A DNA stretch of 44,691 nt from a virus (Duplodnaviria > Caudoviricetes), in IMG/VR virus record IMGVR_UViG_3300030493_000026, positions 1-44,691 of that record. The stretch is one strand, 5' to 3'. Positions within the stretch are counted from its first letter, which is position 1. Every line of letters starts with the position of its first letter. Positions 1-44,691 of this stretch are shown here, piece after piece. Position numbers and translations under genes: made by a program. The notes beneath the pieces were generated by a model. It was not told the DNA's origin. It made no database searches and saw nothing but the letters and a program-made list of their open reading frames with translations.

Positions 1-1261
1 CATGGCTCAGGTTTTCCGCGCCGAATTGCAACACATAGCCGCTCTCGTTCTTGAGAGCCTGTAGCTGTGCCTCTGGTAGCGGCTGTCCCCATGTGGCGAT
101 GGTGCTTGATGTCGTGGTGGTGAACACAGCACCATCAACGGTTATCGTGTCGTTCGTGCCATCGTATTCTGCAATCTCGGTGATGTATCTGTTTGCCGCA
201 AGTCCGTTTGTCGTATACGAAGTGCCAATCTGCACCATCATGCCGACCTTGAAAAACGTGCTTCTGGTTTTCGCCATGATGAAGGTGTTCGCTGGACCCG
301 TGGCGACTGTACACACATTCAGCGCAGAGTAGGAATTTGACATTCCGTTGATGCCTTGACCGATGAGCGTTTTTACATCGTGACTGCCGATTTCCACGCA
401 CATAAGCCGTGTTACGAGTTCGAAAGCCTGAGAATCAATATTTGACCAGCCAGTGCCCTTGTTTGTCGCATCGATTTGGAAGCCAGTGGTCGCGTGGTAC
501 AAAGGATGGGTGTGCTTCGGCATGACCGCAGTTTTGCTAAACGGCTTTGTACTCACGTTGGACGTATGCACCGCACCGATGAGCCGATATCGGTTCACCG
601 AGCCATCTGGTTTGATGAAGCCAATCGGGAGATAGTCATCGAACGGTGCATCGGAAACCACCATGTACTCGTAGGTCGCATCCTCCCATTTCTTTGACCA
701 ACACGTAGGAATCATGACCATCGTGTCATTGTCCAGAGATGCCCAGTTCGCATCGCCGATGACCGAGAGGATGTTGCGCGAAGCATCCACCTTGACGGTT
801 TTCATGTCCTTCCACGGGAAGAGTGATGAGAAGTCGCTCAGTGTGCCGATGGTGTCTATTTGTCTGCGGAAGGTCTTGCCAACCGCATCGTAGAGCCGTT
901 CAAACGCGCCTGACGATTTGTTCATGCGTAGGCCGTAGCGGTGGATGCGGGAGTCCTCGAGGGCATTGAATCTATCATCCACTAATTTTTCACTTGGATA
1001 GTGCGCATCGTCTGGCGTTTCCTGCCATTCGGTGACAAGTCCTGCTGGTGAGATAAAATCACCTCCGGCAGTCCATGCGGTCAACGCAGTGTCGTAGTAG
1101 TACCACTTGTTGTCGGCGGTGACCACGTACACCCCGGTATGCGCGGGATCGTCAGTTTCCAACGCCACAAGTGTTTCGTACACTCCCTGTGGGCCGTAGG
1201 TGAGTGCGGTGGCTATGTTCTTCGCCTGTGTGGCGATTCCGAGAGATATCACGTCAAGCAT
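1..1261 (-). CDS. Mtd-like receptor-binding protein, allele A (3'-truncated by the window edge)
   Basis: ATG at 1261 (MLDVISLGIATQAK), colinear with 41677-42937. Runs off the window start. Confidence 0.85.
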   Translation of the reverse strand, partial: MLDVISLGIATQAKNIATALTYGPQGVYETLVALETDDPAHTGVYVVTADNKWYYYDTALTAWTAGGDFISPAGLVTEWQETPDDAHYPSEKLVDDRFNALEDSRIHRYGLRMNKSSGAFERLYDAVGKTFRRQIDTIGTLSDFSSLFPWKDMKTVKVDASRNILSVIGDANWASLDNDTMVMIPTCWSKKWEDATYEYMVVSDAPFDDYLPIGFIKPDGSVNRYRLIGAVHTSNVSTKPFSKTAVMPKHTHPLYHATTGFQIDATNKGTGWSNIDSQAFELVTRLMCVEIGSHDVKTLIGQGINGMSNSYSALNVCTVATGPANTFIMAKTRSTFFKVGMMVQIGTSYTTNGLAANRYITEIAEYDGTNDTITVDGAVFTTTTSSTIATWGQPLPEAQLQALKNESGYVLQFGAENLSH

Positions 1262-1270
1262 ATGCGCTCC

Positions 1271-1468
1271 TTATGCCAAAGCGGGGAAAGCCGCTTCTAT
1301 GATTTTCGTCCACCCAGCGGCAAGCAACAGATAGATGTCGCCCGTGTCGCCCTCCACGAACCGAGTCATGTTCGGTACATCGGTTGGTTTGTCCTCTGTT
1401 GATTCGCCCCAAATCTCCAATGGATCCATGATTGGATTTGCGTTGTTCAATGCTACTTTCGGTGTCAT
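1271..1468 (-). CDS. Small tail-region protein (65 aa), allele A
   Basis: GGAG RBS upstream; protein nearly identical to 42947-43144. Confidence 0.8.
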   Translation of the reverse strand: MTPKVALNNANPIMDPLEIWGESTEDKPTDVPNMTRFVEGDTGDIYLLLAAGWTKIIEAAFPALA

Positions 1469-1477
1469 ATGTTCCTC

Positions 1478-1897
1478 CTAGAATAAACTTCTGATATAGG
1501 TTTTCGCCTCGGCCTTGCCAGCGAAACATGCTACTACGATGTCCTGATTGTCCCCCAGGTACTGCACGGCCTTTGCCGACATCTCATCAACGGTCATGTG
1601 CTCGAAAAACGGTCGTGAAAGGTCGGGAAGTCCAGCGGATACATCACCAATGAGTTTATACCTCATAGTTGCGTACAGTTTTTTGCGGTATTGTGCTGGC
1701 GATAGCTGGCGTTCCTGATAGTCATGCAATACGTGTTCGGGGTGTGCGGTGCAATACGCTTTCACATCATCGATGTCGTACGCATTTTTAGGGTCGACTT
1801 CCTTGGAAACCACCTGATACCCTAAGCTTCTTTCATATGGGTCTGCGAACACCACATAGTCGTTGGTTCCGCGTATGATTACCGTTCCGTATGTCAT
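1478..1897 (-). CDS. Putative tail-fibre assembly chaperone, allele A
   Basis: Directly follows the fibre gene with ATGA overlap. C-terminal ~65 aa shared with 43154-43522; N-terminus unrelated. Confidence 0.6.
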   Translation of the reverse strand: MTYGTVIIRGTNDYVVFADPYERSLGYQVVSKEVDPKNAYDIDDVKAYCTAHPEHVLHDYQERQLSPAQYRKKLYATMRYKLIGDVSAGLPDLSRPFFEHMTVDEMSAKAVQYLGDNQDIVVACFAGKAEAKTYIRSLF

Positions 1898-3255
1898 GAT
1901 ACCCTCCTGATTACGATTCCATATTTATTGGTCGTGGCTTCTGAAATGGTTGTGTTTATGATTGTCGTTCCACCTGAATACAAACCACCAACAGCCCCTG
2001 CGAGACTTGATCCTGAAGCCACAATGTCATAAGTACCACCGCTTGGAGTTATCACCGTGAATGCATGGTTGTCTCCATCGGTATTCGTGTGCGATATGGA
2101 AACCATGCGCGTTTCGTTCACGTCCATTGCGGAAATGGTCGAGCTTCCATTTGTGGATTGGGAAAGTGTAAGTGCTTCACGTGAGTTTTTGTACAGCTTT
2201 AATGCCCCGTTTCCAGTATCCACTGTGACAAAGGTAACAGCGCTAGTGGTTTTCAACTCTTGGTCGGTCTTTGCAGCGATAGCGTCCGCAACGGTTTTTT
2301 TAGTTGCGATATCTGCATCGACACTTGGCTCCGCAACCTGCGCCCGTCCACTTGGGTCACGCACAATCAATCTGTCAGCGGTAGCCGCCGATACCGCGCC
2401 ATGGGGATTCACCACCGCGTTGTGTGCGGTAACTGTGCTTTTCAACGCCACATCGCCCTCGGCACTTGGTGCGGTGAATTTCGCGCGGCCTGAAGCATCG
2501 CGCGTGACCACCCTGTTTGCGGTCGCCGCATCGGTTCCTCCGAGTTGCAGGAAGTCCTGCACCGCCACTATGATAGCCGTGGTTGCTCCTGAAGGAATCA
2601 GCCCGATTGCCTTTTGGAACGCCTGTAAGTCTGCGGTAGCAAGAGCCTCCTTGATGAATGTGGCGATAGCTGAGGCCGTACCTGTCGGCAATAGTTCCAG
2701 ATGGAGTTGTGCGGTCAACTCGTTTGTAACAGCAAGCATGTTGGTCATATAGGTGGTGATAGGAAGGAATGGTGTCGCACTTGGTATTGCATCACCGTTT
2801 TCATCGAATCCAAGAGCCTTGTTCGCTCTGTCGGCTTTGTTTGGTAGCACCAAGCTTGCCGCATCGTCCGTGATGGGGATGGTTACGGTTCTGGCGATGC
2901 TCTCCGCGATCTGCTGAACATATCCTACTATGCGGTCGAACAGCGTTTCCAACACCTCAGCGTCCAGCATGGAGCCATTGGAGAAGTCCACATCGTTAAG
3001 GAATGCCGCTACCCGGGCAATGGTTATGCGTGTCGCATCAGCCGTCCATGTGCCGATTCTCGTCAGCGTTCCGGTCGTGCTGGGAATGGACAGCGAGTAG
3101 TCGGTATCCAACACAAGCACTTCTTCGGAACCGTCAGCGAAAGAAAGTGTCGCCACAATATCGGCGTAGGAAAAGTACGGGAACGGTATAACATACGATG
3201 CCGCCGGGGTGGTGGTTATGTCGTACTGCTTTACATTGGAGATGTCTGTGATCAC
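1894..3255 (-). CDS. Tail fibre protein with T7 gp17-like N-terminal anchor, allele A
   Basis: N-terminal IPFPYF...TDYSL...ITIAR...DFSNGSMLDAEVLETLFDRIVGYVQQI anchor pattern; two internal RD.SGRA...PS...D.A.K repeats; beta-rich C-terminal tip. Confidence 0.88.
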   Translation of the reverse strand: MITDISNVKQYDITTTPAASYVIPFPYFSYADIVATLSFADGSEEVLVLDTDYSLSIPSTTGTLTRIGTWTADATRITIARVAAFLNDVDFSNGSMLDAEVLETLFDRIVGYVQQIAESIARTVTIPITDDAASLVLPNKADRANKALGFDENGDAIPSATPFLPITTYMTNMLAVTNELTAQLHLELLPTGTASAIATFIKEALATADLQAFQKAIGLIPSGATTAIIVAVQDFLQLGGTDAATANRVVTRDASGRAKFTAPSAEGDVALKSTVTAHNAVVNPHGAVSAATADRLIVRDPSGRAQVAEPSVDADIATKKTVADAIAAKTDQELKTTSAVTFVTVDTGNGALKLYKNSREALTLSQSTNGSSTISAMDVNETRMVSISHTNTDGDNHAFTVITPSGGTYDIVASGSSLAGAVGGLYSGGTTIINTTISEATTNKYGIVIRRVS

Positions 3256-6200
3256 TCTATCCTCCCAAGTAGGGCCTCTGCCCCTTCATCGAACGCGCGG
3301 AATATCTGTTTGGTTCCCGAAACGGGAAGCCCTGTCGCATAGCCAAATCCTTCCGAAAGGTTCTTCACCGCCGATGTCCAGTTCGCCTGTGTCAAGTCTA
3401 TCACACCTTTCATCAGTTCGGTAGTGGCAGGATAAAAAGATGATGGATATACGTATGGCTTATCACCTGTGATAAGGCTTTCCGCAACATTATTGGTCAA
3501 TGAGCCGATAAGCGGAACCGAGTCGGTGAACTGGGTGAAGCTATAGTACAGCATTTTTTTTATCTTGTCCGCGTCCTCATCGTCATCATCGAATCCCTGC
3601 GCTACCGCACCAAGTATCGCGCCTGCCATGACATACCCAACCACCTGCCCGATAAGCTTTGCGTACTGCTTTTGCTTGGCGAACAGATTCATGTCAAATG
3701 TGGTGTTCTGCCAGATGATGTTCAGTGCGGCTTGGAACTGCGTAAGGATCTTCATGCCTTCACCACCACTTTTGAATAGCGGTGCTAGTTCTTCCGCACG
3801 TCCTGAAGGCTGTGTTCTGAGTACCGCATCGTCAGCGGCCTTTACGGAAGCTTTCACCGCCTCGACTGTAGCAGTGTCGTACTTCTTGAGGTTCTTACGG
3901 AACACTGCCAGCCAACCACCTGCGACAGCCCATTTATCGGCAAGCACCAAGCCTGTCATGCCAAGCTCCTGGAATTTCCTGAACGCCTGCATTTTCGCTC
4001 CGCTGTACTTCGCCTGCTCGTCCTTAAGCAATTGCACAATCGGGTCCATCGTCCGTTCTTTCATAACAATCGAAAGCTCGTTCACATGGTTTATGACTTC
4101 CATCGGATGGGTGGTGATATCAAAATACGCTTTTGCAAGCTCGATAGGATTTACTTCTGATAAAAATGGCATAGGGGACGTAATCAGCTGTAGAATGATA
4201 TTCGATGTTTTCCATGTAAGATACGCGGCCCCCAAGTTTCCGCGCAAGGTTTTGATAAGCTTGCCGTTGCGATCAAGACGCTTGAATGAGTTTGGGTTTA
4301 CATATTCGTTGATAGCATCGTCTATATCGTCAAGCAACGCATTCCCGAAAGTACCTACGATGGTGGAGCGCATTGAAGCCGAGTTCGGGCCTTTGAACAC
4401 GCGGTTCATCTCGCGTCCGAGTTCCGCGTAGGCTATGAAATGCTCCTGCATCTCCACCGCTTCCTGCCATGTGCCAAGCAAATCCAGCTTCATCGGTTTT
4501 TGGTGGCGTGGAGCTATGTTCACGCGCTCCTTGGTTATGCCACGCTCTATTCCGGTAGGCATTGCTCCCGCGTTCATGTTCAGGATATCGTCAGCGACAG
4601 CGGCGGCCAAATCATCGCCTGTCATCTCCATGCGTCTGATAGGCACATAGTTGTCGACACGGCTCACTGGCATGTTAAATTCTCGGATGGACACGGTGTT
4701 CAGCCTGTCGAAGTTGCTTGAGAAGTCATTGTCTATCGCGTCCATAACCAAGCGCATCTCTTTGCTTAATTCACGCTCTGCGACCTCTAGAACTTCCGCT
4801 AGGCGATTATCTCCTGTTTCCCGTATCTCTCCATCGGTGAGCGTTTCTTTTTCAATTGGCGACACAAGGTTCCCGTATGCAAGAGCAGCACGTGATTGGT
4901 CGTTTTTCGCTCCCATATAGAACATGGCAAGGTCGCTTCTGGTGTATGTACTATCACCGACTTGCACTTGCTTGTATGCATCGTCAAATTCGATGCCACT
5001 GTTTTTCATGGACTGCATGACCGCCTCGTATCTGCGGTTCACGTTGGTTTTCTCCATGCGGTATGCGTCACGCGGTCGGTCAACGAGCAAGTCATACGCC
5101 ATGCCTTTTTTCATATTGTCCAGCATCTGCGCCTTGCGTTCGATGTTCCATGTGGCGTACAGCATGGAACGGGATTTCTCCAATAGTCCACGCTTGCGCT
5201 TTACGTCCTCCACGGTTCCGGTCGGTGGGGGCTGGATAAACTTTCCAGTTGCTCTGAGAGTGGACTCAATACTGGAACGCATGGAATTAGCCAATTCACT
5301 CTGAAACACGCTACGAGCCTGCTGAATCAATCTTCCGGTCTTTCTGAGTGTAGCGACACGGGAAGCGATTTCCTCTAGCTCTGCGACTGTTATTTCGTTT
5401 AGCGAACGCTTGGAAAGTCTATCGGCGATCCGTGCTGGCAATGTCTGCGAAATGTCATAGTCACCTACAGTTTCCACAATAGCCTTGATATCATCCAACT
5501 GTACCAGCTTGTCGCCGTACTTCACTTTCCCTGTCCTGAACTTCGGGTCAAGAGTCGCTTGAATAGCCAAAATGGGAAGCTTGTACTTGTAGTCCACAGC
5601 TTGTGACACAGGTGACATTATCTTGGATGCAAGCTTGGTCTTGTACTCACGTACCTTCCGTGCATCGTACAACGCCTTCTGCTTTTCCTTCAGCGTGTCG
5701 GTGGCTTTATTGACCGCCTCGCGCTTCTTTTCTGCCGAGATGGTGCGATTAGACTTGGATAGCTGGTTAAACTCAGCCATGAGCGTTTTTACCTGCTCTG
5801 AGAGCGATTTGCGCTCGTCTATGAGGGTCTTGGATACTTCCTGATTCTTAGCGATTCGCTTCTGGATATTCTTCTGCGCCTTGGTCAACGCCTTACGTGC
5901 ATCGTCTATCTGCTCCTGTAGGTCGATGCCTCGGCGGTCTGATTCGGACAAAGATATACGCGCTTCCTTGTACTCGGCTTGGAGTTTGGCTATCTCTTCC
6001 TTGGTCTGTTTTATCTCGGTGTCCATCTGGCGCACAATCTTCTCAGCGTCACCATCGAACAGTTCCTCACCCGACAACAGCTTTTCCTTCAAAGCTTTCG
6101 CCTCTATGCGCTCTGAGAGCCGGATGCGGTCTGCGATGGAGATACGCTCAACAGCCTCAAACTCAGGTTCGGTGATGGATGGCAGGAACTCGTCAAGCAC

Positions 6201-9200
6201 GATAGGCTTCATCTCAGGATTTGACATGACATCGGCGTACAGGTCACGGTAAAGCCTTGAGGCGTTGGCGATGGTGGTGCGTATCTTTTTCAACTCGGTC
6301 GGTTTCAGAGTTTTGGAGATTGAGCCGATGGCGTTGGATACGATGGTCGGGGAAGCCTTCTGGATGCGGAACTTCAAATCAGCCATGCGCTCGTTGTAGT
6401 CGGCCATATCCTGATCGTCAGGAGCCTCCACGCGCTCGGTCAGGATTCGCCCCATTTCCTTGAGGAATGGCAACAGCCCATCGGAGTTCATGCTCTGCAC
6501 AAAACGGTCGTCCATCAGCTCATCATTGCCCTGTGGGTTTGCTTGCTCCCATGTATTGCGATACCAATCATCGTCCATGTCGGGAACTTCGCCGTACATC
6601 GCCTCTAGGAATGAGCTGTATCCGTCTTTGAAGTCCTCCCATGTGGAGAATTGGGAAGCTTCGGTGATGATGTCGTCTTGGAAAAGGATGCTATTCTCGA
6701 TGGTTATTTTGTTCTCATCGAACACTACGTAGTTGTATCCCTTTGAACCATCACCTGTTCCGTGAGATACTGCTGGATAACGATTACCATCAATTCCGGC
6801 ATTCATTAAAAATATTGAGGCTTTTTTTCCGCTTTGGTCATTAGTAATATCTGCAAGGTCTGCATAAAGCATTGCACCATTGGATTTGTTAAGTATGCTG
6901 TCCACAAGTTCTGATATATCGCTAACTCCATATGTTTCGTACTCACTTTTTGGATAAGTAAGCGTTTTCATAGGTTCTCTAAGCTTATTCTTAACCTCTT
7001 CTGATAACGGCTTATTCCAATCCATGAATAAATCTTCGCGATCTTTATTAATGGACACGTTGTAGAGATTCCTGTTGGAATATATTTCTATTCCATTCCT
7101 GTCAAAATATTCTTTCATCTGCGGTGTTAATAATTCAAGACCAGAAAGATAACCTCTCAACGCGGTTTCCACTTCATCAACAGCTTCATATTTTGCGTAG
7201 TTAGCTATTTCTTCATCAAGATACTTTATAAATTCTTTTGTATTTGATTTGCTGGATAAATCGCTGTCAAAATCAGACCGTGCTTCATCTTCGCTTTCAG
7301 CTCTTGCAAGGTACTCATCTTTACTTAATTTAAGTATGCCCCACAAATCATGGTTATCGTTTTCCCATACGTTGCTGAAAAGGCTTTCCCATGCTGAATC
7401 GTAATAGCGTTCTTTAGCTAAATCAATAGCCATATCATTAATTAGTGTTTGACGCTGTTCATCAGATAATTCTGTTCCGTCCTTTCTAAGAGTTGGTCTA
7501 GCGTATTCTGTGGCATACCATCGCGCAACTTCCTCTAGATCGGTAAAATATAAACCCCACCCATAAGCCTGCTGTCCTTCGCCTGTTCCAATATGTTCGG
7601 TGGAGAATCTATCGAACGTGTAAGGGCTTCCGTGATACGCGTCTGTTTGGAATATGGTGGCGCTTGTCGTCAACTCCTGCTGTTGCGCCTGCCGTGCCTC
7701 TTGCGCCAATGGGCTGTCGCTGTCGATAAGGGAATCAAAAACTTCGCGGATTCTGCTGTCGAGCTGTACGCGCCCTGTCAGCCCTCGGTAGATTTTCCCA
7801 AACCATTGCGCGAACTTCTCAAAAAACGCCTCTAGCTTGGAAGTCGGTGCTTTGCCTTCCTTGAGGTACAGCTCCCATAACTGCGCGGATAGTTCTTCCT
7901 GCGCTCGCGTCCATTCCTTACCAAAGGACGCTACAATCGCCGTAGCCTGCTTTGGTGAGAGTTTCAACAGCTTTTGGTTCTGCTGTACGTACTGCGCGAA
8001 CTCCTTGCTCTTGGAGGCTTCTGTGAGGGCTGAGGCCAATTTATCGGACTGTGACATCTCGCGCCGGAACAGGTGGAACGCCTCGTGGGTAAATGTGGAG
8101 AAGTCTGCGTTTTTGCCTGCGTAGATGAGGGCTTTTACACCTTGCTCTGTCTGCTTAAATTCGATACCACCACGCTTGCCTTTGATGGTTCCCCCAAACA
8201 CCTCGTTACCGAATTGAGCGTCCATGTACTGCTCAAGTGTCTGCCCCTTGGCGTTTGCCCTCATATCCAACAGCAATGAGGCGGCGATGCGCTGGGGAGC
8301 GTCCAGTTTCGGCATGGCCTTGGCTATCTGCGATTCGAGCTTCATACGTGCGTCCACGCTTTCCACACGACCAGCTTGGAACGGATTCAGTGAGCCTTGC
8401 TCGGTGATGATCGCTTCCTTCACCGCCATGAGGTTATCTGTTTCCGGATTCCAGGTAATCTCCACCCCGGGGTTCTGCCGTGCCAATTCCAGCACCGCGT
8501 CTTTTGCGGAAGTCTGGTAATCCGTGCCGAACCGCACTTCGTCTATGTCTATTGTGTTGTCTTTGAATGTGTAGGTGATGTTTCCGTATCTGTCGCCTGT
8601 GAGTGGATCTCCGATAAGCAAGGAACGCGCCTCGCTTCCGTCTGGTAAAATGTCGACCTCGGTTGATTCCCTTGCGTACAGCCTACCCGATGATAGCTTG
8701 CGGATATCGCCTGTGGCCTCGGAAGTGATGTCGATTTCCTTGACTGCCTGTTCCTCTGCTGGACGGTTTTCTTTCCAAAGCTGCGAGATGGTTTCCTTCC
8801 ATTCCTCTTGGTTCATTCCTTCCGGCATGGCCTCGCTGTACTTCTCGGAAAACGCCTCCTTGCTCTCCATGGTCTGCGCGTCTGATTTAATGGCTCCCAT
8901 GGTACGTGCATCGCTGATAGTGTGCATAGCGGTTCCAGCACCACCAAGGATAAGACCTGCAAGAAAGCCTCCCTTCGCTGAAAGCATCGCTTCCTTGACT
9001 ACTGACATGGTTCTTTCAGGTGCTTGCACATCGGCTAGCTCGGCGGCGGCGATATCAGCTACCCAACTGGAAATGCTCTGCGCGGCTTCTTCGGCTCCTT
9101 CCTCAAGTGCTTGTCCAGTGAGGTTGGCAACGAATGCACCAGCCGCACCCCACTTTCCGCTGATCGCAAGCTTTGCCAATACTTTTGAAGTAAGCGTGTT

Positions 9201-10025
9201 GGTCGATAGTCCGAACTTGGAAGCGACCGTACCTAAGGATATCTCGATTCCAGCCTGTACCCAAGATGAGATATTAGACACCGCGAGTGCTTTGTCCACG
9301 GGAACGCCATTCTTGCGCAGACGGTAGTATTCACCACCCTCCATGGTCTTGAACGCTTCCTCGAATGAGAACGCTGTACCTGCGGCTGTGGCAACCGCTA
9401 TGATGGAAGTGGCGATTGATACAGGCAATGCCCCTGCTGTTGCGACTCCTGCAAGCGCGGCGACTCCTGCGGCTCCGAGTCCTGCCAGCATTCCCTTGGA
9501 TGCTCCCTTAAGCGCGATATTCAAGGTGTATGGCAATGACTCCGCACCGAACTTGATAGCCTGTGTCACAAGGCTTCGCGGCGTGCTGTCACCGAGTTGC
9601 GCCATGGTCTGCTCGTACTGCTGGATTTGCGCCTCTATCGCGCTCGTGTCCTGTCCTGCAAGCTCGGCGTACTTGAACTGCCGTTGCGCCTCGGCTATGA
9701 CAGGTTGAAGCTTTCCAATCTCGATGGAGTCAACTATTGACTTCCATGTGGTCTTGGTGGGGGTGAACACCTTTCCTGTCTGCCACTGGGTAAGCTCGTC
9801 AAGCCTCACCATGGCGTTTTCCATGCTCAAGCCGTATTCCTTGCTGAAACGCAACGCGGAAGCGTACCTATAGGGTTCTTCCTCTGGATTCGATTGGATG
9901 GCATTGGATATCGGCCCGTACTCGGATTCTGTGACTGGCATGGAATAATCCCATGCTACGTTCATATTCGGGGCTGCTAGCTTCTGTGGCTCGGCTGGGT
10001 TCAGTGTCGCGCTTGGCAAGGTCAA
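3252..10025 (-). CDS. Large internal virion/DNA-ejection polyvalent protein (2257 aa) with an ART-like inserted domain
   Basis: Lies after the tail tubes and smaller core proteins. Gly/Ala hydrophobic N-terminal part, STFTHEAFH metallopeptidase-like motif, YHGSP..FDRF...GLYFTD...NYVVFD domain. Confidence 0.8.
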   Translation of the reverse strand: MTLPSATLNPAEPQKLAAPNMNVAWDYSMPVTESEYGPISNAIQSNPEEEPYRYASALRFSKEYGLSMENAMVRLDELTQWQTGKVFTPTKTTWKSIVDSIEIGKLQPVIAEAQRQFKYAELAGQDTSAIEAQIQQYEQTMAQLGDSTPRSLVTQAIKFGAESLPYTLNIALKGASKGMLAGLGAAGVAALAGVATAGALPVSIATSIIAVATAAGTAFSFEEAFKTMEGGEYYRLRKNGVPVDKALAVSNISSWVQAGIEISLGTVASKFGLSTNTLTSKVLAKLAISGKWGAAGAFVANLTGQALEEGAEEAAQSISSWVADIAAAELADVQAPERTMSVVKEAMLSAKGGFLAGLILGGAGTAMHTISDARTMGAIKSDAQTMESKEAFSEKYSEAMPEGMNQEEWKETISQLWKENRPAEEQAVKEIDITSEATGDIRKLSSGRLYARESTEVDILPDGSEARSLLIGDPLTGDRYGNITYTFKDNTIDIDEVRFGTDYQTSAKDAVLELARQNPGVEITWNPETDNLMAVKEAIITEQGSLNPFQAGRVESVDARMKLESQIAKAMPKLDAPQRIAASLLLDMRANAKGQTLEQYMDAQFGNEVFGGTIKGKRGGIEFKQTEQGVKALIYAGKNADFSTFTHEAFHLFRREMSQSDKLASALTEASKSKEFAQYVQQNQKLLKLSPKQATAIVASFGKEWTRAQEELSAQLWELYLKEGKAPTSKLEAFFEKFAQWFGKIYRGLTGRVQLDSRIREVFDSLIDSDSPLAQEARQAQQQELTTSATIFQTDAYHGSPYTFDRFSTEHIGTGEGQQAYGWGLYFTDLEEVARWYATEYARPTLRKDGTELSDEQRQTLINDMAIDLAKERYYDSAWESLFSNVWENDNHDLWGILKLSKDEYLARAESEDEARSDFDSDLSSKSNTKEFIKYLDEEIANYAKYEAVDEVETALRGYLSGLELLTPQMKEYFDRNGIEIYSNRNLYNVSINKDREDLFMDWNKPLSEEVKNKLREPMKTLTYPKSEYETYGVSDISELVDSILNKSNGAMLYADLADITNDQSGKKASIFLMNAGIDGNRYPAVSHGTGDGSKGYNYVVFDENKITIENSILFQDDIITEASQFSTWEDFKDGYSSFLEAMYGEVPDMDDDWYRNTWEQANPQGNDELMDDRFVQSMNSDGLLPFLKEMGRILTERVEAPDDQDMADYNERMADLKFRIQKASPTIVSNAIGSISKTLKPTELKKIRTTIANASRLYRDLYADVMSNPEMKPIVLDEFLPSITEPEFEAVERISIADRIRLSERIEAKALKEKLLSGEELFDGDAEKIVRQMDTEIKQTKEEIAKLQAEYKEARISLSESDRRGIDLQEQIDDARKALTKAQKNIQKRIAKNQEVSKTLIDERKSLSEQVKTLMAEFNQLSKSNRTISAEKKREAVNKATDTLKEKQKALYDARKVREYKTKLASKIMSPVSQAVDYKYKLPILAIQATLDPKFRTGKVKYGDKLVQLDDIKAIVETVGDYDISQTLPARIADRLSKRSLNEITVAELEEIASRVATLRKTGRLIQQARSVFQSELANSMRSSIESTLRATGKFIQPPPTGTVEDVKRKRGLLEKSRSMLYATWNIERKAQMLDNMKKGMAYDLLVDRPRDAYRMEKTNVNRRYEAVMQSMKNSGIEFDDAYKQVQVGDSTYTRSDLAMFYMGAKNDQSRAALAYGNLVSPIEKETLTDGEIRETGDNRLAEVLEVAERELSKEMRLVMDAIDNDFSSNFDRLNTVSIREFNMPVSRVDNYVPIRRMEMTGDDLAAAVADDILNMNAGAMPTGIERGITKERVNIAPRHQKPMKLDLLGTWQEAVEMQEHFIAYAELGREMNRVFKGPNSASMRSTIVGTFGNALLDDIDDAINEYVNPNSFKRLDRNGKLIKTLRGNLGAAYLTWKTSNIILQLITSPMPFLSEVNPIELAKAYFDITTHPMEVINHVNELSIVMKERTMDPIVQLLKDEQAKYSGAKMQAFRKFQELGMTGLVLADKWAVAGGWLAVFRKNLKKYDTATVEAVKASVKAADDAVLRTQPSGRAEELAPLFKSGGEGMKILTQFQAALNIIWQNTTFDMNLFAKQKQYAKLIGQVVGYVMAGAILGAVAQGFDDDDEDADKIKKMLYYSFTQFTDSVPLIGSLTNNVAESLITGDKPYVYPSSFYPATTELMKGVIDLTQANWTSAVKNLSEGFGYATGLPVSGTKQIFRAFDEGAEALLGRIE

Positions 10026-12745
10026 TCCTTCCTCCCTACATTTGGTCGCTTGACTGATTGTACCACATTCACAAAGGTCTGGTCACTCTTTTTTAACGCC
10101 TCGATGTCTATGGGTTTCCAGTTGAGCTTCTGTTGCTCGAATGGTGTCTGCTCCTCGACTATCATCTGTACGAGCTCGTCAACGCGCTTCTGTCCGATAT
10201 CCTCTACCGCCTGCGCTATCTCGGCTTCAGCCTGCTTCGCGGACTCTGCAATCTGCGATCTGGTTCCTTGGACAGTACCCGGGGTTGTCGCTCCTAGTTT
10301 GCGCTCCCTTGGGGAAGGTATGCGCTGTCCGGCTCCATCGTCAGTGACGGTAGGCTTGGGAGCGTTGAAGGTTTTCGCGTTCTCTATGATGATCGCATTG
10401 GCAACCACATTCGCTTCCTGCATGTTCTCCACGGGTAGCTCGGACTGCAATATCTCGCTGGCTATCTCGGAACGGCTGGTGAGGTCGATACCGCTTGCCA
10501 TGATGGACTTGACCTCGCTGGCCAGATTGCGCTTCACGCTGTCCTGCATATAGCTTTGCGAAGTCTGCTCGGTAAGTGTACGGCTTGTATCCATCGGTCT
10601 GGTAGCGACTTCATCAACGGTAAACTGGTTTGCTTCTGGTGGTGCTGTTTTAGGCTGTACTACCTTCATTTGCTGTGGAGTAGGCCCGAATCCACCAGTG
10701 CCGAATGTCTGCGCAACTTCGGGTGCAAGTGGCTGTTGTGTGATGGGGTCTTGTCCGATTGGTACGGGCTTTTTATCAGGGGTCTGCAGTTCCTTGGGCG
10801 CGTACTGCCAGTTCACCAAATCAGAGCTGGTCATGAGGTTCTTGCCCTCGAATGTGTAGTATCCGTCCTTTGCTTGGAACACGGGTTTTGCAATCGCGTC
10901 CACGGGATTCCCTGCGTTGTCGAATATCGGCATGGGCATGTATGCGGTAACGTCTATGCCACGTTTTCCAAGTTCCATACTGATAGCCAATGACGCTTGA
11001 TCGAATGTCGCCTCCATCGCGGGATTGGCCCATGTCTGGTTTCCTTTGTAGTCGATGTATACGGGGTCTACCGTGCCAAAGGTGTCCAGTTGCTTCATAG
11101 CCGAGTCAAACGTGCCTGCGGTGGTTTCCATAACGGTTGCGGTGGAGATGACATCCATTTCCTTTGAGGTGTATAGCCGTATGATGTTGTTCATGCTCTC
11201 GCGGAAAATCGCTGGACTCACACCCTCGCTTTGCAACGCTAGGTCTACAAACTGCCCTGCGGCGAACATCTGCGCGTCTAGGATGCTCTGTTGCTGTTCT
11301 GTCGTGAGGTCGGATATCTTGGATTTCTTATACTTGTCGAGCATGATGTTGGGAAGTGTCGTATTGATGAAGTCATTGGTGTACGGTTTGAGATTCGCGT
11401 GGATTGCATCGGATACGATGTCGTCTATCGCCTTGATGGTCGCGGTCGGGTTATCCTTGGTGTAGCCAGATATCGCGGTGATCGCCTCTATTCCGGTAAT
11501 CTTGCCAAGCTTCGCGCCTGCGACTATCGAGTTGATGTTGTCCGTGACTTCCTGCGAGTATGCCTTGGTTCCTGCCACGCTCATATCGCTCAATGTCTTG
11601 TCGTAGGTGGAAAGCACCTGCGCCTTGGTGGATGCTATGCCTTCGTAGATGTACGAGCGTTCTCCGCTGGCGATCGATTCCCGCTGTGCCTTGAGGTTGT
11701 CGTAGGAAAGCTTGCTATCCGATTCCCAGTTCTCGGTGGTGAGATTGTTCGCCCATTCGATGTGCGATGCCCTAGCCGCGTCCATAGCCGCCTGCCTACG
11801 GTCGATAGGCATTGACTTGGTCGCCTGCTCTATCTGCTGATACAGTGCCGATGGAACCTGCCCAGCCTCAAGTCCGGTTGACATGGCGTTCTGCGCGTTG
11901 GTCTGCGCCGCGATGGTGGCGGTCTGCGATGCCTTGGACGCATTGGATACGATGGTCTGCACCTGCGTTTGAGTCATGCCCTCTATGCTTTGAGCGTACT
12001 CCAAAGCCTTGCCGATACCCTCACTCTTAGCAAGCGTGGTCGCCATTGCATCGGCCCTGCCGTAGTCGACCTGCTTCTGGTAGTTGTACAGCGCGACTTG
12101 CTTTTGGGCTGTTGAGAGGTCTGAACGGGAATTGATAAGCGCCTCGCCGTTGGCGTATCCAGTTCCGGCCTTGATGTCGTTGGCAACTGATATCTCGGCG
12201 TTCATCTCGAATGAGGCGTTGGTGTCGGCTAGGTATTTCTCTGCGGCATTTTTTAGGACGTTTGAATCACTGGATGCGAAAATGTTCTGAAGTTGTTGCT
12301 TCTCGTAATCCTTGACTACCTTGGATTTTTTAGATGCGTCTATCTCAGCAAGCTTTGATGCCTGGTATTCCTTGAGTTCTGGCGAAAGCTGGATGTCTGC
12401 CTTTCCATCCTCGAATGACACGCTGGTTGTGTTGTTGAGAATCGCTTCCATCGCCATTTCGTTGTACTGGCTTCCGGTGGTAAGAAGATTGGTCTTTGCC
12501 TTCTCCAAATCCGCTTGGTCTTTGATGTCGCTGAAAGTCTGCGCCACGTTCAATCCAAGCTTCGCCGCGTCCAATACCGTACCTGCGATCAGGTTGGCTT
12601 TATTTAGGTCGAGTTGCTGTTGCTGAAGCTTGAACGACTCTGGGATAAGCTGGCTCTGCTGTGCGCTTACCTCTGCCTGCTTCACTCCGAATTTGGCGTT
12701 GGTGGCTGTGAACAGCGGGGAATAATCAAGACTCGGTATTTTCAC
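10022..12745 (-). CDS. Internal virion (ejection) protein, 907 aa
   Basis: Long helical Ala/Gln-rich ORF in the T7 gp15-like position. Confidence 0.65.
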   Translation of the reverse strand: MKIPSLDYSPLFTATNAKFGVKQAEVSAQQSQLIPESFKLQQQQLDLNKANLIAGTVLDAAKLGLNVAQTFSDIKDQADLEKAKTNLLTTGSQYNEMAMEAILNNTTSVSFEDGKADIQLSPELKEYQASKLAEIDASKKSKVVKDYEKQQLQNIFASSDSNVLKNAAEKYLADTNASFEMNAEISVANDIKAGTGYANGEALINSRSDLSTAQKQVALYNYQKQVDYGRADAMATTLAKSEGIGKALEYAQSIEGMTQTQVQTIVSNASKASQTATIAAQTNAQNAMSTGLEAGQVPSALYQQIEQATKSMPIDRRQAAMDAARASHIEWANNLTTENWESDSKLSYDNLKAQRESIASGERSYIYEGIASTKAQVLSTYDKTLSDMSVAGTKAYSQEVTDNINSIVAGAKLGKITGIEAITAISGYTKDNPTATIKAIDDIVSDAIHANLKPYTNDFINTTLPNIMLDKYKKSKISDLTTEQQQSILDAQMFAAGQFVDLALQSEGVSPAIFRESMNNIIRLYTSKEMDVISTATVMETTAGTFDSAMKQLDTFGTVDPVYIDYKGNQTWANPAMEATFDQASLAISMELGKRGIDVTAYMPMPIFDNAGNPVDAIAKPVFQAKDGYYTFEGKNLMTSSDLVNWQYAPKELQTPDKKPVPIGQDPITQQPLAPEVAQTFGTGGFGPTPQQMKVVQPKTAPPEANQFTVDEVATRPMDTSRTLTEQTSQSYMQDSVKRNLASEVKSIMASGIDLTSRSEIASEILQSELPVENMQEANVVANAIIIENAKTFNAPKPTVTDDGAGQRIPSPRERKLGATTPGTVQGTRSQIAESAKQAEAEIAQAVEDIGQKRVDELVQMIVEEQTPFEQQKLNWKPIDIEALKKSDQTFVNVVQSVKRPNVGRKD

Positions 12746-13368
12746 AGCCCGGCCTCCCTTTTCAGTTGGTCTACGAGCGATTGTTGGGTCTGTATCTGCG
12801 GGGTGTATCCTGCGTGTGATGTTCTTAAAGATGCAAGGGAAGTGTTGAGAATGCCTATCTGCCCTGTTGCCTGTGTTTTCTGAGCGGTCAAGTCAAGTGA
12901 AAGTTCTGATAGTTTCTGTCCAAAGATTCCACCGAATGCGTCCACCGTCATATCCTCACCGAACATGGTCTTGATATCCGATTGCTTCTGCTTGGAAACG
13001 AGCGATGAAGAGCCTTTCGTGCCACGGGCCGATGCCATGACCTCGGATATCGCGAAATTCTCAGCCAATTGCTGGAACTGTTGTTTTCCTTCCAATAACG
13101 CGCTTTCTTTTTGTAGTTGTTCGTAGGCTGGGTAGCGTTCCATGAACTGCTCGTACTCTGATACCTGTCCTTCGGTTGCCGCAATGGTGTTGCCGATGTT
13201 CTCCTGCTGTTGCTGAAGGCTTAACAGCGTGGAGGTTGCGTTTCCGTAGGCTTCCTTCTTCTGTAAGTCCAAGCCTTCTTGGTTGATATCCTGTTGCTTG
13301 GAGCCTGAAAATACATTCCAAACCAGTCCTGCCCCTGCTATCAAAGCCGATGCGATCAACCATCCCAT
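12742..13368 (-). CDS. Internal virion protein (gp14-like position)
   Basis: Hydrophobic N-terminus followed by a Gln-rich helical body; directly after tail tubular B. Confidence 0.6.
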   Translation of the reverse strand: MGWLIASALIAGAGLVWNVFSGSKQQDINQEGLDLQKKEAYGNATSTLLSLQQQQENIGNTIAATEGQVSEYEQFMERYPAYEQLQKESALLEGKQQFQQLAENFAISEVMASARGTKGSSSLVSKQKQSDIKTMFGEDMTVDAFGGIFGQKLSELSLDLTAQKTQATGQIGILNTSLASLRTSHAGYTPQIQTQQSLVDQLKREAGL

Positions 13369-13369
13369 G

Positions 13370-15277
13370 TTACGCCTCCATCACTTTATACCGCGTCATG
13401 ACGGCAAGCACATTGAACGGCAACGGTCTGTCTGCCACGATATACACCCGTCCGTCATTGGTGATGTATGATGGTATATCGGTGTTCCTGTCGCCTGTCA
13501 CCAATGGTATCGGTTGTCCAAACACATACGAGCCTCCGCGCATCTCGATAATTGGCCGTAGATTGTCAAGGTCTGTTCCCACTTGTCCACCAAGGCTCTC
13601 GTAGAAACGGATGGTCTGTTTCTCGACCTGCCTGTTCTTGCCTTGCGATGTGCCGTTCGCTGGTAGTTCCGGTCTAAGTATCCTGAAGCGTGAGTATATC
13701 GGAATACCGACCGTGATATCAGCAACACTTCTGTCATAAGTTACCGCACCGCTTGCGACAATTTCTTCGGATATTATGGAGTTATCTGCAAGTGCGTCAA
13801 CCGTGTAGCCTTCCAAATGCGATAAGCCTGTGACGGTGTACTGCTTCTCCCATTTGGTGAGCCAGTCCGTACCGACTTCCGGTTCATCGTCAGCGGCAAC
13901 CGAGGTATGTGTGGCAAGGCATTTGTACGTTCCCCGGGTCACCACATAGCCGTTGGTGTCGTAGGTGATATGGGATATCAAATCATCTGCGGTATAGTCC
14001 TCATCGTCAGCCCAAGCATCGTGGGTGATGTTGATCGCGCAATCCACGTACCAAGCATCTGAGATGCTGTCTATGAATATCATGGTCATGTACTCTACCG
14101 TTCTGATGGAGCCACGCTTGACAGACAGCCAGAGGATATCCTCGGTGCTTCGTCCGATAGCCACCGATTCAACCACTGCTCCTTCGCCCATGTGATGGAT
14201 TGCCCAAGCAACGACTCCGTTTTGCAAGTCGATGGTACAGCTCCGTAGAACGCCGTCAGCGCACACCACCCAAATGATAGGGTCTGGATATGCCATGATG
14301 GCGAATGACACAATGCCGCTTGAAAGCATGTGCGATGCGTCCTTGGATAGGTCGATGTCCATGAATCCCTGCGCTGAGTCGCTGTAGGCAATGGCGTGGA
14401 GTGACTTCCCGCCGATTCCGGCATATACTATCAGATTGTCCATAGCCTGCGCCTGTAGGGCACTGGTTCCCGTGTAGAGCGTAGGTGACATGTCGAATGT
14501 GGCAGGGGTTGGGATGTCACCACTATCCATCCATATCGAGCGTCCCGTGCCTGCTACGAGTCTGTTGAGGGCTATGAGCCAGTTGAGCTTGCTACCGAAT
14601 AGGTCTGTTTCCTGAAGGTATATCGCATGGGTGGCAAGTACGGTTCCGTCAACCTCTGAAAACGTGAAGTTAATATAGTCGTCCCATGTACCATCGAATG
14701 AAAGGGTACGTGAAGCGTATATCGCGTTTGGTTTCGATGCTGTTCCACCAAGGTACAGTCGCCCTCCCATGATGGCGATGCAGGATGGGATATCGGTGCT
14801 GGTAAAGTCGATGTCGCCTGCGAATATCACTGAGGTGATTGTCCATGTACCTGATGCGACTTTCAGCAGATATACAGGGTGGTTTTTATGCACCAGATAC
14901 ATGTTGCCGGACACCGATGCATATTTTATGTCGTACAATTCGGCCTCTAGATACACGCTCACTAGTTCCTCTGGGCTTGCTCCGTCTAGCACCAATGCGT
15001 ACGTGCTATCCCAGATACGGATAAGCTTGTCGGTGAACTCAAGCATGAAATACTCGCCTGTGCTGGACAGGTAGGGGATGAACACGGCCTTCTTGCTGGT
15101 CTTGGTGATACCCGCATAGCGTGTTCCCGGCCTGCGCTTGAGTCCACCTTGGCGTATGGGAAGGAAGTTCCAGCATTCGGATAATCCCGTCTGGTAGCGC
15201 GCGCTGGATACGTTGCCCTCCATCAACGGAGATATCTCACCACTGATGAAGTTGTTCTGTATGACGGTGTAGTTCAT
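13370..15277 (-). CDS. Tail tubular protein B / nozzle
   Basis: NNFISGEISP, NFLPIRQGGLKRRPGT and VVAW..H motifs typical of T7 gp12/P22 gp10-like nozzles. Confidence 0.9.
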   Translation of the reverse strand: MNYTVIQNNFISGEISPLMEGNVSSARYQTGLSECWNFLPIRQGGLKRRPGTRYAGITKTSKKAVFIPYLSSTGEYFMLEFTDKLIRIWDSTYALVLDGASPEELVSVYLEAELYDIKYASVSGNMYLVHKNHPVYLLKVASGTWTITSVIFAGDIDFTSTDIPSCIAIMGGRLYLGGTASKPNAIYASRTLSFDGTWDDYINFTFSEVDGTVLATHAIYLQETDLFGSKLNWLIALNRLVAGTGRSIWMDSGDIPTPATFDMSPTLYTGTSALQAQAMDNLIVYAGIGGKSLHAIAYSDSAQGFMDIDLSKDASHMLSSGIVSFAIMAYPDPIIWVVCADGVLRSCTIDLQNGVVAWAIHHMGEGAVVESVAIGRSTEDILWLSVKRGSIRTVEYMTMIFIDSISDAWYVDCAINITHDAWADDEDYTADDLISHITYDTNGYVVTRGTYKCLATHTSVAADDEPEVGTDWLTKWEKQYTVTGLSHLEGYTVDALADNSIISEEIVASGAVTYDRSVADITVGIPIYSRFRILRPELPANGTSQGKNRQVEKQTIRFYESLGGQVGTDLDNLRPIIEMRGGSYVFGQPIPLVTGDRNTDIPSYITNDGRVYIVADRPLPFNVLAVMTRYKVMEA

Positions 15278-15837
15278 CGCAAGTCCTCGTAGAACGATTC
15301 AGCGGGTGTTTGGTACACCCCTGCGTTGTCGTCTATCTTCGCTCGTTCCAATGCTATCTGGTACTCTCCCAAGAGCCGTTGCGCCATGCTCTCGTTGCTT
15401 GACATTGGCGTTGACAGCAGGAAAGCAAGGAAGGTCACGAGCAGGTGCGAGATGTACCCGGGTATGAATGTCGCCTCGATGGGATACGCTATGTAGGTAA
15501 TGTATAGATCCTCATCGTTGCTTAAAATTGTCTGTCCTTCCAAGCTGTACTCGTTCTCGGTGTCCACCGATATCAGCCGTGCGAAGTCGCTGGGTAGCTG
15601 GAAGGCGTAGTCCCATTCGTAGATGGGGTCTGTTTCCAATGGAGCCAATTGGATGCGCTTTCTCGCACTTCTCCAATCATACTGTCCGTACACGCTCTGC
15701 ACCGCTTCCGGTAGGAGCTTAGAGCAGTACAGGGAAGCTGTTGAGCCTTCATCCAATGAGGATATCGACTGTGTGCCGATTCTGGCAAGAGCGCGGTTCG
15801 CGATGGATACCCACTGGTTCTGCATGAGAAGTGGCAT
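15274..15837 (-). CDS. Tail tubular protein A / adaptor
   Basis: IANRALARIG..SISSL, YDWRSARKR..L and YAFQLPSDF motifs. Confidence 0.9.
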   Translation of the reverse strand: MPLLMQNQWVSIANRALARIGTQSISSLDEGSTASLYCSKLLPEAVQSVYGQYDWRSARKRIQLAPLETDPIYEWDYAFQLPSDFARLISVDTENEYSLEGQTILSNDEDLYITYIAYPIEATFIPGYISHLLVTFLAFLLSTPMSSNESMAQRLLGEYQIALERAKIDDNAGVYQTPAESFYEDLR

Positions 15838-15999
15838 TTACGCCCCCTTTTTCTTCGGTTCCGTGCTGGTAAAGAAATCAATGACATGCACCTTGGTAAG
15901 AATCTCGATATCCTTTGACGACAGGTCGTATTCCTGTCCCTCGGTGTAGGTCTTGGCGGTGTTCGATTCAAATACGCTTCTGTTGCACAGGTATTTCAT
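15838..15999 (-). CDS. Small hypothetical protein (53 aa, MKYLCNRSVF...KKKGA), not in the ORF track
   Basis: GGAG RBS; fills the gap between the cement and adaptor genes; TAA directly abuts the next ATG. Confidence 0.65.
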   Translation of the reverse strand: MKYLCNRSVFESNTAKTYTEGQEYDLSSKDIEILTKVHVIDFFTSTEPKKKGA

Positions 16000-16009
16000 T
16001 TCCACTCCA

Positions 16010-16037
16010 AAGGAAGGCAGGGGTGTTGCCCCCTGCC
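16010..16037 (-). terminator. GC-rich hairpin after the capsid/cement genes, probably a partial terminator
   Basis: GGCAGGGG/CCCCTGCC 8-bp stem with a weak U tail. Confidence 0.5.
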
Positions 16038-16044
16038 AGTGATG

Positions 16045-16446
16045 TTACACGGTCTTGTTCGCGCCGGGTTCCAAAAACGCGGTGATGATGGTTTCGGTCA
16101 GCGTTCCGCTCGAGTTTGGGTACGCCTTGATGCGCACATACCGGCGGTGCTGGGCTGGAAGCTGAAGGTTGCCGATCTTGCTGGCGATGGTCGGTGCGGC
16201 GACAGTGGGTCCACTGATGAGGTCAGCAAAGGTACTATCGTCAGCGCTGTCTTGAATCGTAATGGCAACGGTGTCAGCGGCGTTGAAGTCAGTGGCGGCA
16301 AGCACCACCAAGTCCATGGGCTTGTCCATGCCTGTAGTGTGGTTTGTGTATGCCGAGAATGCCCCGAAGTCCAATGCTTGGCTGTAGACCGCTGTGGTCT
16401 TGGTTGCAAGGGTCATAGATCCAAAATCCAAAAGTCCGTCTTTCAT
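16045..16446 (-). CDS. Capsid cement/decoration protein (BPP-1 Bbp16-like)
   Basis: Follows the capsid gene; D.LL.F...S.ALD.G...IQDSADDSTF.DL...LP...RRYVR pattern. Confidence 0.8.
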   Translation of the reverse strand: MKDGLLDFGSMTLATKTTAVYSQALDFGAFSAYTNHTTGMDKPMDLVVLAATDFNAADTVAITIQDSADDSTFADLISGPTVAAPTIASKIGNLQLPAQHRRYVRIKAYPNSSGTLTETIITAFLEPGANKTV

Positions 16447-16456
16447 GTCTTTCTCC

Positions 16457-17425
16457 TTACGCGGTCAACGCGGTTTCGGTGTCTACGATGGATTCCCACA
16501 TGAGGATGGGAACCGATGCCACTCTCGCCACGGGACCGAAGCCCTCGATATCTGCCAGTGAGTAGGCGGCGTTGCTCTTATCGTACGCGGCGGCCTCTAT
16601 TTGCCCCTTGAGGGTGCGGTTGCAGAATCCAACAGCATTGCGTCCGGCGTTCGGTAGCACATTCTTAAACTTGATGAACGTGGTTGAGCTGAACGTGTTG
16701 GAAGTCCCTGCGGTCTCGATGTTGGCGTATCTGAGCATCGCCCGTTGGTCACGAAGTTCCATGGCGGCGAGAATCTGATAGTGCCGTACGTATGCCCAAT
16801 AGTTTCCGCTTCCAGTCGGGGCGGTCAGGCTATGCAGTCCCAAATCCTCGTTCTTGATTCCCGGCATTCCCTGATCGCTGTATCTAAGGTTGAATCCGGT
16901 TGGGCCAAACTCGAACAGCCACAAGGAAGTGAGGTCGCTTCCGGTTCCGCTACCACCTACGCAATAGGTGTTCAAAGAGGCTCTGCGCTGTGCAAGTCCC
17001 CTGAATCCTGCTGGGGTAGTGGTGTCGTTGCAATACATGAGCTGGTATTCCCAACCCTGCATGAAGCCCTCAAGATTGAGCGCGTCCTCGGAGTCGCGTA
17101 CCTTCACGGGGTCTTTCGCGGTATCCACGATGCGCCTGTCGATTGCAGAATCGCCCTCGTAGATTTTGATTGGTTCGGTCGCTTCGTCGGTAGTCGATGA
17201 GATTTTTCCAACAGGTGCGTTTGCGGTTCCAAACGATCCAGTCCCGAGTCTGGTTGCCTGAAGGTATTTATGGAAGATTCCATCGGATGCTGGCATCCAA
17301 GGACAGGCGGCCATGAAGTCGTGCTTCTTCATAAGTTCGCCAATGACATTTGCCGCTGAGTCGTATCCAGCCCGTTTTATGGCCTCTGCCAAGGTCATGT
17401 TGGCGTATGTGGTCAATGTAGACAT
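16457..17425 (-). CDS. Major capsid protein (BPP-1-like, HK97 fold)
   Basis: 322 aa after the scaffold; MTLAE...ELM.K....PW, F.GLAQR, GG.G.GSDLTSLW and LRYANIE patterns. Confidence 0.88.
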   Translation of the reverse strand: MSTLTTYANMTLAEAIKRAGYDSAANVIGELMKKHDFMAACPWMPASDGIFHKYLQATRLGTGSFGTANAPVGKISSTTDEATEPIKIYEGDSAIDRRIVDTAKDPVKVRDSEDALNLEGFMQGWEYQLMYCNDTTTPAGFRGLAQRRASLNTYCVGGSGTGSDLTSLWLFEFGPTGFNLRYSDQGMPGIKNEDLGLHSLTAPTGSGNYWAYVRHYQILAAMELRDQRAMLRYANIETAGTSNTFSSTTFIKFKNVLPNAGRNAVGFCNRTLKGQIEAAAYDKSNAAYSLADIEGFGPVARVASVPILMWESIVDTETALTA

Positions 17426-17610
17426 AGCTTAATCCTTTTCGTGCTGGCTCCCGTATCCGTCCTGTCCCCAACTCCGTTGCACTCGGGTTACTCCCTACTC
17501 GGTTTCGCTATGCCCTTTCACTGGTCTATTCTCGGTCGTTCCAGCGTGTAATATCAACCTCAACGAGGTTGTTTGTATCATAACACAACGCTATCACCTA
17601 AACAATAGCG

Positions 17611-18381
17611 TTATTTTCTGCTGTTCACCAGACGCATGAAATCCTCGGAATAATCACCCATGGTTCCGATGGTCTTGGGGTCTGTCTTGTTCTGCTTTCC
17701 GTTCACCAGTCCACCCGGGCCTTTGTCGCGCTCGTCCTTGGCGATTGCCAGCACGATAGCGGGGTCAAGATGCAGTCCCTTTGCCTCGAGCGTCTTGGCA
17801 AGCCCGGTGCGCTCTGCAAAGGCGTTGTACAGGTTGATTGATTCGGTAGCAACCTCGTCACGCGCGTTTTTTTCTGGATACTCCTTCTCTAGTGCCGAAG
17901 CAAGCCGTGCCGGGAAGGTCTGTTTTTGCGCTTCCGCTTGTGCCTTCTGTCCATCGGTTCCCGCCTTGATGATACCACTTATCATGTCCCATTGCTTTTT
18001 GGCTTGGGTCTTGGTGAGTCCGCTTTTGAGCGCGTTCTCGCGGAACATGGCCTCTAGTTGCTTGCCCTCGGTTTCCGGCAGTCCCTTGGTGTCCAGCTCG
18101 TAGTCCTTATGGTCTTTGGGAACGCCCATCTTGTCGTAGAACGCCCTCACCTGTTCCTCGGTTGCGCCTTCGCCCGGAATCTCAATGGCATTCTCCATGC
18201 GCTTATGGGTAGCTATGAGGTCGTCACCGACTTCAGTGATGGTCTTGTGCTTTCCCACGTACTTTTTATAATCCTCGCTGTCGCGCTTGGTCGGCTCCAC
18301 CTGTGAGAAAAACTTCGGTGCTTCCCATGCTCCTGCCTGATCGCCTTCACCTTCGTAGAATATCCGTAAATCCCTATTCAA
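17611..18381 (-). CDS. Capsid scaffolding/assembly protein
   Basis: Between portal and capsid; IPGE.A..EQ.RAFYDKMGVP....YEL and GLTKTQA motifs. Confidence 0.8.
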   Translation of the reverse strand: MNRDLRIFYEGEGDQAGAWEAPKFFSQVEPTKRDSEDYKKYVGKHKTITEVGDDLIATHKRMENAIEIPGEGATEEQVRAFYDKMGVPKDHKDYELDTKGLPETEGKQLEAMFRENALKSGLTKTQAKKQWDMISGIIKAGTDGQKAQAEAQKQTFPARLASALEKEYPEKNARDEVATESINLYNAFAERTGLAKTLEAKGLHLDPAIVLAIAKDERDKGPGGLVNGKQNKTDPKTIGTMGDYSEDFMRLVNSRK

Positions 18382-18390
18382 ACTGTCCTC

Positions 18391-18699
18391 CTATTTGTCA
18401 AACTCCCACTGATGCTTCAGCGGGTCTTTCTCATTAATCCATGCGTGAATGTCGTCCGTGCTTTTGGATGCCACCACGGCTTTGATGTAGCGTGGTAGGT
18501 TCTCAATGGTGATTATGCCAATCTTGGCCAGCATCCAATTGGCGAACGCGGTCAATTTCGGGGTGATCATGTCTGGGTCTGCTGAGAAGTATCCGAGGTT
18601 GTTCAGCATCTCGGCAAGCACCGATTCACCTTCTGGAGTACCGAACACGGTCTGCCATGTCTGTCTGCTTTTCAACGCCTCTTGCTGTTCTGTCGTCAT
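18391..18699 (-). CDS. Bbp19-like small protein
   Basis: VFGTPEGESVLAEML motif; post-portal position. Confidence 0.7.
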   Translation of the reverse strand: MTTEQQEALKSRQTWQTVFGTPEGESVLAEMLNNLGYFSADPDMITPKLTAFANWMLAKIGIITIENLPRYIKAVVASKSTDDIHAWINEKDPLKHQWEFDK

Positions 18700-18738
18700 A
18701 TCTGCTCCTAGTATACCATAACGTGTTGCATATGCAAC

Positions 18739-20373
18739 CTATTTCTGCATCTGCGCGGTAGCTGAACCAGCCTCTGGGGCCTTGCTTCCCTTGGCGTACA
18801 CATCGGCTCCGGTCTTGGCGGCCTCTAGTTGCATCTGCTGTTGAGCCATCTGCATCTGAAGCTGTGCCCGTGCATCGCGAATTTTCTTGACATCATCGTC
18901 CTTGCGTATCACGCGCTGGTTGACGCTTCCGGCTTCCGCCACTACATCCACGTACTTGTCGATATCCACCTTGTCAAGGATGTCAGGACGAAGATCTGCA
19001 AGCGGAAGAATCTCGGCCATGAACGCCTTAGTGGTTGACAGCTCGTGAGCGCGTTTTTGTATCATCGCAAGCGGGGACACGAAGTCGATAGCAAGGTCTT
19101 TGCCTGCAAGTCCCGCTGGTGGTAGCTCAAGCTTCTTGAATTTGATCTCGGATGCGAACAAGTCCTCCAAGACAGGCTCTAGGAACTCGGTAGCAAGTCT
19201 GCCGAAAAACGAACTAAGCAACGCGCTTTTCTCGTCCTGCAACCCTGCAACCTCGGTCGCTGTTTTCATGCGGTCTATGTTCTCGGTGAGGACAAGGAAA
19301 AAGTCGGAGTAGTAGGTTTCCCGCGTTGCCGACTTCATCTTCTCGATATCGTCCGTGAGCCATGCCAGATTGCCTGTGATGGGCTGTGGTTGGAAGTCCT
19401 GCCCTGCGCGGACATCTATGAGTCCACCGGGGACAAAGTTAACCAACAGCCCTTCTGTGCGCTTGATAGGAGGTCTGGCTGTGAGTTGGCTGATACGGAA
19501 CTTGTCTTTCTGCATACCGTTGAGTTGCTTCGCGTTTGACAGCTCTATCATGCCAGGAGCATCCACTCCCCAAATATCCCCGATGTATGACCGCGCCCAA
19601 CGCCATGCGTAGAACGGCTTGTACTCGAAGCGCTCTTCCTTGATGGGGAACTCGTTGTCTATCTCAGCCCAATAGAGCGACACGTACGGGTCTTTGCCTT
19701 TTATGCTCAGCTTGTATCGGGTTGACGCCCCTACGTAGTGGATGATTTTCCACATCTTGGTCTGCACATCGCAAATTTTGATAAGCTGTGGCAATGGAAG
19801 TCCATCGAAATAGTCCTTGACATCCTCGGTCGATAGCCAGAACTCCCGAAACAGCGTGTCTACCTCTCCGAATGCGTTCTCTTGGATAAGCGCGTTCTTT
19901 GGGTGGAGCGTACGGTAGCAGGGTAGGTTGCGTTTGTTGTTGTTCTCACGAAGCATGATGGCCGTACCGAAGTCAGCACCGCATTTGATGAACGACCTAC
20001 ATTCATCGTAGAAATTGGACTTCGCGAGATCCTTGTACATCAGCTTCTCGCTGTCCTGTAGGTAGGATTTGTACTCGTCCACCGTGTTCAGTTCCTCGGT
20101 TTCATACGCAAGACGGAACCAACTGATAGTGCGTCCACACGCATAGCCTTGGATACCGTCAGCGAGTCGGTTAGAGGCCTTCATAGCCGTATTGTCGAAG
20201 TTTTCCCGTAGGTCAACCATGCCCTCGCTGGTGGGGCTGGAATCAGACCAGTCGCCGTGATAGGGGCTTATCCTACGCGCGATATCGAGCCAGAGGCTGT
20301 CCCATCGCTCCCGTTCGGTCTTGAGTGTTTCACGTACCCGCTGTAGCCGTTGCATCTGCTCTTTCGTTACCAT
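18739..20373 (-). CDS. Portal (head-tail connector), T7/BPP-1 type
   Basis: 544 aa; FDNTA..A...LA.G, SNFY, FGTA, MKTATEV...DEK and FVSPLA motifs. Confidence 0.93.
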   Translation of the reverse strand: MVTKEQMQRLQRVRETLKTERERWDSLWLDIARRISPYHGDWSDSSPTSEGMVDLRENFDNTAMKASNRLADGIQGYACGRTISWFRLAYETEELNTVDEYKSYLQDSEKLMYKDLAKSNFYDECRSFIKCGADFGTAIMLRENNNKRNLPCYRTLHPKNALIQENAFGEVDTLFREFWLSTEDVKDYFDGLPLPQLIKICDVQTKMWKIIHYVGASTRYKLSIKGKDPYVSLYWAEIDNEFPIKEERFEYKPFYAWRWARSYIGDIWGVDAPGMIELSNAKQLNGMQKDKFRISQLTARPPIKRTEGLLVNFVPGGLIDVRAGQDFQPQPITGNLAWLTDDIEKMKSATRETYYSDFFLVLTENIDRMKTATEVAGLQDEKSALLSSFFGRLATEFLEPVLEDLFASEIKFKKLELPPAGLAGKDLAIDFVSPLAMIQKRAHELSTTKAFMAEILPLADLRPDILDKVDIDKYVDVVAEAGSVNQRVIRKDDDVKKIRDARAQLQMQMAQQQMQLEAAKTGADVYAKGSKAPEAGSATAQMQK

Positions 20374-20380
20374 ATGCGCC

Positions 20381-21097
20381 TCATAGATAATCCATGGGAT
20401 TCCAGTCTGGCTTCTGCTTTTCTGGCGGAATTACCTGCTCGTCCGTTTTCCTGCTTCTTGTGAACCACCACGCCCCCATAAGGAAGCACACCACAAGGTC
20501 ATCATGATCTTCCTCGGTATTCGCATTATACGACACATTGCGTGTTTTTTCATTCACTTTTCCACGGAACATCAACATCTGCCGTTTGAAGTCGTCCTCG
20601 AACTTCAACCCGGGTGCTATCGCAAGCCTTCCTTGCTGTACGATGTTCTGTCCTGCCGCAACCAAATCCTCTTTCGGTACGTGTATCTCCTTGAGCACCT
20701 GAGCGCCTGTGAATCCGTTCCCAAACACCTTTCCGAAAGACGAGAACACCTCGCGCACCTGTCCCGGGCCTGTGAACACTATCGGTACAGGAATTAAATA
20801 ATTCTCCCTGAGAATGTCTATCACGACCTCACCTATGCCTGTTCCGTCAATCACCAAGTCGTGGTTGTTCTTTATGTCCCGATGCTCGGTGATTACGTTG
20901 ATAATCCGGCAAACCTCGGTGAAGCGTGTATCGATCACTTTATCCAAGTGGATAATCTCATAGAAGTGCTGAATCTTGTCTGGAACTCCAGCCCTTTTGG
21001 AGCCGTCCAGTATCTTGATGTTGTCACGCATCACCATGATTGCGGTGGGGTCGCGCTTCTTCCCGGGGTCTACTAAAATCAGGTATTCTTTAGCCAT
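20381..21097 (-). CDS. Terminase large subunit, stand-alone RNase H-like nuclease domain
   Basis: ILVDPGKKRDPTAI, VIDGTGIGEVV and HDDLVVC acidic catalytic motifs. Confidence 0.85.
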   Translation of the reverse strand: MAKEYLILVDPGKKRDPTAIMVMRDNIKILDGSKRAGVPDKIQHFYEIIHLDKVIDTRFTEVCRIINVITEHRDIKNNHDLVIDGTGIGEVVIDILRENYLIPVPIVFTGPGQVREVFSSFGKVFGNGFTGAQVLKEIHVPKEDLVAAGQNIVQQGRLAIAPGLKFEDDFKRQMLMFRGKVNEKTRNVSYNANTEEDHDDLVVCFLMGAWWFTRSRKTDEQVIPPEKQKPDWNPMDYL

Positions 21098-21161
21098 TTG
21101 TCAATTTATTCCCCATGTTTTTGTATCAGCCTCGGATAATCCGGTACTCATGCCCGAACTT

Positions 21162-22085
21162 TCAGTAATTAATTGGCAATTCCAGCCCTTGTGCGCTCCC
21201 AATCGAGAAGTCAAGAGGCTTGGATGTGCCCTTGAATATCGCGTTGATCTCGTCATAGCTGAACACCTGCTCGTTCGGCTCCACGAACTCACAGCAATAC
21301 TCCTGCTTGTACATGTCGCGTCCCATCTCGTCCAGGTTACCCAACTGCTCATCGAATATATAATGCCGTGGGCTGTAGAACGCGGTGACACCACGCTTTG
21401 CCATGATCGCTTTGAACTCAGACTCGCTTATCGCCTCTATGAGTGACCATCCATCGGTGGATACATCCCAAGGTGCGCGTATGATAAATCGTTCCCACCG
21501 TTCGTTTTCCGATGCCTTGTGGAAGAATCCTCGCTTGCCATTCGGGGTGGATATCTGTATGACCTCGCACTTCTCGTTGTTCGTGAGCATGGGCATGACA
21601 CCGGAGCGATATACCGCGTCCTCGATACGTGAGCACTCGTCCAGCACTATGACATCGGGAGATGAGTACCCACGGGCTGATTTCTCGGTAGCTGGGACAA
21701 CCACGATACGGCTTCCATTGCTCAATTCCAGCAATGAGTCGCTATCACGTATGATTTTAGGGTAGTCTAGGTCGCGGCTGATGAAGTCCTTGACCTTTTC
21801 CATATCCTCCCGTGCCTGAGGTTCTGTCGCTCCCATGATGATAGACAGGCTCTTGGGGAAGAAACGCGCCCTATGGCACGGTATCGAGCTTACAATCGTG
21901 CTTTTCCCAACCTGCCTAGCTCCGAGTATGTGCTTTCTCTTATGCGTGGATTCCAGAACCATGAACTGCCAGTCGAACGGAACAAAGCCCAAGGACTTGA
22001 CGTACCTTGAGCGGGACAGGCCGAGAATAGCTGAGGCGTATATCTTATCCAGTGATAGATTTGGTAGACTTTTCAAGTTCTCCAA
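21162..22085 (-). CDS. Terminase large subunit, stand-alone ATPase domain
   Basis: PFDWQ adenine motif, ARQVGKST Walker A, VIVLDE Walker B, ISTPNG motif C, QEYCCEF end. Confidence 0.92.
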   Translation of the reverse strand: MENLKSLPNLSLDKIYASAILGLSRSRYVKSLGFVPFDWQFMVLESTHKRKHILGARQVGKSTIVSSIPCHRARFFPKSLSIIMGATEPQAREDMEKVKDFISRDLDYPKIIRDSDSLLELSNGSRIVVVPATEKSARGYSSPDVIVLDECSRIEDAVYRSGVMPMLTNNEKCEVIQISTPNGKRGFFHKASENERWERFIIRAPWDVSTDGWSLIEAISESEFKAIMAKRGVTAFYSPRHYIFDEQLGNLDEMGRDMYKQEYCCEFVEPNEQVFSYDEINAIFKGTSKPLDFSIGSAQGLELPINY

Positions 22086-22725
22086 TAATACGCTCCCTTA
22101 TGTCTGGAAATTCCTTTGTTGCATTGCTGATCACTTGGATGATGTTGGTGTAGATGTTCTCGGCATTCACCGTGACGTTCAGATTGTCTTTTACCAGTCC
22201 CTGTATCTTGGCCAACAGCTCTAGTTGCTTGTTGAGCACCATAGCGGTATCTAGGAGTAGTTTGCGCACATCGGCGGTCTTTGACTCTACCAAAAGCTTT
22301 TCCCGTCCTGAAGCCTCAATGCGGTCTAGGAGCTGTTGCAATGAGCATTTGTTGCGCTTGCGCTGCTGTCCCTCTACTTCTGGCTCAAGGTATATCACTG
22401 TGTATTCCGATGCTCTTGGGTCTAGGTTGTACTCGTTGGGGTTATCGCTGTCGAGTAGCCACTTGTCGCAAGCATCGTAGAGCTTCTGCACCCGCACCAT
22501 CGCTGTTTCAATGCGGTTTAGGAACGCATCACCCTCTTTCTTCTGCTCGACTGCCTTCACCTTCGCTACTGCTGGCATAAGGCGCTCTTTTACGTAAAAG
22601 CATAGTGTGGACTTCGGTATTGCGTAACGTTCGGCTATGTCTTGATAGCTCTTTCTCCCTGAGATAACAGCTTTTACTATCGCATCCCTTTGAGGATGGC
22701 TTTCTACTGTTACCCTTCTTCCCAT
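22045..22725 (-). CDS. Terminase small subunit (HTH)
   Basis: N-terminal HTH (HPQRDAI...SYQDIAERYAIPKSTL); immediately upstream of the ATPase gene. Confidence 0.7.
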   Translation of the reverse strand: MGRRVTVESHPQRDAIVKAVISGRKSYQDIAERYAIPKSTLCFYVKERLMPAVAKVKAVEQKKEGDAFLNRIETAMVRVQKLYDACDKWLLDSDNPNEYNLDPRASEYTVIYLEPEVEGQQRKRNKCSLQQLLDRIEASGREKLLVESKTADVRKLLLDTAMVLNKQLELLAKIQGLVKDNLNVTVNAENIYTNIIQVISNATKEFPDIRERIIGELEKSTKSITG

Positions 22726-23024
22726 TAAATGGTATCCTTATAGCGTTTTATGCCCGTTCCGTTGCAAATGTCACATTTCTCGAAGTTTCCATCTTTGGCA
22801 ACAATGCCAGTACCGTTGCATGAGGGGCAGAACGTCTTTCCCATGATGATGTCTGAGAGTATTCTCCATCCCCCGACCTCTTTGGCGAACTGCGCTAGGA
22901 TGGCTAGGGGAACCGCTACAAACAGCGTTGCCAGCAAGTGGTGTCCAAGTGCAAGGTCTTTGGTGATGATGGCGTAGAGAGCGATGTAGGCGATCATAGA
23001 GATGATTGGAAGTGCTTTCTTCAT
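22725..23024 (-). CDS. Membrane protein with DnaJ-type zinc finger
   Basis: Two hydrophobic segments followed by CPSCNGTG and CDICNGTG. Confidence 0.65.
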   Translation of the reverse strand: MKKALPIISMIAYIALYAIITKDLALGHHLLATLFVAVPLAILAQFAKEVGGWRILSDIIMGKTFCPSCNGTGIVAKDGNFEKCDICNGTGIKRYKDTI

Positions 23025-23178
23025 TTCATCTGCTCCTTTGCCTTGTCCATAGCTTCTTTGACCATCTTGGTCAGCTTTGCGTTCTCGCTTCGGTTTCCCG
23101 CGAATGTGTTCAGATATTCAACTTGCTTCACTAGATTCTCCCATGCCTTGGATTGTAGCACCTGCGTATCTGTTTTGT

Positions 23179-23421
23179 CTACCATGCTTTCCACTCCTTC
23201 ACCGCGTCCACCATCTTTGCGGTCACTTTGAAATCATGCACCCTGATACCGTTCGCGGTTTTGTACACCGGATACGGGCTTCCATGCAACGGGTAGCATA
23301 TCTGGATAAGAAAGCGGCCTCGGACGGTCTGGATGAAAAACGGGGGCTGGGATACCGCCTTGTGCTCTCGGCTTTCCTTCGCCGCCTCGTGGGGGTCTGC
23401 GTATACTTTCGGAACGTTCAA
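23179..23421 (-). CDS. Hypothetical protein
   Basis: Operon-packed ORF with a GGAGG upstream. Confidence 0.5.
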   Translation of the reverse strand: MNVPKVYADPHEAAKESREHKAVSQPPFFIQTVRGRFLIQICYPLHGSPYPVYKTANGIRVHDFKVTAKMVDAVKEWKAW

Positions 23422-23566
23422 ATTGCCACCTCCAATAAATCGGCCATGACCTGTATCCAGCGTCCCGTGCGCTCGTTGATGATCGTCACAAACTCTGCTT
23501 GCCCTAGCACCGTCCAGAAGTCGCCCTGGTATCGGACGCGGGTGTTAGGAGGGAAGTATCGGTCGC

Positions 23567-23971
23567 TCATTCGACCACCGTTATTTCCAGCTCAATTCTC
23601 GGCTGTTCACCGTAGAACTTTCTGATATGCGTTTCCACCACCTGCGAATCGTCCTTCCATGCAACGCTTTTGAGTGCATCGAATACCGTTTTCTCCACGT
23701 TGTCGATGTCGGGTCTGGAAGTGGGAAGTAATTGCTTCTCAATAGCCAATTGTGTTTTCTTCTTGGAGAACGATTTCGGGATAGCAAGATAGATGTCCAT
23801 CCTGAACACCACCGCACTTAGCATCATGTCGCACTTTCCCGCGATAGCTAGCCGGATGTAGTCCTTGTAGTCACGGCTCTTGGTTGGGTCGTAGGAACGC
23901 GCATATCCGTTTACCGTGGTGATTCGTGGACGGAGTTGAGGGATGGGGTCACCGTAAATGGTCACGAGCAT
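23567..23971 (-). CDS. rusA: RusA family Holliday junction resolvase (start revised to MLVTIYG)
   Basis: G.PIPQ.RPR and RPDIDNVEKTVFDAL..VAWKDDSQVV catalytic motifs; GGAGG before 23971. Confidence 0.9.
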   Translation of the reverse strand: MLVTIYGDPIPQLRPRITTVNGYARSYDPTKSRDYKDYIRLAIAGKCDMMLSAVVFRMDIYLAIPKSFSKKKTQLAIEKQLLPTSRPDIDNVEKTVFDALKSVAWKDDSQVVETHIRKFYGEQPRIELEITVVE

Positions 23972-24261
23972 AGATCCTCCCTGATCGCTTCTATCAGATT
24001 GCCAGCCTCTATTGGATGCGTTGCGATGTTCAGCAAAACCGCGCTGTTGCACTTCAAGCCACACACGCAAGCCAGATTTTTGGGATGGTGGATAAGCGAT
24101 TTGCCAAAGTGCGAAAGGTTGTACTTGGTCGAGGGCAAACGGTGCGCTAGTTGGCAACCGTCCAACGTCAGTGGCTTTCCACATACCTCGCATTTCCAGC
24201 AGCAAGCGTTGAGCATACGTGTTTTCTGCTCTATCATTTCAATGCGCTCTCTCAGTGTCAT
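23962..24261 (-). CDS. HNH/NinG-like zinc-binding nuclease-fold protein
   Basis: CEVCG...QLAHR...NL.CVC..KCN. Confidence 0.65.
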   Translation of the reverse strand: MTLRERIEMIEQKTRMLNACCWKCEVCGKPLTLDGCQLAHRLPSTKYNLSHFGKSLIHHPKNLACVCGLKCNSAVLLNIATHPIEAGNLIEAIREDLCS

Positions 24262-24404
24262 TCATTCCCCCTTTGGAGGATTCGGGCTTTGCTCCCTAGT
24301 CCGCACCGGTCAGGCATCCAGCGCGACAATCCCCCGATCGCCGTGGCTTCCACACGGCTTTCTCTAGGCCAGATTAATTATGAAATGTTCACCCATGCGG
24401 GCTA

Positions 24405-24519
24405 TGAGGGAGGCAGGAGTCGAACCTGCACTGTATCGGTACACCTTTGGAACGTTGCAAATTTACCCGATGTGAGCGTGCCATATGGTGCGTGCGTCTA
24501 CCAGTTCCGCCACTCCCTC
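24405..24519 (-). ncRNA. tRNA-like element (Leu-type D arm, canonical T arm, aberrant expanded centre)
   Basis: GAGGGAG/CTCCCTC-A acceptor stem, TGGCGGAACTGGTAGACGC D arm, GCAGG-TTCGACT-CCTGC T arm; no canonical anticodon arm. Confidence 0.75.
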
Positions 24520-24793
24520 GATATCGTAACCCAAAACGCGGGGCTTTCTCCCGCACGGTGCATATCAAACCTCCTTTATCTATTCCGTTAAAATCAAGTG
24601 CCGGTCTCTCCCGACTGCCACCATTCCCGTTCAAATGCCATTTTTCAGGTCTGGCAATCTAAGATGGTTTCTACCATCACTATCAGGTTATCCGTACCAC
24701 CTGCAAGCAGCCAACACCTTTTGTTTGGCAATCTTTGGGGTTTTAGGGGCGGTCGGTCATGGCTCGACTGGTTTCTGTGCGCCCCTTGCGTGA

Positions 24794-25126
24794 TCAATAT
24801 GGGATATCCTCTTCAAACTCTTCCGGCCCTGCAAACTGCGCCTCCTGTCGCTTCGGTGCGGGCTTCGGTTGTGGCTTCTGCTGTGGTTTCGCCCCTCCTT
24901 GAGCGTTGCCGTCTGACTTCCATGTGTTGACCGACAGGGTGTGCGTGTTGCCCTTATCGTCCCTCGCTCTCATCATCGAAAGGTCTAGATTCACGTACTG
25001 CTTCCCGTTTCCCACGGTCGTGATGTGTTCGGCTGGGATGTCGGAAAGGCACAGATTGATGCGATAGTATGCCCCGTAATTTCCTTGCACCTCCTTTGCT
25101 TTTCCGCAATAGATTTTATCAGCCAT
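24794..25126 (-). CDS. Putative single-stranded DNA-binding protein
   Basis: Beta-rich N-terminus, P/Q/K linker, acidic tail EEFEEDIPY. Confidence 0.65.
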   Translation of the reverse strand: MADKIYCGKAKEVQGNYGAYYRINLCLSDIPAEHITTVGNGKQYVNLDLSMMRARDDKGNTHTLSVNTWKSDGNAQGGAKPQQKPQPKPAPKRQEAQFAGPEEFEEDIPY

Positions 25127-25354
25127 TCATTCCTCCTTTATTTTATAGATAGACGGTTTCCCGTACCGCCCTCGCGTCACCACTTCCAGATCACGGCTGG
25201 CGATTAAGTGTTTCACATACTTCATCACCGTTTTTACCTGCCAGCCAGTCAGGTCTACAAGGTCTAGATAAGTTCCGTGATAGTGTCCGCTTACTGATTC
25301 TTTCTTCATCGCCTCTAGCAAGGCGAACTCCCAAGCTTTTATGTTCATAGCCAA
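25127..25354 (-). CDS. Small winged-helix DNA-binding protein
   Basis: TYLDLVDLTGWQVKTVMKYVKHL...LEV...G....IY wHTH pattern. Confidence 0.65.
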   Translation of the reverse strand: MAMNIKAWEFALLEAMKKESVSGHYHGTYLDLVDLTGWQVKTVMKYVKHLIASRDLEVVTRGRYGKPSIYKIKEE

Positions 25355-25377
25355 TTATACCATGTCGTGGGGTGGTG

Positions 25378-26013
25378 TCAAGCATTAAATAATTCCAATT
25401 GCGTGACCGATGGATAGGATTCATCGAGTAGTCCCCACTGAGTTGCCATTGCTTTTGCGATTCCTGGGAATGTCTTTGCTCTATTGCGCTGCCTATCCTT
25501 GCCTCCTTTAGAAAACCATGTGTGTGCATCGTGACAGCTTTGTATCGGCTCGACAATTTCTGTTGGGGAAAGTGGTGGCAAACCTTTTAACCAAAGCCTT
25601 GTTCTTTTCCGTACTGGATGCCCGAACTGCCACGGCTGTATCTCTTGTGTGCATTCTGGCATTCCAAATATCGCGCTTGGCATTGGATTCTCTATCGCAA
25701 TCCGTTTGCATTTGCAATTATAAAATTGCATAAAAAACGCTTTTCCCTCCAAACCTTTCTGATAACGGTCATTGTTCAATCTATGGCCCTTCCATAAATG
25801 TGATGCTCCAGCATTGCTTAGATACGTACACGGAGGAAACGCTATAATCATGTCCCAATCTTGCTCCAACAATGGTGTAACATCTTGCTGTAGATGCCAC
25901 TCAGGGTGTCCGCCGCTACAAGGGATGATGTCGCACGAGTACGCCTCGATGCCGAGATTGCGCAGTTCGATGGTTACGGCTTGCGATTCCTCACAGGCGA
26001 CTAAGACTTTCAT
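25378..26013 (-). CDS. Phage short-type DNA cytosine-C5 methyltransferase
   Basis: KVLVACEES, AYSCD, IAFPPCTYLS (catalytic PC), IAIENP, QPWQFGH and R.KTFPGIA.AMA.QW. Confidence 0.88.
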   Translation of the reverse strand: MKVLVACEESQAVTIELRNLGIEAYSCDIIPCSGGHPEWHLQQDVTPLLEQDWDMIIAFPPCTYLSNAGASHLWKGHRLNNDRYQKGLEGKAFFMQFYNCKCKRIAIENPMPSAIFGMPECTQEIQPWQFGHPVRKRTRLWLKGLPPLSPTEIVEPIQSCHDAHTWFSKGGKDRQRNRAKTFPGIAKAMATQWGLLDESYPSVTQLELFNA

Positions 26014-26037
26014 AGCAACTCCTTATTATCCACGTTG

Positions 26038-26202
26038 TTATAATTTTTCTTCTGTAATTTCATAAACCTTATGCAACTGATATCTAATCTCTTGGCTAAA
26101 TTTCCTACCATTCTTGGTTGCATTGAGATTGATAGTTTCCAACAAATCCTTCTCCAAAACAATACTGACCGTGACCATCTTTGACTTCTCTTCTTTGCTC
26201 AT
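26038..26202 (-). CDS. Arc-like ribbon-helix-helix protein (54 aa), not in the ORF track
   Basis: MSKEEKSKMVTVSIVLEKDLLETINLNATKNGRKFSQEIRYQL: beta strand plus two helices with the A..NGR..SQEI Arc signature; GAGG RBS. Confidence 0.7.
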   Translation of the reverse strand: MSKEEKSKMVTVSIVLEKDLLETINLNATKNGRKFSQEIRYQLHKVYEITEEKL

Positions 26203-26728
26203 CCTCTTTCTCCTTTTTTAGTCGTCTTCTCACTTCTTCTCTGAATTTCTGTTTGTCGCCATCATAAAGATACAACAATTTCTCTGCAAACTCTTGGATA
26301 TAACAGGCTATTTTTTGGTCTTTATATCTACCAATACGCACTTGGATTTTTTTGATATAAACTGTTGCAGACCATAATATTTGCTTTCTATGTTTAGTCA
26401 TATTAACTCCAACATGGTTCCCAGCCCTTATCCTTGCCGTGTTCCTAGAGTTTTCTCTTGGTGTAACAACTCTCAAATTACTCAAATCGTTGTTAAGTGT
26501 ATTCCCATCTATGTGGTCTAGCATCATCCCTTTTGGAATCTGCTCATTGTAGTATAGCTGCCAATAAACCCTATGGTAAGAAATATGATTATACGAAAAC
26601 TCAACGCTAACGTATTTATTGGCAACGTATAAATAAGCCTTCATCCATTTTTTTTCTCTATCATAAAACCGTTCTAACACGCCATCTACAAGCCTGAATC
26701 TTTTTTTAAGTTCCTCTAGGTTTTCCAT
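26105..26728 (-). CDS. HNH endonuclease with AP2-like C-terminal region
   Basis: YHRVYW...LDHIDGNTLNNDLSNLRVVTPREN, then GV...W.A......IGRY; AT-rich. Confidence 0.88.
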   Translation of the reverse strand: MENLEELKKRFRLVDGVLERFYDREKKWMKAYLYVANKYVSVEFSYNHISYHRVYWQLYYNEQIPKGMMLDHIDGNTLNNDLSNLRVVTPRENSRNTARIRAGNHVGVNMTKHRKQILWSATVYIKKIQVRIGRYKDQKIACYIQEFAEKLLYLYDGDKQKFREEVRRRLKKEKEDEQRREVKDGHGQYCFGEGFVGNYQSQCNQEW

Positions 26729-26748
26729 AATGCCCCCTATGATTTATT

Positions 26749-26777
26749 ATTATATCATATGATATCATAGAATGCAA
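26749..26777 (-). promoter_or_regulatory. Sigma70-like promoter with palindromic operator candidate
   Basis: TTGCAT-17 bp-TATAAT on minus; overlapped by palindromes ATATCATATGATAT and TATGATATCATA. Confidence 0.75.
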
Positions 26778-26948
26778 TATGCAACTATTCCTCCAGATAC
26801 GGGTCATCGTCCACTTCGATTTCCACAGCCTCCAGGACGCTCAACGACACGCGCTTGTAAATAATCCCATCGCTGATTAGTGCCTGTCCGCAACTGATGT
26901 TGCAAACCCGAAAATACCCACCGCAATACCGCACCCAATCCCATAGTT

Positions 26949-27314
26949 TCATACCTTCATCTCCTTGTCGTGAATATTACCGATAATCAAAAGCTTTGAT
27001 GTTGTTGCTATTGGTTGCGCCACTGGCCTACGCTTTTGATCTGTGCAGGTAAGCATAATGCTAAATCCAAATCTTGCATGAATAGAATCCCATGTGATCG
27101 ACCCTATGAGTCCTTGGTGGTTTTTGCATATATCACCTTCATATATTTCCTTGCCATTTATATCCAGTAATCCAGTAAATTGCTCGAGGATATATTTTCT
27201 TTTCATACCGCAGTTTCCATCGTGATTTATTAGCCTATTCCAGAAATCTATTTCATAAATGGGCATCATGTCATTTTTTTCTGGTAGCCATGCCCTAAAT
27301 TTAATCTCTCTCAT
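26949..27314 (-). CDS. YopX family protein
   Basis: MREIKFRAW...QFTGLLD.NGKEIYEGDI...IIGNIH. Confidence 0.92.
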   Translation of the reverse strand: MREIKFRAWLPEKNDMMPIYEIDFWNRLINHDGNCGMKRKYILEQFTGLLDINGKEIYEGDICKNHQGLIGSITWDSIHARFGFSIMLTCTDQKRRPVAQPIATTSKLLIIGNIHDKEMKV

Positions 27315-27790
27315 TTCATCTCCTTTCCAAAAAGTGTTTTCACCGTCCGATTATCCATGTTCTCAATCAGCCATAGCTTGTTCGTATCCGCGAACTGGTG
27401 GCACATCTGAATCAGCAACGATGCTTGCTCAACCGATGCGAAATGCTGTGGTAGCGGTTCTTCTTTCCCGTCCATCGGGTTCAGCCATGTCGGATAGCCG
27501 AGAGTGCCGACAGCCATGCGCTTGATAGCTGTGTACACATGGTCTTTGTCCATCGAAATCTGTTCCGCGATATTTCCGCAATGGCCGTGTATATGGCTGT
27601 TCTGACTGCCTTCGCCTGTCGTTCTCGGTCGCTTCGGCTCCTCGACCGTGATAGTGAGATACCCTCCCTTTTTCTCCAACGCCCGGGTCTGTAGCCTCAG
27701 CCACTGTGCGTATAGGGCTTTGTCGGTTATGATAAGCTGGATGGAAGAGGCGGGGAGGGTGATGGTCATGGCTATGCTCTCCTGTTCCAA
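27311..27790 (-). CDS. NinB/Orf-like recombination protein
   Basis: PKRPRT....SQNSHIH..C..IAEQ pattern within the recombination cluster. Confidence 0.55.
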   Translation of the reverse strand: MEQESIAMTITLPASSIQLIITDKALYAQWLRLQTRALEKKGGYLTITVEEPKRPRTTGEGSQNSHIHGHCGNIAEQISMDKDHVYTAIKRMAVGTLGYPTWLNPMDGKEEPLPQHFASVEQASLLIQMCHQFADTNKLWLIENMDNRTVKTLFGKEMK

Positions 27791-28101
27791 AATTTGTCAG
27801 CATTATTTTTTCCATCTTCTGGGAATGCTTTAAAATCATGATTGCCTTTATTGCAAATAATGCAGTACGAATGATAGGATATTTCTACACGTTTTGGGTA
27901 TTCACCACAAACTGGACACGGAAGGAGTCCATCTTTCAACACACCTAAATCAACAACCCTTACGGCTGTTTGTAAAAGTGTGCCATTCACCATGTACGAA
28001 GTGTTGATCAACTTCATCATGTGCTCTTGTCCGTCTTTTTTCTCAACCCACTGGTCACCTACTTTTATCATGCCTCTAAGGATGTCTTCTCCATAACTCA
28101 T
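27772..28101 (-). CDS. Lar-like (restriction alleviation) zinc-finger protein (start revised)
   Basis: LLPCPVCG...IIC...WNRRA; ATGA overlap at 28098-28101. Confidence 0.7.
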   Translation of the reverse strand: MSYGEDILRGMIKVGDQWVEKKDGQEHMMKLINTSYMVNGTLLQTAVRVVDLGVLKDGLLPCPVCGEYPKRVEISYHSYCIICNKGNHDFKAFPEDGKNNADKFWNRRA

Positions 28102-28301
28102 TTCGCTGGCTCCTGTGGAATGGCTTTTGTGACCACTCCCGACTTGATGATGTTTTGCAAATACCGGAATTGGAAGCTTGTGACCCAACCAAGATGGTTA
28201 AATCTCCCGTAAATGTAGACGGAATTCCCTTGATCGAGCCATTCCGCTAATTCCCCGACAGTCTTAAAAATATCGCCCTCGTGATATTTTCTTTCACTCA
28301 T
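28098..28301 (-). CDS. Hypothetical protein
   Basis: Translationally coupled to neighbours on both sides. Confidence 0.6.
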   Translation of the reverse strand: MSERKYHEGDIFKTVGELAEWLDQGNSVYIYGRFNHLGWVTSFQFRYLQNIIKSGVVTKAIPQEPAK

Positions 28302-28918
28302 TTCCCGCCCTCCTGTATTTTCCTCAGTGCCTTATAATCCCGTGGATGCGCGAACCAATAACATCGGCTCATCGCGTCCAGAACCTCTAGGGCCTCGATG
28401 CGCTCCGATTCAAGCCATGTGTGAGGTTTATAATCGGTTTCGTGAAGGTAAAGGTTTGAGATTCTTGGGTATCCTATGACATTTATTGCATAGAACGCCA
28501 CTTGCACCACATGATCCCTCATCTTTGCGCTCGTGGTCTTGATGTCCGTCAGGTGCAAATCTCCATCGATTTTCCAGAGTCGGTCGTACCGTCCAGCGAT
28601 GAACAGGGATTCGTTGAATACGATTTTCTCCGATTCCAGGTATTCGATGTCGTGATCGAGCAGGAATTGCTCGTACTGAAGCATGAACGGGATCGATTCT
28701 GCGGAACAGAACATATGGTCGTACAAGCCAGTGTCCATCAGTTCAGTCATTGCGTGAACCTCGGTTCCACGATTCGCGTACATCTCTGGGATCTCGTAGG
28801 TGCTTGGTTTGATGATTCCCGTTTCCTTCATGATCTGCGTGATACTCGGAATGCGGATGGATTTTACCCCATCCACTACCCGGTACTCATGTCCGAAGTC
28901 GTCATAGGTGATATTCAT
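28298..28918 (-). CDS. PD-(D/E)XK exonuclease (lambda exo/YqaJ/Cas4-like; start revised to MNITYDD)
   Basis: PSITQI, RGTEVH, E......IAGRYDRL, DIKT and QVAFY motifs. Confidence 0.85.
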   Translation of the reverse strand: MNITYDDFGHEYRVVDGVKSIRIPSITQIMKETGIIKPSTYEIPEMYANRGTEVHAMTELMDTGLYDHMFCSAESIPFMLQYEQFLLDHDIEYLESEKIVFNESLFIAGRYDRLWKIDGDLHLTDIKTTSAKMRDHVVQVAFYAINVIGYPRISNLYLHETDYKPHTWLESERIEALEVLDAMSRCYWFAHPRDYKALRKIQEGGK

Positions 28919-29496
28919 TTTTTCGCACCTGCCAGCATGTCGATGAGGTTGTGGATTTTCGGCATGGTCAGGGTCTGAAACGCCTTCATCCAAGCATCTT
29001 TTTTGTCATCAGGCATCGCGGAGGCAAGGAGCATGTCCCACGCCATAGTGCGGAAGTCCTCATCAGTCATTTTCTTTTCTTTGAGGGCTTGCGCTGGGTC
29101 GTCTTTTTTTGCGTCCGCACCGTCTAGTGCATCGCTCTCTGCGATTGAATAGGCGTTCTGGTATAAGTACCGTCTGAGGTAGGTTTGCACGGCTCCAAGG
29201 CTTTGCACGGGGTGGCAGTTCTTCAGGTCTGCGGTTGACATTGGGCTATGGAATACAATAAATTCATCCGTTTTCTCGGTGTTCACCAAGGTCAACGTTG
29301 CCTCTTCCCCGAAGTTCTCTAGGTTGCAGATTCCTAGTTCGATGCAGATAGGCGTGAGGACTGGGAGGATATCGGATAGCTCGTAGTATCTGGCATTCGC
29401 ACCGTTTCGGGTGATTCCCCTGTTTTCCCCTGTCATTTTCACGTTCTTCTCTTGAAACCGCAATCGCGCCGCGTTCAGTTTTTCGTAAATATTCAT
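28915..29496 (-). CDS. erf: ERF family single-strand annealing protein
   Basis: YYELSDILP and QSLGAVQTYLRRYLY..AYSIAESD ERF motif. Confidence 0.9.
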   Translation of the reverse strand: MNIYEKLNAARLRFQEKNVKMTGENRGITRNGANARYYELSDILPVLTPICIELGICNLENFGEEATLTLVNTEKTDEFIVFHSPMSTADLKNCHPVQSLGAVQTYLRRYLYQNAYSIAESDALDGADAKKDDPAQALKEKKMTDEDFRTMAWDMLLASAMPDDKKDAWMKAFQTLTMPKIHNLIDMLAGAKK

Positions 29497-29648
29497 TCCT
29501 CATCTCCTTCTTCCGTTTCCGATTCTTCGCCCTCAAGATCGTTGTCGTCATATTCCTCGTCATCAAACTCGATTCCAAGTTTCCGCATTCCCTCCACGTA
29601 CTCATCGCCCCAATCTCCCGAAGGCCATGTGCAACTTGAACCGATCAT
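29493..29648 (-). CDS. Tiny highly acidic protein (51 aa)
   Basis: GGAGG RBS and ATGA overlaps on both sides; 21 of 51 residues are D/E. Confidence 0.6.
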   Translation of the reverse strand: MIGSSCTWPSGDWGDEYVEGMRKLGIEFDDEEYDDNDLEGEESETEEGDEE

Positions 29649-29809
29649 TTCCTCCACCTCCTGTCCAGTTCCTTCACATCCTCTTCCGACAGCAACCGCT
29701 GGATTCTGCCGTTCTCGTATTTCACCTGCCCGATGTTGAAACGGTTGCAGATGTTCCAGATTGAGGACGGTGAGCGCCCTCGGTCTTTCGCGTACTGGCT
29801 CAGATTCAT
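29645..29809 (-). CDS. Small MerR/Xis-like HTH protein (54 aa), not in the ORF track
   Basis: MNLSQYAKDRGRSPSSIWNIC...RLLSEEDVKEL; GGAG RBS. Confidence 0.65.
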   Translation of the reverse strand: MNLSQYAKDRGRSPSSIWNICNRFNIGQVKYENGRIQRLLSEEDVKELDRRWRK

Positions 29810-30124
29810 CTATCTCCCCCTGTCGCATGGCAGAGTCTGCTCCACCACCTTTCTCAGTTCCTTGAACGCGCGTTCGTACTCATCGCGTTCAGCCGTCACA
29901 TCCACCAGTCGTACGTCAACAGGATAATCGCTTCTCTCGGCCTCGGCTTCCCGAAGTTGCCCTACCTCGCGGATAAGGTCGTCAATCTGCGCCCGATACC
30001 GTGCGGTCTGTTCCTCGACCGCCTCCACGACTCCCACCATGTAGAAAATCGCTCCCCTCGGACCATGCTCTGTGGTCAGCTCATCCACAATCTCCGTTGT
30101 GGTGCGTCCGTTCTTGAATCCCAT
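29810..30124 (-). CDS. Hypothetical coiled-coil protein (start revised to MGFKNG)
   Basis: GGGAGG RBS upstream of 30124. Confidence 0.6.
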   Translation of the reverse strand: MGFKNGRTTTEIVDELTTEHGPRGAIFYMVGVVEAVEEQTARYRAQIDDLIREVGQLREAEAERSDYPVDVRLVDVTAERDEYERAFKELRKVVEQTLPCDRGR

Positions 30125-30149
30125 GTCATTCCTCCCTTGTTTCGCTGAC

Positions 30150-30201
30150 AGCCTCGTCAGTACCAGCTTCACTGGTAGACCGCCCGAAGGCGGTTTCGGC
30201 T
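30150..30201 (-). ncRNA. Type II hammerhead ribozyme
   Basis: AGCC-GAAA-CCGCC(TTCG)GGCG-GTC-TACCAG(TGAAG)CTGGTA-CTGACGA-GGCT: all core nucleotides and three stems present. Confidence 0.92.
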
Positions 30202-30464
30202 TAGTCCCTCTTTATGTCTATTTCTGCGCCATTGGCAAGGGTGATAACGATGAACTTTTTCCCCCAGTCTTTTCTGCCTTCGACGTGGGTCACGGCCTCG
30301 TAGGCGATCGGGGTTGTCCATGCTTCGGAGGCGATTCCAGCATCGGTGAGGGTCATAGTGCGGTATGCGTCTTTGGTGACATATCCAGCTTTTGTGGTGT
30401 AGGTGCTGATTCCGGTTCCGTTCTTAAGGTTCTCGATTTTCTGAATCATGGTTGCTTTTTCCAT
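30201..30464 (-). CDS. Hypothetical early protein (87 aa)
   Basis: AAGGAG RBS; first gene after the leftward promoter. Confidence 0.75.
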   Translation of the reverse strand: MEKATMIQKIENLKNGTGISTYTTKAGYVTKDAYRTMTLTDAGIASEAWTTPIAYEAVTHVEGRKDWGKKFIVITLANGAEIDIKRD

Positions 30465-30494
30465 TTCGTATCTCCTTTATCTATCCTTACCTAT

Positions 30495-30523
30495 ATACTA
30501 CACCATGCTACACCATGTGTCAA
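30495..30523 (-). promoter_or_regulatory. Leftward sigma70-like promoter
   Basis: TTGACA-17 bp-TAGTAT; a tandem CTACACCATG x2 spans the spacer. Confidence 0.8.
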
Positions 30524-30548
30524 CACTTATTTACACTTATTTTTTTGG

Positions 30549-30578
30549 TTGACAACTGGAGGGGATGTGGGGTATATT
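30549..30578 (+). promoter_or_regulatory. Rightward sigma70-like promoter (divergent pair)
   Basis: TTGACA-18 bp-TATATT. Confidence 0.65.
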
Positions 30579-30590
30579 TGGGCTACGGAC

Positions 30591-30706
30591 TAATCAACCG
30601 TGAAGCACAATAACTGCAAGCATGAGCCTTAGTGTAGGTGGATTGACGTTGTTATTGGGCGTCAAGTATCGGCTGATTACCGAACACCTGCATTAAGGCT
30701 TTCTTT
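30591..30706 (+). ncRNA. C4/CI-like structured RNA with upstream complementary sites
   Basis: 16-bp basal stem (30625-40/30685-700), two arms with 7-nt loops and a U tail; both loops are complementary to upstream CAATAAC and TAATCA. Confidence 0.65.
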
Positions 30707-31048
30707 ATGTCCAGGTATTCGGAGCTTTGGATTTTGGCAGAATGGGTTTTGGGTCTGGGGCTGTCCGAGCCTCTACAGGGTGACTACGGAAGAGGCAACG
30801 ATGGGAGCGCAAAGGGCAAGGCGTTAGTAGCGGATGATACAGTCCGTCAACTGCCCAAAGTGATCGGTGGTATCGCACTCGGTCACCGCAACTGGCATAC
30901 GGCATGGCTCCGTAGAGCATAGGTTGTGAGTTGCTCAACCTCGTTTACTCGGGGTTGGGGAGCTTACGCACGAGCACCAACATCCACCATAGAGCATCTA
31001 GTTGTTAGTTAAGATTGAATAGGGTTGATAAATAGTTAAAAGAAAGTG

Positions 31049-31076
31049 TTGACAATATAGTATAATATGGTATGAT
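31049..31076 (+). promoter_or_regulatory. Sigma70-like promoter for the modification cassette
   Basis: TTGACA-16 bp-TATGAT in an AT-rich context. Confidence 0.65.
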
Positions 31077-31092
31077 GTATTTGAGATTAGTT

Positions 31093-31197
31093 AGGTAACA
31101 TCGACACTTACCCGACTGGTTATCAAAAACTAGTTAGCCTTGCATTGTCTTACCGTGTCGAACCTGAAAAGGTGGTAAGGTGGTGCAGGGCTTTTTT
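31093..31197 (+). ncRNA. C4/CI-like attenuator RNA in the methyltransferase leader
   Basis: 19-bp stem with G-U pairs (31136-54/31174-92), GTGTCGA bulge, ACCT-GAAA-AGGT hairpin and T run; upstream AGGT..TCGACAC is complementary. Confidence 0.65.
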
Positions 31198-31209
31198 ATG
31201 GAGGAATGT

Positions 31210-32607
31210 ATGGCTATTACAAAAAAGGACGATTTATTCCAGGACGTTATCGAAATCAAGTGCATCGAAAAGGTTGTTGATTCTGAGTATTCTATTAAGA
31301 TAGCTGATTTGGCTATCCGTGACAAAGTTGCATACCGTGCCGCAAGAAAGAATATGCAGATACACTCAGCAGTGGTGCTTGAGGTTAACAGCGAGTTCGC
31401 TGGATTCTTCACATTCCAAATTAACCATGAGGTTGGTGAGTTTTGCTTGCTACAATCTGCAATGGAGGAAGATAAGAAAGACGTTGACTTATACAAGATG
31501 ATGCTTGAGAAGATTATTGAGCAGAACACTTTTGGGTATCCAATGATCATGACGGTTTCAACAAAGCATGACCTTGAGAAACCAAGCGTTCTGGCTTCAG
31601 TTGGTTTCAAGACCTATCTTGAATTAAGCGGATACCATTACATGGTGCATGGAGAAATGTCGCAAGTAAGGTTTAAAAGGCTTGCACACGCAACCATGAC
31701 CAACTGTTGGAACTCTTACAAGGGTGACTGGATGAAAATGAAAAAGGAATGGAATGAACAGATTGAAGCCGCTGGGGTAAAGTTCGATATTCCAGACCCG
31801 AAAGCCGCTACTCGTAGCGGTTGCTGGCAGGGAACCAATGGATTGTCAAACGTAGTGCTTGGCTATCAGACTGTAGAAGATGGAGAGATAGTTGACCACC
31901 GTGAGAAGTCATTGAATGCGAATGCTTCAGTTCTTGACCCTGTTGCGTGTGAAGTTATTCTTAGGTTCTTTATGCCAAAAGACGGTAAAAGAGTGTACAA
32001 CCCGTTTGGCGGTGGTGTTCAGTTCGGTTTTATCACAGGCAGTTATGGCTATGAGTATGTTGCAAGCGAAATTAGGCAAAACCAGTGTGATGCAAACAAT
32101 ATGCTTTGCTCTGATTTTGGATGTGCCAAATGGATAAAAAGTGATTCTTCATCGTATGTGCCCGCTGGTAATTTCGACCTGTGCTTTACCTGTCCACCGT
32201 ACTACAAGGTAGAGAAATATCTTGACTATGATGGGAAGCCACCAGCCAATGAACTCAATTCACTCAGCACGTATGAGGAATTTAGAGCCATGCTTTTTGA
32301 GGGATACAAGAAAGCTATTTCAGTTCTGAACGATGATTGTTTCTTTGTGGTTATGATTGGGGATTCTCGTGACAGCAAGGGTGCGTACTATGGCTGTGAG
32401 GCAGAGCATGAGTTATTTTTCAAGTCACAAGGCTTACACATCTATAACAAAATAACCTATCTTGAATCAGAGTTTACCAGAAGGGCACACGCAAAAGTTA
32501 CCCTGAATACCAGGAAGTTCCCGAAATCTGAACAGAAAATATTGGTGTTCTACAAGGGTGACATTTCTAATATCGGTGACAGATTCAGCAAGGTCGGCAG
32601 GCTGTGA
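31210..32607 (+). CDS. GNAT-like domain fused to an N6-A/N4-C-type DNA methyltransferase
   Basis: C-terminal SVLDPVACE, VYNPFGGG (motif I) and FTCPPYY (motif IV variant). The N-terminal ~150 aa has a GNAT-like strand/helix order ending VLASVGFK. GGAGG RBS before 31210. Confidence 0.8.
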   Translation: MAITKKDDLFQDVIEIKCIEKVVDSEYSIKIADLAIRDKVAYRAARKNMQIHSAVVLEVNSEFAGFFTFQINHEVGEFCLLQSAMEEDKKDVDLYKMMLEKIIEQNTFGYPMIMTVSTKHDLEKPSVLASVGFKTYLELSGYHYMVHGEMSQVRFKRLAHATMTNCWNSYKGDWMKMKKEWNEQIEAAGVKFDIPDPKAATRSGCWQGTNGLSNVVLGYQTVEDGEIVDHREKSLNANASVLDPVACEVILRFFMPKDGKRVYNPFGGGVQFGFITGSYGYEYVASEIRQNQCDANNMLCSDFGCAKWIKSDSSSYVPAGNFDLCFTCPPYYKVEKYLDYDGKPPANELNSLSTYEEFRAMLFEGYKKAISVLNDDCFFVVMIGDSRDSKGAYYGCEAEHELFFKSQGLHIYNKITYLESEFTRRAHAKVTLNTRKFPKSEQKILVFYKGDISNIGDRFSKVGRL

Positions 32608-33404
32608 AAACATTTCTTGAAAAGATAACCTTGAGTAAAAATAGTCGGGGATGCTACATCCTCGACACTGTTAAAGGGTGCTTGGTGTGTGGGAAAGACA
32701 AGCCGCTTGGATGCTATGGGAATTGCTACGCATTGCAGATAGCGAAAAGGTACAAGCTCGATTTTACCCACACTGTAAAAAGAGGTTTTAGCCGTGAGTG
32801 TGACCAGCTATACTTGTTCGATGCTAGCGATCAGGAGCATATAGGTGACATAGTACATCAAATCCGAAATATCGATATGCCTTTTATCAGGATAGGTGAA
32901 ATGGGCGACCCGTCATACAATTGGGAGCATACCATCAATGTATGTGAGATTCTTTCGATTGCCGATAAGCCTATAGTTATCATCACTAAACATTGGGAGG
33001 TATTAACAGACAACTTGCTTGAGAAAATGCAAAAACTCAATATATGTGTCAACACTTCAATCTCAGCCCTAGATAGCAAGCAAGAGATAGCACACCGACT
33101 GAACCAATACCACAGGCTTAAAAAGTTTTGCAAATCCGTGCTGCGTGTCGTCACCTGCGATTTCAACACAAGCATTAAAGATGGAATTGAAAAGAACGAA
33201 CTACAAAATGAACTGTTGGTAAATTCCAAAGTGATCGATACCGTTTTTAGACCTGATAAGAAAAATATGTACATAGAATCAGGATTGATACGTGCTGAAT
33301 CTGTCAAATTTCTGGGGAGTAAATGCCTTGTAAGTATGCACGACAAAAGTACATTCATAGGGTACTGCAATGATTGCCCCGATATGTGTGGCATAAACTT
33401 ATAA
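32604..33404 (+). CDS. Radical SAM protein (spore photoproduct lyase/DUF5131-like)
   Basis: LDTVKGC...GCYGNCYA, IRIGEMGDP, IITK, NTSISALD and C-terminal CNDCPDMC; GTGA overlap with the MTase stop. Confidence 0.72.
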   Translation: MKTFLEKITLSKNSRGCYILDTVKGCLVCGKDKPLGCYGNCYALQIAKRYKLDFTHTVKRGFSRECDQLYLFDASDQEHIGDIVHQIRNIDMPFIRIGEMGDPSYNWEHTINVCEILSIADKPIVIITKHWEVLTDNLLEKMQKLNICVNTSISALDSKQEIAHRLNQYHRLKKFCKSVLRVVTCDFNTSIKDGIEKNELQNELLVNSKVIDTVFRPDKKNMYIESGLIRAESVKFLGSKCLVSMHDKSTFIGYCNDCPDMCGINL

Positions 33405-33424
33405 CGTTGCTTTTGTCACAAACC

Positions 33425-33453
33425 TTGACAGAATCCCGCAATTGTCATATCTT
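33425..33453 (+). promoter_or_regulatory. Sigma70-like promoter preceding a short hairpin-rich segment
   Basis: TTGACA-17 bp-TATCTT. Confidence 0.55.
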
Positions 33454-33533
33454 TGTGCTATAGCTAGCCGCAAGCTTGTGCGGGAGACGTCCCCAAGCGG
33501 TCACATGCCCCTGAAAATGGGGCAAAGTTTTAG

Positions 33534-33561
33534 TTGACATTTAACCAAGATACGGTATACT
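33534..33561 (+). promoter_or_regulatory. Sigma70-like promoter for the accessory gene run
   Basis: TTGACA-16 bp-TATACT. Confidence 0.65.
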
Positions 33562-33681
33562 GATGGTAGAGGTGGATATGGATGGCTGTATCGGATTCCT
33601 GGTATTGTTCGTTCTGGCCGTGGCGGTGTATCCGCTGTGGCGGGTTGGGGAATGGGCCTTGCAGAAGGCGAAGGAGATGAA

Positions 33682-34299
33682 ATGAATCATAAAGTAACAA
33701 AAGAAAATTTTCTGAAGGATGTAAAAGAGCATGAGATTACCATCTTTAAAAACGATGGCTTATACCGCCATATACGGTTCAGGAAACCACACGAAAGCGC
33801 TTTCTATTTTGATCTGGTCACATTCCCACATCATCTAGTCTACACCGGCGATATGGGAACATATGTATTCTCGCGGATTGAGGATATGTTCGAGTTCTTT
33901 AGAAGTAATGATGGCGAAGTGCATCCGAATTTCGATTACTGGTCTGAGAAGTGCCTTTCAGAATCAATTTTCGGTGACGGTATCAGAGAGTTTAGCATCA
34001 AAGAATTTGAGGACTGCGTTGTTGATCATGCGCGTGAATGCCTTGGGCGGGAGCAAGAAGAAGAACTCACAGAAAATGAAAAATTTGAGTTGTACGATTT
34101 GCTCCATTGCAATGATGAGTACGAAGCCGTTGAGGCTATTCGTGAGCACTGTTCATTGGATATCCCGATGGATGATTTTTCATGGAGTTCTTGCAGGGTT
34201 TTCACTGATCATTTTATCTGGTGTTGTTGCGCCATTCAGTGGGGAATCATGCAGTACGATGAGAAGGCGAAGGAGATGGGGAATGGAATCAATGGATAG
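33682..34299 (+). CDS. Phage hypothetical protein (start revised)
   Basis: AAGGAG RBS; DGLYRHIRF...FDLVT.P..L..TGDMG.YVF...YWSEK pattern seen in phage accessory genes. Confidence 0.8.
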   Translation: MNHKVTKENFLKDVKEHEITIFKNDGLYRHIRFRKPHESAFYFDLVTFPHHLVYTGDMGTYVFSRIEDMFEFFRSNDGEVHPNFDYWSEKCLSESIFGDGIREFSIKEFEDCVVDHARECLGREQEEELTENEKFELYDLLHCNDEYEAVEAIREHCSLDIPMDDFSWSSCRVFTDHFIWCCCAIQWGIMQYDEKAKEMGNGING

Positions 34300-34651
34300 A
34301 TTTATTTGTGAGACGATAGTTAGAAATGGTGGATGCGGTCGGATTATTTGTTATGGTGGTAGCAATTCATACATCAACGAGGGCGTTAATTGCCCGTTCA
34401 ATGATACTATGTGCGTTGGAACCGAAGCAGTCGAGCGTGCCAAAAAATGGCTCTCCGAGCATCCCGTTGGTTGCGAGTACTGCAAGAAGGATTCCAAAAA
34501 GACCTTGGAGCATAACGGCATGAAGCTGTCGTTATATGTGACAAGTTATGGGTACAGCGAGATTCAGATTCAAAGTCCCGAACATGAGAACACTGGCGAC
34601 TTTGAGATTGCATACTGTCCATTTTGCGGACGAAAGCTGGAGGGTGTATGA
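34283..34651 (+). CDS. Cys-rich zinc-ribbon hypothetical protein
   Basis: GCEYC...IAYCPFCGRKL. Confidence 0.65.
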   Translation: MESMDRFICETIVRNGGCGRIICYGGSNSYINEGVNCPFNDTMCVGTEAVERAKKWLSEHPVGCEYCKKDSKKTLEHNGMKLSLYVTSYGYSEIQIQSPEHENTGDFEIAYCPFCGRKLEGV

Positions 34652-35016
34652 GAGAATTTGCATTCAGAGCATGGGATACTAAGAAAAACCGCATGATTGA
34701 CGACTTTTTGAATTTTGCTGGATTGGAAGCCATGTACAATATGTCCAATCCTTGGCATGACGATAGGTACATCAAGGAGCAGTTTACCGGACTCACCGAC
34801 AAGAACGGGACGAGAATTTTTGAGGGGGATATTTTGAAGTGGTCGAATGGCGGTACTTTAACCGTTACTTATGAATCACGCAAAGAGTCCAAGACTTACG
34901 GGCAGGGGTGTTATGGGTATGCAAGAATAATCGGTTTCTCGATTGATGATTATTACGGAGATACTTGCATGTCGGAGGTCATCGGCAACATCCACAAGGC
35001 GAAGGAGCAATCATGA
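34648..35016 (+). CDS. YopX family protein (second paralog)
   Basis: MREFAFRAWD...QFTGLTDKNGTRIFEGDI...EVIGNIH. Confidence 0.92.
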   Translation: MREFAFRAWDTKKNRMIDDFLNFAGLEAMYNMSNPWHDDRYIKEQFTGLTDKNGTRIFEGDILKWSNGGTLTVTYESRKESKTYGQGCYGYARIIGFSIDDYYGDTCMSEVIGNIHKAKEQS

Positions 35017-35549
35017 ACGAACATTCAATTATCATGGGACCCGAGAGCGTAAGAGGTATCATTGGTGGCACGAAGACCATGACAAGGCGTATTTGTAAAC
35101 CACAATTCCCACAAGACGCAGATTATAATGGCGCTCATGTACTTTTGAGTCCTTACGGAGTGATTGGCGATCGCTTGTGGGTGAAAGAGGCATGGGCAAC
35201 AACACACTACTTCGATGCTTTCAAACCAAGCCTTATCCCGAATGGCGCAAACGTCCATTACCTTGCTAGCGAGGCTCTTGGTGGTCTTATGAAGCGTTCA
35301 CCCATGTTCATGCCACATTGGGCTTCACGCATCACGCTAGAGGTTACCGATGTCAGAATCGAGCGGTTACAGGATATCAGCCCTTTCGATGCGATCAAGG
35401 AAGGCTATCCAGACTTAGAAGCTGGAGGAGATTGCGTGCTTTGGTATGCAAGGTTGTGGAACAAAATCAACGTTAAGCGTGGTTATCCATGGTCTGATAA
35501 TCCATGGGTGTGGGTAATCGAGTTTAAGAGAGTGGAGGAGCAATCATGA
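35013..35549 (+). CDS. ASCH/PUA-like phage protein
   Basis: GTKTMTRR, GDRLWVKEAW, MPHWASRITLEVTDVRIERLQDIS and NPWVWVIEF. Confidence 0.8.
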   Translation: MNEHSIIMGPESVRGIIGGTKTMTRRICKPQFPQDADYNGAHVLLSPYGVIGDRLWVKEAWATTHYFDAFKPSLIPNGANVHYLASEALGGLMKRSPMFMPHWASRITLEVTDVRIERLQDISPFDAIKEGYPDLEAGGDCVLWYARLWNKINVKRGYPWSDNPWVWVIEFKRVEEQS

Positions 35550-35728
35550 ACCATTGTATCCACATCATCGACGACACAACCAAGCGTTTTGTCGAAGGCA
35601 AGGGATTTCTCGGTGTCTGCAAGAAGTGCGGAATATCCGTGATCCAGTCGAGAATCGTTCCGGTAATGCCGAGGGTCAAGCCGAAGATGAGCAAGAAGGA
35701 GCGCAGGGCGCAAAGTGGGAGAGTATGA
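35546..35728 (+). CDS. Small basic hypothetical protein
   Basis: ATGA-coupled on both sides. Confidence 0.55.
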   Translation: MNHCIHIIDDTTKRFVEGKGFLGVCKKCGISVIQSRIVPVMPRVKPKMSKKERRAQSGRV

Positions 35729-36417
35729 AACACACGAAAGAACCGTGGAGGCAAGAAAAGTATATAAAGAAGTTTTGGGATAATGTCGATAAAAAAGGTG
35801 AAGATGATTGTTGGATATGGACAAAAGGAACGCGGTCTGCCGGTTATGGCGTATTGCACTATGGTCATAAAACAATCACAACACATAGAATGTCTTATAT
35901 GTTGCATAACAACGTATCACTTAAAGACAGCGATTGTGTTTGCCATACTTGTGATAACCCGTTATGTGTAAATCCAAGTCATTTGTGGATTGGGACGAGA
36001 GCAGAGAATAATGCAGACAAGGAAGCAAAAGGCAGGGCAAAATACTATGTACAAAAATTTGGCATGCACAATACATATGCAAAATTAACCACCGCAGAAG
36101 TAGTTGCAATCAAAGTAATGCACAGGCTTGGATTCCCAGACAGGAGAATGGCAACTTATCTTGGCGTATCTCCATCAGAAATTTGTTTGATATTACAAGA
36201 AAAGGACAGGTGGCTAGCCGTTACTGAATCTAGATGTAATCTAACAATTGATGCTTGCGCTGGAATCACCAATGAGGCGTTGGAAAAGGGAATTGTGCTG
36301 GACTCTGTAAAATTACACGAAGCCATACTCGACCAACAGCCAAGCAGTTTTTCCAAAGAATATGGGGTGAGAGTATGGGAGTCTGGCATGATTGATGCTG
36401 AAGGGAGAAAATCATGA
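35725..36417 (+). CDS. HNH endonuclease plus HTH embedded in an MKHTKEPW-family frame (start revised)
   Basis: FW..VDK....CWIW, THRMSY, VCHTCDNPLCVNPSHLWIGTRAENNAD and AKLT...V..I. Confidence 0.88.
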   Translation: MKHTKEPWRQEKYIKKFWDNVDKKGEDDCWIWTKGTRSAGYGVLHYGHKTITTHRMSYMLHNNVSLKDSDCVCHTCDNPLCVNPSHLWIGTRAENNADKEAKGRAKYYVQKFGMHNTYAKLTTAEVVAIKVMHRLGFPDRRMATYLGVSPSEICLILQEKDRWLAVTESRCNLTIDACAGITNEALEKGIVLDSVKLHEAILDQQPSSFSKEYGVRVWESGMIDAEGRKS

Positions 36418-37121
36418 CAATCGCAATGAACCTAAAAACAGGCGAGATAGCGGATGGCAATGGCAAGTCTGTGCATATTGGCAAGAATTGCGACACGCTG
36501 TATTGCAAGACTTGCAAGATAGCCTTCGGCCCTGCTGGATACCGTATACCTTGCTTTAAATGCGGCGGTGAAACTTGGCCTATCATGTTTATCGACACCA
36601 TTCCGTATCTCTTGATCAAATCCACAAATCAGAACGATAGATGGATGATGGAGTTGCAAGCCTTGGGTGAGGCTCTAGAGATTATCACGGCTGCATGTGG
36701 ATGGATTAATACTGGTATCAAGCCAAATCTCGGTGGTCGCATGACGATGCTAGGAACGTATATAGACGATGAGTCCAGATACCATCCGCTACCCGGTATC
36801 AAAACCAGCGATGATGGCATGAAGTTTGATAACCCATATTTGTATCAACCACCGAAGCCCGTACCGCCATTCGGGGGCTGGACATTTGACGGCCATGCGG
36901 GAGGGGTGCCGAGGGCGGAAGTCGATACCTACGGCATGATGCTGAACAAAAATACAGGTGAATGCACTAGGCTCTACAACGGAAAGCCAGTCGAGTCTAG
37001 GCCGTTCAAGCCTGAGCCGTCACCGATGCTAGACAACGTGATGGAAGATGGTTCCGTGTTGATTAAAAAAGAAAACGTGCCGAAAAGATTGTGTAAGAAA
37101 GTCTTTGGAATAAAGGAGTAA
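36414..37121 (+). CDS. Hypothetical protein with an N-terminal zinc ribbon
   Basis: CKTC...CFKC; operon-packed. Confidence 0.65.
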   Translation: MTIAMNLKTGEIADGNGKSVHIGKNCDTLYCKTCKIAFGPAGYRIPCFKCGGETWPIMFIDTIPYLLIKSTNQNDRWMMELQALGEALEIITAACGWINTGIKPNLGGRMTMLGTYIDDESRYHPLPGIKTSDDGMKFDNPYLYQPPKPVPPFGGWTFDGHAGGVPRAEVDTYGMMLNKNTGECTRLYNGKPVESRPFKPEPSPMLDNVMEDGSVLIKKENVPKRLCKKVFGIKE

Positions 37122-37123
37122 AC

Positions 37124-37444
37124 ATGAAACACACAAAAGAGCCGTGGGAAGCTAGAAGAGATAGGTGGCATTATGCTTCACTGTCATCTATATTTGCAAA
37201 AGGAGACTACACAAGCATTGCAGAACTTGGTGGTAAACCATTGGAAGAGGTGGAAGCCAACGCCAAACGCATTGTTCTATGTGTGAACGCTTGCACTGGA
37301 ATCACCAACGAGGCGCTGGAGGAAAATATCATCAAGCACGCTATGGCAGACTTTATGCAGGACTCGAATCATTTTGGGGAGACTCCTGTGTTTTACGACT
37401 TGCCGCTTATGACCGATGAGGAACTGGAAGGGAGGAAGGGATGA
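37124..37444 (+). CDS. MKHT.PW...ANA.RIV.CVNAC family phage protein
   Basis: AAGGAG RBS; recognisable phage accessory motif. Confidence 0.75.
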   Translation: MKHTKEPWEARRDRWHYASLSSIFAKGDYTSIAELGGKPLEEVEANAKRIVLCVNACTGITNEALEENIIKHAMADFMQDSNHFGETPVFYDLPLMTDEELEGRKG

Positions 37445-37788
37445 AAAATTATGAAATAGGCTACCAATTTGTAGAAAGTGTTACCGTTGATTACGAAAAC
37501 GAAATTGAGGAAATGCACTTGATGGAGGTGATAGAAATTGATGGTGATTATAAATTCAGGGCAAAAGATTTAGGTAGGGTTGATGAAAATGGTTGCTTAC
37601 CGACACCGTGGGATAAAAACTTGTACCCATAAATACATCACGAAGAAGATGTCGAACGCTTTGAGGATGATGAGTGGGTGGAAAAGAAAGACGAATGGAA
37701 TGTGTATATTGATAAACCAGTGCTTGTGTGCACTGACGGGTATCCAACAAAGCAACAGGCAATCGATGCGTGGAATAGGAGGGCGTAG
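37441..37788 (+). pseudogene. Lar-like paralog interrupted by an in-frame TAA at 37630-37632
   Basis: The frame continues IHHEED...AIDAWNRRA to TAG at 37788; aligns by eye with 27772-28101. Confidence 0.7.
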
Positions 37789-37790
37789 GA

Positions 37791-37985
37791 ATGGAATACG
37801 ATTCACCAGAACAGGTCGAATCTGCCAGACTTCAGGTAGACGATAAAAAACCTTGGAAATCAAGGCATCACTCAAGATATCGTAGTTTTTTGAAAAAGTG
37901 CGCGAATAAGCACGAGAGGCAAAGATCAAAAAAAGATATCGAGGGAACGAATGAATTAAAAAAATATCGCGGATATGAATTATAG
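37791..37985 (+). CDS. Small basic hypothetical protein
   Basis: Operon-packed; GGAGG upstream. Confidence 0.5.
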   Translation: MEYDSPEQVESARLQVDDKKPWKSRHHSRYRSFLKKCANKHERQRSKKDIEGTNELKKYRGYEL

Positions 37986-37996
37986 GAGATTCTAGT

Positions 37997-38404
37997 ATGA
38001 ACGAACTCATGAAACGGTATGAGAGGGAAACGGGTGAAAGCGCAATAATCGCATTGAGCGATAGTGGAAAAAATGTCTACAGACCAGCGTTCACCGCATG
38101 GCTTGCAAAGCAACTCACCACCATTCCCGCCACCGAACGCTTGCCGGACAAAGACCAAGAAGTCCTAGCACACTATAAAAGCCGCTATGGCAGAGAGTGC
38201 GTTGTCCGTGCTGAGTACTTCCGTAAGTTCCAAGAAGTGGCATCAGACGATTGCGAGCCTGAAGATTGCGACTATGACGAGGCTAAGGATGAGTACTACG
38301 TGACAGAAGGCTGGTACGAGTTGATCGACAACTGGGGCGACTATTCGTCAGTGAGGATTGTCGAGGGCGCGGTTGATAGCTGGCTGCCGATGCCGAAGAT
38401 GTAA
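37997..38404 (+). CDS. DUF551-like phage protein
   Basis: IPATERLP...EVL...V.SWLPMP. Confidence 0.8.
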   Translation: MNELMKRYERETGESAIIALSDSGKNVYRPAFTAWLAKQLTTIPATERLPDKDQEVLAHYKSRYGRECVVRAEYFRKFQEVASDDCEPEDCDYDEAKDEYYVTEGWYELIDNWGDYSSVRIVEGAVDSWLPMPKM

Positions 38405-38405
38405 A

Positions 38406-38431
38406 ACCCCCGAGGGAATGAATCTCGGGGG
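38406..38431. terminator. Hairpin at the end of the rightward accessory run
   Basis: CCCCCGAG/CTCGGGGG stem; an A run on its left gives a U tail for leftward transcripts. Confidence 0.5.
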
Positions 38432-38488
38432 AAAGGAGGTGAACGCACTCGCAAGAAGGATGATTAATAGTAACTTACCAAAGGATGG

Positions 38489-38782
38489 TTGTCAATGGGA
38501 GATATGGGGATTTTATTATTGCTGTCGGATGTGCTGGCTCTGCTTGCTTTGTATTGGGCGAAAGTACATTGCATACGCACCAGACGGCTTGCGTTGGCTG
38601 GCGTGGCCTTCTCGTTGCTGTACGTGGCGATCTCGCTTGGGACGTTCCGTGTCGCGCTGGTGGTGAAAGGGTACACGCTGTTCTCGCTGTACGTGAATCT
38701 TCTATTATGGTTTGCGGTAGCGACCATCTATCTGTTCCGGTTGATAAAGAAAGCCTCCCGATTAGGGGAGGCTGTTCTGTAA
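38489..38782 (+). CDS. Small three-helix membrane protein
   Basis: Three hydrophobic segments; convergent with the lysis-region genes. Confidence 0.55.
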   Translation: MSMGDMGILLLLSDVLALLALYWAKVHCIRTRRLALAGVAFSLLYVAISLGTFRVALVVKGYTLFSLYVNLLLWFAVATIYLFRLIKKASRLGEAVL

Positions 38783-38796
38783 TCGATTAGAGAACG

Positions 38797-39360
38797 TTAG
38801 AATGAGAACTGCAATCCGGTCTTGAAATTCAGGTCGTTTATAGTAGGCGCGATAGGCCACCATGTCGCAGGCTGGAACCCGACTCCCATAGTGAGTGTCC
38901 ATTTTTTATATGTAGCCCCTACGGTAGCCTCAGCGCCGATTTGTCCGGTTGATGGCGTGTATGTACCACCAAGTCCCACAAGTCCGCCCCAGTCGCTTTT
39001 CTGGTTCTTCTCAAGCCGCGCCACTTCCGCAACCAACCTATCGTATTCCCCTTTCAAGGTTTTGTACGAGGCTTCGGATACTGGCAAGAGTGCTTTTACT
39101 ATCGACAGCTCCTTGGATAAGCTCGCTATGGTCGCGTTGGAGTTGCTCAACATCTGCTCCTGCTCGGTCAACTGATTCTCCAATTGATCGATTAACAAGT
39201 TCAGTTGCTCCATGGTCGATGAATCCACTGTCTCCGTTTTTGCTTTTGTCCCAGAGAAGAAAGGCCAAGACGCTGCCAGAGGCGACAGCACCAGCACCAA
39301 AAGAAGCGACATCGCGACGATTTTTCCATAGCCACGAGAGTATTTTCCCCACATGAACAC
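38797..39360 (-). CDS. Exported coiled-coil protein with a C-terminal beta-strand anchor (spanin-like role possible)
   Basis: Signal peptide, heptad region, four Gly-rich amphipathic strands, terminal LQFSF. Confidence 0.6.
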   Translation of the reverse strand: MFMWGKYSRGYGKIVAMSLLLVLVLSPLAASWPFFSGTKAKTETVDSSTMEQLNLLIDQLENQLTEQEQMLSNSNATIASLSKELSIVKALLPVSEASYKTLKGEYDRLVAEVARLEKNQKSDWGGLVGLGGTYTPSTGQIGAEATVGATYKKWTLTMGVGFQPATWWPIAPTINDLNFKTGLQFSF

Positions 39361-39363
39361 CTC

Positions 39364-40044
39364 CTATTCAGCCAACAAGGTCTGAAAGTATACTGGAATA
39401 GATTTACGAAGCGCGATAATGCTCTCCGTAACCGGACGTACCACCTGTAGTTCCTCATGTGTCAGAGCCTCGGAGCCCACGACAGCAAGAGGTCTGGAAA
39501 AATCCAGAGCACCACCAAGAACATCGCCAGAAAGATGATATCTAAGATTGAGATCGAGTAGTTTCTTTTTTTCCTCGGGGTCTTTCTCTTTGACAATCTT
39601 TCGAGCAATTCCTTGCCACCATCGTTGCATATCCGCTCTTTGTCGCTGGATGTTAAGTTCAGCTCTCTCATCATCCGAACGGAGCGAACGTGGATAGGAA
39701 GTAGCGAACCAAACAGTCCCCAGCACCACAAGAAGAAACGTGCAGGCCAGACGCACCCACATCGCTCTCATGCTCTCGGCTATAAACGCCTCGGCAAACA
39801 TCAGATTCGCTGTCCATATCAGCCCGATTCCCGCGTAGTACTGCCAAGTCTGCTTAGACCTAGTGTCTTTGAACAACCCCTTTCGGCATATATCCTCGTA
39901 CAGCAGATTGATTATCGAGTATATCAATAGGATGGTTGCCAAATCCACCATGACGGATATATTAAACTTGTGCAGGTATCCGTAGATGCCGAGCGTCAAG
40001 AATGACAGAAACGTCACCGCTAGGTTTTTTTGAAAGCTTTTCAT
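39364..40044 (-). CDS. Membrane protein (four TM segments plus soluble C-terminus)
   Basis: Hydrophobicity pattern; coupled to the holin gene. Confidence 0.65.
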   Translation of the reverse strand: MKSFQKNLAVTFLSFLTLGIYGYLHKFNISVMVDLATILLIYSIINLLYEDICRKGLFKDTRSKQTWQYYAGIGLIWTANLMFAEAFIAESMRAMWVRLACTFLLVVLGTVWFATSYPRSLRSDDERAELNIQRQRADMQRWWQGIARKIVKEKDPEEKKKLLDLNLRYHLSGDVLGGALDFSRPLAVVGSEALTHEELQVVRPVTESIIALRKSIPVYFQTLLAE

Positions 40045-40337
40045 GCTCCCTCCTTTTTCTTAATCCCGTATCGGTAGAGTCCATAGATGAGATCCCAGCC
40101 ATATACCGCTATGGCCGTGACCACCGTTCCGTGGACAACGCCGTACATCACGAACGCCCGTACCGCCCTCCCTGTTCCCAACACAAGGCCGTATCCCCAA
40201 ATCGTGGATGCGATACACGCCACCACGAACAGAATCAGCGGGAGCAGTTCATTGCTTACCGGAGTCCTGTATTTGAGGATACCACCTAGGATGTTCAAAA
40301 ACAAGGCAAGGACGATAAATTCAGGTCTGATTTCCAT
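40041..40337 (-). CDS. Holin
   Basis: 98 aa, three TM segments, LG.ILK....NELLPLIL...G....AIAVYG, basic C-terminus. Confidence 0.75.
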   Translation of the reverse strand: MEIRPEFIVLALFLNILGGILKYRTPVSNELLPLILFVVACIASTIWGYGLVLGTGRAVRAFVMYGVVHGTVVTAIAVYGWDLIYGLYRYGIKKKEGA

Positions 40338-40382
40338 ATCCTTTCCTCTTTTGAGAGAATCGCCCCGCCCGACTCGGGGAAG

Positions 40383-40607
40383 TCATGCCAAGAACATATC
40401 CAATAAAAACCTCAGCAGGTTCACCGCACCCAGTACAATCGAGCCTCCGAGAGTGGCTTTCGAAAGCCTCCCCATTCGGACAACGGGTTTTATGTAGGAC
40501 TTATCCTGCTTGTGTATGAAAAACATCCTGATCGTTTCATCCTGAAGCGACACGCGGGTTTCCAATGCAAGGATTCTGTCCTCTAACAACCTCATCTGTT
40601 CTTCCAT
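40383..40607 (-). CDS. XhlA-like coiled-coil plus TM small protein
   Basis: LEDRILALETRV coil followed by a C-terminal hydrophobic helix. Confidence 0.5.
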   Translation of the reverse strand: MEEQMRLLEDRILALETRVSLQDETIRMFFIHKQDKSYIKPVVRMGRLSKATLGGSIVLGAVNLLRFLLDMFLA

Positions 40608-40855
40608 AGCTCCCCCGTAAGGTAATGCAATCCGACCGCAAGTCCTACTCCCAAAGCGTCATAACCCAAGTCAGCCCAATCCCATCCCGTACCACCGTTT
40701 CGGTTGTCGTGTATCTCTTTTCCTAGGCCAATGCCAAGTGTGACTGTGGCTTCGCCGATGAGCAATGGCTTTGAATTGGAAAACTGGAACGGTATGCATA
40801 GTAGCGATGCTATGATGAACGACACCGCCATATGCTTGAATAGGTCGTCTCTCAC
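40592..40855 (-). CDS. YfiM/DUF2279-like membrane protein
   Basis: D..KH...SF...IGLGKEIHD...GWDWADL.YDALG. Confidence 0.7.
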   Translation of the reverse strand: MRDDLFKHMAVSFIIASLLCIPFQFSNSKPLLIGEATVTLGIGLGKEIHDNRNGGTGWDWADLGYDALGVGLAVGLHYLTGELWKNR

Positions 40856-40870
40856 TTTTCACTCACCACG

Positions 40871-41230
40871 TCACATCGCCCCTCTCACCGCATCCCTCAG
40901 CGATTCCCGACTCTCGACCAAGCCTTGTGCAACAAGCAACTTCTCCATCGCCTTGATGATTTTGTAATCGGTGTCGGCTAGAACCTTCTGCGCCCTCTGA
41001 GCCTCAGCTTTGGCCACCACCACCGCCCATTTTGCTTTCTCAACCGCAAGCAGGGAATCGAACTGCGCCTCGACCTCGGCTTGCGTGAGTGCCGTGTGCA
41101 TGATGAAGAGTTCGCCCTCGTACTCGGTGTGGTCTTCTCGCTGTACCTCTCGCAGATTGTCGTAAAGATGGAGTGTCCCATCGGGAAAGAGAGTAAATTT
41201 GTCGTTGTCTGATTTAGAATTTATAGTCAT
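40871..41230 (-). CDS. Tail-fibre assembly chaperone-like protein
   Basis: LADTDYKIIK...RESLRD motif; follows the receptor-binding gene. Confidence 0.65.
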   Translation of the reverse strand: MTINSKSDNDKFTLFPDGTLHLYDNLREVQREDHTEYEGELFIMHTALTQAEVEAQFDSLLAVEKAKWAVVVAKAEAQRAQKVLADTDYKIIKAMEKLLVAQGLVESRESLRDAVRGAM

Positions 41231-41245
41231 GATACCTCCAATAAT

Positions 41246-42937
41246 TTATGCGATGAGCCGACCGCCAATGCCGATGTTCGTGTACGCAGGAGAATAGTTA
41301 CCATTCCAACAGAAGGGCGAAACATGCGCACCAATGTTCCAGTAGCCACCAAAGAGGACAGACCGGATTCCCATGTAACTGCTATTGAAGTAATACGTAT
41401 ACGCTCCCCACCATGTCGTAGACCCAGCACCTCCTCCCGTAGTTTCCGGTACACCAATCTCACCCAGCGGATGCCGGTACGTCTGCCTAGTCTTCAGATA
41501 TCCTTCAGTCAAATCCGGTGCTTTCCCAGTCGGTATCCAGCCAGCGACGCTGCGTGGGTCGTTGACGTTCATCTTAGTAATGTCTAGGCAGGAATAGAAT
41601 TGCATGTCGTATCTCGTGAGTCCCGACATGAACTGCCACATATTCCCCCAGAAGTCCCAAATTCCCCTGTAGCACACATGGCTCAGGTTTTCCGCGCCGA
41701 ATTGCAACACATAGCCGCTCTCGTTCTTGAGAGCCTGTAGCTGTGCCTCTGGTAGCGGCTGTCCCCATGTGGCGATGGTGCTTGATGTCGTGGTGGTGAA
41801 CACTGCACCGTCAACGGTTATCGTGTCGTTCGTTCCGTCATATTCTGATATTTCTGTGATATATCTGTTTGCCGCGAGTCCGTTTGCCGTATACGAAGTA
41901 CCAATCTGCACCATCATGCCGACCTTAAAATACGTGCTTCTGGTTTTCGCCATGATAAACGTATTCGCCGTGCTTGTCGCCACGGTACACACATTCAGCG
42001 CAGAGTACGAATTTGACATTCCATTGATGCCCTGCCCGATGAGTGTCTTGACATTATGTGAGCCGATTTCCACGCACATAAGCCTCGTCACGAGTTCAAA
42101 AGCTTGACTGTCCACATTGCTCCACCCCGTGCCTTTGTTTGTCGCATCGATTTGGAAGCCAGTGGTCGCATGGTACAGTGGATGATTGTATTTCGGCATG
42201 ACCCCGGCTTTGGAAAATGGCGTTGTCGATACATTGGACGTATGCACCGCACCGATGAGGCGGTATCTGTTCACGGAGCCGTCAGGCTTGATGAAGCCAA
42301 TCGGGAGATAGTCCTCGAATGGCGCATCGGACACCACCATGTACTCATATGTCGCATCTTCCCACTTCTTCGACCAGCACGTGGGAATCATGACCATTTC
42401 GTCAGCATCGGTTGTGTCCCAATTCGCATCGCCTATGACCGACAAAATGTTGCGTGAAGCATCGACCTTTACGGTTTTCATGTCTTTCCAAGGGAAAAGT
42501 GTGGAGAAATCACTCAGTGTACCAAGGGTGTCAACGTGCCGCCTGAAGGTCTTACCATACGCATCGTAGAGCCTCGTGAATGCTCCGGTGGTTTTGTTCA
42601 TCTTCAAGCCGTAGCGGTGGATACGGGAGGCTTCGAGGGCATTGAATCTATCGTCCACCAATTTTTCGCTTGGGTAGTGACCATCGTCCGGCGTTGCCTG
42701 CCATTCTGTCACTAGTCCAGCGGGTGATATAAAATCCCCCCCAGCCGTCCAAGCCTCCAATGCCGTGTCGTAGTAGTACCACTTGTTGTCTGCGGTGACC
42801 ACGTACACTCCGGTATGCGCGGGATCGTCAGCCTCCAATGCCACAAGTGTTTCATACACACCCTGTGGCCCGTAGGTGAGGTTGGTCGCTATGTTTTTCG
42901 CCTGCGTTGCGATTCCGAGAGAGATTACGTCAAGCAT
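41246..42937 (-). CDS. Mtd-like C-type-lectin-fold receptor-binding protein, allele B (DGR target type)
   Basis: YRGIWDFWGNMWQF motif and C-terminal VLFGGYWNIGAHVSPFCWNGNYSPAYTNIGIGGRL. Confidence 0.85.
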   Translation of the reverse strand: MLDVISLGIATQAKNIATNLTYGPQGVYETLVALEADDPAHTGVYVVTADNKWYYYDTALEAWTAGGDFISPAGLVTEWQATPDDGHYPSEKLVDDRFNALEASRIHRYGLKMNKTTGAFTRLYDAYGKTFRRHVDTLGTLSDFSTLFPWKDMKTVKVDASRNILSVIGDANWDTTDADEMVMIPTCWSKKWEDATYEYMVVSDAPFEDYLPIGFIKPDGSVNRYRLIGAVHTSNVSTTPFSKAGVMPKYNHPLYHATTGFQIDATNKGTGWSNVDSQAFELVTRLMCVEIGSHNVKTLIGQGINGMSNSYSALNVCTVATSTANTFIMAKTRSTYFKVGMMVQIGTSYTANGLAANRYITEISEYDGTNDTITVDGAVFTTTTSSTIATWGQPLPEAQLQALKNESGYVLQFGAENLSHVCYRGIWDFWGNMWQFMSGLTRYDMQFYSCLDITKMNVNDPRSVAGWIPTGKAPDLTEGYLKTRQTYRHPLGEIGVPETTGGGAGSTTWWGAYTYYFNSSYMGIRSVLFGGYWNIGAHVSPFCWNGNYSPAYTNIGIGGRLIA

Positions 42938-42946
42938 ATGCGCTCC

Positions 42947-43144
42947 TTATGCCAAAGCGGGGAAAGCCGCCTCGATGATTTTCGTCCACCCAGCGGCAAG
43001 CAACAGATAGATATCTCCCGTGTCGCCCTCTACGAACCGAGTCATGTTCGGCACATCGGTTGGTTTGGTTTCCGTTGATTCGCCCCAAATCTCCAATGGG
43101 TCGGTAATCGGGGTTGCGTTGTTAATCGGTGATTTCGGTGTCAT
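42947..43144 (-). CDS. Small tail-region protein (65 aa), allele B
   Basis: Near-identical to 1271-1468. Confidence 0.8.
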   Translation of the reverse strand: MTPKSPINNATPITDPLEIWGESTETKPTDVPNMTRFVEGDTGDIYLLLAAGWTKIIEAAFPALA

Positions 43145-43153
43145 ATCTTCCTC

Positions 43154-43522
43154 CTAGAATAAACTTCTGATATAGGTTTTCGCCTCTGCCTTGCCAGCGA
43201 AACACGCGACAACTATGTCCTGGTTGTCCCCCAGGTACTGCACGGCCTTTGCCGACATCTCGTCAACGGTCATGTGCTCAAAAAACGGCCTTGAGGTGTC
43301 TGGCATTCCAGCGGAAACATCACCGATGAGTTTGTAGCGCATCGTCTGGTAGAGCCGTGTCCTTTGCGCGCTGGCTGGCAATGAGGCAATCGATGCCGTG
43401 AAGTCCTCCCACTTTTGGGCGAGTGTGGGATTCACGTATCGGTCGTACTGCTCTTTTGTCAATTCCACGGCTTCGCCAATGGGGTCTCCTTCGTATACCA
43501 GTTCACCTGTTTTCCAATACAT
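43154..43522 (-). CDS. Putative tail-fibre chaperone, allele B
   Basis: Shares the TMRYKLIGDVSAG...IRSLF C-terminus with 1478-1897. Confidence 0.6.
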   Translation of the reverse strand: MYWKTGELVYEGDPIGEAVELTKEQYDRYVNPTLAQKWEDFTASIASLPASAQRTRLYQTMRYKLIGDVSAGMPDTSRPFFEHMTVDEMSAKAVQYLGDNQDIVVACFAGKAEAKTYIRSLF

Positions 43523-43523
43523 A

Positions 43524-44691
43524 TCAACCTCCGTAGGCGAGTAACACGCCTTCTTCCGCGCACATCAGTTTTGATGAGATGTTTCCGTCTGTTCCACCTG
43601 ATGAGTTTTTTCCATACACTTGAATCAAGTCACCTGAAACAAAGGCAATTGATTCTGAGAATGAGTTGGTTACATCACCATTTGCCGCACGTTCAGTCCC
43701 TACCGCGCTACCGTTTTTGTAAATACGTCCATTTACCAATACCCCAGCCACACCTGATACAGTCATGTAAATAGTATACGTGCCTGACCGCTTTATTTTG
43801 AACTCATTCACCTTTACATACGTGGAGTCTGTGACTGCAACTGAAGCGGCGACCATTATGACATAACTGCCAGCCGTCCGTGCCCCTTCAGAAGCGGTAA
43901 CAGTCAACGCGGTGAATGTGGGGGAGCTGGTGGTTTTCAGCTCTTGGTCGGTCTTGGCGGTGATAGCGTCCGCAACGGTTTTTTTGGTGGCGATATCAGC
44001 ATCGGCACTTGGCTCCGCTACTTGCGCCCGTCCGCTTGGGTCACGCACAATCAATCTGTCTGCGGTCGGAGCAGATACCGCGCCGTGAGGGTTCACCACC
44101 GCGTTATGTGTCGTGATAGTGCTTTTTAACGCCACATCGTCCTCTGCGCTCGGTGCGGCAAATTTCGCACGGCCCGAAGCATCACGGGTAACGACTCGTT
44201 CAGCGGTCGCCGCGCTCGTACCACCAAGTTGCAGGAAATTCTGCACAGCAACGATGATCGCTGTGGTCGCACCTGAAGGTATCAGCCCGATTGCCTTTTG
44301 GAACGCCTGCAAGTCTGCGGTTGCCAGTGCGGTCTTGAGGAATGCGGCTATAGCTGAGGTTGTTCCGGTCGGCACAAGTTCCAGATGCAGTTGTGCGGCG
44401 AGTGCGGTTTCCACGGCTAGCATGTTGGTCATGTAGGTGGTGATGGGGAGAAATGGCGTTGCGCTTGGCACGGCGTTTCCATTCGCATCGAACCCAAGTG
44501 CTTTGTTCGCTCGGTCTGTTTTGTTCGGTAGCACCAAGCTTGCCGCATCATCGGTGATGGGGATGGTGACGGTTCTGGCGATGCTTTCCGCAATCTGCTG
44601 AACATATCCTACTATGCGGTCGAACAGCGTTTCCAACACCTCAGCGTCCAGCATGGAGCCATTGGAGAAGTCCACATCGTTAAGGAATGCC
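43524..44691 (-). CDS. Tail fibre protein, allele B (5'-truncated by the window edge)
   Basis: Matches allele A up to DQELKTTS, then has a different C-terminal tip. Confidence 0.88.
   Translation of the reverse strand, partial: AFLNDVDFSNGSMLDAEVLETLFDRIVGYVQQIAESIARTVTIPITDDAASLVLPNKTDRANKALGFDANGNAVPSATPFLPITTYMTNMLAVETALAAQLHLELVPTGTTSAIAAFLKTALATADLQAFQKAIGLIPSGATTAIIVAVQNFLQLGGTSAATAERVVTRDASGRAKFAAPSAEDDVALKSTITTHNAVVNPHGAVSAPTADRLIVRDPSGRAQVAEPSADADIATKKTVADAITAKTDQELKTTSSPTFTALTVTASEGARTAGSYVIMVAASVAVTDSTYVKVNEFKIKRSGTYTIYMTVSGVAGVLVNGRIYKNGSAVGTERAANGDVTNSFSESIAFVSGDLIQVYGKNSSGGTDGNISSKLMCAEEGVLLAYGG

What the first reader, a model, noticed from the sequence alone, without database searches (positions are those of the whole stretch)
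31049..33404. Self-contained GNAT-like/methyltransferase fusion plus radical SAM cassette: candidate new DNA base-modification system
Seen: two translationally coupled genes (GTGA overlap), visibly AT-richer than the virion genes, with their own promoter and a structured attenuator leader. Gene 1 joins a GNAT-like N-terminal domain to an amino-methyltransferase with a CPPY rather than [DNS]PPY motif IV. Gene 2 has a non-canonical Cys cluster (GC-x10-C-x3-CYA), SPL-like GDP/ITK motifs and a terminal CxxCxxxC. Known: phage Mom-type GNATs modify adenine, and amino-MTases and radical SAM enzymes occur in phage base-modification loci. Inference: three chemistries in two genes could build a multi-step hypermodified base for anti-restriction, beyond what the separate C5 methylase (25378-26013) provides. 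The canonical acetyl-CoA GxG loop is not visible, so the GNAT domain may be non-catalytic or use another substrate.
Basis: partly seen in the sequence, partly recalled or inferred. Interest (0 to 1): 0.82.

Follow-up and report, generated by a model that had tools for sequence, protein, structure and literature searches.

The report
Phage three-enzyme DNA base-tailoring cassette
Two overlapping phage genes encode three predicted enzyme folds (acyltransferase-like, methyltransferase-like and radical-SAM) that stay together in many uncultured phages; they likely build an undescribed modified DNA base, possibly by attaching the amino-acid arm of SAM rather than its methyl group.

Summary
Gene 1 (31210-32607) is predicted to join a GNAT fold (Z 14.8) to an amino-methyltransferase fold (Z 18.1). 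Gene 2 (32604-33404) is predicted as a spore-photoproduct-lyase-like radical-SAM fold (Z 11.6). The pairing is near-obligate: 77 of 80 gene-1 loci carry a radical-SAM partner (56 overlapping, 1 upstream, 9 fused, 11 a different radical-SAM family), and 79 of 80 gene-2 loci carry the methyltransferase. Promoter, leader and low GC are local, not conserved. The GNAT lacks the CoA glycine loop (0 of 199). CPPY marks a wider ParB-linked clade. In that clade a motif-I aspartate tracks an adjacent SAM decarboxylase (101 of 125 versus 0 of 43), and some glycine-type members carry PLP enzymes. This suggests the clade transfers SAM's aminoalkyl arm. Best guess: the window's glycine-type enzyme installs an amino-carboxypropyl group that the GNAT and radical-SAM enzymes tailor (about 40%; some DNA hypermodification about 70%). 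No chemistry is shown, true methyltransferases are the top fold matches, and the genome still avoids restriction sites. The scan reported the fused form before on other DNA. Ten paper searches found no description; one key 2013 paper could not be read.

The parts
31049..31076 (+). sigma70-type promoter (TTGACA-16-TATGAT, extended TG); local feature
   Evidence: similar sites at 30549 and 33534
31083..31197 (+). structured leader: 5' hairpin, then a terminator-like hairpin 31136-31192 with U6; weaker competing fold; not conserved
31210..32607 (+). gene 1, 465 aa, GNAT-fold plus amino-methyltransferase-fold fusion
31246..31653 (+). GNAT-fold domain (residues 13-148) without the CoA glycine loop
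   Evidence: Z 14.8 to Ard1 4r3k, rmsd 2.4, 130 aligned; hhalign 99.4% to a paralog with an intact loop
31684..32565 (+). class I SAM-dependent amino-methyltransferase fold (residues 159-452), ParB-linked CPPY clade
   Evidence: Z 18.1 to aTrm11 5e72, rmsd 2.6, 180 aligned; phrog_498 E 1e-37
31999..32022 (+). motif I NPFGGGVQ (glycine type, no aspartate)
32191..32202 (+). motif IV CPPY
32604..33404 (+). gene 2, 266 aa, SPL-like radical-SAM fold
   Evidence: pLDDT 94.6; Z 11.6 to SPL 4fhc, rmsd 4.0, 219 aligned
32679..32726 (+). C26-x10-C37-x3-C41, predicted [4Fe-4S]/SAM site with non-canonical spacing
32805..32819 (+). QLYLF, candidate sliding-clamp-binding peptide (consensus recalled)
   Evidence: QxxLF in 68 of 120 gene-2 relatives
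33366..33389 (+). C255-x2-C258-x3-C262, predicted second metal site
   Evidence: 147 of 147

Best explanation
The two genes are a conserved, mobile phage unit whose three predicted enzyme domains likely modify a base in newly copied phage DNA in several steps, the methyltransferase-fold domain likely attaching the amino-carboxypropyl arm of SAM instead of its methyl group. Shown: folds (as predicted models), motif conservation, near-obligate pairing, fusions and partner exchange. Inferred, step 1: the CPPY domain alkylates a base nitrogen (probably N6 of A or N4 of C) with SAM's 3-amino-3-carboxypropyl group and releases methylthioadenosine. Inferred, step 2: the GNAT acylates the new primary amine with a donor other than acyl-CoA, such as an aminoacyl-tRNA, or only binds the adduct. 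Inferred, step 3: the SPL-like enzyme rearranges or cleaves the adduct by radical chemistry on DNA. The order of steps 2 and 3 is unknown. QxxLF peptides would tether the enzymes to the host clamp. The purpose is likely partial protection from host nucleases. Odds: about 70% for some DNA hypermodification, about 40% for this chemistry.
For: Pairing: 77 of 80 gene-1 loci have a radical-SAM partner; 79 of 80 gene-2 loci have the methyltransferase. Fused, type A and type B partners interleave on the tree. Folds. The methyltransferase domain belongs with the ParB/terminase-linked phage methylases. In that clade, 101 of 125 motif-I-Asp loci have an AdoMet decarboxylase against 0 of 43 without Asp; after merging at 65% identity, 23 of 25 against 0 of 23. 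Two nested Gly tips (L240, L241) also lack it. PLP fold-II enzymes are adjacent to or inserted in four Gly-type members. MprF-like acyl-transferases lie by 7 Asp-type loci and SAM synthetase by at least 11. Such partners need an amine or amino-acid adduct, which an N-methyl group does not offer (inference). An SPL-like enzyme isomerises an amino-acid-base adduct in phage M6 DNA (PMC8989533). Mom, a GNAT, uses Gly-tRNA on dsDNA (PMC13219725). The type B partner also sits with other predicted modification genes.
Against: No chemistry was measured. The best fold matches of the CPPY domain are true RNA methyltransferases (Trm11, TrmN, Z 17-18); the aminopropyltransferase BpsA is only rank 50 (Z 13.7), tied with generic methyltransferases. 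The decarboxylase link concerns Asp-type relatives at about 30% identity; the window's family is Gly-type and has no decarboxylase, PLP enzyme or SAM synthetase. 39 of 43 non-Asp loci have no PLP partner detected. The Asp-decarboxylase signal rests on few independent events, and the scans were ranked towards an Asp-type query. That this Asp matches the specificity Asp of spermidine synthase is recalled, not tested. Decarboxylated SAM could instead serve as a private methyl donor. The genome avoids restriction sites (GATC 152 against 479 expected), which argues against blanket protection. The window's own gene 1 has DDLF, not QxxLF.
Confidence: 0.4

Rival explanations
1. Methyl first: the CPPY domain makes m6A or m4C, the radical-SAM enzyme activates the N-methyl group, and the GNAT supplies or accepts an acyl unit, giving a hypermodified base.
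For: Top fold and sequence matches are amino-methyltransferases; the pairing is near-obligate.
Against: It does not explain the clade's decarboxylase, PLP and MprF-like partners. The CoA loop is absent.
Confidence: 0.22
2. Gene 1 is a plain anti-restriction DNA methylase with a non-catalytic GNAT; gene 2 acts on a separate problem (repair or nucleotide metabolism) and is only co-regulated.
For: 0 of 199 GNATs have the GxG loop. Many Gly-type relatives stand alone. The type B partner goes with gene 1 in only 11 of 80 loci.
Against: Fusion into one chain in 9 of 80 loci and replacement by a second radical-SAM family in 11 of 80. The GNAT carries many invariant polar residues.
Confidence: 0.15
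3. The target is RNA (tRNA) or a protein rather than DNA.
For: The best fold hits are tRNA m2G methyltransferases and protein N-acetyltransferases.
Against: Sequence kin are ParB/terminase-linked DNA-methylase-type genes. Gene 2 is closest to the DNA enzyme SPL. Clamp-type peptides are enriched.
Confidence: 0.15
4. Elp3-like chemistry: radical-SAM plus GNAT transfer a carboxymethyl radical from acetyl-CoA to a base, and the methyltransferase caps it.
For: The fused forms have the order radical-SAM, GNAT, methyltransferase; the Elp3 order is recalled.
Against: The CoA loop is replaced by charged residues (consensus RKDKE). The PPY motif points to a base amine, not a carboxyl acceptor (established knowledge).
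Confidence: 0.08

Closest known systems
Phage ParB-methylase fusions of ParB-terminase loci (phrog_498; Listeria phage B054 gp77, Croceibacter phage P2559S gp66, Mycobacterium phage Vincenzo gp1)
   Same: Same unpermuted CPPY methyltransferase domain, 25-35% identity over residues about 170-465. PMC4738411 (section 8 read) predicts that ParB-terminase MTases modify phage DNA.
   Different: A GNAT replaces ParB, the partner is a radical-SAM enzyme, and the window's cassette lies among early genes far from the terminase. I found no experimental report on the CPPY clade.
Pseudomonas phage M6 gp53 (SPL-like glycinyl-thymine isomerase) and PaMx11 gp48 (GNAT acetylating 5-aminomethyl-dU); PMC8989533, passages read
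   Same: Radical-SAM and GNAT enzymes tailor an amino-acid adduct on phage DNA.
   Different: Those pathways start from 5-hmdU, a kinase and an amino acid:DNA transferase; gp53 has CxxxCxxC. Here an amino-methyltransferase fold is the likely first step and the spacing is Cx10Cx3C.
Phage Mu Mom (PMC13219725, passages read)
   Same: GNAT fold; precedent for a donor other than CoA (Gly-tRNA) on dsDNA.
   Different: Mom acts alone and has an HTH-like insertion. No Mom match appeared or the listed rows of 147.
Spore photoproduct lyase (PDB 4fhc)
   Same: Best structural match of gene 2 (Z 11.6, rmsd 4.0, 219 aligned).
   Different: 11% identity, non-canonical Cys spacing, an extra C-terminal Cys triad, and coupling to a transferase.
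Aminopropyltransferases (spermidine synthase, BpsA) and RNA amino-carboxypropyl transferases (recalled)
   Same: SAM-binding folds that transfer the aminoalkyl arm. BpsA 5xnc appears at Z 13.7.
   Different: Their substrates are polyamines or RNA; I recall none acting on DNA. The match does not stand above generic methyltransferases.

Membership tests
GNAT superfamily | GNAT alpha/beta fold | tested here: met
   model residues 13-148, Z 14.8 Ard1, 14.6 RimI; strand/helix order
acetyl-CoA-dependent GNAT | R/QxxGxG/A pyrophosphate loop | tested here: not met
   0 of 199; the paralog L025:5254 keeps WKGNG at the aligned place
Mom family | sequence or structure kinship with Mom, HTH-like insertion | tested here: inconclusive
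   not among listed hits; the domain was not folded alone
N6A/N4C amino-methyltransferases | class I Rossmann fold with motif I and a PPY motif IV | tested here: met
N6A/N4C amino-methyltransferases | [DNS] at the first position of motif IV | tested here: not met
   Cys in 196 of 200; 4 not parsed
N6A/N4C amino-methyltransferases | methyl transfer to a DNA base amine | not testable with these tools
   needs LC-MS
ParB-linked CPPY phage methyltransferase clade | full-domain homology and CPPY | tested here: met
   the GNAT-fused family forms one branch, support 1.0
radical SAM superfamily | partial TIM-barrel radical-SAM fold | tested here: met
   the top 22 VIA rows (Z >= 8) are radical-SAM-type enzymes; Foldseek E 3e-4
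radical SAM superfamily | three conserved cluster cysteines after the first strand | tested here: met
   C26, C37, C41 invariant in 147 of 147; spacing x9-11/x3 in 120 of 147, 27 not parsed
canonical radical SAM (PF04055) | CxxxCxxC spacing and Pfam cut-off | tested here: not met
   no PF04055 hit for gene 2; the type B partner has the motif and passes in 5 of 6 tested
radical SAM superfamily | [4Fe-4S]-dependent SAM cleavage | not testable with these tools
   needs biochemistry
aminopropyl/amino-carboxypropyl transferases | transfer of the aminoalkyl arm of (dc)SAM | not testable with these tools
   only indirect gene-context support
Elp3 | acetyl-CoA-binding KAT domain joined to radical SAM | tested here: inconclusive
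   same order in 9 fusions, CoA loop absent; no direct comparison with Elp3 was run

The most novel reading that the evidence does not exclude
A large clade annotated as phage DNA methylases (CPPY) are DNA aminoalkyl transferases: Asp-type members use decarboxylated SAM to add aminopropyl, Gly-type members use SAM to add amino-carboxypropyl, and interchangeable PLP, GNAT and radical-SAM enzymes then build a family of undescribed bases. This cassette is the GNAT plus radical-SAM branch.
Probability: 0.35. Interest if true: 0.9.

Novelty: new variant of a known kind. Interest (0 to 1): 0.72.

Why it matters
The family is common (2,386 gene-1 and 1,149 gene-2 relatives at 90% clustering), yet no cultured phage in the collection searched has a full-length gene 1 or any gene 2, and the paper searches found no description. 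If the aminoalkyl reading is right, it would be a new entry route to DNA hypermodification that needs no altered nucleotide pool. It would re-annotate a clade estimated at about 2,600 stored viral stretches, and it offers a natural enzyme that puts an amine handle on DNA. It is directly testable, because cultured phages (P2559S, ZRG1, Vincenzo, Pam4) carry simpler members of the clade.

Tried and rejected
Pfam, PHROGs, NCBIfam and PADLOC gave nothing at cut-off for gene 2 (only NF033668 at E 9e-4, far below cut-off) and no GNAT family for 12 N-terminal domains. PDB sequence searches with the gene-1 and gene-2 alignments gave only repeat artefacts or weak hits. Type A versus one type B radical-SAM gave 12.6% by hhalign: shared motifs by eye, no significant link. 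Sixteen distant gene-2 relatives had no radical-SAM Pfam hit. Rfam found no family in the leader, and the leader had no homolog, so a conserved riboswitch was rejected. A horizontal-transfer boundary from GC was rejected because the flanks are equally AT-rich. A search for more paralogs with an intact CoA loop found only L025 itself. The 172 of 173 CPPY count is circular, because both scans required CPPY; I rely on the 13 tblastn-found relatives instead. The phmmer PLP search failed its positive control and was redone by blastp, which has low sensitivity. Palindrome avoidance across loci is confounded by host and not used. Plasmids gave one distant methyltransferase hit. Mom, Elp3 and M6 gp53 were not among the listed fold rows; that does not exclude them. 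Ten paper searches gave no description. Iyer et al. 2013 (PMC3763556) is not held. I recall that its abstract mentions bases made from modified SAM derivatives, so the decarboxylase link may already be predicted there or in its supplement. No complex prediction was run.

Full report
Setting. The window looks like a whole tailed-phage genome: GP7-type capsid, head-tail connector, terminase and very long virion genes on the minus strand. The two genes lie on the plus strand in a region of small early genes with several strong sigma70-type sites.

Observation. The promoter, the terminator-like leader (z = -2.65; competing fold 11 kcal/mol weaker) and the low GC are real but local. The leader matched only the identical contig among L001-L158, and in 38 of 71 assessable loci gene 1 starts within 60 nt of an upstream same-strand ORF (crude ORF starts). 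Neighbouring genes are as AT-rich.

Domains. Both AlphaFold models are confident (pLDDT 88.5 and 94.6). Gene 1 residues 13-148 match GNATs (Ard1 Z 14.8, rmsd 2.4, 130 aligned; RimI 14.6), and residues 159-452 match amino-methyltransferases (aTrm11 Z 18.1, TrmN 16.9). A paralog in L025 aligns along the whole GNAT (99.4%), has a weak Pfam GNAT hit (E 0.002, below cut-off) and keeps the glycine loop, where the family has charged residues (0 of 199 with GxG/A, a set in which protein and locus entries overlap). The GNAT is nevertheless highly conserved. Gene 2 matches radical-SAM enzymes, best SPL (Z 11.6, rmsd 4.0, 219 aligned; Foldseek top hits EpeE), with six invariant cysteines in two triads.

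Pairing. Of 115 viral relatives of gene 1 the tool kept 80, one being this same phage. Sixty-six of 80 carry gene 2: 56 with overlapping stop/start, 1 upstream and 9 fused as radical-SAM, GNAT, methyltransferase; one of the 56 is truncated (L012). Eleven others carry a different, canonical CxxxCxxC radical-SAM gene in the same place (5 of 6 tested pass the Pfam cut-off; one is split, one cut by the contig end). The last three lie at contig edges. Conversely, of 80 kept from 239 gene-2 loci, 79 have the methyltransferase and 77 also the GNAT; the three exceptions start near a contig end (the two sets share contigs). Partner types interleave on the tree, though many nodes are weak. Apart from these two genes, no neighbour is shared by more than 17 of 80 loci once alternate-frame ORFs are set aside. 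The type B partner is more promiscuous: of 80 loci, 11 have gene 1, 42 ParB, 12 an ABC-ATPase-GNAT, 10 a formyltransferase and 8 a Vut_1 transporter. QxxLF occurs at a fixed place in 40 of 120 gene-1 and 68 of 120 gene-2 relatives, against 1 match in 48,934 other gene-1 residues.

What the methyltransferase clade suggests. In cultured phages the only relatives are distant methyltransferase domains (27 records, none full length; gene 2 none). I opened 13 of them. Twelve have CPPY. Two sit beside an AdoMet decarboxylase (P2559S, ZRG1), two beside a PLP fold-II enzyme (Vincenzo, Mae-JY30) and two have one inserted (Pam4, ZS04). I widened this with 160 loci (best 80 of 600 and of 270, selected on CPPY and ranked towards P2559S). 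Among 173 loci, 101 of 125 with Asp after the motif-I FxG have the decarboxylase, against 0 of 43 without Asp (5 not parsed); merged at 65% identity, 23 of 25 against 0 of 23. Eighty-seven of 104 decarboxylase genes lie within 200 nt downstream, and 38 of 43 non-Asp loci had at least 1 kb downstream. On the tree, besides the main Gly branch, two nested Gly tips lack the decarboxylase, and a group of 12 Asp tips also lacks it. Few independent events underlie this. I recall that spermidine synthase has an Asp at the same loop position that selects decarboxylated SAM; PMC6164962 (one passage) says only that Asp104 is essential. The simplest reading is that Asp-type enzymes use decarboxylated SAM and transfer aminopropyl, and that Gly-type enzymes, including the window's family, use SAM and transfer amino-carboxypropyl. 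That would explain why amine- and amino-acid-handling enzymes keep being recruited.

Against. The top fold matches are real methyltransferases, and BpsA is only rank 50. Most Gly-type loci have no detected tailoring gene (4 of 43 with PLP). The window has no decarboxylase, PLP enzyme or SAM synthetase. The genome avoids GATC (152 against 479), GCWGC (14 against 101) and other sites, so protection is at most partial or recent. The substrate is not shown to be DNA.

Known systems. Read as passages: PMC8989533 (M6 radical-SAM isomerase, PaMx11 GNAT), PMC13219725 (Mom uses Gly-tRNA), PMC7824862, PMC8256090, PMC5512222 (it mentions a nicking ParB-methylase, Bce_0392, whose clade I did not test). 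Read as passages and section 8: PMC4738411. No supplements were read. None of these passages describes this trio. Iyer 2013 was not available and may anticipate the decarboxylase link. The scan itself reported the fused form twice before; a word search of its notes found no aminopropyl/decarboxylase reading.

Verdict. A real, widespread, unstudied unit; a new variant of phage DNA hypermodification clusters. About 70% for a hypermodified DNA base, about 40% for the amino-carboxypropyl route. Interest 0.72.

Noticed in passing
window 30143-30201 (-): Type II hammerhead ribozyme at Rfam's gathering score (37.1 bits, E 1.3e-5), overlapping the start of ORF 30172-29810.
   Followed up: no
window 30580-31040: About 460 nt between divergent promoters with only short ORFs and GC near 51%; no credible Rfam match and no homolog in fetched loci.
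   Followed up: partly
window 25378-26013 (-): The short C5-methylase-like gene (phrog_757) ends in QLELF, a clamp-type peptide; a C5-methylase-like ORF cluster occurs in 17 of 80 gene-1 loci.
   Followed up: no
window 3252-10025 (-): 2257-aa virion-type protein with a weak ART-PolyVal hit (E 3e-4, below cut-off).
   Followed up: no
whole window: Strong avoidance of GATC, CCGG, GGCC, GCWGC, GGWCC, CGACG and CCWGG.
   Followed up: partly
L025:5254-5871: Second, tandem GNAT-methyltransferase paralog with an intact CoA loop, cut by the contig end.
   Followed up: partly
L004:4218-5916: Two TET-associated glycosyltransferase genes directly upstream of a gene-1 homolog with a type B radical-SAM partner.
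   Followed up: no
protein P0343: A distant gene-2 relative joined to an ATP-dependent DNA ligase domain in a 701-aa protein.
   Followed up: no
L186, L197, L206, L212, L264, L267 and others: Asp-type ParB-CPPY loci with SAM synthetase, MprF-like acyltransferase or PP-loop-like neighbours, mostly Bacteroidales prophages where named.
   Followed up: partly
L081:3012-5501 and L165:1093-3531: A PLP fold-II domain inserted between motif I and motif IV of the methyltransferase in cultured phages Pam4 and ZS04.
   Followed up: partly
L366:3054-6617: Type B radical-SAM gene beside a Vut_1 transporter and a transglycosylase-like ORF (judged by eye, no Pfam hit), suggesting a deazaguanine locus.
   Followed up: no
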